Assembly (NCBI GenBank): GCA_030704615.1 | Contig: CM060731.1 | Span: 91,512,001 to 91,576,000, forward strand | Direction: 5' to 3' | DNA: 64,000 bases | DNA from: Takakia lepidozioides | Taxonomy: Eukaryota; Plantae; Bryophyta | In this document: piece after piece, positions 1-64,000 of the stretch | Position numbering within the stretch: the first letter of the stretch is position 1 | How the letters are laid out: every line of letters starts with the position of its first letter | Position numbers and translations under genes: made by a program | The notes under the pieces: model-generated | Told to the model about the DNA's origin: nothing | Database searches by the model: none | The model's input: only the letters and a program-made list of their open reading frames with translations

Positions 1-148
1 ATGTGAAGCACAGCTGCCCTTGTATGCGAAGCCTGGTTACGAGGTTTGTCTCGGAAATGCGGCACCGCATTCGCATTTTATGTTTTCGGTGGCACTCTGC
101 GAGTAGGTTGGTCTCAACTTTTGCTCACGCATGCTGACTGCCTGCAGG

Positions 149-2450
149 TATATGAAATACGTGCTCCTTCAGACAGGGGCCCTGCTCAAGAGCCCCCGTT
201 CTCATGGCTTGGACCGTGGCGGGCCCAGCTGTGTCTACACACCCGAGATGCAGAAACAATGGCATCCCGCGATCTTGTTGGATGCCCGTGGTACCTGGAC
301 ATGTCTGGCGGTATTGTTGACGAGTCTGAGAAAGATCTGCACGCCTTGGCAGAAGAGAAGAGAAAGGAAAGACGTGTCCCTGCTGGGCCAAAGTCGGCAA
401 AGAAATCTGCTGCTCTGGAAGAATCCAGAAAGGCAGCTGAGATGGCACAAAAGACGGTGGATGCAGCTGTGCAGGCCCAACAGAAGGGGTCGAAGAAGAG
501 GACTCGCCAGCAAGGAGCAGCAGCTGTTGTGACACCCGCCAAAACAAAGAAGCAGAACAGCCTGTTCAGGAAGAGGGTGAGGAAGAGGACTCCGATGGAG
601 ACTTGCAACCAGCCCACCCCCCCAAACGCAGGCTGCCTCCCCTGTGCCCACCGTTGTACGAGAGGCACGAGAACTGGCTCGGCAAAGAAGACACTCTTCA
701 ACCCCCCAGGGGGGCACCCTTTCGAGCCGGTGGAAATGAAAGAGGCCAAAAGTGGCTCCCGAAACAGTAGTCCAGTGTGTAAATGAGAGTTTCTTGGCGG
801 CTTTGATGGACGGGCAGCCAAGTTGGCATACATGAAGACCATGGAGGGTCTGAAGGGCAGAGCACTGAAGAAGGCGACTGCCGAAGAGCCTTCCGACACC
901 CCAAGATTTCAGAATATTGGTCTCCTTCTTTGAGAGGGTGTGTGCAGACAAAGGATTGTAGGAGGGGCGGAAATGCCACCGAGTGGTCTTGCGATATGAT
1001 CTCTTGGATATTCCGGACGGAGAGCCTGTGGAAGGACTGCAAGCTTTGCCATCTTGGAACAGGTACTCGGAGGACTTTTGGAAGAAAGGATTCGGGCTTG
1101 CCCGCATGGTGTTGGACGACAGAGGCTGTGTGGTTGTCTTGGCGAGCAGAGGAAAAAAACACTCAGACAAGAATTGCGAAGTGGACCCGCAAGAGCGCCG
1201 TCCCGATTCTGAAAAAGAAGTGGACGTGCATCAACACACTGGGCCTTCGGTCGGAAGGGAAGAAGGTGATTACGACACTGGCACTCGTCCATTCATTTGC
1301 TTGGGTGTTTTCAAATGCGGTGCCGCATTCGGTTTCTAATCGTTCCCCCCTGTGTATGCAGACGAAGCAGTTCGATGCATACTGCTTTGTGAAGGAGAAC
1401 TCCACCTTTGCTTTCCGGAAGGAGGGAGGAAATGTTGACCCGAACTGCGACCCCCTCGATTACGATGTTTTGTTCAACAACGTTCCCAAGGAACTTCTCC
1501 CTCATAGCCTCACTTCAACGGAACCCCTGCGGTACTCACGGACTCGGAGCCCTGCCTTCATTCAGACAATTATGGAGACATGCACAGACGTGGAGGGCAC
1601 AGTTGTTCTGCAAATTCTCGTTAGGATGTAGTTCGCAACATCTGAAGCGCCAAGTGGTAATGTGTGGATGGCATTGTAACAGGTGCCTCAATGTGGGCTG
1701 GGCGGTTTTCCGACCGGCACCTCTTTGCCTACGAGGAGGATTCATCCGTGGGGGATCCCATCTGGAAGGGCTGCAGCGGAATGTTAAGGCTCCCAACAGA
1801 GCGGAAGTCTCCTCGGATTCGTCGGAGTCCGAGGAAGACACAATGGACATTGATGCGGAGGAGAACCCGGAATACGAGTGAGTGCAAACATTGTAAGTTT
1901 GCAAAGCCTTCTGGGTCATTTTTGTCAAACGAATTTCCCGACTGTGGTTCTCATTAGTCTCGTTGATGATTGTCATGTGCAGGATTGCAGGGTCCGGGTC
2001 GAAACATGTAGGGCCTACACTTCCTGCCAGGAAGAATGTCCCGTTCTTTGCGAGGGCCGACTTCATGACGAGCCCGGTGAGGGACTACTCCCTTCCTAGT
2101 TATGCAGCTAAACTCGCAAATACAGCGATTAGAAGAAGTGAGAATCCAGTAAAGTAGAGCAGATTTTGGAGAGGGCTAGGGAGGACAGAAGGATAATGAA
2201 AGAGTTGGCAGCAGCTCAGACAGGTAGACGGGTACGAAAGTACATATGTGATTCAGCGGATGAGAGCGACGCAGACAGGGAGGAAGACGACCCAACGGAG
2301 GTGAGATGGACAGTTCCGCAAGGGGAAGATGAGATTTTTGAAGCCTGGCCAACGAGCAGTCCGCTGGAGATGAGAAAGGCACTGAGGGGGTGGAGGCGGA
2401 GCAGGACAGTCTAGAACAGGATGAGGATTCGGATGATTTTCAAGATTAAT
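149..2450 (+). pseudogene. Spliced beta-class DNA amino-(N4C/N6A) methyltransferase-like gene, copy A (frameshifted, motif I partly deleted)
   Basis: Approximate exons 149-1265, 1362-1602, 1684-1877, 1983-2450. Peptides D-M-I-x-LDIPDG...WNRYSEDFWKKGFGLARMVLDDRGCVVV, RSPAFIQTIMETCTDVEG and GASMWAGRFSDRHLFAYEED follow the N6_N4_Mtase motif order; acidic C-terminal tail. Confidence 0.6.
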
Positions 2451-2585
2451 AGAATTTTAATGAAGTCTCTGTAAATGTAAATTCTCTTCCAGAGTATATA
2501 AAGGAAATTCTGCCCGACATTCGTGACCCCCTCCAGTGTGCATTCCAGCCACACAATCGCCCAAACCACGACGCTCCCAAATCAG

Positions 2586-3385
2586 AAATGGGGCACCGCA
2601 TTTCCAAAATTTTGGCAACTCTAAGAACCTCTTTTGGAAATGCGGGCACCGCATTTCCAAAACAGGGGAGGGGACTAAATTTTCCATTTCAATGTTGGCA
2701 TAGTAAAAAGTAATCGGCCGATTAGAAATGCGGTGCCGCATTTCCAAAATTTCCTTTGTCCACACGCCAGTTTGGCCTCCCCGCTCATTGCATGGATGCC
2801 ACCACGCTTACAGAGGTCGAACAAGGAGGTCGAACAAGGAGGTCGAGATGGCGGAATGGAAATGCGGTGCCGCATTTCCATATTGGGGATGGTCGTTGGT
2901 TCGAACTGCAGGCCCATCAGCAAAAATTGGCACCGCATTCCATTGTAAAAAAAAAGTCGATGACGGACATGGAAATGCGGCGCCGCATTTCCAGAACGGA
3001 CATCGCAATTTGTCCATTTGCAGACCCTCTCACGGAAATGCGGTAACGCATTCCATCGCGCTGGTCGGAAATGTCACACTTTTCGAAGTGTTGGACGGAA
3101 ATGCGGCACCGCATTCCCTTGTCCAAAAAGAAGTTTCCATTGCCAAGCTGGAAATGCGTCGCCGCATTTGCAATGCCAACCTCGTTGTCTGTCCAATTTA
3201 TAGACCCGTGTTGGTATTTCGTGTACCTGGACGGAAATGATGCACAGCATTTCATTGTCCGACACTGAAATGCGGTTCATACATTTCCATGTCGGCATGG
3301 AAATTCGGCACCGCATTTCCTTGTCCCACATGGAAATGCGGTGCCGCATTTCGATGCCGACATGGAAATGCGGTGCCGCATTTCA
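2586..3385. repeat. Array 1 of the 22-bp palindrome GGAAATGCGG-NN-CCGCATTTCC (about 14 copies)
   Basis: Copies include starts at 2858, 2971, 3034, 3097, 3150, 3233, 3266, 3299, 3332 and 3364. Confidence 0.95.
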
Positions 3386-3641
3386 ATGTCCGACATGGCG
3401 TTACTCTGGTATATTCTTGACACATGACTCTCATACCGGTTACTCTGCTATATTCATCCGGACAGACACATTGTAGAAATGAGACATCAAATTGTAAACA
3501 GTGGGCCAATTCCGACAGTTATTCAACAGAATGAAACACAATCATACAGAAGTGAGGTACGATGGGTTTATTGATCGGACACGATGTCTCACATTTACCA
3601 ACTGCAGACAAAACTAAGCCCTTCCTCCTTCTACATGGGCT

Positions 3642-3796
3642 TCACCAAGTCGACGGAACTTCGATACCCCTCAAAACAAGCTCATCACTGCTGCGGCACC
3701 TCGGGTAAACTGCAATTCGGTCGTTCTGCTGCCCTTGCTGGAGCCGACGACAATGTCATGTCCATCAATGATACCACCATCATACATTGACAAGGT
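3642..3796 (-). pseudogene. 3' fragment of the unknown cargo gene X1
   Basis: Nucleotide homology to 9961-10116 (MYDGGIIDGHDIVV...ELV...IEV.STW stop). Confidence 0.8.
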
Positions 3797-4096
3797 GGCA
3801 AACGCCGGCGATGGTCACAAGTTACAACGGGAAACGAGATCCTGAAATGAGGGTTTAAAATAGTTGAGGGCCGAAGCGGAGGTCCTGTAGTGATTGGATC
3901 CAGACGAGGCGGGTCTGGTTGCACCGACATCGCCCACCGTCGTCCTCTTCCTCCGATTCCAAGAGAACTTGCTTGGATCGCGCATGATTGAATTGGTAAT
4001 TGGCAGTTGATAGATTGTGCTGGTCTGCTTCAAAGTGGTGGGTTGTTGTTTCCTTGCGGTTTGCGAACTCGGATTGTGAGGATTGAAGGTCTAGCG

Positions 4097-6917
4097 ATGG
4101 CGGGATATGATGATGGGGATTGGGAGCTAGCCATGCCCACCACCTTGGTTCTGGTCGGGCGCACCGGGAATGGAAAGAGTGCCACAGGAAATTCTATAAT
4201 GGGATCACGAAGCTTCAAGTCGCGATCCAGCTCATGCGCCGTCACGAGTACGTGCGAGCTTCAATCCACCACCCGCCCGGATGGCCGATGCCTTCGGGTC
4301 ATCGATACACCTGGTACTCGTTCTTTCCTGGGTTTGTGTTCTGATTTTATGCGTGCCAGGGTTTCAAAGTCTTATATTTCCTCGGAAGGATGCTATGGGA
4401 GTGGACTTGATCAGCAGGTGCAGCATCCTTGTATGCGTTTTGTTTTGCTTTTACTCGGGATGGTCACCTCTTCCTCTCCTACTCAGTTTGAAAAGTTTCT
4501 CATTTCTACGAATGTAGTTGAAACCTCTTAGGACTCTCTTTATACACTTTCTCTGCCCAGTTGGATCCAGAGAGTTTATTTTCTGAATTATGACCCACTT
4601 GACGTTTTGAAAGTTTTGGACAAATGTATCTCTTTGACTATCTCAGTTTCAGGATTTCTTGTCCCTGCCTGTGATTGTCCTTTTAGTCTGCGTGCCCCTC
4701 CAATACATTAGCCTCAAATCAGGTGATATTTCTTCTCTTCCTTTTGGTTTTGTTCGCCTATGAGATTCAGGGTTGAAGACGTGTTGCCAAGAATGTATCC
4801 TATCATGTAGAGGTTAATTGTAAGCTATCCAGGGTAGTAAACATGTAACTCATTCCAGGGGTTGGGAGGCAAAATTGTGGCTTTCTCAGCAAGTTGACTC
4901 ACATGAGGATGAATTCATTTTGCAACTGGGGGAAGAACTTCCCTCCTTGGGGCCAATAAGGGAGAGTCACACCCCTTGATCTATAAATACAACCGGTGGT
5001 GTTTAGACCCTATCCCAGTCTTGTTGTTCCTGCTATAATAGCCATAAAGCTGCTTCTTTCTCTCTTCTCACAGGCGATACAAGGGCAGCAGCATGTGTGG
5101 AGGGGTGAACAACCTCCAGGGATCTCAAAACTAGCCCAAGGTAATCGGCATTGGGTTACATCCAGCATCTTAACATGGAGTTTATTCAAATGTCTGCAGG
5201 GTTGTTTGATCCGTCAATGCCACCCGAGTTTATAGGCAAAGAGATCATGAAATGCTTGGAGCTTGCCAAGGATGGTGTCCATGCACTGTTGTTAGTTCTG
5301 TCTGTGAGAAATCGATTCACTGCAGAAGAAGTTGCTGCAGTCGAAGGCTTGCAGACCATCTTTGGGGAGAAAGTGGTCAACTACATGATTGTTGTTTTCA
5401 CAGGTGGTGATGAATTGGACGACAGTGATGAGACCCTTGAGGAGTACCTTGGGGGGGCTCCTAAATTTCTCCTGGTCAGATAACCTGTCTCTGTCACCTC
5501 TCTGCTCCCGTACAATTGATATGGGGTCCGTGGCCACAGGCTGAAAGAAGCACAGCCTAATGAGGACACGTCTGTCTCTTGTTGTTCTGCTTGTGCTTGG
5601 TCTTCCAAGTTAATAGGTTCTTTCGTTTTGTCCTTCTTTCTCTTACAGATACAGTAACTGTCCTTGGGTGAAGTTAGTGGAAATGTTTTCTGCTTGCAAC
5701 GTTGTTTAAATGTAAAAACAACACTCATGTTGATCTAGTCTATACGTTGTTCATTGTATGCCCTGGATATTTTACCACCATACACGCATTTTGAAACTTT
5801 TCTTTGTCGTTCTACTTACGAATAGGGGTGTACCCATTGGGGGGACACAGGATTTTCTTCACCGCTGTGGTGATAGGAAGGTTCTATTTGATAACAAAAC
5901 GAGAGATGCAGTGAAGAAGGAGCAACAAATGGAAAGCTTACTTCATGCGATTGATGACATGCTCTTCCTTAATGGTGGCAGTCCTTATGCAAATGAGCTG
6001 TTCAAAGAAGCTCAGGTCTCTTCCTTCTTCCTTTCTCCTTTTAATCTAACCCGGAATGGATGTATTATGCTACTTTCTGCTGTCTCCATGTGTTTGTATC
6101 TTCTGCAGACCATTTTGCATTGCTACATCTCTGAGCAATAGACAAGATCATTAACATGTGTCTTTTTTCTTCGTGTTGTTTCGCTCCCACCACACATATA
6201 CACATATACATGTACACCTTCTCTTTGGGTCAAAATTTTAGGAGCTTGCAATTGCATCGGAGCAAGAAAGGAGGGTTGAGACGGGAGAGCGAAGTAAAGC
6301 ATTCCAAGAGATGAAGGCAGAGTTGGAGCAGTCGTATGCCGAGCAGCTGAAACAACTGACGACCATGGTAGCATCTCAGCCCTGTAGTAAATTGTCATTT
6401 TGAAGTTTTCGAGATAGTGGTGGGTTGATGTTTCATGCTCTCTGTGGTGTGACATCCACATAGTGCTGGTGGTGGCTGCAGTAAATAACACGAACTCATG
6501 TGTAGCTCGGGCTGAGTTTACATGTGCCTTATAAGAGTCTTCATGCATCCGTCACTTCTTACTGGACTGTTGAATTTGGATACTGCTGTGGGCACTTATC
6601 TGTCACTGCTGTAACTTGTCTTTGCAGAGGGTGAATGTTGTAATGTTCCTGGATGAACATTAATTGAGAACAATGTGTATTGCCATCTGTAGGTGGAGGA
6701 AAAGTTGAGGCTTAATGCCGAAAGGCTAGAGGAGCGGTTGGCCTCAGAGCAGAGAGCCCGTGAGGCTGCTGAGCAGCGTGCTCGAGAGGCCAAAAAGCAA
6801 GCAGATGCAGATATTCAGACTCTGCGTGATGAACTGGAGAAAGCAAATCACGAGAGAGAAGAATTTAGGAAAAAATTTGACACAGAGCTCAACAAAAGTC
6901 AATGCACCATTTTGTAA
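4097..6917 (+). CDS. AIG1/IAN (GIMAP-like) GTPase, 335 aa; exons 4097-4313, 5200-5474, 5851-6015, 6242-6367, 6693-6917
   Basis: G1 GRTGNGKS, G3 DTPGLFD, FTGGD, C-terminal coiled coil and CaaX box CTIL. All introns are GT-AG and the exons join in frame to 1008 nt. Confidence 0.93.
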
Positions 6918-7737
6918 TTTCAGAAAATGTATTGATTGACCTGCACATGGAAGAAGCCTAAAAGAACATTTGATCTTCCTCTCTATTGCTCCATTCATTC
7001 AGTCATTCGTCCATGTTTCTTGCGGATCAGAACCTTGCAGGTAATCCTGGCCTTGTTCACTGCTGCCATTCCCTTGTTCCAGGGATTGAGTATGTAATTG
7101 GGTGGTTCTGTTAGACACTTTCCATGTGTGGATCAGCTGCAATTGAGTCTTGGTCTTGGCTCAATCAGCTGCACTCAAGAGGAATCATCTTCGTAGTTAT
7201 GAGATGCCTAGGAGTTATGCTTTGTTCTGTTTGAGCTGATCCTTGAGAAAGCAGTATCCATTGAGGGGCTTCAAATGGTATATTTTCTCATTGTCTCTCT
7301 CAGAAGCTAGGAGCTTCAAACAGGATAGTTCAATGATCGCCCATGTTTGAGATTCCACCTTGCAGAAACCAGCGTATAGTTGGAAAACTGAAAAAATCCA
7401 TTAATTGAAGGGGCCACAATCAGCTCTAACCTATTCTGCATTCTTGTCTACTCCGGTTCCCCCCGTCCTGTGTTCAACTACTAACAGGTCTCTTCCTAAG
7501 AGACATCCATCCCTTGGATATACAGACAGTCGAGATTTTTGTTGCTGTATTCAAGCAATACAGCTTGCAGCTTGTATTCAGGTGACCAACAATATGTGAA
7601 AGAAGGAGAAAGGGGTAGATGTGGGGCATATAACTCTCCACTAGTCTATACCAGTCAAAACAGTGAATATATAATGAACTTCCAAGATTCCCAGTGATTG
7701 AAAGAGAAGGAGAAATGTGATTAACAGTACCAAGATT

Positions 7738-9270
7738 CTACCAATCTTGAAAATCATCACTATCGTCATCCTGTCCTTGACTGTCCTGCTCCCCTTCCAC
7801 CCTGTCATTGCCTTTCTCATGTCCAGCGGACTGCTCGTTGGCCAGGCTTCCGAAAATCCCATCTTCCCCTTGCGGAACTGACCATCTCACCTCCGTTGGG
7901 TCGTCGTCCTCCCTGTCTGCATCGCTCTCTTCCGCTGAATCACATATATACTTTCGCACCCGTTTACCTGTCTCAGCTGCTGCCAACTCTTTCCTTATCC
8001 TTCTGTCTTCCCTAGCCCTCTCCAAAATCAGCTCTATTTTACTGGGATTCTCACATCGTCTAATCGCTATATTTGCAAGTTTAGCTGCATAACTAGGAAG
8101 GGAGTAGTCCTTCACCGGGCTCTTCATGAAGTCGGTCCTCGCAAAGAACGGGACATTCTTCCTGGCAAGAAATGCAGGCCCTACAGGTTTCGACCCGGAT
8201 CCTGGAATCCTGCACATAGCAATCACCCACGAGACCAATGAGAACCACAGTCCGGAAATGCGTGTGACAAAAAATCACCCAGAAGGCTTTGCAAACTTAC
8301 AATGTTTGCACTCACTCGTATTCCGGGTTCTCCTCGGCATCATTGTCCATTGTCTCTTCCTCCGAGTCCGACGAATCATCCAAGGTATCTTTGGCTTCGA
8401 TGGGAGCCTTCACATTCCGTTGAAGCCCTTCCAGATGGGATCCCTAGACGGATGTGTCCTCCTCGTAGGCAAACAGGTGCCGGTCGGAAAATCGCCCAGC
8501 CCACATTGAGGCACCTATTACAATGCCATCCACTCATTAAAAATTGGCCCTTCACACATGGCGAATTTGAACAAAATGAGAATTCATAGAACAACATAGT
8601 ACAAGAATCCGCATACATGTTCCACAGATGAGGTCCAGCACTCTGCCTTCCAGGTCAGTGCATGCCTCCATAATTGTCTGGATGAAGACAGGGCTCCGAG
8701 TCTGTGAATACCGCAGGGGATCCGTTGAAGTGAGGCTATGGGGGAGGAGTTCCGTGGGAACGTTGTTGAACATGACGTCGTAATCGATGGGGTCGCAGTT
8801 CGGGTCAACCAGCAATCCCTCCTTCCGGAAAGCAAGGATTGAGTTCTCCTTCACAAAGCAGTATGCATCGAACTGCTTTGTCTGCATACACAGTGGGGAA
8901 CGATTAGAAATCGAATACGACACCGCATTTCAAAACATGTTACAAAATGAAAGGACGATTGCGAATGTTACCTTCATCCCTTCCGACCGAAGGCCCAATG
9001 TGTTGATGTATGTCCACTTCTTCTTAAGAATTGGGACGGCGCTCTTGCGGGTCCACTTCGCAATTCCTGTCTCCGTGTTTTTGCCTCTGCTCGCCAGGAC
9101 AACCACACAGCCTCTGTCGTCCAACACCATGTGGGCGAGCCCGGATCCTTTCTTCCAAAAGTCCTCGAAGTACCTATTCCAAGATGGCAAAGCTTGCAGT
9201 CCTTCCACAGGCTCTCCATCTGGAATATCCAAGATGATCATATCGCAAGACCACTCGGTGGCTTTTCCGC
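7738..9270 (-). pseudogene. Beta-class DNA amino-methyltransferase-like gene, copy B (3' half)
   Basis: DMIILDIPDG (motif IV-like, about 9216-9244), LAHMVLDDRGCVVV, RSPVFIQTIMEACTDLEGRVLDLICGT (motif I, about 8620-8700), next exon ASMWAGRFSDRHLFAYEED; in-frame stops present. Confidence 0.65.
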
Positions 9271-9283
9271 CGATGACGGACAT

Positions 9284-9685
9284 GGAAATGCAATGCCGCA
9301 TTTCCAGAACGGACATCCTTGTTTGTCCAATTCCAGACCTTTTCACGGAAATGCGGCAAGGCATTCCATCGTGTTGGACGGAAATGCGGTGCCGCATTCC
9401 ATTGTCCAATACGAAATTTTGATGACAGACATGGAAAGGCGGTGCCACATTTCCAGAACGGACATGGACATGCAATGGCGATTGGACATGCATTGGTGAT
9501 TGGACATGCTTGGACAATTCAAGGTCCAATATGGAAATGCGGTGCCCCATTAGGAATTTGAAGTATGGAAATGCCATGTCAAGAAATGAAATGCGGTACC
9601 GCATTTCTGTTACGACCACAATGGAGGAAAGGGAGCTGCCAGAAATCGCTGCATGGAGAAAAATGAAATGCGGTGCCGCATTTCC
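9284..9685. repeat. Array 2 of the 22-bp palindrome
   Basis: Copies at about 9284, 9347, 9380, 9433, 9533, 9587 and 9664; homologous to 2958-3390. Confidence 0.9.
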
Positions 9686-9960
9686 GAGCTTGGGCATATA
9701 GATGTTTCCTTTTACTCATACATGGATTTCCTTCACCTCAGGACTCTGATATCGCTGACTCTGGTATATTCATGTGGACAGACACATTATAAAAATGAGA
9801 CCACAAATTGTAAACAATGGGCCAATTACAGTAGTTCTTGAACACAATGAAACACTGCACATAGAAGTGAGGGACGATGGGTTGTTTTATTGATCGAACA
9901 CGGTGTCTCACATTTAGCAACTCCAAACAAATCTAAGCCCTTCTGCCTTCTACATGGGCG

Positions 9961-10539
9961 TCACCAAGTCGACGAAACTTCGATAGCCCTAAAAACAAGC
10001 TCATTACTGACGCGGCACCTCCAGGTAAACTGCAATGCGGTCGTTCTCGTGCCCTTGGTGGAGCTGACGACAATGTCATGCCCATCAATGATACCATCAT
10101 CATACATTGACAAGGTAATTGTGGGCCTCATGTGCCCGTGCGATTTGTCTTCGCAACTCAGCCGAATGTCTCCATACACTGGAAGAGCGGAGTGAACTCC
10201 ACGAATATAGTTTTCCCCGATGCCGTCCTCCCTGGTCCACTGGCAGTAGTTCCAGCGCCAAAGCGAGGCCGTGCGTGATCTATCCGGCATCCCATTCCAG
10301 CTTGGTATATCGAGGTCAACAATTTTCAGGACCCACGGACCGCATTGACCTTCGCCCTCACCTCGCTCAAAGCGGTAACAGCCCTCCAAATACTCCATTG
10401 CGCGCAAAGACTCCCGCTTGATTCGAGAAGCGTCTGTAAAAACAGAGAGCCAGACAATGATGTCTCCTGATTCTGGTTTGAACATAGCATAATCGTGGCC
10501 ATGATAGGGGCAGTCAGCAAGATTGCGGCGGCACGGCAT
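9961..10539 (-). CDS. Unknown protein X1 (192 aa), TE cargo
   Basis: Open intronless ORF that aligns end to end with X2 (DCPY, SGDI.IW, Y.FERG, PW.L.I.D.D.PS, RWN.CQWT, YGDIR, GHDIVV, QFTWR, ELVFRA.EV). Confidence 0.7.
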   Translation of the reverse strand: MPCRRNLADCPYHGHDYAMFKPESGDIIVWLSVFTDASRIKRESLRAMEYLEGCYRFERGEGEGQCGPWVLKIVDLDIPSWNGMPDRSRTASLWRWNYCQWTREDGIGENYIRGVHSALPVYGDIRLSCEDKSHGHMRPTITLSMYDDGIIDGHDIVVSSTKGTRTTALQFTWRCRVSNELVFRAIEVSSTW

Positions 10540-11113
10540 CCTTGCAAAAGATTACTGGAGTACGCTCAATGACAGCAGCTCCCGGATGGAGGAGGCAGCA
10601 GCGCGGTGGCTGGAAGAAGTTCAAGGACATGACAATGTGTTTGCAAACGCTGCAATTCTTCACTAACACTCCAGGGCACATTTAAATATCCCCCCTACAG
10701 GAACCTGCACGGATGAAGATTGGCTGCTCCATGAATGTAGTCGTTTCAGTTTCCTTCCGTGCCATGCAAACTATGGGCAGTAAGTGCCAGGTGGGCCTAT
10801 AGCCACTCAAGACGACGAAGTCCATCCCCCCTTCGATGTAAATGCGGCGCCAAATTTCTATCCGGGGGATAGAGTTCAGTGGCAGATTTCAAACTATTCC
10901 CTGTGGATGAGAAAGAGGTATCGGTTCATCCGCCGCTGGCGTGATGAACACGTTACACGATGATTGGTGGGTACGTGGGACCCAGATGCTCCATTATTGG
11001 AGCCCACACTGCTCTTCCGCTTCTCATCATTTCGAAAATCAGAGGGCTTCGTTGCTGTCCGCAAGGTCATTGTCATCGGCATCAAAAACATCCTCAGGAC
11101 CTCCTTTGCAAGG

Positions 11114-11677
11114 ATGTCGTGCTTCCGGAACCGGGACGACTGCCCTTATGGAGGCTTCGATTTTGCAATGTATTCGGCCACATCGGGAGACATCGTTATC
11201 TGGCACACAGTTTACACAGAAGATAGTGGGGCGAATGTGGAAACATTGTCCGCTTTTGAGAATATCCCAGGCCACTACGCCTTCGAGCGGGGTGACGATC
11301 TTGGTCTGAGGAGTCCGTGGCTCCTGCGCATCCTTGATTCCGATTTTCCTAGCTACGACGGGCACCCATGCAGAAGAATGCGCACTGCTATGCTGTTGCG
11401 GTGGAACTGCTGCCAGTGGACGTGGGTGGACTCCATCGGAGAGACGTATACTCCTGAAGGAGTGCGCTCCTCTTCTCCATTGTATGGGGACATTCGCATT
11501 GGTGTGGACGACGAAAACGTGAAGCTTTCCATATTCGATGGTGGTATGATTGAAGGGCACGACATTGTGGTGAACATCATCAAGGGCGGTATAACGGCTG
11601 CAATCCAATTTACCTGGAGGAGCCCGATGACTCATGAGCTAGTTTTCAGAGCAGTCGAAGTCCCATTGACAACGTGA
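11114..11677 (+). CDS. Unknown protein X2 (187 aa from the ATG at 11114), paralog of X1
   Basis: Open ORF; shares the start context TTTGCAAGGATG and conserved peptide blocks with X1. Confidence 0.7.
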   Translation: MSCFRNRDDCPYGGFDFAMYSATSGDIVIWHTVYTEDSGANVETLSAFENIPGHYAFERGDDLGLRSPWLLRILDSDFPSYDGHPCRRMRTAMLLRWNCCQWTWVDSIGETYTPEGVRSSSPLYGDIRIGVDDENVKLSIFDGGMIEGHDIVVNIIKGGITAAIQFTWRSPMTHELVFRAVEVPLTT

Positions 11678-12087
11678 CTTGTATTCAGAAGGCATAGGGC
11701 TAAAGATTTGTTTGCACCACCAGCACAATAGACGTGCTTCAAATGCAATTCATGTGGATCAATAAAAACCCCATTGTGCCTTCTTTTGTTCTATTCTGTA
11801 TCCATCGTTCCCAGAATGCATCATTCCTCATTTCGTTTGGGATTGGGAGTGTGGGTGGATTTTGCAAGTGGCTGGGAGGCTGAAATGGGCCCCCATTGTA
11901 CAGAGCAGTATCACCCTACCATTTGCGAAACATTGCCTTTCAATATGTAATTCTAAAAAACATTGCCGAACTTCCTTCATCGGGAGGTCCTTCTCCCCCT
12001 ATGACCGCGACACCCTAAACCCTATTCCCGCGGACACTCATTTCTGGAAAATAGTCCTGCTCATGTTTTTTTCCACACTTATGACTT

Positions 12088-12124
12088 TGCTCATGGCTCA
12101 TGCCGCTCATGGCTCATGAAATAG
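12088..12124 (+). repeat. (GCTCATG)n-AAATAG element terminus
   Basis: Same motif at 63298-63384; variant (GCTCACG)n-CCGTAG at 39905-39968. Confidence 0.75.
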
Positions 12125-13478
12125 CAGCCCCCAACTTTGGAAATTTGAGGCTGAGACCAACTTGTCCCACATGCTCTTCCAAGTGAAGGATGTCGGGAAG
12201 CAGGGGGTGCAAGAGTTTGCCAATTCGCTCAGTGCCGACCTACTGCGCAAGTCGGAGGCAAAGGCTGACATAACCTGGTGTAGACTGAGTATGGATGCCA
12301 TGGTGGACTACATATTTTGGGTACAACGCCCAACTGTTCCCCGGACGTAATCAGTCTTTTCTCCCCCAATAGAAGAAAAAGTGTGGACCAGGATTTCTAA
12401 ACTTATGTGCGCATTGTTGACAGACGAAAATTGAGCAGGATTTGGCACATGCGCGGAGGTTCTACATGGAGTCAGAGGAGAAGAAACTAACCCTCCCGAC
12501 ACTGGAATCGTATCTGAAAGCTGCGGAGGCGAAAGCTCGCGTCAAGTACAAGTCGCAGATGGTGAAGTACGTGGCCATTGCTGATCCCGCCCTTGGTGCC
12601 GACTTTCTGGTGGAGGTGGGGAAGCACTACTCCCGCGCTCTTAAGCCCACAATGACACTGGAGAAGCTGCATTGTCTAGCCACAGCTTGTGTGGATGCAA
12701 CAGAGAAGGTTACACATTCTTAAGCTGCCTTCTCTTGTGGCAACAATTCGTTTTCGTGGTGTCTTTCACTTACTAATATGCACGCTGGTTGGATAGACCC
12801 GGTGGCTCCAAATCTGGAATGGGTCCCAGAGTACAAGGGATATGTGGACGCCGAATTTCCAGTGTCGGTGCCAGCCACCCTCGAGACTTAGCCATTTTCG
12901 GGGCACGGAACTGGAAATTCGGCGCCATTTTCCCAGGCTGGGTCCGAAAGTGGCTAAGTCCCAGAAAGGGCTGCCTCGCCCTTAGGAAAAATGGCGCCGA
13001 ATTACCACTTTCGTTGCCCGGCACTTTGGGGAGCCGGGACCAGCGGGCCCACCACCCCGCATGAAAATTCGGCGCCATTTTTGCAGTTTCTTGACTAAAC
13101 ATTAACCTCATTCCCGAGACCTGATTCTCTGTGGGTTTCTTGAAGGCAGGTACTGCAAGTTCTCCCTGTTGGAGAAAGGGCATCTGTCCTTCGAGCCGCC
13201 ATTCTTCCTCGCATGGAGGAACCCTAGCGCTGATTCTATGTACACTGACGTTATCGTGAAGGAGTGGCATCTGGAGCATTTGTGCGACTGTTCGTGGTAT
13301 GTGGACCTTCCGCCCGGAGGGCTCGACGCCTCCGAGTTTCAATTGAAGCTAGATGCTGAGGCCCGCCGAAACCGGGCTCCGCTGCCTCCAAAGGAGGCGA
13401 AAGCGCTTGCCAAGTCCAGGAAAGCGGCAGAGCTTGCTCAGGCAGGTATTCAGGAGAAGTTGAATGAGAAGAAAAAAA
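12125..13478 (+). pseudogene. N-terminal exons of a divergent relative (copy C) of the MTase-like cargo gene
   Basis: EPPFF...C.WY.D...SRKAAELAQ at 13150-13478 aligns with EPPFS...CPWYLD...SRKAAEMAQ at 190-450. Confidence 0.55.
12850..13081. repeat. Variant palindromes GGAAATTCGGCGCCATTTTCC inside an intron of copy C
   Basis: About four copies in both orientations between the exons. Confidence 0.7.
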
Positions 13479-14030
13479 CACTACAACAGATCGCGGTATA
13501 TATGACTTTATATATGACTATCCCGTAGTCATAAACGGTACATATGACTGCAATGACTTCAAGTCATGCAAACCAAGTCAATACAATGAGTACAGTATGG
13601 TCGGTCATGGATGACTGCAGTCAGATGAACCAAGTGATACATCTCACTGTCATGTGGCAGTCATATGTACTTCTATCATACATGACTTAGTGTGCTGCTA
13701 CAAACTGTACACCTGTCTCTTTTTAATAAGTCCAGGAGGTTTTGTGGATGTGCGCCATATGGCGTCTCCAGAAACTGCCACGTGGCATATCCATGAGGAG
13801 GTCCTACAGTCATTATCTTGACTACAAACATGCTAATATCTAGACACGTGGCATATAATGAGGAGGTCTTGCAGTCATTGTCCTAACTACAAACATCCTA
13901 ATATGTGGACACGTGGCATCATATGAGGGGTTTGTTAAATGCATTTCACAGTCAGAACCACGACTATGCTTATAAGAGCTCGTTGCCAGGTGTTTTATGG
14001 TCGATATGACACGTGTCAATGCATGATTGA
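13479..14030 (+). mobile_element. CACTA (En/Spm) terminus with ATGACT-rich subterminal repeats
   Basis: Starts CACTACAACAGATCGCGGTATATATGACT. Confidence 0.75.
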
Positions 14031-14759
14031 AGGTTGTTTAGTGATGTTAAAGTGATATTGCTTACTACCTATAGTAGAACCCTAGTCATGCACACGTCTT
14101 TCTGTAATCTATACTTCTACTGCTATAGTGATTCTACCTACTGCAGCTTACTACATATACTAGAACAAATCAATGCTGCATTCACAGGCAAGAATCACAG
14201 AAATTTAAAACAAAGTGAGAAAGTGCAAAGGACATAACATAGGCACTTAAGATGTAAAAAGAGCTTGTCTTAAACAATTGCCAGTCAAATTTACAAAATA
14301 GCACAAGAGTCCCAAAATCTAGCTCCTCAAACAACAGTTTGACAAAGTGCAAATGACACTATATAGGCACTGAAGATAGAAGCAGAGTAACAAGATATTG
14401 TCTTAAACAACTATCACTCAGATTTACAAAATTGCAATACAGTCCCAAAATCAGGCTCCTCAAAACAGTCTAAGGGGGGCAGCATAACATACATGTTGCC
14501 CTCATGTTGCCTTCATAGTGGCTTTATTTAAAATTCACTCCTTCTCTGAACAACATATGAACCTATGGATTTCCCTCTCCATGCCCTGCCTTGCCCTGCA
14601 CTCTCTCTCCCTCTCTCTCTTGGCATGGATAACTGAAGGAGCAGGGGTAGACTAGTGTGGGTTCAGATTCGTCCGACAGAGCTGGATTTGAAGCACAAAG
14701 CTACGTAATATGTCGATTCGCTGCCCTGCCCCCTTTAATTAAACCGATGAGACATTTTA

Positions 14760-17700
14760 CCATAAAGATGAGAAAGCGTGGAAACTAGTGGGCAGGTGCA
14801 CGTTCACCTTATCCAAACTGGATTTAAGCCAAACATTTTTTTATGCAACGCCTACCTTGTCAACATGTATGTTAAGTGCGGGGGCATCGCTGAATACTCA
14901 CCAAATGCGGGAGCTCTCTGCTGGTGGCTGCTGGGGCGGCGGCAGCCTGCTTGCTCCGGCTCGTGAGCGACCTGCCAGCGACCCCCCCAAACAGTGAGCA
15001 CACCACTGGCTACCCTCTCCCTGTCCTTGCCTCTCCCTCTCCCTGCCGCGCCATCCCTCTCCCTTTCTCTTGGCAGGAATAGCTGAAGGAGCAGGGATGG
15101 AATGTGGGTTCAGATTCATGCAAGAGGGCTGCATTTCAAGCACAAAACTACCTATGATTCTTTGCCCTGCCCCCTATAAACCAAGAAAACAATTCAGCAG
15201 ATTCAGATACTTAGCTTTGTCTCTTGCATGAGTAGCTTGGAATCTGGTGGGCAAGTTAAGTGAAGGAGCATTGTTGCTGCAGCTTCCAGTTGACCATCTA
15301 CCCATGCAGGTTTCTTGTAGCTATCCTTCCATAGGGAATGATAGGTAATCTGGAGCTTGAAATCCGGCCCTCTTGGATGAATCTGGACCCACACTCTATG
15401 CCCGTTCCTTCAGCTATCCATGCCTCTGCACAAATCATGCATACATCTTGTCTTGTTGCTAGCAGCTAGCAATGACAGCCTAGAAATCTTCCAGCAAACA
15501 CCCCAACCATACTTATCACACGAGTTCCTATGCTGACTTGCGTCTGCTTCCAAGAGGTATTCACCTTTTTGCCTCGATTGTTCCACCATTGACTTGGGTC
15601 GGAAACGTGTTCATTTTAGAGCTTCTCCTCGTCTCTGTTATCTGTTTTTCGATACTTTCCTGTTGCCACATTGGCAGTAACATGTCAAAATCACTCCAAA
15701 ACCACCATAGATCCACCAACAAGCTACTTGCATAATTCAACATGAAAATTTAGGGATGACTCTAATAACAGGGAAAACAGGCTGAAATGTGTTGAAAAAG
15801 GTGCCTTTGTTAGCGGTGCCTGTTTCTATCAATTGTGTTGTTGCCGTTGCTGTTTCCGGTTGACCATGTACCCATGGAGGTTTTTTGTAGCTATTGATCC
15901 ACGGGGAATCAGAAGTAATCTTGTGTTTGAAATCCGGCCCTCTTGGATGAATCTGGACCCACACTTTATCCCCGATCCTTCAGCTATCCCTGCATGTGTA
16001 CAAATCAGGCATACATCCTTGCCTTGGTGCTAGCAGCTGACACTGACGGTGTGGAGTTCTTCCAGAAAACACCCTAACCCTACTTATCACACTAGTTCCA
16101 AATCTGAATGCACCTGCTTCTCTCTGTAATCCAACAGGCATTCACCTTTTTTGGAGCTGCCAGGCTTGCACACGCATTGCAAACACAAACAAATGTAATG
16201 TGGTTGGGCTTCACCCCTTCCTGCATCATTTGCTCATATGTCTCAAAAGCCTCCATCCCGCAACCCTGCTGTGCATGTCCTGTGACCATTGCGTGCCACA
16301 ACACCACATCACATTCACCCATAATGTCAAACACCCCCTTTTCATGTTCAATACTCCCACATTTGGCATACATATCCAGCAAGGCAGTGTTCCGAATGAC
16401 ATTTGGTGCAATTCCAGCTTTGACAATGTGACCATAGACCTCTTTGCCATTTTCCGGGGCTGCCAGGCTTGCACATGCATTGCGAACGCCAACAAAGGTG
16501 ATCTGGTTGGGCTTCACCCCTTCCTGCATCATTTGCTCATAGGTCTCCAAAGCCTCCATCCCACGACCCTGCTGTGCATATCCTACGATCATCGCGCTTC
16601 ACGACACCACATCACGTTCAGCCATTTTGTCAAACACTGCCTTTGCATCTTCAATGCACCCAAATTTGGCAACATGTCCACCAGGGCAGTGTTCAGAATG
16701 ACGTCTGGTACAATTCAAGCTTTGACGATGTCAGCAGGGACCTCTTTACCCTTTTCCAGGGCTGCCAGGCTCGCACACACATTGCAAACGCAAATGTCAA
16801 ATGTGATGCGGTCGGGCTTCACCCCTTCCAACATCATTTGCTCATAGGTCTCCAAAGCATTCCTACCACACCCATGCTTGGTAAATCCTGCCAACATTAA
16901 ATTCCACGTGATCAAAGATCGTTGAGAGATTCTGTTGAACACTTGGTGAGCATAGATGTACACCAGGGGAATGTTCAAAATGACATCTGGTACAATTCCA
17001 GCTTTGATAATGTCAACCATGAACCTCTTTGACCATTCCCAGGGCTGCTAGGCTCGCATATGCATATTATAAACACAAATGAACATGACCTGGTCTCGCT
17101 TCATCCCTTCCCACATCATTTGCTCTTAGGTTTCCAAAGCCTTAATCCCATACGCATGCTGCACATACCTTGCAATCATGGCACTCCAAAACACCACATC
17201 TCGTTCAGCCATATTGTCGATCTCTCCCTTCGCATCAGGCTTGCTGCACCCACATTTGGCATATTGCATGTCCACCAGGTCAATGTTCAGAATGACATCT
17301 GGTACAAATCCAGCTTTGATGATGTCACCATGGACCTCTTTCCCTCCAGAGCTCCCAAGCTTGCACATGCATTGCAAACACAAACAAACGTGATGTGGTT
17401 GGGCTTCACCCCTTCGCGCAGCAGTTGCTCATAGGTCTCCAAAGCATTCCTACCACACCCATGCTTGGCAACTCCTGCCAACATTATATTCCACGTGATC
17501 AAAGATTGTTGAGGCATTCTGTTGAACACTTGGTGAGCATCCATGATGCTCCCGCACTTGACATACATGGAGACAAGGGTGTTGAGTAGAAAAACATTTG
17601 GCGTGCATCCACTTTGGATAATGTGAGTGAGCACCTGCTTTCCAGCGTCCAGACCTTCCATCTTGATGCACTTAAGCAAGGGACAGACAAACGTACCTGA

Positions 17701-18575
17701 ATCTGCTGAAATGCCTCATTGGCTCCCTCTCTTGATCCTCTTTCAGAAGTTGTGGTCATGGTTGAGGTGCCTGGTTTTATGAACTATGCCGCTGCAGCTG
17801 CAGCCTTTAGTTGACCATCTACCCATGTAGGTTTCTTGTAGCTATTGATCCACAGGGAATCACATCTGGTACAACTCCAGCTTTGGCAATGCAACCATGC
17901 ACCTCTTTGCCCTTTTCCAGGGCTGCCAGGATTGCACACGCACTGCAAACGCACACAAACCTGATGTGGTCGTCCCCAATCATTTGCTCGTAGGTCTCCA
18001 AATCCTCCATCCCGTGCCTCTGCTGTGCATACCCTGCAAGCATCGCATTCCATGACACCACATCTCGTTCAACCAGAGTGTGGAAAACTCCCTTCACATC
18101 CTGAATGCACCCACATTTGGCAAACATGTCTACCAGGGCAGTGTTCAGGCCCTAAATTTTCATGTTGAATTATGCAAGTTACTGGTTGAGTGAACCTTTG
18201 ATAGTTTGCAATGCGTGTGCAAGCCTGGCAGCTCTAGAGAAGGGCAAAGAGGTCCATGACGACATTTGTCAGAGCTGCAATTGTACCACATGTCATTATG
18301 AATAATACCCTCGTGGACATGTATGAAGGGAGTGTTCGACAGTATGGCTGAACAAGATGTGGGTGTCGTGGAGTGCAATGATTGCAGGATATGCACAGCA
18401 AGGGCGTGGGATGGAGGCTTTTGAGAACTATGAGCAAATGATGTGCGAAGGGGTGAAGCCCAACCACATCACATTTGTTTGTGTTGCAATGAGTGTGCAA
18501 GCCTGGGAGCTCTGGGAAAGGGGAAAGAGGTCCATGGTGACATCGTCAAAGCTGGAATTGTACCAGATGTGCATA
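14760..18575. pseudogene. Cluster of degenerate PLS-class PPR repeat fragments (mostly minus strand; plus strand at about 18190-18575)
   Basis: Repeated TALVDMYAKCG, DVVSWNAM..GYAQQG.G.EAL and EGVKPNHITFVCV..ACA motifs with frameshifts. Confidence 0.88.
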
Positions 18576-18859
18576 AACAAGGGTGGCCCTCGGCAGTGAC
18601 CACTATAGCAGATCAAGGGAGCAAGCTCCAAAGATCAAAATTTCTTTGAACAAAAATCAATACAAATATATGCGTAACTAACCTACCAGCCTACCACAAC
18701 TAGACAATCTACTTTGAGGGCTTGTTGACCATTCAAATTTGATGTAGTTGTTGCCTTGTTTCAGGCTAAGTGAATGGTACAGTGCCCAATGTTATGAACC
18801 AGGGATCTGTAGCCATATGAGCTCATTCACATAAGCTCAAAATTAGCAAGGAGCAGTGC

Positions 18860-19430
18860 ATACCTTTTCACCTCTAGGAGGTGGCGGAACCCGTGCAGCC
18901 ATGCAGAATCTACCCCTTCCACCTCCTCCTCATCCTCTCCCTGCACCTGATCCTGGATTGTCATCTTCCTGGGCAGGTACCATCATGGCTTCCAAACTAG
19001 GGGTGTCTTTAGGCTCTGTAGCGGCAGCCCTCTTCTTCACTTTCCCCTTCAGCTCCCTCCAGAGACTTGCTGTGTGCCACCTTCTTTGCCCTGGCAGCTA
19101 GAGCGTCAAGGAAGCTCTCATTGACGCATTGGATGATTGTTGGGGGTTCTAACTTTGGCCTGTGGGGAAATGTCACCGCCGAATACCGCCGTGTAGGCTC
19201 GCCCTCAAATGCCAACTTCTTGGCAGAACCAGTCCCAGTCCGAACTGACTTGGGGACCCGGACAACCGGTGACTTGGTAGCAGCAGCAGCAGTTGCAGGA
19301 CCTTGCACAAAGTTGTCGTCGGAGTCACTCCTTTCGAGCCCCTCCTGCGCCTCCTCTCGTGCCCCGCTAGTTTTCTATTTTTTTGGCGTTACTGCAGTCC
19401 CCTGTTTCCGTGTCCTTTTCTTCAACCCTT
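18860..19430 (-). pseudogene. Continuation of copy C, inverted
   Basis: KGLKKRTRKQG...TGTGSAKKL aligns with KGSKKRTRQQG...TRTGSAKKT at 485-700. Confidence 0.5.
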
Positions 19431-19800
19431 CACTACAACAGATCGCAGTATATCTGACTGCCGAGGCGCGGTAGTCATGGTTTTCCTGACTTTGACCATG
19501 ACTTCCCTGTAGTTTTGGACCAAATGGGACTTCACGTAGTCGTTGACATGACTACGTGACTACGTAGTCCTCTGGGCGACTACTTTGGTAGACGTCGTCA
19601 TGATTGTATGGCTCCGCTCTAGAGGAAAGGGTGGTCAACGATGGTTGACTAGCGCGAGCTTGCCACCAAATAGTCGCCGGAATGACTTCTAGTGCAAGCT
19701 TGGTAACCAAAAGGTTTAAATTTTTTTAAAAGTTGCTTATAGGGTTGCCCATTAGAGGGTTGGGACTTGGCCTCTTTTTGGTTTTTTTTTTTCTCCTTCT
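19431..19800 (+). mobile_element. Second CACTA terminus
   Basis: CACTACAACAGATCGCAGTATATCTGACT, nearly identical to the one at 13479. Confidence 0.75.
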
Positions 19801-19829
19801 TAGTAGTATCAAGCCGAGAGATGAGTTTA

Positions 19830-21728
19830 GGTTTTAGTTGATTCTCTCCATGCTATTTGGAGGTGCCACCACGGAGCCAGCTGAATGCTTTATTGGAGCG
19901 GTTCCATTGTTCATTGTATGTAGGTCACCTTGGTATGAAGAAAATGTGGCTTACTATTGGCTGGGGATTCACCGGGATGTCACGGAGTTCATCTCTAAAT
20001 GTAAAGGTTGTTGTGCTAACATTGCTCTCCCTAGGGCCCGGATCTTGTAGCCTTTGTCTGTCACCCATGCTTTTGCTCGTGTTGGCATTGACTTGGTAGG
20101 ACCCCTCGCACTCACATCAAAGGGTCGAAGCTACTTTTGTGTTGTTACCGACTACTTAATTAAGTGGGTAGAGTCCGGCCTTTGCGTTCCAAGGCTAATG
20201 ACACTGTAGCTTAGTTCTTCTTTAATGACATCCTTATGTGGCATGGGTGTCCTCGGGAGATACTAACGGATCATGGAAAGGAGTTTTGTTACTAGCTCAT
20301 CACAGTGATATGCTTCAACTTTGGTGTCAAGCATTCCACCACTGCCCCATACCATCCCCAGACCAATGGCCTCACGGAATGCTTCAACCAAACTCTTTGC
20401 CGAATGTTGGAGAAGAATGGCGCACTTACTAGGGAGTGGTATACCTTTCTTCCCCCTATTCTCTTTGCTTATCGCACTGCCGTGCGTGCAAGATTCCTTT
20501 TGAGTTGTTGTATGGTCGCAAGTGTGTTTCTCCTTTGCATTCTACCCCTCTTATCTTTACTGTTGCTGATCCGGTTGATCTTGATACCTATGTTGAGGAT
20601 CTTCATGCTCGGCATGCGGTGTCTATCCATGATGCCAAGACGAACATTGGTAAGGCTCAGCTAACCCAGGCCCGCAATTTTAACAAACGTGTCAAGTACT
20701 CTAACCTGTTTCAGGTGGGATAGATTGTGTGCGTTCGGTTGCAGCATGGTAAGCATGCATGCAAATCTAAGCTCAAGATCGATGGTCCATACTTGATCTA
20801 TCAGATTTTACGTGGGCGACGTGCTCTCCTTCTTCTATAGGGGACCAATACTGAAGTGTGGGATGAACCGGTTTCTTTGACGGATCTGGTATATTCCGAG
20901 TTGGTCTTTGATCTCATGTGCATCAATGTGGAGGGACGTACGGTGGGGTAATGTCTTGATCTTCTTAGCTGATCTACTTCAGCTTGATCTTCTTGTCTTC
21001 AGCGGCTTAGACTTAGATTGCGGATTGTGACTTTCATGGCCTTATGGCTTGCCCATTCTAGGACTTAAAAACATTTGTAGTCTTATGATATATCACCACC
21101 TGTACTCCCTACATGGTTTTCCTAGCCAAGGGTTTTGTCCTCGGCCCAATTTGCAGGTGCAAGGTTTTCCCTTGGTAGGTTTTTCACATGGTGATTTTAT
21201 CAAAATATTTTACTTATTATTATTTTACTTCGCGAAGCTCAAGATTTTTCGTGGGGGGTAGGCTTCACAGATGTGATGGCCCGAACTCTCCTCATCACCA
21301 ACTTTATTCATCCAAAACGGCGATACTCATTCATAGTATAATTTTTTGGCCTAAGTACCGTTAAACCGTTACAATGATAGCATAGCCAGGATTAGTTAAT
21401 ACTAAGTGGCCGCATCCTGACCGTTCACTAGATCTAGGGCTGTGAAAAGGCGCCGCGGGCTCAGCCTGTCACGCCTCGCCATGCGACATGCAGCTAGGGT
21501 TTGTATAAAGCGGCGGCCTGACCTTGTGTCAGGCAGCTTGTGTACGCTGGTGTATGTATGTGTGTAAAGGTGTCATTTATCACGATACGTGTGAGATTTC
21601 TGTTAGTTCACTTGTGAAGATCCTCCTCTCGCGTGAATGCACGCTCCTCTTGCTTCGCCCCTGTCATTTCTAAAGAGCAACTTGTGAGGATAGGCAAATA
21701 TTCCTCCTGCTTCTTTTAAGGCTTCATA
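19830..21728 (+). mobile_element. Ty3/Gypsy LTR retrotransposon remnant: integrase, polypurine tract, 3' LTR (21272-21728)
   Basis: APYHPQTNGLTE.FNQTL, GIDLVGPL and PFELLYGR; GGGGGG polypurine tract near 21253. Confidence 0.85.
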
Positions 21729-22819
21729 GGGTGCCGGAATATATATTTTTTTTCCAAGAAGAGGTCCGGCACTCTTTTTGGAATTTCTGCAGTTTCGGCA
21801 CATATCACTATATATAATATAAAAATCTTTCATTTACACTGTGTGGGTAGCTCTATGGTATCACGCAAACTTCAGAAATAGCAGGCCTGGAGTCCGAATT
21901 CTCGGGAATTCTGACACAAGGAGAGAATTTTTTTTTTTCGACAACACACTTTTTTATTTAATTATCGTCGGACTGCGTAGGCATGTGTTGTTGTAAGAGA
22001 TTTTTTAATTAGATGATGGTTCAGGTTCCAAATTTCATTTTCTAAGGGGCCTACTTGCAGAGCCCACCAAAGGGAGGCGGAAGAAACCTTGTAAAATATA
22101 TACCCCTTACCTTCCTTATATAGTCTTTGGAGGCGGTGGTGGAGCCTTGTAGAAGGGGGCCACCGCCTCATCCCGCTCCTTCTGGAAAGCTCTAGAAGTA
22201 GAAGGAGGCCGTACAGGTGTCTTCTGCGCATGTCATGCCATGGAGTAGATCACCACCCCTTGGTACTGAGGGGTGTTGTCGGTAATCCTTCCCAGCCCAC
22301 TTTTCAAAACATTGTTCCCATACATGAATGACATCTCTGCCGATGGCTTGAGCCATATCTTATGCTTGGCATGAGCGGCAAGGAGGTCAAGGCAAGTCAC
22401 TAGTCTTGCGCACATGACTAAAAAACAGGGCGGATCCGCCGGAAAAGTGGGCTGATCCGCCCCTGACACGGCTTCCCCGCGCTGATAGCGATATTTGCCC
22501 AGCGCGATCGCTCAGCCACAAAGCTGATCCGCCGGATAAAAGTAGATGAAACATAATGACCTTTTAGATGAAAAAAAAAAAATACTTATCAAATTAAAAC
22601 AAATGTTACATGCATCTTTGCCGTGCACACATAGTACTCAACAGCACGGAAGTGCACAAAGTACATGAGAGGAAGCTTCCCTACCTTAAGCATGGAAAGG
22701 GAATCTATGCTAGGGTTACTTTTGGAAGGTCCTGAGAGCGATTGTTCAATACAATGCAGTCAGTTGCCGGTGATTGCGGGTGTGAGAAGACCACTTCAAG
22801 TTGAAAAGAGGAGTGTTGC

Positions 22820-23602
22820 ATGAGGTTGGACAAACGATACAACAATGTTGTTGCTAGATCTTTGGGAGGAGAAATACTGGGACCATGGGCGTGGACCTCT
22901 GCGAGCAAAAGACTGGACATTACGTTGCTGAAAGACTTTCCCAATGTGCCCCATCGTTCTTGGAAGCAATGTCGCGACAAGGTCGACAAGCTTAATGATG
23001 TGTATCGAGAAGAAAAGGGAAAATGTGATGCAACAGGTGCTCCTCCTTCCGAGTGGCCATGGTACGAAAAATTTGATGGCATTCTCGGAGGCACAACAAA
23101 GGTCAATGGGATCCCTGGAGGTATTGACCAGGGAGTGCGCAACAATCCTCCCCAGACCATTGATGATGATGATACACAGTTTGATACACAATCCAGTCCT
23201 CTTCGACAGGCTCCTGTTTTTTATGGAGGCACTGCTTCTGTCACAATACCAGAGGTGACGGCAGGCACCACACCCGGCGACCCTTCTGCTGCACCTGACA
23301 CTCCTAGGATGGCAGCTTGCAAATTGCTAGGTATGCAAGGACGTCCAAATTCAAAGAAGCGACGTTTGTCTGGGGGATCGACTGCCATTGCAAGTGCCAT
23401 CAAAGAGTTCGGGGAGGGGATCAAAGAGATGGAGACGCTAAAGATGGCGATGACCGAGAGAATCACCTTGCAGATTCTTCAAAGCGAGCAAACAAGTCGC
23501 GAGTTGGCAATGCAAACCCAACTTCAGATGGCCGCTTTGTTTGCAGATGTGTTAAAGCCAAACGATGGCTCCGGCGCATCGTCCGTGGGTGGTAGCACTT
23601 GA
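22820..23602 (+). pseudogene. Harbinger Myb/SANT-like (trihelix) protein, frameshift near 22920
   Basis: WTNDTTMLLLDLWEEKY...RGPLRAKDW in one frame, then RSWKQCRDKVDKL...WPWYEKFD in the annotated frame. Confidence 0.8.
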
Positions 23603-23689
23603 ATTCCTTGGTTCGTTGTGGTTCATGAGTGTGTCTAGTGACAACGACATCCCACATGAAGTTAGCATCAGAAAAAGGTAGATTGACCT

Positions 23690-26105
23690 GAAGCACTTTG
23701 TGGTTCTCCATACTGTGACCTGCTTTGACATTGGGGAGTCTAGCATGTGGGGAATTTAGGCTACAACAATGTGTGATGGCTTGTTGGGAAGCTACTTCAA
23801 TTCCCCAGCTGTGGGATTTTGTTTCATGCCAATTGATTGAGCACACAATTTGTTATGCCCAAAAAACAGAGCAGGACCTTCACCTACTTTGTATTTCTTC
23901 ACAGTTTGACCTTCTTTGACATGGGGGAGTGTAGCATGTGGAGAATTAAGGTCCAAACAATTTGTGAGGGCTTGTTGGGAAGCTAATTCAATTCCCCAGA
24001 TGGGGGATTTTGTTTCATTCCAATTCATTGAGCACACAATAAGTTATGCCCAAAAAACAGAGCAGGACCTTCAACTATGCTGTTTTTCTTCACAGTTTGA
24101 CCTTCTTTGACATTTTGGAGTGTAGCATGTGGAGTACTTAGGCTACAACAATTTGAGATGGCTTTTTGGAAAGCTACTTTAATTACTCAGCTGTGGAAAT
24201 TTTTTTCATTCCAATTTATTGAGCACACAATAAGTTATGCCCAAAAAACAGAGCAGGACCTTCAACTATGCTGTTTTTCTTCACAGTTTGACCTTCTTTG
24301 ACATTTTGGAGTGTAGCATGTGGAGTACTTAGGCTACAACAATTTGAGATGGCTTTTTGGAAAGCTACTTTAATTACTCAGCTGTGGAAATTTTTTTCAT
24401 TCCAATTTATTGAGTACACAATTAGTTATGCCCAAAAAACAGAGCAGGACCTTCAAGTACTTAGTTGTTCTTCACAGTTTGACCTGCTTTGACAATTGGG
24501 GTTGTAGAATGTAGAGAATTCAGCCTACAAGAATGAGTGATGGCTTGTTGGAAAGCTACTTGGATTCCACAGCTGTGGGTTGTTGTTTCATTCAAATTTA
24601 CTGAGAAAACAATAAGTTATGCCTATATGATCTTGAAGATCTTATCTTTCTCTAGAAAATATGGTCCTCCTCTGTTTTTTGGGCATACCTAGTTGAGTTC
24701 TCACTCAATTTGCATGAAACAACATGTCAAAGCAGGGGAATTGAATTATATTCCCAACAAGCCATACAAATTGTTCTAGCCTAAATTCTCCACATGCTAC
24801 ATTCCAAAATGTCAAAGAAGGTCAAACTGTGAAGAAATACAAAGTAGGTGAAGGTCCTGCTCTGGTTTTTGGGCATAACTAATTGTGTACTCAATCAATT
24901 GGCATGAAACAAAATTCCACAGCTGGGTAATTTCAGCACCTTCCCAACAAGCCATCACACATTGTTGTAGCCTAAACTCTCCACATGCTACACTCCCAAA
25001 TGTCAATGCATGTCAAACTGTGAAGAAAAACAAAGTAGGTGAAGGTCATGCTCTGTTTATTGGGCATAACTTATTTTGTGCTTGATCAATTGGAATAAAA
25101 CAAAGTGAGACAGCAGGGTAATTGAAGTACCTTCCCAAAAAGCCATCACACATTGTTGTAGCCTAAACTCTCCACATGCTACACTCCCAAATGTCAATAC
25201 ATGTCAAACAGTGAAGAAAAACAAAGTAGGTGAAGGTCATGCTCTGTTTATTGGGCATAACTTATTTTCTGCTCAATCAATTGGAATAAAACAAAGTGAG
25301 ACAGCAGGGAAATTGAAGTACCTTCCCAAAAAACCATCACACATTGTTGTAGCCTAAACTCTCCACATGCTACGCTCCAAAATGTCAAAGAAGGTCAAAC
25401 TGTGAAGAAAAACAACATAGTTGACTGTCCTGCTCTGTGTTTTGGGCATAACCTATTGTGTGCTCAATGAATTGGCATGAAACAAAATTCCGCAGCTGGG
25501 GAATTGAAGTAGCTTCCCAACAAGCCATCACACATTGTTTTGGCCTCAATTCTCCACATGCTACACTCCAAAATGTCAAAGAAGGTCAAACTGTGAAGAA
25601 AAACAACATAGTTGAAGGTCCTGCTCTGTGTTTTGGGCGTAACTTATTGTGTGCTCAATGAATTGGCATGAAAAAAAATCCCCCAGCTGGAGAATTGAAG
25701 TAGCTTCCCAACAAGCCATTCACACATTGTTGTAGCCTAAATGCTCCACATGCTACACTCCCCCATGTCAAAACATGTCAAACTGTGAAGAAAAACATAG
25801 TCCATGAAGGTCCTCCTTTGTATTCTGGGCATAACAAATTGTGTGCTCATCAATTGGGATGAAACAAAATCCCACAGCTGAGCAATTGAAGTAGCTTCCC
25901 AACAAGCCATCACACATTGTTGTAGCCTGAATGCTCCACATGCTACACTCCCCCATGTCAAAACATGTCAAACTGTGAAGAAAAACAAAGTCCATGAAGG
26001 TCCTCCTTTGTTTTCTGGGCATAACAAATTGTGTGCTCATCAATTGGCATGAAACAAAATCCCACAGCTGAGCAATTGAAGTAGCTTCACAACAAGCCAT
26101 CACAA
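23690..26105. repeat. Tandem array of a ~191-bp unit in two opposed blocks (about 5 units forward, 7 reverse; switch near 24640)
   Basis: Repeated short ORFs start at 23725, 23916, 24107 and 24298; mirrored minus-strand copies start at 25006, 25579 and 25961. Confidence 0.92.
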
Positions 26106-26137
26106 ATCCATGATTCATGGTTGCTATTCAAACTTTT

Positions 26138-27450
26138 TTATTCACGTGGGTTGTCAATCAACCATTGGGTGTACAGTTTCTCTCTCATTCTCTCGCCTCC
26201 TACTTTGGCCGCTTCACCTTCTCTTAGGATGGGCAATCTAGCTCCACCAAAACCTGCCAAATTGTCTCTAATTCCACCATTCCTTGGCTCAGGCATCCCC
26301 CACATCTGACAATAATTGTGCAAGACACAACAAGCAATTGTCACCGTACTTGCCCTATCAACCCTAGAATTCAAACATTTCAAAATGCGCCAACGATTTT
26401 TCGAAGATGCAAATGCATTTTTAATGACAACTCTCCCACTATTCATGCTAGAATCAAAACGTCACTTGTCTATTTCTTCAGGGTTTCGAGGCTTATAGTT
26501 CTTCATCAGGATGTTCGAATTGGGTAAGCAGAATCACCCATCAAGTACGGTGTGATTCTCATCCCCTGAACTGTAACCACCGGTTTCCTGTAGAATTGTT
26601 CGAGTTTTCAAATCTCTGTACAATCGTGACACCTTGAATTGACCTCCATCTGCATTCCAAAACACCTTCTCTGCATCGCACACAGCTTGCAAAACAATGC
26701 TATTGAATTTTTTGCGGTTGTAAAAATCTGCTGCCGCCAGGGTGACCCTCTTGTTCGGCTTTTCCAAGAGGAATATTGGTTCCATCGATGGCACCAACGA
26801 TGTTAGGCAATCCTGTAGTCTGCTTGAAAACATGGATAATTTCTGTTAATCGTTCACCTATCGGTATGTCAATGTACTTCCGCAAGAGACACTCGGGTGT
26901 CGTAAGAGCAGCACAAACTATGTCAATATATTTGCGTATGGTGCGTGTATTTGCGTATGGTTGACGCACCAACATTGAATCGATCCGCCATTATGGTTGG
27001 GGAAATACCATGTGCGAATCGATAGAGAACAATGGCTACAATCTTTCGGATCTCTAGTTGTGGTCTTACTTGATTTAAAGTAGTGGACTTAACAAATGGC
27101 GTAAGCTCATCAACCAAATTGTTGAAAGCCTCAAATGTCATTCTATAATTCCGCAAAAATTTCCTGTCTCTGACCTCAGGTGTAATATGCCAAACTTGTG
27201 CTTCTATCAACTCCCAATGTGTGTACTGTCTAGGCTCCTTCCACCACATGCGTGGAGGCCTTCTCTTCTTTCCACAAAGTGCCGCCAAAATTGGCAAGTA
27301 CTGATATCCGAGCTCATTCTCTCCCAAAAACTGTCTCGCCCTTGATTTGACAATCATACAATTCCATAAGCTCACAGACATAAGCATCCAGACATAAGCA
27401 TCCATGTCAAATATGACCTTGCCAATGAACAACCTCTCCATTGTTTGCAA
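26138..27450 (-). pseudogene. Harbinger DDE transposase (HARBI1-like), frameshifted
   Basis: YRMTFEAF, VGAIDGT.I, FYNRKKFNSIVLQAVCD, GDSAYP, NAF...KNRWRIL and ACCVLHNYC. Confidence 0.9.
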
Positions 27451-28679
27451 GGAAGCAAATCTATGCTACCCTCATGTGGTCTCACTCACTACTACGAGTA
27501 GTGGCGTAGTAGTGGCGTGTGTGCATTCGAGGAGAGACGTCGAGAGGAGAGAGTCGACCGAGTGCTACGGTGAATTCTTGCCCAATTTCACCCAGCGGAT
27601 GACTCGTGGGATTTCATCCGCCCATGTGCGTGGTCGAGGCGGATATCCGCCCCAATATCCGCTGGGTCCCACAGGGCTGATCCGCTGGCTGATCAGCCCT
27701 GGCCGCCCCCTCATGTGCGTAGTACTACTATGAGCCGAAATTTACCGCTCTTCGTAAATTTCCCCAGACAGGTCCCCAGACCAAAGAGCTTCTCTCGTCC
27801 AACATTAGTTGCCCGCTTCACGAGACCCTCGCTCACACAGTAGACGCGCAGCTTGTGAAGACGAAAGCAATAACCCCCAGGAGTCCATCAGGGCCTTCAT
27901 GAGCGGGGCGCTCAATCAAGTGCCGCAGGTTACTGCCCACAAATTTGTGCAGCTTTTCCAGCACTTGTGTCGTCTCTGCCTCGTCCAGGGGACGCATGCT
28001 GCTCTGATAATCGGTAGAAGAGGCTGTTGGGATTCTGCTATTCTCCTCTTATTTGCCCTAGATCTGGCCTCACCTTTGTATTGTAATCATGGATGTAGAT
28101 GTAAAAGTGTTACTCTATGAGTCACGATAGACGCAGAGATTACGTTCTTTTAATGGAAACCTAGGTTGACTAGTGGTGTCGTGATGCTGCGGGTAATATG
28201 TATTCGCGGCCAGGTCCCACGAAGCGCAAGGGACGAGAAGAGGAGAATAAGCTGTTTGAATATTTTATTACCTACGTGAGTCTTTGGTGCAAACTTCCTG
28301 GCATTTTCGCAGGTGGGTTTCTTCAAGCATTCTACAGAACTTGCAACTTGAAGCGATTTGGGACTCTGTGGATCTGTGCCAAATGTCTCTGATGACATAC
28401 TCTGTCCCTGATGCTAGAGGCAATTGCTGTGGATGCAATGGCAGTCTTAGAATGGCACAACCTTGTCATCAGGCTTGGCTCATCCGTGTAGTGTTCACTT
28501 GGATAGCAACAATCACAGAACGAATTTCTGACAAATAGGGGCATTCTAGTGTAGTCGTACACGTAACCCACGGAAGGTCCACACTTGGACCCGATAGAAG
28601 AGAGACGATGAGCCTGTAGAAGGATTCCTAACTACGTAGGTATAAGAAGATGAACATTTGGTAGTTGAAAGGTGTTCCA

Positions 28680-31616
28680 ATGGGTTGCACATGGTCAGGG
28701 TTGAATGCTCTCTACTGGGCAGTCGGCAGCGGGGCGGATGTGTGGGTCAACGAGAGATGCTTTCGAATTCAGAGGCAGCTTGCAGGGGAGGGAGGGTTTG
28801 CATTTGTGTATTTGGTGCAAGAACAACCCGGCGAGCAACCGTGGAAGGAGCCAAAAGACCAATCTCATGTATCTGGTGCACTCACACGCACAATTCCCCC
28901 TTTTGCGTGGTTAAGAGTTTTCCCAAACGTTGAAGAAATTCTTTCGAAGCCCTTTCCCTACTCCCGTCTTGATCTGATGGATGTAGTCTCCTTCTTCTTC
29001 TTTGTGTGAAACACTCTGTTTCCAGACGGAGGAAGGATGAATAAGGAAACAGGTAAGGGCTGGGGGGAAAAGAGAGAAGACGGAGGTGAGAATGTGTGTG
29101 CCGATCCGATAACTCTGCCTAGCAGATCTGGTGTGCATGTGTACTGAATATGTAATCCGAATCCATCCCTTTGAATTTTTTTGTCAGGGTCACCTTTTAT
29201 AAATATCTAGATTGAACTCGGCAGGAAATCTTCATGTTTGTGGTTGCGCTTACCTTGCTTTTTGTTACATATGAGGGATGAGATTGGGCCACATTCCCCA
29301 ATCTGGGCTGGCCTGCGGCCTTCATTATGCTCAGAAACATCAAATAGGTAGATGCTGTGTCTTATGCATCATTTCAATTGAGTTCAACAGTACCCCATAG
29401 TCAAATGTAGCTCCTTTTAAATGCTGTCATAATTGGGTTGTGCTGTGTACAGAGGATGGAATGTATGCACTGAAGAAGGTGCTTATCCAGACGGATGAAC
29501 AACTTGAGCTGGTGAAGCAGGAGATTCATGTGTCATCTCTGTTCAATCACCCTAACTTGCTCCCACTTCTTGACCACTCAATCATTGCTGTCAAGGTATC
29601 TATTAATTACAAAGGTCTGTGAGTAAATCCTAAAGAGTACCAGGAGGAGGGGTTGCTTTGTTGGGGTGGATGGGGCTCAGGGCTGGTATTGCAATCAACT
29701 CCACAAGTTATGAAAGTGACATGGGAGATGAAGCAGGGGTCGCAGGAGGGAACGTGGAACCAGGAGGCATACCTGCTGTTTCCTGTACAAATGGATGGGA
29801 CACTGCTTGACCATCTCCTTAGAATGCAATCCAACAAGGAGTTCTTCCCCACCATCACTGTCCTCCATATCTTTCAGCGGGTGATGTTTTCCTTGCCAGT
29901 TCCCTGGACATCCATACTTAGCTATGGGCATGTACAGATATGTGGAAGAGTCCACGTGTTGTGACTCTGCTCAGGCCTATGTCTTGTACTGGAAGGATCT
30001 GATGTTTGGGTTTGTCTGTTTTTGTAATACTTCCATTGTAGAATCGACTAGAGGCTGTTTACATTGGAGGCCTGATGTTTCCTCGAACAACTTGAGGTTG
30101 AAATAGGAAACCAGCCTGGGTATACATTCCACTGTGTCTAGATGCAGAGAAGGCTGGTCCTCCAACCATCCTTGGGGATTAGGCATGCATACTTGACAAC
30201 ACTGCAGCACTGGTCAACATGTTCACGCTTCTGAAAATTCCTAGTGGTTGTAGGGATTCTAAGTCAATAACAAGGTCACCTCCATTATGTTTTCTTTCTT
30301 TGAATGCATAAGTAGTTTGCCGGTTTTGTCTGCTTATCAATTTGATTATTGCACAGTTGATTGGACAAGTATCAGGTTAGAAGAGGCTCAACTCTTGGCC
30401 AACCAGCATTGCAGGGGGTGGTCTTGCCCCAACAACAGGAAGGAGCTATTTGTCCATTTCCTCTTCCTTCTTTGATAGGATCACAGGCTCAGAATCAATG
30501 GACTGGGATTCATTCTGTATGGGGGTTCCTGACATCACATTGCCTCACCAGGCAAGGCTTTGTTGCAGGAATTCTAGGGCTCCAAAAGTGGCCAGTTAGT
30601 TGGGAGGTCCAGGTGGAAAGAGATCCCCATGACAGGTTTTTGGGCATTCGTGGATGGGGACAGGTTCCCAATCTTTACGCACCATTCAACAGTGGGTTTT
30701 AAGTTAATTCTTGTGTTATGTTGGTCATGGATGTCAACTGAGTTAGCTAATTATGGTTTTAACAGATTTGCGCAGGGTTAAAACACATGTACACACAACC
30801 CCCCTTATGCTCACAATGATATGAAACCTGGGAATGTGCTGCTGTGCCTTCGTCCCAACCAGTCTCCAAAGGCAGTGATCATGGACTTCGGCAGCTCTTT
30901 GCCTGCCCGGAAGCAAGTGCGATCTCGTGCAGAGGCCCTCACGTTGCAGGTACACTTGTTCGTGTCGCTTTATATGGAAGCTATCTTGGGGCAGCAGGAA
31001 CATAGACATGAGTGAGGGAAGCATTCTACTGTGCATCTGGCAAAAGTTAACGCAGTCTGCTCCAGCAATCAAATAGTCAAATTTATGCATGTTGTCTTTG
31101 GGTGGCTACGTCACAGGAGTGGGCAGTGCAGCATTGCTCAGCCCCCTACAGGGCACATGACCTGTGGGACTGCCCAAGCCACACTGACATTGATGAACGC
31201 ACCGATATTTGGTCACTTGGATGCACACTCTATGCCATTATGTAAGTGCATCCTGTCCTCCCTTCTCCCCAGAGTCTTGCACATTATTGCGAGAAGTTTC
31301 AGTCTCAATTGTTAATCACTAACTTTCTTCCATTTACAAGTTAGCTTGTGTGGGTCTCAGGTACTGTGTGTCGCCATTTCAGGATTCACTAGGAGAGTCC
31401 GGTGGAAGTTTGCAACTTGCAGCCATGAGTGGGCAAGTAAAGTGGCCACATGGGCCAAATCCACCATATCCAGAAATTCTGCACCAGTTTGTGATGTGGA
31501 TGCTTCAACCTCAAGTCACAATACGTCCTAGTATCGATGACATTTGTATTCATGTGGATAAACTCCTTGCCAAGTTTGGTACTGGAGCTCAAGGGCTCTG
31601 GCCATTGAAGGTATAA
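28680..31616 (+). pseudogene. STK16/NAK-like Ser/Thr kinase; exons 28680-28875, 29453-29595, 29737-29880, 30766-30949, 31117-31241, 31361-31616; probably non-functional
   Basis: N-terminal MGC, GEGGFAFV, YALKK, HND.KPGN, MDFGS and DIWSLGC; frameshift near 30795; APE replaced by AHD. Confidence 0.85.
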
Positions 31617-32648
31617 TTGTAACTCGGTGTTTCCATTCTTGGGCTCTCTTTCTCTAGGATATGAAGAACAAAAATGTGTGCTTTGGGGCAAAAGCTTGGG
31701 TGTGGGTCCCAGCACAGAGACAACGATGTTGAGCTATGAGGGTTTCATGCCACTGGGAAAGTGTGGATTTTGGAGTGGTGGAGATGGGGGATTGATCTCA
31801 ACAAATATTAATAGTATTAAAATGTTGTAGAATGCCATAAATGGTTTAAATGAAGTAGACAACATTGTGATTCTTTCTTATCGGAGGCAAATTGCCAATA
31901 CTGTTAGTTATAAAAATGATAGGAGAGGAGCCCTCTGAAAATCTCTCATCCCCCTCTTTCCGTGTTCCATCCAAACTCAGCTAATCCTACTTTCATGCCC
32001 TGCTTGGGAATGACCTCAATAAGGATAGTAATGGCAGTCTTTGCAGAGCAAAGCAAGATTCTAACTTCACTAAACACTTTGGGGTACAAACCAGTCCACA
32101 CAAAACGGTAATACCAGAGTTCAGATGAACTCCCTCATACTCCTTATCATCCTACATGAAGAAGCTCCCCTTGTCAAGGTTACTGTCCCACCGTTGTGAA
32201 GGATCTTTAAAGAACTCCTACCAGTGCTGTTCCATGCTCCAGCTTTAACCTACACACCAGAAGACCAATTATGGGCCTTGTCTCCCGAACTTGTGTGCGT
32301 TTTCTTGCTTCTTTGCCTCTAGCACACCCTTGCAAAGAGACAATTCTGAGCCTAGATCCAACGGTGTGTAAATGAAGAGGGCTCCTCAAAGAAGGCGGCA
32401 ATTATAGTCTCTTCATCCCCAAGGACTACTGACTATGTTGGATGGTGGACACTTTGAACCCTAGATCACCTAGGTTATGCACAAACACCAAACCACTCGG
32501 CTACCTACTCTTGTGCTTGATGGCGTGCCATACAACATAGCGACCCCAAAAAAGGAGTAGGGCTTCGCATTGCTCCGCACTACTAGCGACGAATTCTGAG
32601 AACTACATTCAATTTACGCACATAGAAGCTATGATTGTGTTGTACCTC

Positions 32649-34390
32649 TGTGAAGCCTTAAAACAAGCTTGAAGCATATACTCCTTTCCTCTCAAGAAGC
32701 AAGGTTTCACAACAAAGGGGCGAGCGGAAAGAGCAAGCAACGTGCGAGAGGAGGATCAAAAACATGGTTCTGACACAGCAGCTCTCATCCAAAGCTTGTA
32801 CACCAAAATCACATATATACTAAACACCCGAGTATACCGCCCTGACCTTGTGTCAAGGCGCCGTCTTTATACCAAAGCCCTAGCTTTACTAGCCCGCCGC
32901 GTGGCGAGGCGTCACAAGCCAAAGCCCATGGCGCCGCCTTGTAGCCCTAGATCTGATGAAGGGCCAGGATGTCGCCACCAGCCACCCTAAACTAGATATC
33001 ATTGTAACCATTTAACGGCTTTATACGCCAAAATTTATACTATGGATGTGTATTGCCGTTTGGATGAAACGGGTCATTTCTAGGCTAAGCAAATATGAGG
33101 CTTTACATCTATGAAGCCTACCCCCCACGAAAAATCTTGAGCTCCGCGAATGAAACAAATAATAGGGAAATATCACCCTCCACTGCTGGGTGAAAAACCT
33201 ACCAAGGGAAAACCTGGCACCTACAAGTTGGGCTGAGGACAAAACCCTTGGCTAGGAAAACCGTGCAGGGAGTACAAATGGTGATATACCATGAAACTAA
33301 AATGTTTCTAAGTCCTAGAGAGGTCAAGTCCGAGGACCCCAAGAGTCACTATCCGCAAACTAAGACTAAGCCGCTGAGAAGAGAAGAGGATCAAGCTGAA
33401 GTAGATCGGCTAAGAAGATCAAGACATCACCCCACCGTGCGCCCCTCCACATTAATACATGTAAGATCAAAAACTAGCTTGGAATGCACCAAGCCCGTCA
33501 AGGAAACAGGTTCATTCCGTACTTCAGTATTAGAGCCTTGTGGAAGAAGGAGAGCACGTCGCCCACGTAAAAGCTGATAGATCAAGTATGGACCGTCGAT
33601 CTTGAGCTTAGATTTGCATGCATGCTTGCTATGTTGTAGTCGAACGCACACAGTTTGTCCCACCTGAAATAGGTTAGAATACTTGACACGCTTGTTAAAT
33701 TTACGGGCCTGGGTTAGCTGAGCCTTACCAATGTTCGTTTTGGCATCATGGATAGACACCGCATGCTGAGCATGAAGATCCTCAACAACGGTATCAAGAT
33801 CAACCGGATCAGCAACAGTAGAAATAAGAGGAGTAGAATGCAAAGGAGAAACACACTTGCGACCATACAACAACTCAAAAGGAGTCTTCTTGGTGCTAGC
33901 ATGCACGGCGGTGCGATAAGCAAAGAGAATAGGGGGAAGAAAGGTATCCCACTCCCTGGTAAGTGCGCAATTCTTCTCCAACATTCGGCAAAGAGTTTGG
34001 TTGAAGCGTTCCGTGAGGCCATTGGTCTGGGGATGGTATGGGGCTATGGTCACTTAGTCAAGTAGTCGGTAGCAACACAAAGGTAGCTTCGACCCTTTGA
34101 TGTGAGTGCGAGGGGTCCTACTAAGTCAATGCCAACACGAGCAAAAGCATGGGTGACAGGCAAAGGCTGCAGCTCATACAAGATCCGGGCCCTAGGGAGA
34201 GCAATGTTAGCACGACAACCTTCACACTTAGAGATGAATTTTGTGACGTCTCGGTGAATTCCCAGCCAATAGTATACCTCTTGGATGCGGGCCACAATTT
34301 TCTTGATACCAAGGTGACCTGCATACAAGGAACAATGGAAACGCTCCAATAAAGCATTCAGCTAGCTCCGTGGTGGCACCTCCAAGTAGC
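32649..34390 (-). mobile_element. Ty3/Gypsy remnant of the same family as 19830-21728; LTR 32649-33107
   Basis: Integrase zinc-finger and core fragments; LTR bounded by TGTAAAGCC...GGCTTCACA on the minus strand. Confidence 0.85.
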
Positions 34391-34939
34391 ATGGCACTCC
34401 CCCTCTAGTGAGCTCCTTGAAAAGTTTATCACCCATGAAACGGTGAGTAGACACATGATAGAGAATTTGTTTACGCAAGGACTCGGAAAGGCCAACTGAC
34501 GAACGCCCTGATTGGCATTGCTAGAGTAGCGCAGTATGTAGCTGATCATCCATGACTGCACTACACATAAGAGGTAGACAATGGGTTTTAGAGAAGGTGG
34601 TCTGGAGTGCCTGCACCTATGATCTCCAGCCAGGGATACCTTCACCTCATTTGTTACTACTCATGGATAGCCAAATCAGGCCTTGAGGCTCAAGCCAATA
34701 GTCACACCGGAGTACAGCAGCCGAATCACAACAAACTCAGGGGCCTAAGAAAGAGAAGAGCTGAAACACAACAAGGAACATCCACCAAACCATCCGAATT
34801 CTCTCTAGGCGATAGATCCACCACACATACTAACACACGAATAAATCAACCAGGATCATCAAGAAGACTAGACCAGCCCCAAGCAGCCAATATGCCATGT
34901 GAATCCAAGGCCAAGGGATCAGCACAAAGAAGGTGCTCC

Positions 34940-36432
34940 AAAGCATCCCATGCTTGGTAAATCCTGCCAACATTATATTCCACGTGATCAAAGATCGCTG
35001 AGGCATTCTGTTGAACACTTGGTGAGCATCCATGATGCTCCCGCACTCAACATATATATTGACAAGGGTGTTGAGTAGAAAAACATTTGGTGTGAATCCA
35101 CTTTGGATAATGTGGCCCCTTAGGCTCCTGCTAGGGCTTGAAGAGCTGCCACGTAGTTGTCAGGGCAAGGCTTCATTGAGGACATTGCTGGTTATAGAGG
35201 ACTTTGGTATCCCCACCCATGGCCTCCAAGCTTGTCAGTATCAGTATAAAAGATTGGAGGATTGGGAAGAGAAGATTATACAGAGTAGGTGCTATGCTTG
35301 CAAATGGACGGAATATGAAATCACTCTCCAGCACACCCTTGAACGTCAGAGGTATCAAATAAGTCTTCCCTATCAGAAAACAAACTCCAGACTGTGTTGG
35401 TTGTGACCACGAAGTCTTGGTCAGTAAGAGACTCTGCATAGATCACCTTGCCCACGCACTGCAAACGCACACAAACGCGATGTGGTCGGGCTTCACCCCT
35501 TCCCCCATCATTTGCTCATAGGTCTCCAACGCCTTCATCCCGTGCCCCTGCTGTGCATACCCTACAAGCATCGCGTTCCACGACACCACATCTCGTTCAG
35601 CCAGAGCGTTGAAAACTCCCTTCGCATCCTTAATGCACCGCATTTGGCAAACATGTCTACCAGGGCAGTGTTCAGGATCACATCTGGTACAATTCCAGCT
35701 TTGACGATGTCACCATGCACCTCTTTGCCCTTTTCCAGGGCTGCTAGGCTTGCACACGCAATGCAAACACAAACAAACGCGATGTGGTCGGGCTTCACCC
35801 CTTCCCCCATCATTTGCTCATAGGTCTCCAATGTTTTCAAATTGATTAAGATGGACATCTGGATCAGATTTCCCATCATATAAAGGAAATGGTGGTCTGG
35901 TTTTGCTTGCTGCTAAAGCCATCGGTGCAGTTGGTGCAACTGGTGCTGCTGGTGCAACTGGTTGTCCAAACTGGGATGGTCCCGCTGCTGCTGGCTGTGG
36001 TGGTGTTGGTGTTTGTCTTCCAAACAGTGATTCAAAGCTAGGAGGTCCTTGTCCCAATGATAGTCGTCTTCCAGCTGCTGTCCCTACTAAGCTTAATGAA
36101 TATTTAAAAGCTTTGAGTGCAGTTCTGGTTATCCTTTCTGGAGAAGTGCTTTCACTTCTTTCACCTTCTTCCATCCCGTGCCCCTGCTGTGCATACCTGC
36201 ACGCATCGCGTTCCATGACACCACATCTCATTCAGCCAGAGTGTGGAAAATTCCCTTCGCATCCTGAATGCACCGTACATTTGGCAAACATGTCCACCAG
36301 AGCAGTGTTCAGGATGACATCTGGTACAATTCCAGCTTTGATGATGTCACCATGGCCCTCTTCCCCCTTTCCCAGAGCTCCCAAGCTTGCACACGCATTG
36401 CAAACACAAACAAATGTGATGTGGTTGGGCTT
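34940..36432 (-). pseudogene. PLS-class PPR fragments
   Basis: Very similar in nucleotide sequence to the repeats at 16100-18150. Confidence 0.85.
35831..36169 (-). mobile_element. Retrotransposon gag fragment inserted in a PPR repeat
   Basis: PPFPLYDGKSDPDVHLNQFE; PPR sequence resumes on both sides. Confidence 0.55.
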
Positions 36433-36759
36433 CATGTGCCGGTGCCTGGGAATCCTACAGAGGGGCTTTGCAAACCAGAAGCTCAGCTTGGGTGAAGTGT
36501 AAGTTGAGTGAAGAGGCTGAAAATGATGTGGGTGAAGAGATGATAATATCAAGCCATGGGGATGGAAGGGCATCCAGCAGCCTTTTAGAAGACAAAAATT
36601 ATAGGGACTAGGCTGGCTTCAAAGACCAATACATTCTAGCATCGTAACTCCAATTTAATACATGACATGAAGGGGTTCCCCTTTCACAACCCACAAAACT
36701 AAGGATCATAGAATTTGTTCCTAAACCCTAAACCTCTAGCCCTCATCCTCTTGAAATTT

Positions 36760-39700
36760 CGAAGGTCGGTTTGCATTGGGCATTGAAAGTGCGTGAATAT
36801 TTCTTGCCCTTGCCTGAGAAACAACGCTAAACCAAACGAAAGTGAGTGGGAAGGTGTGCCCCTGAATCCTTTCACTCTAGGGCTTGCCCCTCCCAAGACC
36901 AATACTTTTGTGTGCAGGTTCTGCAAACTTTCCCCGTCATGTGTTTCTGTGTGCCACACTCGTATGTACCAGGTGGCACACCGATGCAAGACAATGACTC
37001 GTGCCTGCATTCATATGGGTACACACGAGCATCCTGTGTTAAAAGGAAGTTGCAGGGATAGCGTGGACATCGCTAGAAATCTGCTGAAGCAGGAGTTCCA
37101 CAATGCCCCTTGTGCAACACCTTCTGCTATAGCGCTTGCAGCTAGCAAGGCATTCCTGGAAAAACACATACTGGGTGAAGGGGATGCAACACAACCAATG
37201 CTGGATGCAGATTCGCTTGATGCAGTGATGGACCATTTCTCCGTATTGAGCTCTCCCAATATTCGAAACCAGGTGAATGCACTCAAAATGGGCACAAGCA
37301 GTGCTGGATTCATGGACAACATTATGGACCTCAAACGGAGGAGTCGCTATGAATTCATTCAAAACAGTATCTTCCCTGGCCAGGGCTCGTCTAAGGTGTA
37401 TTTGTTCAAGATGTCCACAGTGGGCGAAGGCAGTGGTGTGAGCATAGTCCGCCGAATGCAACCTGGAGGAGATTTGGCTAAATGTTGGTTAATGTTTGAT
37501 CACTGCAAACGGGTGAAGGGTTGGACAACCATGGCGTGCCATGTGTACGATCCAACGTACCAGCGTATGCTCTCCATAGCAATTTGTGATATGCAGTCGG
37601 ATGACACTGAATCCCAGATGCTCATGTGGAATTCGCCCCTGGCCATCATGCAGCGCAATGGAATGCAGAACACAAATTTTGCGGGCTTCATGGCTGATAG
37701 TGCATAGGCAAATTTCAATGCAGTGCGGCGCGTGTTTGGTTTGGGGGATCCTAAGGTCCCAATGGAAAATAGGGAGTGCACATGCCTCATCCATTGGAGT
37801 CAATCTCTGGCACGTCATACAAAGCGCTGCATTCGTCCTGACCTTCAGTTGGAGCACATAAAGCTCTGCCTCAAGTACAAAAATGCCACCTCAATGGGAG
37901 AAGCTGAGAGCACTTACCAAACAATCCGGGCTTGGTGGTTCTCCTCTGGTGCTGCTACTGGTATCCACCTGAAGGAGTTGGAGGACTGGTTGGTTTTCTA
38001 GCACTTCAGGTACAGACAGTGGGGAGCTTTCATGACGACGGTAAGCCTCTTCAATCCCAGAAACACAAATTTCACTTTGCATCGTGCCTGTTCGTTTGGG
38101 GTTGTTGGAATGTCACTTGCAGAACCTCTTCCATTTCCTTTTGTTCCTCACATTTGCATGCAATGCCTCCTGCAGGACATGTCCTTGGAGGACTTGGCCG
38201 ACATGTCATCCTGTAGTTTGGCGGAGACTATTCACAACACCTGGATGCAGCAGTCTACCAAAGCAGGACGTGACTTGTATGTGGTCACTGCTGATGACAT
38301 GGTGCGGGCACTTACACAACAAACCAGGTACCGCAATTTTCTGATGGGACGGGGCGGAGGCAAGGGCCCTGATACGACTTTGTTGATGCTAAGGGCTGTA
38401 AGTAGGTCCAAAGACCCATTGAAGATGGCCAGAGCTCTGAACAGGTGCACTGAAGGCTCCCCTTTGCAATCCAGGGTCCCCCATTTGGAAGGCGAGGAAA
38501 GATTTGGATCATGCAAAAAGAAATTGAACTCTCCTCCCGGGTCGGATGGAGATTCCCATCGGCCGGACAGGGTCAATTTCTCTGTACCAAAGGTGTCTCC
38601 GGTGCAGACTAAGTCGTGTGCCCGCCCCTTCCCAGGTGGGTCCTCTTCCAGTGGAGCAGGTGAAGATCATGCAAGCACAGCAACAGGAATCCCATTGGAG
38701 GAGGTGGTGTCCTAGGTGCATGAATCTGATTGCATTGATAGCGAGTGGCATATAGAACGCACCCCACCAGGATCTAGAGTGGCTTGCATGGCAATTCGGA
38801 CCCCCTCTTTCAAGAAATGAAAATAAAAAATATGCAAAGGCTCCAAGGGGACTCCAGCTCCAACATTCATAGGGTTGTACCGACCTTATCATAGTGGGGA
38901 GTCAAAGGACCACAAGTTCTGGTTCTGCCCAGACGATATGGCACGATGCGTCAAGGGAACAGTTCGTCCTTCGGTGATAATGAAGCCCCCTCCCCCCGCA
39001 ATTTGGCCTGTGAAGCTTGGGACGTCGCTGTCATCAACCAAGATAAGCATGCTGGAGGAGGGAGGGTTCCGTCTTGCACGGTCCCGGGTGGTGCCCTCAT
39101 GCACTGTGGGCACAGATGTGCCACATGCTCCGGCAATGCCTCCACCCGGTGCTGACTCCCACCCAACAAAAAGAGATGGAAAAATAGTGCGCCGTGTCGC
39201 TTCGGGTGCAAATCACGACTGCAAGATGGAATCGGCTAGAATTTTGCAGGCTCGGGTGACTCGTATCACCGAAGTCCCTGCCCCGGGGTATGGACGGATT
39301 TACACAGTGCTGTCTATTGGCTCAGTTCTTCATGGCAAAGAATATCAGGTTACCGTGGGGAATTTCCCTACGTGCACTTGTCCGGATTTTGTAACGATGC
39401 GTGAGGGCGCTCTCGGCATGAGAGGGAAGTGGGTCCCCTGCAAGCATCAATATTACATATACCTTGTAATTATGTGTTGCGACGGTAAGAGAGACCAATT
39501 CATTCACCAAGCCACACTAGGCTACGGAGAAGTCATCACCCTTCTGCAGCGGGACACCTCACATAGGGCTCCGCCAGATTCTCTTTGAACACATACGAGC
39601 CATGCCCGCTTCCCATGCTGGTTTCCAGGTTATCGTGTGAAGACTTTGCATTTAGGACAAACACATACATTTCGTTCACGGAACCAGGGCAAATGCACAT

Positions 39701-39968
39701 GCCATTCATTGTAAGCGTCTATTTGTGAATTGAAATAAAGTGTGTCAATCATTCTGAGCTCAAATATGCCATATTTTCATATTCCTCTTTTTGTGCAGGC
39801 ATTGCAGACATGGTGCATGGTGGCCCCCTTTGTTTTGTCCACGGTAATAGGCCCTCTTCCTGTAATCCTCGCCTATAGGACCTGCTTCTCCAGCAGATTT
39901 GTGCCGCTCACGCTTCCCTGAAGCGTGAGCTCAGCTCCCAGGCTCACGGGGCTGGGCTCACGCCGTAG
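36760..39968 (+). mobile_element. GCM-domain Mutator-like element, 5'-truncated; transposase pseudogene about 36760-39588
   Basis: C.G...C....C...CRFC...C...GTHEHP (GCM-like), FDH.KRV, FMADSA, CLIHW (CxxH), LAETIH, SWIM CTCPDF...CKH; ends (GCTCACG)n...CCGTAG. Confidence 0.78.
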
Positions 39969-40259
39969 CTACGCTGCTACAAACGCGGTCTCTGCACTTG
40001 ATGCCTTCGCCAGTGGGATTGGGACTACCTGCATGCCATTTACCAGTACAATACACTTTGAAGGTGGCGTAATCAAAGATAATTTTCTCTATGCATCCCT
40101 AAGATTCGCATATCAAGAGCAAGAGAGTCTCATAGAGTCTGCTGCCCTGCTGCCTTCTCACACATCATGTTTTCCTGCCCAACGAGCTCACTTCCAGAAT
40201 TCAATATGCATCTCAGAACCGAGTTTGATGAGAGGGCAAAACAGGCTGAAATAGGTCAA

Positions 40260-40822
40260 AGAAGGCTCATATGTCTCCAAGGCATTCCTACCACATCCAT
40301 GCTTGGTGAATCCTACCATCATTATATTCAACGTGATCAAACCTCTTTCAGGCATTCTGTTGAACACTTGGTGTGCATCCACGATGCTCCTGCACTTCAC
40401 ATATATGTTGACAATGGTGTTGTGTAGAAAAACATTTGGCTCCAATCCCCGTTGGATAATGTGAGCATGCACCTGCTTCCCATATTCCAGGCATTTCATC
40501 TTGATGCGCTTCTGCAAGAGACAGACATTAGTATCTGAATATGCTGAAATGCTACAATTCCAGCTTTGCCGATGCAACCATGGACATCTTTGCCCTTTTC
40601 TAGGGCTGCCAGGCTTGCACACGCACTGCAAACGCACACAAACGTGATGTGGTCGGGCCTCACCCCTTCCCCCATCATTTGCTCATAGGTCTCCAAAGCC
40701 TCCATCTTGCGCCCCTACAAGCATCGCGTTCGAGGACACCACATCTCGTTCAGCCTGCCTACTATCGAGCACTCCCTTAGGATGCTCGAGGCACGCACAT
40801 TTGACATACATTTCCACCAGGG
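40260..40822 (-). pseudogene. PLS-class PPR fragments
   Basis: GKQVHAHII...NIYVKC.SIVDAHQVF and EGVRPDHITFVCVCSACA. Confidence 0.85.
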
Positions 40823-41077
40823 CAGCTTGCAAGGTGAACGATGGCGGAAAACGCAGAGCTCCTGCACTTCAAGAATTTCAAGAACTGCAAGAACTGGGCA
40901 GCCCGGCCACGCTCCAAAAAAACTTGGTGCTTTGGGGTTTTTCTGGCGGGCAGTCCGGGCAGGGTCCTAAAAATTGACGACGAAACGTGGCGACGAAAAC
41001 ATGGCACTATGGCACCCTATTCCTGCTCTACGCTAAACTAGCTTCCCACCTTCGGTCGTCGCTAGAATAACCAACAG

Positions 41078-41190
41078 TCACTAGCTCAGTTGGTTAGTGC
41101 ATTAAGTGCCGCCCAGATGATTCTAGGGCCAAATCCTACTATTTGATGGGTGTGGTATACTCTTCTCCCCCTTCCCTTGGGCAGTGTCCC
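41078..41190 (+). mobile_element. Possible degenerate tRNA-derived SINE head
   Basis: A-box TAGCTCAGTTGG at 41082 and a weak B-box-like GGGCCAAATCC. Confidence 0.3.
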
Positions 41191-42041
41191 ATTTCTACGC
41201 CTTCATGGCGAGGTTATTGTGAAAGAGGTTATTTTCGCCTAACACTATTAAGGGGCCTGATTTGTGAGCTGTCGCTCCCAAGTGTTTCCCTTTAATATAT
41301 ATAGCCAAGTAATAGATGAGGCCCGGGAGTTGAATGCGAGGGGCCCGGTTCCGCCAGCGTGGACGCCCCGCCACCCCACGCCCACCCCCGACTCCATCGC
41401 CCACACACCGCGCGGCAAGCCCTCCCGCGCCTCATGTTCCCGCTGCCAGGACATGAGACATGCCCTCTCCCGCATCCCCATCCTGCCTCCCATCCTGCTC
41501 TCATGCCTGGCATCGTCCTCCATCCCCCATGCATGCCTTCATCCTCCATAGTACATGGTATCCCAAGAATACATCATGCCATCTTTCCAAAATCATTCTG
41601 ACATCTTTTTAAATTTCAAATGGCAAATCTGAATAAAAGAATTAACGGTGGGATATAAGCCACGTCGTCACATACACTACCACCCCAATCGAGGGTTTTG
41701 CTACCCTCATCGTGCATTTCCTCGTACAACAATTCTCTCTATGCTTTCGAAAACGTGTCCCTACCCTCGCACTCTGCATTCACATTCCAAAATCGAATTG
41801 TGTTTGTATCTTGTCCACATGAACATGTTGCATTCCAGTGTAAGTTGCAATTTGTGTGGATGTCTGGCCCACATGAAGAAGTTTGTGCTTGCATAAGGTA
41901 CAATTTGTTGTCTGATGCATAAATATAGCAGCTATATATGCCCAGAATCTGCTAGCAGAATAAAAGAGTAAGAGGTTTGTGTGAGGATAGGGCAGCGATA
42001 GAAGACATCAGCAAACTCAGAAGGATCTTGTTTGTGTAAGC

Positions 42042-42830
42042 ATGGCTGAAGTGGTTGAACATGGCAAAATTTGCCCCCACCTTCTTTGTAAACTGCAAGG
42101 TCAGCTACAGACACCTAAGACGGGTACTATCACACACCATGATGTACAATGGAGGTCCCAATGGCATGGACAGATACCTGATGAGAACACAGCTATTGCA
42201 TATATCCCTTGGAATCGGGTGGCCGACTTCATTGCTGGTGAGTCCTCCATGAAGGAAGCCCCATGCACCTTCCGCAATCATCGACAGAAAGGCACCCCTG
42301 CTGGGAGTCTTCAGGCACCACGCATCAATAGTGTCATCAACATTACAAGGTATGAATTCCAGCTGAGCATGCCATGATTCATGAAAATGAAATGAATGTT
42401 TTAGACTATACAGACCTTATGTCCAATCCCACTAGCCATGCACTTATTGTTTGATAAGACCTGTTCTAAAATGTCACTCATGTTTTTGGCGTAGGTATCA
42501 CTGCGTCTATGGCCCAGATAACAATACCCTAAACACTGTGGAGGTAACAGCTGCTATGGGTGCCAAGAAATGGCGTGCAGGTCCACTCAAAAAGAGGGAG
42601 AAAGCCTAGAGTGGGGCCAACATCCACACGAAAAAAACCCAAACAAATAAAGACTTCAAACAACAAAACTGGAGAAGGCATCAAAAGATGATGCATGTGC
42701 TAATTTGTTGTTAAACAATGCTACCTGGACCCTGCTATGGCGGAGATAGTTTGTTATGAGAAACAACATGTAAATGGAAGAGGTGACATATGCCACAGAC
42801 CAGCTTCACGTCAGGTAAACCGATGTGCAA
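42042..42830 (+). pseudogene. N-terminal fragment of a plant MULE/SWIM-type transposase-like gene
   Basis: AYIPWNRVADFIAGE...CTF, then after an intron YHCVYGPD; interrupted by the LTR at 42833. Confidence 0.5.
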
Positions 42831-42832
42831 TG

Positions 42833-45570
42833 TGTCGCGGCCCTTTGCCTTGAGGGCGGGGGTCGGGACACAAGAGGGGATGCCCCTGTGGTGGGGGTAG
42901 CGGCAGCGAATAGGGAAGGGGGCTGAAGCACCTTTGAGTGCCGAAGGCACTCAAGGAGGCGGAGGCGCTCACTAGATGGAGCCCCGCAAACCGGGTTGCG
43001 GTGGGGCGACTCCACGAGGGGTGGTGGTAGCGTAAGGAGTCGTAGTGGGGGTGACATAGGACTCAGGGTCTAGATGGTGGTGCACCAGATTTGGACTTGG
43101 CTGTTTGGGGAACCCCCGCGGATACCTACAGAAGTATATATAGGGAGTAGTAACCCCTCAGTAACCTCGAGAACGATGCAAGCCCGTTGGTGACCAAAAG
43201 CTAGTGAATAAGCGTGCAAGCCGGAAAGCGACCAAGGTGTGGGGAGCTGTTCCGGACTGCCAACAACCAAAGAGAATTTCCACTAGGCCCAAAGTGTGCG
43301 AGGGTCTTGTGGAGGAGCAAGGGGGGACCGTTATGCCCTAGTGAGCAGCCGAAGCTCCGAGTTGGCCCAACGGCCAGTTTGGGATTTAGGCGCGCGCATC
43401 AAAGTGAGTAACTATGACTTAAAGGGGGAGTTACCAAAGTGAGGTGCGTGACACTTGGTATCAGAGCCTAGAGTTTAGTACGTGATCGTCCTTGAGATTG
43501 GCCTCACCATGGGGTCGGGCAGGGCTAAGCGAAAGCGGAATGACCCGAAAGCCGATGAACCTAGTGAGCCCGGTGGAGGCGACACATCACCGGAGCGGCA
43601 ACTTGAGGAGACAAGTTATGCTTCTGAAGGTGAGGCCGCTCGGGAGCCAGAGGCGTCTGGGGATGACCCGGGCGACCACGGAGCTGTCCGAAGACTCCAT
43701 CAACCGCTTGGTGGAGGCGGTGGTCGCCAAGACTTGTAAGGTACAGACAACTACTGTTGTGAGTTATATGAGGAGACGGGAGCTTTGTGTAAAGGAAGTC
43801 AGTTGATGTTCGTGAGCGGGGTAATCTTCGGAACTAACGTGTCGTTGTTGGTGGACACAGGAGCGTTGCACTCCTTCATGACACCGACAATGGCATGAAA
43901 GCTGGGACTCCCGACAAGTGACGTGGGGGCCTCTATTGAAGTGCGTTATGCCAAGGGAAAACCACAACTAGCGACGAGGGTGGCGTTCGACATCCCTCTT
44001 TCAGCTGGGGAGTTGGGAAGGGCGTGTGAACTTCACTATTTGCGAGATCAATGGAGTGGATCTCATTTTGGGGATGTGGTTTTTTAGCAAATCCGGAGCG
44101 ATCATAGATGGCCGCAAAAGGGTAGTCACGCTGCCGTGTGGGAATGGTAGCGAAGTTTTACGGGTGTTGGAAATGCCCAACCGAGTGGGAGGGCGAATAA
44201 ACCAGTGTTGTGCGGGTAAATAGATTTTTGCTTATCCTCCGTATAAGGGTAAATAGAAATCAGAGGATTATTTATCCTCCGGGTAAGGATAAATTATTTA
44301 TATGTCCCTTTATTTATCCTGAGGATAAGGGTAAATTATTTATATGTCCATTTATTTATCCTACGGTTAAAGGGTAAAGGCCAATATTTTTTACCGGATA
44401 AGGATAAATACCAGGTAAGGATAAATGATTTACCCTTTATATACCCACCGGGTGAATAAAGGATATATAAATTTTTGGTTTGTTATGCTCAACTCAAAAA
44501 ATATAACTAATTAAATTAAGGCAATCAATTTTTGTTCTAGTTTTTGGTTTAGTATGAGGCTGATTGTATTATATGTTGTATAATATGAGGGACGGTCGTA
44601 CAAGTGTTTCTTCACACCAAAGATAATAATCAAACAAAGCCAAATAAGACCATTTTCCCAAGGGCATAAAGCCATTTTGGTTTATTGTAGGGAAAAAATT
44701 AACCTATAATACCATAGGTAAAAGACACATCCATTGGATGAGGGACGAGCCAAGTCCGATTACTAGAGAGACAGCTATATGGAATAGCGAGAGCCTAGAA
44801 TTAACTATTACCCTTACCCGTCTGAAGGGTAAATACAATCCATATACCCTTTACCCGCAGGTGAGGGTAAATAACAAAAGGATAAATGACAAACTATAGC
44901 CTTTCTTGGGAGCGGGAGGGCCGTATGGTGTTATTAGCATATCTTTTTTAAAAACAAATTAGCATTTGGAATCGAAAACGGAACTTTGTGCAGGTAGTTA
45001 TAAAGATGTTGGGAGGAGCGCACTTCAAATTCCATGATTGAATTCGATCGAGATATTAATTGTAAGCATCGCCAGGAAAGAGCTCCATCAAGCTCAGATT
45101 CGACAAGTAATTCAACCGCCCTGCTCCGCCTCTCTCTCCGACTGTTTTGGCTTCTCGCAAGCAGGGGCATGGGGGTAGGCTGACGGTTACATACAAGGGT
45201 CATTTTGGCTCTGCATGCACACGATTTCCAGCATTCATAATTTATCATCATTGAAGGGTATGGGCTTCGACCGTAATGGTCGCCCATCTGCCCTTTCCCG
45301 GCGATCTCGGGTTACTCATCTCAGATTATTTTCCCGTCTGAAGGGTAAGGGTAAGGGTAAAGAAAATGGGCCAACCCGGATAAATCATTTATCCTTACCC
45401 TGATTTATCCGCCGGATAAATCCGGGTAAATGATTTACCCGCACAACATTGGAATAAATCTGCTAACGGCGAAGGAGTGGGCCGTGGAGGAGCCACACGA
45501 ACCCGAGTTTTTGCTTTACGTGAGGCAAGTGGAAGGAGAAGTCAATAGGGAGCGAACAATACTTAGGAGA
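42833..45570 (+). mobile_element. Ty3/Gypsy remnant: 5' LTR 42833-43453, tRNA-Met PBS, gag-protease fragment
   Basis: TGTCGCG...CGTGACA ends, PBS TGGTATCAGAGC at 43456, LLVDTGA..SF and DLILGM. Confidence 0.85.
44203..45451. mobile_element. Non-autonomous hAT element (1249 bp) nested in the Gypsy remnant
   Basis: TIRs CAGTGTTGTGCGGGTAAA / TTTACCCGCACAACATTG, 8-bp TSD GAATAAAC/GAATAAAT, subterminal GGGTAAA/GGATAAA repeats. Confidence 0.9.
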
Positions 45571-46469
45571 CATTAAAAGACAGAGGCAAACATGCAAAGA
45601 TAAAAACCTCCAATATATACCTAGTATATTTGTACGAAAAAGAGGTTTAGTGTGGATGAGGAGTATGTGTGGCCAACAGCAGCAACAGCAGCAAAAATGT
45701 TTGTGACAGATGACAAGTACAAGGTACTAAAACACCTGTCATATGCAAGAAAGCAGACAATTGCTAAACATGTGATGGGTGTCACAACTTTGCATGATGT
45801 GATGCCTGCTGTAGAAGCTTTTGTTACTCGAACTGTAGGGGTCAAATTGAAGAAATTGAAGTCAACCTTCAAGCAGCGCTTGGCTGCTTTAGACATAGTG
45901 GTATAGTGGGCTTTGGGAGAGAAGGTGAGATTGGTCAATCTCCCAAAGTTGACGGGTGTTGTAGACATTTGTCTCGATAATATCGAGGACTTATAGTGGC
46001 TTAGGTGCCTCACCGAGTTGAATTACTGGCCCCTATTTTGGCACCGGTAGGGAGTGGTGAGTAGGGTTTAGGGCCCTCTGACTTCGATCAATGATTAATT
46101 GCTTGGTTTCTAGTGCTCTGTGTTTCAACCTCCATTTCCACTGCAAAGCAATGCAAATAAGCTAAAAGGTCTCGGTAATGGCTTCCTGGTTTAAAAAGCT
46201 CTCTTCTGGAAAATACTTTTGTCTCCTCTCTCTGCTTGCCCTCTAATGAAGAACAGGTGACTGGCACAACACCCATTAGCCAAAGACATCCCATCTGTGT
46301 GAGGTATAGGCCTACATACGCACTGTTGTTATCAACAGTGTGCTTGCTACTATGATGTCAAGGCTGACCTACAAACTTACAATCAACACTGCATCCCCAT
46401 GGTTGTGGATTATACGTGAGAGCTATGGCAATTAAATGCAAAGCAGTTCATGGAAAACAAACCAAGAAG

Positions 46470-46690
46470 AAAAAAACCTTCTAGGAAAAAAATACACGGG
46501 CAAGGATTAAAGGAAAACCTCACGGGGAAAAGTATAGAGGAAAAACCAATTCCGCAAAGGGAAAAATCTCAATAGGGGAAAGGTGCATTGGGGAAAAATA
46601 AATACACCAGGGAAAAATCCAAATAGGGAAAATGCAGTGGGAAAAAATAAATACACCGGGGAAAATCAGGAAGGGAAAATCAAGGGGGTA
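46470..46690 (+). repeat. GGAAAA-rich degenerate tandem repeat
   Basis: Repeated GGGAAAAA(T) units. Confidence 0.55.
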
Positions 46691-49561
46691 ATTGTTTCCT
46701 GTGAACGTTGGGAAGTACGCAAACATTTCCACTGTTGCACAGTTCCCTCTGACGTATAAATCAGTACGAATATCTAAGTGCATTTTGCCCTTTTCCCCAT
46801 GAGGTCATCATTCTAAAGCTCCTTGTGATATAGAGTCCAATTGATTACTAAGGCAAAAGTGCCATGACATTTTAGATGAAAGGGATATAGTTAGGAACAT
46901 GATTCGATGTTAAGTTTTGTAGATCTGAGCACATGGTTCTAGTTATAAATGAAAAGGTGCAGATTTTGCAGTCAAGGGTGAAGAAGGCTCTACTGGGGGC
47001 ATTCAGGGGTTAACTACGTCAGACTAGGTTGGAGGCGACAACTAGACCAGCGCCACTTGGATGCTACATTCAAATGAAACTTGGTCCAGCTAGGTTAGCG
47101 AAGCAGCCGTCATATGATCCTACTTTGACTGTCAATTAGCTTTGCTTTGAGCCTTTGAGGGTACTGTTACAGAGCTCGAGCTGTTGTGCAGGTATTTTTG
47201 GGAATGTGAGTAGACACATGAGGGGAGACTACACACCTACTACACATTCAATTTTCTATCACTATGGAGCACTGCAGGCAATTAACAAGTATGCCGGATA
47301 AATTAGCAAAGAGGGGAGTAAAATTTTCCTAACGTGAGACCTGTTCTGCCAGTGGTCTCCTTGGCAGTCTCTTTGTGTGGTGCGCTATGTTGAAGTTTTC
47401 AACAACACTGCAATGAAAGGTATAAACTATAAATCCCAGCTGGATAATAACTGCACGCAAGCTGTCTGGGAGGGAACGAAGCTTGATTGTTCCGGATACA
47501 CAACTAGTTACTCTGGCCAGAAAAATGAAAGTGCCTTATTTTACCTGCTGAATTTACAGACTAGGCACAAGTCAAATGAGATAACAGCTCTTTAAATAAG
47601 TATGTGGGATTTAGAACACCAAGTTGTCCTAAAAAAGCAGACATGAATCTGCAGACTCAATGATCACACAACGGGGATGTATACAAAGACTAGGATAATT
47701 AAAAAGCATGTAGCTAAAGTTACATTAGAGTAGCACCAGACTAAGTGAAAAACTCGTTGTACAGTGACAAGTTCGAAGGTATGTAAAAACTTTAAAATGT
47801 ACTTGAATTCCAGTAACATCAGTGTTTTGGGGCAGCACGCTTAATGAAGTGCTTCGAACATACAAGTTTATAGCTTTCTTACGCTATTCCTAGTGCTGGA
47901 GCCTTTACATCGGGAAGTAACAGAGGTCGAGGCCGTAGTCAAAGGAACGCCTTCACCTGGCTTCATAATCTAAGAAGGACTTATTCAAGCTAGAGAGAGA
48001 AAGAGCCAACATATGTACCAATCGAGAACAGTTTTTAAAGCTCTAAGCCTCGTCTAAGTCTCACAAAATTTTACTTAATTTACACTTTGCGGTTCACAGT
48101 TCCGTGTCAAACAGCTTGCACCTGAGCCTTTGTAATTTCCACACGCGATGTCCAGAAAGGAGTTTGAAGGTACAATCAACACCCCTGTTGTCAGATCGGT
48201 CGGGGAAACTGGTTATCACCTCCTTCATCTTAGCCATGTGGCGCCGGGTGGGCATTATGCACGCAGGTTTTTAACGACTAGTCCAACACTAGCGTACATT
48301 GCCCCCCGGGCCGCCCAGGCCACTTGTCAACCACAAGCATTGGCGACAGCAGTAACAATTGTCTTACCAAAGTCGCCCATAATTTTATCTTTGACCCCGC
48401 CCCTTTTGGGTTGGTTGAACCCCCCAGCCTTAACTTTGGCAGGAGGTTTTGGGTCCGTCATTGCAAAGTACTCGCTGCAGGGTAACCAAGCCGATTCACG
48501 ACACTGCGATTTAGAGACTGGAGAGAGGAGTAGATCCTCTTAGACCTTGAAAGAGGCCTACTTACATTCAGCTCAGAAAAGGAAGGATATTCATCACATG
48601 AACCGACGATCTCCCTCCACTAAACCGACAACCTCCTCTTTGACACGAGGCCCCTCATTCCCTTCATGGAGCTGCAAGAGCTAGTCAAACACAGCAGAGA
48701 TCGCTCCCCCATGGACCAAACACAAGATTCTCAAACTCCGCCAGAGTGCACACTCAACAGAAATTACGCTGTACCAGGAAAACACCCAACAACAGAGAGA
48801 AAGGAAAGCAGACACAGAGAGAGAGAGAGAGAGATGAGTGAAGAGGAGAGGAGGCCCAAGCAGCTTAATATGTACTGCACTGCTCCGCGGACAGCCGGCT
48901 GCAGCGTCCGCACATTTACCGACGAACACATTCGACCGGTCATGAGCGGTCCCCACAGTACAACCAGGTGACACTGTTACGTCGCGTCAAATGACGTTGA
49001 ACGACGTTTACATGGGTTAAGTTCCATTTCATCTTCTCTTTCCCTTCCTCAATTATTAGGGGGGGAGATGGCGCTCCGGAGAGACCCCCAACGGTCTCAC
49101 GATTTCTCCTTCCCTTTCACGATTAACAGACTAGATCCTTAGCTTCATGGTTATCACATTATGTGAAACATTCTCCACGATTCAAGCTGCATTTCAATAG
49201 GCTATTCTCATATGTTCAATGCTATTTTCTCAGGACTGCATCATCTTTTCATGATTTCTGTCTTTTCGTGAAATCTTCATCCTTCCTCCTTTAATCCCAG
49301 TCTCGTGCAGGCGGCGCCCCTACCCAGTCCTCTCCTAGGAATGACAGCTAATGAATAGTCTGGCCAGCTAGTTTGCCGCTACTTTTACCTCATGGCTTTC
49401 TGACATTTGTCCCCACTTTCTCCCTCTCTCTCCCTCTTTTTTTTTCTCAGCTAAATTCTCTACGTACTCGTTCCTCGCCTCCTTGCGCTTTCGTTTTGCG
49501 TTCTTCTCTTCTGTTTGCTGGTGTTTTGCTTTCAGTACGATCATTTCCTTTCCTCTACATT

Positions 49562-50886
49562 ATGGGTCCCAGCGGATATGTCGCTCCTAGATCGAAGGAT
49601 AGTGCAGGGATTCGTCACCCCTCCACCCCTACGCAGAGGCAACACAGGAGCTTCGCTCCCTCATCGGATACAGGGTTCTTTCTGGCTCATCAAGCGCTAT
49701 CGAGGTATGTTGGAGGGGCTGAAGTAATGAGACATCCATCCCCCAGGCCTTCATCCTCTTATGTTGACACTCCATACCCTCCCCTGCCCCTTCTAAAAAT
49801 GTCGAGGCTAGATCCTGCATTGTTTGGAGGCCCTCCCCCATCTCCACCAGCCGAAGACTACGCTGAGGAGACATCTACCAAACAGGTAGCTATGAACAAG
49901 GACTTCCCACTGGCGGACATTAACCTTCCAGAGCTATACAAGAGAGTGGAAAAAATGGAGGAGCACGGTATTTTACTGCATTTTCCAGGCAAGAAGGTGA
50001 ACAAAGCACACGTCAGGGACTGGGCGACAAGATACTTGGGAGGTATAGGAGAGATTAAGCAACAATTCTGCCACTCTAAAGGGCAGGGGTTCTACTCCAT
50101 CGTATTTGAAACAGAACAGGCAGCAGCTCAAGCACTCAGATTTAACCCCCATACAAAGGGATTTAATGTTAATATTTTCCCATGGAATTCCAACCTGGGC
50201 ATTAGGAATGGGAAACTCTGGGGACCAAGAATAGTTTCATTGCCATTTATCCCTGATCAGTACCTTGTTAACCTGCCAGACATTGCCAAGCTTTTTGGGT
50301 TCTATCTAAGCTGTCTAGTAGTATTTGACCCACGGACACAGAATACTTGGGGCAAGATCTGGCGTGGAAAGGAGTGACCATAGCATCCAGGCTTTATGAG
50401 ACAGGCTCTGCAAAAATGGTCCTTACTATGCCAAATGAAGACATCCTCCCAGAATATGTCAGACTCCTTATAGACGACAACGGGAACTACTACACTATTT
50501 GCCTCATCGAAGACTGCTCCTCATCAGCGTGCTTCAACTGTGGACAAATGGGGCATATTAAGGTTAATTGCCCTACAAAAAAGAGGAAATGCTCGCCCAT
50601 CATACGTCCCAGATCCACCAACTTTGTGTCTTCTCCACAAGGCAACACTGCTCCTGTTCACGACCACTTCAACAACAGAGCCCAACTTCCAAGACAACAT
50701 TCTCAAGTTCAACAACCAGCTGCCACCCCTGCTGATTACCTGCAATTCATTCAAAAATATATATATTCAAAACCTCGTGGAAACGGCATGGATCCTATGT
50801 ATCTGGAAGCAGGCACAAGGACAAAGGCAAAACCAAAGTGCAGAATCAATCACCCCCTTCTGCCCCCAAAGGCCATCCTTCAATGA
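49562..50886 (+). pseudogene. LINE ORF1 (RRM-like region plus CX2CX4HX4C knuckle)
   Basis: GQGFYSIVF...IFPWN and CFNCGQMGHIKVNC; frameshift near 50360. Confidence 0.75.
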
Positions 50887-52239
50887 TGGTGCAATCACCC
50901 AAAATTCTTACCGGAATCGCCAATAATCCGACCTTTGCAAAGATCTGACTTAAACAAACCTCCTTTCCAAGGTTGGATTTAAAAGGCTGTTCGGCCCTGC
51001 AAACCTTTGGCGAGCCATCTGCAGTATGCATCACTCCAATCATCTTCAGGCAAGGGAGCTCTCCATCAATCCTCATCACCTCAGATGACTGGGAATGTGT
51101 TGAATCATTATGGATTACCACGGAAGATGTAAGACAGTTCATGAGAACTTGTCCTCCCAATGGATGCCCTGATTCTATGATCAAAAACAAAATCTAGGAG
51201 TTCTTCAGGGCCTACTAGCCACACTACCTTTTTGACAGAAACCACCAAAATCTATTGGAGGGCATACTTGGAAGAGCATCCAGGGCTAAGCTGTAAGCCA
51301 TCTACTCATGTGTTAGCTATGTTGGAGGAGGTGGACATCTATCATCTTGACCCTCCCATGGGTGATCTATGGGTTCATGAACTCGGTCTTGACACACCAT
51401 GCGGAGGTCACAAACTCCAAATCAGAAATCAGGATACCCTAATCAATGCATTCCAGATCCTAGGGGCAATAATCGAAGCAGAGATTGACGATGACACACG
51501 TAGAATGGAACTTCAAAGAACGAGGGACCATCTGGCGGGTGTCAAACCACCATCATCGGGATCTTCCTCAGATGAAGAACCTCTCGCAGACCTTCAGGCT
51601 CAACACATACAAGATGAAGCCCTGGCTGCCACGACGAGTGAGCTGCATATCTCCCCTCAACTCAGCAACAGCTTCAACAACACTATGCCTCAAGTAGGAC
51701 ACGATACCCCTCTCCGCGTCACTGAGTCAACAAACCCACAAATCCAAGTTCTCCCCTGCACCTCGCCATGCATTTTATTCCAAGTACTCTCTTCTGATCC
51801 TTGTAGATATTGGTTATTATGTCTGAAAAAGCCATCTTCTGCAAGAAAATCGGCTCGACAGACTCTCCCGTCCGTCATTGTTCCTTCAGATGTTCAAGCT
51901 GGTCCAGTCATGTTGTTACCAGACTCTCCAGAACCACATCCTCTGCTCACCTCCATCCTCAAAAGTACCTTTTATCCGGAACAGGCTGCTATTATCTCCC
52001 TGTCAATTGACCCTGTTTCAAGTGATCAATTCTCTCATGTCAATACTCCCCTCACTCAAGAGGCCAAACAAAACCTGTCTGCGTTGTTTGTGGAAATTAA
52101 GAGGACAAACCGCAAAGCCCCAGCCAATTACTCATGGGTCAAATCTCTCCATCCCAAAGATCGCCGTGTTAAGTTCTACTTTGATCCTCCAAGGCCATCA
52201 ATTGGGGCTCCCAGCCCCAGCCTTCTCAGCCTGACAGAT

Positions 52240-55200
52240 ATTAATTAACCTTCATTCATGGAATATCAGAGGGCTGGGAATGGACCCAGCTGCTCTCAAG
52301 AGAGTCAAGATTAAATCTTGGCTCAATCCATTCCTGCAGAAAGACTCAATAGTCTTTCTACAAGTACACTAATTGAACCAATCAAAAATAAATCTACTTA
52401 CAGATCACCTGTGGCCAAGGGCCAATGCCCTTTGGAAAACAACCTCTCAGGGCAGCCGAGGTGGCACCTCCATCCTTGTCTCGCCCTCTCTGCAACCTTT
52501 GCTCGTAGCTGAAGAATCCTGGATCCCTAGACGTCTCCAATTTTGTGCCCTAAAGCTCCCAAACAACACAGGCACGTTGGGTCTGGTTAACATTTATGCG
52601 CCAAATATTTCTTCTGACAGGAGCCAATTTTGGTCCAGTCTCTCGGACAAAATGATGGCTCAGCCCAACCTTGATAGTTGGATCATCATGGGGGACTTTA
52701 ACATGGTAGAATCTCCACAGGACAGAAGAGGTGAGATTGGGCCTAATTCAAACATAGAGGACGTGGATCACTGGCTGCAATGCACCCAAATCCACAACCT
52801 GGTGGAGGCAGCCCCTCTTTCGCAGGTGGACACTGACCTCTCTTTCACTTAGACAAATAACAGAGCCCTGGAACACTTGCAGATGGCCCGATTGGATAGA
52901 GCCTATATCTCGTTTAACTTGGTTCAATGGACCAAACGACAACAACAATCATGCTCCAATTTCGGCTGTCATTCGCATCCCAGATACTCAGCAAAGAGGG
53001 AGAGGGTTGTTCAAACTAATCAGCCTCATGCTCAAATTACCTGAATTCAAAAAAGGTCTCCTCCTCGCCTGGCAACAAGCAGGAAATGCATCTCAAAACC
53101 CAGCGGAACGCTTCCTGGATAAAATCAAAGCAGTGAACATACAAAGCCAGAGGATGAGCATCCTAGCAACCATAAGAAAACGCAAAGTGTATGCTCTCAC
53201 AAAATGCCTTAAAAGTCTGCCAACTGAGGCTAGAGTCACCTTGTTGTGATGAGCACACCTACCTCATATACCTGGAAGCAAGGAAAAACCTGGAAGTACA
53301 CCACAATTTGAACGAAAAAAAACTCAAGTTACAAGCAGGGGTGAACTGGTCCACCAAGGGAGAGAAAATGAGCAAATATTTCTTAGAAAAAACCAAGCTT
53401 CGCAGGGCGGTCCAGAACATCACGGAACTGACCGATCAAGTTTTAGGGAATCTGGTTTCACACCCCAAGGAACTGGCTAAATTGGCAGCCACTCACTTTG
53501 GGAATCTATACCATAGCACTCACATCAGCCTGGAGCCTTCCTAGCTGCAGAAGGACTGCTTGGCCCACACTCCCTCCATCCTAACTAGGCATAAGGCGCA
53601 GACATTGGAGGGTGAATTCACAGACTATGAACTGGAAGAAGCGCTTCTCAAGCTTAAAAACAATAAAGCCCCAGGCATGGACGGCATCACTGCAGAGTTC
53701 TACAAAGAGCTTTGGCCAGAGATTTTGGGTGACTTCACCCTTATGGCTAACTACTTGTTTCATTGTTAGGCAATGCCACCTGCAATGTCCCAAGGAGTCA
53801 TTACATTGTTGTATAAGAAGGGAGATAGGACAAACCTCTCTAACTACAGACCTATCACATTGCTGAATGTGGCATACAAGATCATTGCCAAAGCTCTCGC
53901 CCTTCGCTTGCAGCCCCTGTTGCCCTCCCTTATCAGATATCAAACGGGATTTATCAAAGGCAGATACATAATGGATAATTTACTGCTGGCCCAAGAGATC
54001 CCTCAATATGCAAAGCAAACGAAACAAGCTATTGCACTAGTGCTCTTGGACTTTGAAAAGGCATTTGACACGGTCGAATGGTCTTTTCTTCTTGCAGCAC
54101 TGGCCAAAATAGGCTTCCCTCTATCGTTTTGTCAGTGGGTCAGGATCCTTCTATCCACTTCTACCAGTAGGGTCATTATCAATGGGGCTTTATCCAAACC
54201 CTTCTCCCTCCTTAGATCGGTTCGTCAAGGCTGCCCACTATCCCCATTCTTATTTCTAGTGGTGGCAGACAGCCTTGGTTACACTCTTCAATATAAAGCT
54301 CATCTGACTGGACTGAGAGTCAATAACTACATCACTCAGCAGCCTACTCAGGTTCTTGATTCTATGTTTGTTGATGATACCTTTCTCATTCTTCAGGCAG
54401 AAACTCAGAACCTTGACAAAGCAGCGGAATGCCTGCAACTATTTTGTTCAGCGTCTGGATTCAAGGTGAATTGGAACAAAACTTGTGCTTTTATAGTAGG
54501 GGACCTCTCAAACAACAACCTGGGTATCACTCCTACATGGGGGGTCAATCTAGGCCTCAAATGGTTGCAACCAGGCCAATCCACAACCCTGCTAGGCTAT
54601 ACATTCGGACTTGACCTCACTGACGATCAGAGATTTGCACCTATTTTGAACAAGCTGAAGAGGAAATTGGCTTTTTGGGGATCGAAGCATCTGTCAATCA
54701 TAGTAGAGCCTTGATAGTAAATCAAATCCTGGAGGGCGGGATCTGGTACTATGCCAGCTCATGGAGACCTAACTCGACTAAATCCAACAGGTTAAAAAAC
54801 TGCTGCGTAATTTCATCTAGGGGCTGAATTGTCATCACAGGGTAAAAGATCCCAAGTGTCGTGGAGCCAAATATGTCTCCCCAAAAAATAGGGAGGGTTG
54901 GGCATCATCGACCCTGAAAAACAGATTGTAGCCCTTCTGGGTAAATGGATACCTCGATTCATGGGCCCCGAGGGTGGTTGGTGGAAGTTCATCGTGGCAG
55001 ACAGCATTCTGATGGCCTCCCCTTTAAAAAGTGCCTCTTGGGCACCATCATTTTGATGGATTGTCAAAGGTTTCAACTTCAAAAAAGTGGGATCCAGTCT
55101 ATGGAACTCTATCTGGCAGGCTTGGGGGAGGCTGCGGGGCTTTCTCAAAAAACATGAACCCTCTAACTACTTCAAGATCATTCGTCAATACCTTTTCCTT

Positions 55201-56100
55201 AATACCAACAAGCCAAGCCCTTCCCAGCGAAAAGAGGCAAGCCACTAGTCAGCATGGGACAACCTGGGTATCTCCCAAATGGGTAACCTGTGGCAAAGCA
55301 ACGGAGTCAAATCGCAATATCTCATTGCTTCAACAGTGGGAAAGGCTCTATAAGCAAGCAAGTCGTACTCAAACCTTATTCAAAACATTGACCAAACATG
55401 GATTGGGCATCTGAACAGTGGACCTATTTTTCCATCACACAACTACTGGGCACTTACCATTCACAACAACCTTCTTACCATCCTGTTTGTTAACCATTCC
55501 ACCTCAAGCAACCACGTCGCCTACGCCTTCCACATTGACCCTCTCACCCTAACCCTCCATCTTCATTCGCAAGAACCTGTCATCCTTGGGAGTTTGGAAG
55601 ACAACCAGAACCCTTCTTTTCGTACACCACCAAAAAAGGTTACAAGGCTTTGTCCCTGCCAATTTCACTGAAAGCAAAGTGGGAGTCAAGATGGGGGCAC
55701 CTGGGATTTAGAGATGAGAACTAGTCCGCAATTTGGGGCTCTGTGTGGCTAAAGTCCAGGCCTGCCAAAATCCAAGCGTTCCTCTGGCAAGTTGCTAACA
55801 GAGTGCTCAAGGTGGGCAAATGGTTACAATTTCAGGACACCCTCCTTTGCTCCTGCTGCTCATCAGGAATCATGGAAAGCCTCGAACATTGTCTCATCTC
55901 ATGCCAAGCAGCAGCCATCATTTGGCCATTTATCAAAAACTTTTACTCCTGTTGGAACCTCATTCCTCTCTCTCCCACGATCCTGCTTCTAAACTATGAC
56001 GCAACAACAAAAAAGAAAGTTATTCATTGCCCTGTTTTCAAAACACTTAGAGGCAGCACACTTTCGCACCTCTAGAAAGCAAGATGCTCCAGAACTTTCT
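52240..56100 (+). pseudogene. LINE ORF2 (APE endonuclease, reverse transcriptase, zf-RVT)
   Basis: SWNIRGLG, VNIYAPN, MGDFN, KAPGMDG, NYRPITLLN, LDFEKAFD, RQGCPLSP, FVDDT and ESLEHCL; many stops. Confidence 0.92.
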
Positions 56101-56945
56101 CTAGACAAACTTCTACAGTTTCAGCTCTTCTCACATCTGTTTTCTATGACCTTGGGACAGAATCCAGGAAGGCTTGGGCCAAGCATTGTGCACAGACCCA
56201 ACGGAAACCAGAGATCGCAGGGGCTTCCTATGATAAATTCCGCACCACCTGGGGTAATCGAGGCCTCATCTGCAGCAGCGCAAATCCAAACATTTGTGTC
56301 TGGCCAGACCTGCCCCACCCAGCTGGAGAGGAATTCGCACAACACTCCACCGCGTCGCTCGAGAGATAAACTGGAAACATCTTAAGGGCTCTTCTAAAGC
56401 CTCCCGTCTTCAGTTTAGGCAGGTGTAATAGCATTATCAATCCCTAGGCAGTGCACTAACTCACGCTGGTGCCATACTCTCTGTATTCATGTGTTGACTT
56501 CCGGTTCATGTTTCTTCCTCCGGGGTAGTAACATAGATCCTAGGGTTCTCGTTTTTGGTAACCATAGTTAACACTTCTCTCTTTGAGGGGTCATGTTCGG
56601 GGCCTCTTTGGCTCAAGTTTACCTCAATGAGGGTACGGGTTCTAACTTCACTGATAACGGTGTGTGTGCCTTATGGCGAAAATAGGGGTTTTAATTTTTT
56701 TTTCCCCGAATAATTCCAAATAAATTGTAATGGCCTTTCGGCCAACCAAAAATATAATAAAATAATCAGGGCTACAATCCCTTAAAAAATAATTAAAAAA
56801 AATATTATTACTATTTATTTATTTCTTAAACACCCGGGCCAACGACCGACCACCAACCATTGAACCGCTCACAATTGAATCAGGCCTCCCTTTAATATAT
56901 TTTTTTAAAGAACATCAGGCCTTGATTATAGTGAGATGAGAAAAT

Positions 56946-58214
56946 TATTGGAAATCAACTCCTGACCAAGTTACTACTACCTAGAGTTACTGTGATGACA
57001 AGTCAGGCTTCCATAATAGCAGTGCTGACAAGTCACACTTAACAATAGAGATAAGCCTCGGTTAGCTAAAAGATAGCTAAAGTTAGCTTCAGTTATTAGT
57101 GACTCAAGTCATTGTACCAGAATAGCAGGTGGAGATAACTTAAGTAAAAGCATGGAGTTATGCTATAGTTATCTCAGCTATTTCTGGATTAGACTTTGAA
57201 TATAAATAGGGAGAGCTCGGAGGGTGGACACACAACTTGTTGTGGTCTTATGGTTGGGTGGAGAGTTCTCAGTAATCAGTTCATCTTTTATCTCTATTCT
57301 CTGTCGAATTCCAACATAGTATCAGAGCAAGGTTATGTCTGAGAGATAGAAGGAGATGAGTATTTGATTTACAACCAATAGGCTTGAGTGCTTGGGTTTA
57401 AATCTGAAAGCTTGAATGCTTGGAATTGAGTGCTTGGTGTCAGATCTGAAAGCTTGAGTGCTTGGAGTTAGATCTGAAAGTTTGAGGGTGTTTTATAGTT
57501 GGCAAAACATCAAACTAGTATCATGGCACCTTCTGCTGATCATACCCGAGTGGAGAAGTTAGATGGTCACTTATATGCACGTGACTGCTTCAAGGAAAAA
57601 CTAGACGATGAGAAAAAAAAGAGGTTTCAAAATGAGATTTCAGCATTGGTTGAAAGGACTGAACTTCTTGTTGTAGCTTTGTCAATCTCTACGAGTTGCA
57701 GAGATGTATGGTTCATTGATTCAGGGGCATCTCAGCACATGACGTTCCAGAAGGAAGCATTCTCAACCGTCAAAGAACTCTCTGTGGGACACAAGGTGTA
57801 TCTTGGAGACAGCAGTACTAGTCTTGATATCCATGGAAAAGTTTCAATTATCATGTGGAGTGTTGAAGGAGATCGGAGGAGTTCTCTTTGTTCCTGGTTT
57901 GACAAAGAACCTATTGTCAGTTAGTCAGCTAACTGAGCAAGGTCTTACGGTTGAATTTTCTACCAATCTTTGCTGGGTGAAGTTTGGCAGTGAAGTGATA
58001 GCTGAGGCAGTGAAAGATGCAAGATTGTACAAGCTGATTGGGGTTGTCCAGGCTTTACATGCGGAGTGTACTACTACTCTCAAGCAGAGTGACCTCTGGC
58101 ATCAGAGACATGGACATGTCTCAATGCAAAGTTTGGCATGCATGTCAGCTAACAATCTGGTTAAGGGCATGGATCTTACAGGAGATCGGATCTTGAGTTT
58201 TTTGTGACCATGTG
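56946..58214 (+). mobile_element. Ty1/Copia remnant: LTR 56946-57316, PBS, internally deleted gag-protease
   Basis: T(A)TTGGAA...TTCCAACA ends, T(A)GTATCAGAGC, WFIDSGASQHMT and LWHQRHGH. Confidence 0.85.
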
Positions 58215-58270
58215 ATTTCTTACTGTCTTACTATTTCGGCATATGTTTCACAATTTTGAAACATCCCGGA

Positions 58271-58610
58271 CGCAATGCGGCACCGCATTTCCATTCAACC
58301 ATGTGCCCGGTAGTACACAGGACCGAAATGCGGCACCGCATTTCCGTTCCTGCCTATCCAAGGTGTCCCAGTCGACGGAAATTAGGTGCCGCGTTTCTGT
58401 TCCACCGTGGCTTACTTGTCCCATTCGACCGAAATGCGGTACCGCATTTCCATTCCACCATGTGCCTGTTGGTACAGTGGATGGAAATGCGGTACCGCAT
58501 TTCCGTTCCAGCACTAGTTTGGTTTCCCCGTTGACGGAAATGCGGTGCCGCATTTCCGATCACAATCAGAGAGAGGACGATGTCGAACGGGAATGCGGCA
58601 CCGCATTTCC
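58271..58610. repeat. Array 3: seven 22-bp palindromes at an exact 53-bp period
   Basis: Starts at 58271, 58324, 58377, 58430, 58483, 58536 and 58589. Confidence 0.95.
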
Positions 58611-58739
58611 GTTCAATCATGTGCACTGGGATGCATTGTTCCGATACAACACAAATGCGGCCTGTCTTTATGAGCACAACTTGGTTGTCTAACCGTTTTA
58701 ACTAACATTCCTGGCACTTGTCAATTTGAACGTTCATGT

Positions 58740-59885
58740 CTGCATCGAGAATATGGCAAGATCCACCCTTAGGAAAAACTGTCAGGAGATGTTATTGCCT
58801 CGTCGAATTGGCCATCATTGTCATACATACTGGATATGGAATCGGAGCTCCCACCTTCATGCATGTATCTTGAAACATTCTGCTCGACTTCAATGTGCGA
58901 CTTCCAATCGTCGATGGCCTCGCAGTTCCAATTATGTGGTGCCAGTAAGCCTTGGTCTGTTGCTATAGGGAACCTCGCACTTGCCAACTTCGTGCGGTGT
59001 TCGATGGCTCCCAATTCCTACGCTATAGTTTGCTGTCCTCTGCAACTTGGGAGAGCCTGGATCCCAAACGAGGGAGGACTTTGCAGAGTGACTGAAACTT
59101 ACCTTTGTTCCAAATTCAAGCTCAAATCGGGCACAGTTTATTTGGAAGAAGAAAAGAAGGATGTTCCTAGATAGGTTGATGAGACCATTGTCGTGCTAGG
59201 TGCCGAAGGAGGTTGCGGAATCGAGTGGCACGTACCCCCATCAGACACCATCTTGTACCGCGCTGTTGGAATGCCCATTCCCTTCCCGAATCAGTCGCTG
59301 CCCACACCATCCACAAAGGAGTCGGGAAACCGACAGGCGGCCACTGCCAATAGAGAGGTATGCAACGATAATCATTCCCGACCTGGACCGTCAAGACCCT
59401 CCATAGCTTCTCGTGTGGAGGTATTTGACATTTCAGACGAGGAAGATGAGTGCATTGAGGTCCCCATGTCCTCCACACGGTCGTTCAAATCCGACATGGA
59501 CGTCTCTGCAGGTGCTATGCATGTACCCCCGAGCATAACTCCAACCCGCTCCATTGTGCAGCTCTTACGGCAACATCACCTCGACGGTTCTCGCTCCGAA
59601 CTGGCTGCCCTCGACTATGCCAAATTTCCAGTCAGGAAGGTAACGTATCTGCCTCCCAAAGTCGATGGTAATGTGATCTTCGAGTTTCCACCTGTTACTT
59701 CGTCAAACAAAGCCTCAGGGATGTTAACAGACATGGATCGAAAGCATGACGGACACCCCTGGTGTGTGACGAAGACCAGTAGCACGAAAATTGTTGATGG
59801 TGTTTGTGTACGATATGCCCTGTGTGCGGGGAAACTGAGGTGCCTCAATCCCGCTTGTTTCCACTTTCTCTCCAAAGGAGGGCGG
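58740..59885 (+). pseudogene. N-terminal part of the GCM-type transposase
   Basis: YLPPKVDGNVIFEFPP...DGHPWCVTKTS...CAGKLRCLNPAC. Confidence 0.7.
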
Positions 59886-60249
59886 AGAGCCCTGAAGACT
59901 CGGTGTGACTATCTTACTATGACGAAGGCCGCAACTACCAGTACCTACGATGTTACTTGGAAATGCGGCGCCGCATTTCCTTGCCGAGGGTCCAATGAGG
60001 AAAGCAAGTTTGGGAGAGCAGAAAAATAGGAACCCCCCAAAAAACAAAAATACAATGACGGGGAAACATAAGTTAATGGCATAGTATTATCTTAGTTTGA
60101 GCAGGTTACTGGTAGGCAAGACATAAGTCGAACCTTTATGTGGCCAAAGACAGAGGTACTTGCAGCAGTACAGTTCTACTATAGCTGAAACTCCGAAAAG
60201 GATGGGCGTAACATTGTCTTGTGGCTCGCAAGCCAAACTCACTGGTCCC

Positions 60250-62855
60250 CTGGATCCATATTCAGAAGATTGTAGATCTCTTGGGGGCTCAACCCTGGTG
60301 CATGTATGAAGTGATGAGTTGTGGAATACACCGGAGTTTCTTTAGGTACACGTAGTAGAGATGCTTGCAAGGGCAGTATGATGCCCCCTTGTTCGCCATG
60401 ATCTGGAAGTCGGTGCAATTGCAGGTGGGTAATTATGAAATGGTGATGGTGTACACCTCATTGCGGACAGCTGAGCCTGCCGTGGCCATTTGATACATAC
60501 GCCCGAAGCCTGGTGGGGGCACTTCTGTTGAGTTCTGGATTGTACAGTTCATCCGAAGTGCATTCCCCATTCTTGTCTCGTTCACTTCCGAGGGAGGTCG
60601 CCGCCTCTTCGGTTTGCCCCAACGGTGTGTAGGATGCTTAGAGTTGTTGCGTCCCATTATTCTTGCTCTCACAGGGGTCGGTGGTGGAGGCTGTGGAAGC
60701 GGAAATGGTTGTCTGGGGACGTCAGTGTGCTGCACCATCCGAAATCCTACGCCAGTAAGGGCGTCGGCCTCAACCTGACTCAGATCGCATCCTGGTTCCA
60801 CCGGCCACACCGGGAGAGCCTCTGGCATTGTTTGTATGCCGTACTTGGGCTTTCCATATACGCAAGTCATAATGTCATGCCTGCAGAACCAGAACTGGGT
60901 AGTTGTCGCCTCCGAAAACTTTGCATGGACAAATCTTCCTGTAAAAGTAGGAGCAGGGACAGCCCCATCTGGATTCCTCCTTATCATCTCTAAACAACGT
61001 TGTCGTTTATCCACTCGAATTGCAGAACACGTGCCTCGAAATGCCGGCCTTGTGCGAGCAATTCTCCACTGTGACGTAGACACAGTCGTCTCCACAATGG
61101 CTTGGCCATACTGCATAACAGCGTGCGGAATCTGGGGCAGGCGAGCAGTGGGAATTTCTCGCACGGAATCCCTGCTTGAAGGCGATGGGGATCTGGAAAC
61201 TCTTGGGCTTCCACTGTTGGAAGACTCATTGTGCGGCAACATGACGGGACTTCGAGGTGTTGTCCGAATGTTCCTGTCGGATCTCCAGGAATCCTCTTCG
61301 CACCCGGGTTCCTCTTCAATCCTCCGCCTCACATGGCGAGTATGGACGTCCCCCTCTAGGTGTTCACCTCTGCGGTGCAGAGGCGTCCCTTTGATCTTCT
61401 CTCGCAATGTTGTCGCTCATTTCAGTGGATTCTTCGACCTCGAAGCTGTTTGTACCAACAATTCCTCCCTATCCGGCCCAAAGCCCCATTGTTTCCCGCT
61501 CAGGAACTTATAGTACCTGGCTTGCTGCATGATCGTTTTGTTGATGTCCTCCATTGTGGCCGTCACCACGTCCACCAGATGTGCGGCAGAAGACGTTTGC
61601 TAGGAGAAGTGGACTGATTCTGCCATATTCGTGTTCGGCATGTCCGTGTCGGAATCCAGGCACCGCTCCTACAAGGACAGAAACAATGGTGAGGGAAAAA
61701 TGGAAAGGTCCGTAATAGAACGACAATTGCAGCAAAAGTCTGGCATCATACCTCTCGCATATACTGTCCAAACTGTCCATACCGGAAATGCCACCACCCC
61801 AACCAGCTCTGCAAGGCTCCCAGATTGGTTGTGTCCACTGCACCTGACGTGTTCCACTAAGCCTCGATGATAGCAAACTTAACCTCCGCGTCATCAAATG
61901 TGGGTGCATCCTTCCACGCCGTACAAAGGACACGGTGTTCAGCTTGGAATGAGCTTGCAACAAATTTGGTAGTGTAGTGAGATAGACTTTGCATCCAATG
62001 GAATCCACATGATCTCTCTTTCCCCTCCATTGGAACATTGGGGTCCTCACCATACACGCGCAGCACCGCTGCCCAGTTGGCCTGAGCGTTGTCTGCCATG
62101 AATCCCGTGAAATTGGGCTTTGGCAAACCCGCCCTTGCCATATGCTCGTTTATGCCCTCCCACAGATGTATCTCCGACTGTGTGTCCTCCCCTTTCATCT
62201 CGCAGATTGCAATCGTCATGAGCCTCTTGGAGTGGAGTGACCAAGTCGACTCCGCTCCCAGGCCCACACGTTGACATTTTGAAAATGTAACAACGATCAG
62301 ATTCGCTGCCTTGCCCTAGAAACCTGCTACCTTGGATGTAGTCATATCCAATCTTTCTTTTCACCTCCAGAATTGAGTGCATGTCCGACCCCCGGCCGAA
62401 CTCCTGCTTGCAAGATATGATGTGATTCCGCACATTCGGACTACAAAGGTGCGAGACGGACTCCAACATGTCAAGCATCTCCTCTTCATTCAAGGGCACT
62501 TGGTCCTTTCCATCTTCAGACATAATTTTGCCAAGAGCAATCTTGTGGGCTGCCTTGAGCTGAATCTGCTTTGATCTGGCTCCGGGGCTCAATTTCACCT
62601 CTTCTTTTATGATGTCGTGTGCTTCCTGCACAGCCTCCCGGATGTTGTCTCTCGCCAAGGGGTGGCAGTGGACCCCAACGTGTATGCAAGCTCGTGTTAA
62701 GTCCGGGAGCAAATGGATTACATAATATTGATTGGCTCTGCACATGGACATGCATGTCGGTGGTTCTTTGCAATGTGCGCACTTGAAAGTACCCGCTGGA
62801 GCCTAGCTAGAGACAATGAATGGATGATGGGTTGTGCTAGTCCAATCCGCTCGTC
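60250..62855 (-). pseudogene. C-terminal part of the GCM-type transposase (DDE core plus SWIM)
   Basis: FKCAHCK...GVHCHP, FKMSTCG, FMADNAQAN, CGFHW and CNCTDF...CKH; homologous to 36850-39588. Confidence 0.78.
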
Positions 62856-63509
62856 CCATTGCCGAACGCCCCAAAAATCTCGCACGTGCGAGCCCTAATG
62901 CGGCACCGCATTTCCCAGTTGAATCGCAAACCTTTCCCGCCGAATGCAGGAAGAAGAAAGAATTTTGAAGCACTGCAGACTCTATTGTTGCATGGGGATC
63001 ATACAATCGCGGCAAAAGGGTCAGGTTCATTCCAATGTTAGGGCATATAAAACCGCGGAATACTCTATACAGGCCAGTATGCGGCGTCCTTTTGCTGTGG
63101 TATACTGGATTCCTCGTTGCACGGTCAGTCATTTCCATGAGCAGATCTAAAAAACCATGAGCGGAATTGTTACTGACGACATATCTTCGCCGCATTACAG
63201 GATCTGGAACTTCCAAAAACAGCAATGTCAACAAAAAAAAAAAAACTATTATTTTAATACTTTTTTAATCTGCCGCATTTCCAAATTTGGAGGAGTCCGC
63301 TCATGAAAACCACGTGTCTTGGACTTCGGCTCACCGCTCATGCGGCTCATGGCTCATGGCTCATGGTTTCTGCTCATGAAATAGTTCCGAACAAGAGCTC
63401 CGAACAAGACGACACCTCCGGGCGAAGTGCAGAGCTCTCGAACCACGCGTACCCCAAAAAACACTAAGTCCCAACCTGCACACTACGACCTAGCAACCCT
63501 AAATTCGAG

Positions 63510-63760
63510 CCAAGTGCATTATCATTCGTTCATACAATAGTTGCGTTATCATTCGTTCATACGTTCATCCAGTGCACAAAAGTTATGTTTGAGACGTTCA
63601 TCCAATAGTTGTCAGCAAGGCGTTTGTTTATCATTCGTTCAGATAAATAGTTGTTTTGTTTCACTAACCTTTCATACGTTCATCCAATAGCTGCCAGCAA
63701 GGCGTTTGTTTATCATTCGTTCAGATAATTCAATTGTTTTGTTTCATTAACCTCAACCAG
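63510..63760 (+). repeat. Short degenerate tandem repeats (TTATCATTCGTTCA), probably subterminal to another element
   Basis: At least four copies; CACTACGACC lies upstream at 63481. Confidence 0.5.
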
Positions 63761-64000
63761 CACACAATTAGTTTACTATTAATGTGCTAGGTCAGTGAAA
63801 AAGTAGTTAAATGTTTTTACTTCTTATTATCCACATATATATTGTGATTACACGTGCCATTGTTTAACTGGTTGTCTCAGTCAGTTCATTTTAGGTAGTC
63901 AAAGTCTCTCACTACAGTCAAAATTTTCGCGGTTGTCTAACGCGTCGAATATTTTAAAATAAATTTTGACTGCAAAATGGTTGGAACAGTCAATGACAAC

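Follow-up and report, generated by a model that had tools for sequence, protein, structure and literature searches.

A phased array of palindromes upstream of a decayed transposase gene in Takakia lepidozioides as candidate transposase docking sites

Seven 22-bp dyads with the consensus GGAAATGCGG-YR-CCGCATTTCC span positions 58271–58610 of a 64-kb stretch of the Takakia lepidozioides genome (hereafter, the window), where they lie in the 5' flank of a decayed transposase gene. The array may best be explained as a set of phased docking sites for a protein of the element itself, with the GCM-type domain of the transposase as the candidate reader, and we assign this explanation a probability of roughly 0.4.

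In the mechanism we propose, a decayed DNA transposon of the GCM-MULE-SWIM type within a plant genome would have the array as one of its cis-elements. The seven dyad-symmetric docking sites, which follow one another at five helical turns in the 5' flank of the transposase gene, would be read by the transposase's own N-terminal zinc-finger domain of the GCM/WRKY type, with two domains seated on the two ATGCGG half-sites of each palindrome. The phased row could then support a cooperative nucleoprotein complex that would mark the DNA of the element for transposition, as subterminal repeats do, and through which the transposase could regulate its own promoter. The positions and conservation of the palindromes can be read directly from the DNA; the binder and the effect of binding are what we infer from them. 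The coordinates of the features discussed below are collected in Table 1.

Table 1. Features of the array, the transposase gene and the helper region (positions refer to the 64-kb window)
Feature	Position	Strand	Description
Helper gene	147..2450	+	N6/N4-methyltransferase-like (predicted), spliced; cut by window start
Sister array, 13 sites	2584..3385	.	spacings 52.5–134 bp, among them 63 (twice), 53 and four of 32–33.5 bp
Second sister array, 7 sites	9284..9685	.	partial duplicate of the 2584–3385 array, ~14% diverged
Four AATTCGGCGCCATTTT copies, both orientations	12838..13084	.	intron of paralogous helper gene (~12442–13528)
Left flank of array	58196..58270	.	from truncated copia fragment (ORF end 58207) to unit 1
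Array of seven 22-bp palindromes	58271..58610	.	unit of 22-bp core and 31-bp spacer; 159-bp higher-order structure
Transposase exon 1	59193..59951	+	first half of GCM/WRKY-like DNA-binding domain; GT donor at 59952
Perfect palindrome	59959..59980	.	8 bp past exon 1, first intron; left inversion junction
Remainder of transposase gene	60260..62802	-	inverted relative to exon 1
Palindrome	62894..62915	.	91 bp upstream of exon 2 on the minus strand; right inversion junction

Organization of the array

The units of the array start at positions 58271, 58324, 58377, 58430, 58483, 58536 and 58589, corresponding to a start-to-start distance of 53 bp in six of six steps. This bears out the initial annotation of the region, made from the sequence by itself, which had described seven palindromic 22-bp repeats with a period of exactly 53 bp six times over. 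Units 5 and 6 are perfect 22-bp palindromes; one or two mismatches to the consensus are found in units 1, 2, 4 and 7, and four in unit 3. Besides the 53-bp period, TRF returned periods of 106 and 159 bp, indicative of a higher-order repeat. Across the window, the 16-bp palindrome core occurs 29 times with up to two mismatches, versus 0.13 occurrences expected from shuffled sequences, and a looser scan yielded 35 sites versus 0–2 in shuffles.

Within the array, the 22-bp cores have a mean pairwise identity of 0.85, and the 31-bp spacers one of 0.46. With the exception of spacer 6, the spacers are 45–77% identical among themselves. Spacers 1, 4 and 7 resemble one another (identities of 0.77, 0.61 and 0.55), as do spacers 2 and 5 (0.61), and both groupings had been recognized beforehand; the pair 2/3 (0.68) can be added to them. 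Spacer 6 is unlike all of the others (0.16–0.32), yet it too is 31 bp long. The spacers are diverged copies of one another, in agreement with the earlier view that the array grew by tandem duplication and not by spacer acquisition. The spacer ends GTTC and GAC had been described as an extension of the hairpin, and in single-strand folds they do extend the stem, to 10–13 bp. A further proposal, that unit length is constrained because the repeats serve as phased protein-binding sites, fits the conserved cores, the free centre and the equal length of the unrelated spacer 6.

By eye, a possible decayed half-unit can be made out to the left of unit 1 (~58232–58242). Within 58425–58510, spacers of the 1/4/7 class are partly palindromic themselves, and over the same interval units 4 and 5 together with the intervening spacer form a single near-perfect hairpin of 86 nt (-35 kcal/mol as DNA).

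Conservation of the half-sites and helical phasing

The positions GAAATGCGG are 83–100% conserved among the 60 half-sites examined in the window, with weak conservation of the outer flank. In every one of the 30 sites with a two-base centre, these two bases form a pyrimidine-purine step (TG in 12, CA in 10, CG in 4 and TA in 4). The CpG of the arm is retained in 51 of the 60 half-sites (85%), as compared with a central CpG in 4 of the 30 sites (13%); within the seven-unit array, the corresponding counts are 13/14 and 0/7. This contrast between arm and centre could not arise from methylation-driven decay acting uniformly on a dead copy. It indicates that the arms were either selected in an active lineage, in which the centre would be free or flexible, or protected. 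The half-site pattern could correspond to two contacted half-sites that flank a free centre and, taken together with the unchanged spacer length, it looks like a dimer-binding site repeated in phase.

At 10.5 bp per turn, the 53-bp period amounts to 5.05 turns of the helix. In the sister array at 2584–3385, adjacent sites are separated by 52.5, 87.5, 134, 113, 63, 63, 53, 83, 33.5, 32.5, 33 and 32 bp. A Rayleigh analysis of these spacings at 10.5 bp gave R = 0.61 (p ~0.01) with a mean phase near zero, so that helical phasing of the sister array is suggestive but not strong. The period itself clearly differs between the three arrays of the window that share the palindrome (32–33, 53 and 63 bp, or irregular), and the conservation of period among copies that the initial annotation had proposed as a check was not found.

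The transposase gene beside the array

The array is situated ~0.6 kb upstream of the exon-1 ORF and ~0.66 kb upstream of the first in-frame ATG (59271). It had earlier been placed between the end of the element and the transposase: the location upstream of the transposase gene holds, whereas an element end at ~58200 could not be established. The left junction of the array region is formed by a truncated copia fragment. Neither terminal inverted repeats nor a target-site duplication of 9–11 bp were found, the left flank pairing with nothing up to position 64000. Given the truncation or rearrangement of this copy, their absence is hardly informative about the family to which the element belongs.

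Exon 1 was assigned by tblastx to the related loci L002 and L003 and by alignment with the relative protein P0001 and with L002:9266-9937. The plus-strand ORF at 59193–60029 aligns with the N-terminal part of both P0001 and L002:9266-9937; these two had been found via the minus-strand ORFs of 60260–62802, and in each of them both parts belong to one continuous protein. The relatives' protein consists, in order, of an N-terminal Cys/His-rich domain (W...CxGxxxC...CxxC...GxHxHP), a helical linker, a core with the signature 'MAD...CxxH' and a C-terminal SWIM finger. In the window, the minus-strand segment encodes the second half of the zinc finger (CxxC...HxH), the core with 'MAD...CxxH' and, at ~60361–60423, the SWIM signature (CxC...CxH). 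The gene carries at least one frameshift, between the ORF ending at 62047 and that starting at 62267, and an in-frame stop directly ahead of the SWIM signature. Judged by these lesions, the transposase copy of the window is dead.

The two parts of the gene lie on opposite strands, and the arrangement was read from unjoined sequence, the exons having been searched separately. Exon 1 ends in phase 0 at 59951 and is followed by GT, and the remainder starts in phase 0 at 62802 after a pyrimidine tract and AG. Approximately 30 bp around the palindromes at 59959–59980 and 62894–62915 are inverted copies of each other (83%). Between the flanking cysteines there are 38 residues here, in line with the 41 of P0001. 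In the simplest reading, the 2.9-kb segment between the two palindromes became inverted; prior to this event, one palindrome would have been located inside a GT-AG first intron of ~120 nt in phase 0, and a second copy past the 3' end of the gene. That both inversion junctions fall at near-identical palindromes suggests that these sequences favour recombination, barring an assembly error at 59952–62915.

Two further repeats were observed in the vicinity of the gene. The regions 63133–63381, in the right flank of the transposase, and 12060–12118, in the 5' region of the second helper gene, share a block of the heptamer GCTCATG/CATGAGC followed by 'GAAATAG'; this block may be a second cis-motif of the elements. 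To the right of the element, at 63588–63753, an AT-rich unit of 82 bp is tandemly duplicated with 90% identity.

Assignment of the transposase family

The N-terminus of P0001 was modelled with a pLDDT of 65.8, and the top Foldseek match for this model among 350,542 PDB chains was the GCM domain-DNA complex 1odh (probability 0.97, E 0.011). VIA-align of the model gave Z-scores, in the noise range, of 5.7 for GCM (137 of 157 residues aligned) and 5.5 for WRKY33 (78 of 79). The nearest Atlas shapes and features were clusters of the SWIM-type, GCM, MULE, FAR1 and ZSWIM kinds. Sub-threshold Pfam matches were obtained to SWIM in four copies (E 0.014–0.075) and, weakly, to Transposase_mut in just one relative, P0004 (E 0.015). 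Pfam scans returned nothing for 25 whole transposase relatives and no family above threshold for any ORF of the element, and GCM was not found when PDB sequences were searched with a profile. An N-terminal WRKY-GCM1 domain, a catalytic core and a SWIM finger are the usual components of MULE transposases, and the WRKY-GCM1 domain has been proposed both to recognize sites and to act in self-regulation (PMC1702500). The architecture predicted here matches that of MULE transposases, although each single line of evidence is weak and all family calls fall below curated thresholds.

The palindrome elsewhere in the window and the helper genes

The sister array at 2584–3385 starts right after the stop codon of a helper gene (147–2450), which also carries one palindrome in each of two introns (53–74 and 1311–1332). 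The exons of this gene align weakly with ORFs beside the transposase in L001 and L003 (E 7e-5 and 6.5e-6, respectively), and one helper-like ORF beside the transposase of the relatives matches Pfam N6_N4_Mtase with an E-value of 1e-5. Methyltransferase motif IV is degenerate, reading DIPD in the window helper and DQPH in L001 instead of DPPY, and the helper enzyme is therefore probably catalytically inactive. A 'WDGNH(R/K/Q)' motif resembling that of ParB/DndB proteins (Pfam DndB, E 0.049) was seen in the helper ORFs of the distant relatives L001–L003. Within the window, the family of the studied palindrome shows no ParB-like domain, its helper gene being cut by the window start; a weak ParB-like remnant at 12147–12326 (E 0.016) goes with the other palindrome family.

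The helper, its array and the flank are present in two copies (966–3796 and 7732–10116) that are ~86% identical. In the copy at 7732–10116 the gene segment is inverted relative to the array, the orientation of the array and flank being the same in both copies. The junction at 9271 is 13 bp from a palindrome, and on this reading of the two copies it is a second rearrangement at palindrome sites. The intron of the paralogous helper gene that bears AATTCGGCGCCATTTT corresponds to the helper intron with the palindrome at 53–74, and its motif is related but different. A CGG-YR-CCG core is common to the studied palindrome, to AATTCGGCGCCATTTT and to the GTTCGG-YR-CCGAAC motif of other elements described below.

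A family of ORFs of ~190–240 aa was also observed next to the sister arrays and 5' of the second helper gene, at 9961–10539 (minus strand), 10964–11677 (plus strand) and 3645–3919 (minus strand). Two of its copies face each other head to head, and their full-length sequences share 52% identity. Among 1.84 billion representative proteins, a profile search gave 0 matches for this family, and no Pfam match was obtained. The ORFs 9961–10539 and 10964–11677 were considered as the missing ParB domain and rejected: word search and profile search were both empty, no alignment with the 'WDGNHR' ORFs of the relatives was found, and the AlphaFold model (pLDDT 31) was useless for this purpose.

Candidate readers and alternative explanations

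Several observations favour the transposase as the reader. The array is upstream of exon 1, and the same palindrome is found in intron 1 and past the 3' end of the gene. Docking sites are further supported by spacers that share between 16 and 77% mutual identity and are all exactly 31 bp long. Moreover, ATGCGG in the half-site is identical to the first six bases of the GCM octamer ATGCGGGT (PMC2172107). This match, which has an a priori expectation of roughly 0.2–0.5% and was noticed after the fact, may be due to chance, because related elements use TTCGG arms (12838–13084 and L004) or unrelated palindromes (L003). GCM and WRKY domains act as monomers on asymmetric sites of 6–8 bp; the 9–10 bp conserved per half-site and the strict dyad speak against a reader of this kind, as do several relatives that are without repeated palindromes and the difference in period among the three arrays. 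We are rather doubtful of the more specific proposition that the GCM-type domain of a plant Mutator-type transposase would bind the element's own DNA as dimers, on a helically phased operator array ahead of the transposase gene, and would recognize there the ATGCGG core used by animal GCM factors. The same cis-element may be read by the helper instead, a ParB/DndB-like and N6/N4-methyltransferase-like protein that is probably catalytically dead. By analogy with sopC, the helper would load onto the array and from there coat or mark the element, for instance for self-recognition or for resistance to silencing. Such a role would account for the palindromes in two helper introns, for the 13-site array directly following the helper stop codon and for the different motif in the corresponding intron of the paralogous helper; the transposase relatives are in turn linked to 'WDGNH(R/K/Q)' ORFs with an N6_N4_Mtase-like C-terminus. 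Strict dyads of 16–22 bp suit dimeric helix-turn-helix proteins or the target recognition of methyltransferases, and precedents exist in the red-algal Plavaka arrays, the Ectocarpus Sola-1 accessory gene and F-plasmid sopC. However, the array at 58271–58610 has no helper next to it, with copia and LINE fragments to its left; the ParB-like domain is not visible in the truncated helper gene of this palindrome family, motif IV is degenerate and every domain call is sub-threshold. We hold the helper to be a somewhat less probable reader than the transposase.

Three explanations dispense with an element protein that docks at the array. A 53-bp unit with one palindrome may have expanded from one to three to seven by neutral duplication, so that the fixed period is merely inherited and the array has no function. 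The mutually alignable spacers and the 159-bp higher-order pattern agree with this, as do the dead state of the copy (frameshift, stop and inversion), the period that is not kept in the sister arrays and the scarcity of arrays among the relatives, most of which have none. It is nevertheless improbable on account of cores that are far better conserved than spacers (0.85 versus 0.46), arm CpGs that are retained while the central CpG is lost, the complete absence of length change in six spacers despite heavy substitution (including the unrelated but equally long spacer 6) and sister-array spacings that are quantised in ~10-bp steps. Transcription of the array into long hairpins, to be diced into small RNAs as a trigger of host silencing or for self-regulation of the element, is more improbable still: the array, folded as RNA, reaches -181 kcal/mol (z = -11.4 versus shuffles), with neighbouring units pairing as hairpins of 75–86 nt and miRNA-precursor-like Rfam matches at 31 bits, but any row of palindromes must fold in this way, the matches fall short of the gathering score of 49, at which no Rfam family was found, and single palindromes are dispersed in introns and flanks without such a role. 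The array also shares with CRISPR its regularly interspaced short palindromic repeats and constant spacer length, and had been called 'CRISPR-like' on these grounds; the likeness is one of appearance, in what reads as a eukaryotic transposon. The window contains copia sequence (GAG-pre-integrase, E 7e-9), PPR genes, an intron-split AIG1 GTPase gene, LINE-like sequence and many spliced genes, and no cas-like ORFs were seen in it. This eukaryotic context, the relatedness of the spacers and the presence of the repeat as single copies in introns and in irregularly spaced arrays together exclude CRISPR for all practical purposes. In 596 Gb of prokaryote genomes, the palindrome gave seven single matches, at chance level, and no arrays.

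Comparison with known systems

The general idea of a transposon with self-bound arrays of inverted repeats has already been published for algae. Giant Plavaka transposons of the red alga Bostrychia carry tandem inverted-repeat arrays beside accessory genes with a ParB domain (PAG3), and self-binding has been proposed for these arrays (Petroll et al. 2025, bioRxiv 10.1101/2025.02.11.637652); in Ectocarpus, Sola-1 has an accessory gene that combines ParB and methyltransferase domains (PMC12477816). Like these, the element studied here would be a eukaryotic cut-and-paste transposon with inverted-repeat arrays of its own and an accessory gene of bacterial type for DNA binding or modification, and self-binding is a proposal in both cases. 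The differences are that the genome is of the land-plant type, that the transposase is GCM/MULE/SWIM-like and not Plavaka or Sola, that the helper is methyltransferase-like and not 2OG-oxygenase-like, and that the palindrome is also scattered through introns. In addition, the array at 58271–58610 adjoins the transposase gene, unlike the accessory-gene arrays of the algae, whereas those at 2584–3385 and 9284–9685 adjoin the helper.

A bacterial parallel is provided by sopC of the F plasmid, in which a 43-bp unit is directly repeated 12 times and every unit contains a 16-bp inverted repeat to which SopB, a member of the ParB family, binds (PMC3177203). Both sopC and the plant array are built of fixed-unit direct repeats with one dyad-symmetric site each, at a period near whole helical turns (~4 for 43 bp and ~5 for 53 bp). 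Dyad sites of ~16 bp in direct repeats of fixed unit, as in ParB/parS-type systems, are present in the array. However, sopC is bacterial and acts in partition with a ParA ATPase, and nothing suggests segregation for the plant array.

Transposase-binding repeats are also familiar from the subterminal regions of plant transposons, as in the 12-bp TnpA motifs of En/Spm, the AAACGG motif of Ac and the MURA sites in the terminal repeats of Mu. Tandem subrepeats are found in the arms of Mutator/Foldback elements such as Tm1 (PMC3169594). The array resembles subterminal repeats in that many copies of a short, family-specific motif lie between the element end and the transposase gene, and in that the motif is presumed to be read by the N-terminal domain of the transposase. 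It differs from them in its strictly periodic 22-bp perfect dyads and additional intronic sites, where subterminal repeats are asymmetric and irregularly spaced; in the window copy, moreover, the true ends of the element are undefined. With CRISPR it shares short palindromic repeats and spacers of constant length, but its spacers are mutually related and neither cas genes nor a leader accompany it.

To this background the present copy adds a clean seven-unit array ahead of a transposase gene, the pattern of half-site, centre and CpG conservation, the replacement of spacer 6 by a sequence of the same length, and two inversions with junctions at palindromes. The value of a dead copy lies mainly in its being a well-resolved example. 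Should the palindromes dock the element's own proteins, they would constitute a clean and easily testable case of self-recognition by a eukaryotic transposon, for which the defined 20-bp dyad and the natural series of arrays spaced at 32, 53 and 63 bp are useful test material and the GCM-type transposase domain and the disabled ParB/methyltransferase-like helper are the two candidate readers. An idea so far proposed only for the giant transposons of algae would then extend to land plants, and the origin of the DNA specificity of GCM/WRKY-type factors might be explained. If the specific proposition of GCM-type reading were true, transposon self-recognition would be the source of the GCM recognition code, which would predate the transcription factors; palindromes and ParB/methyltransferase-like helper would together form a two-protein system of self-marking, not known to have been described in land plants. 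The coincidence of the palindromes with rearrangement breakpoints, seen for both inversions in the window, is also of relevance to genome stability and to assembly.

Related elements and searches for further copies

Relatives of the transposase were drawn from public assemblies. In L004 and L005, the motif GTTCGG-YR-CCGAAC is dispersed upstream of the transposase gene, in six copies that form no array; their transposase is an intact ORF of 611 aa and occurs on 11 contigs. In L003, four copies of an unrelated palindrome, ACCTCCTCGT-N3-ACGAGGAGGT, are located at 2696–3259, upstream of helper-like ORFs. No repeated palindromes were found within 10 kb of the transposase relatives in L001, L002, L006 and L007, and two scans of JGI metagenome contigs, for the 22-mer and for a two-site pattern, returned nothing. 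L007 does contain, at 8018–8220, a tandem repeat of a 23-bp unit with a CGTACG core, in at least nine copies, ~1.8 kb upstream of the P0057 ORF; its motif and period differ from those of the array studied here, and it occupies a comparable place.
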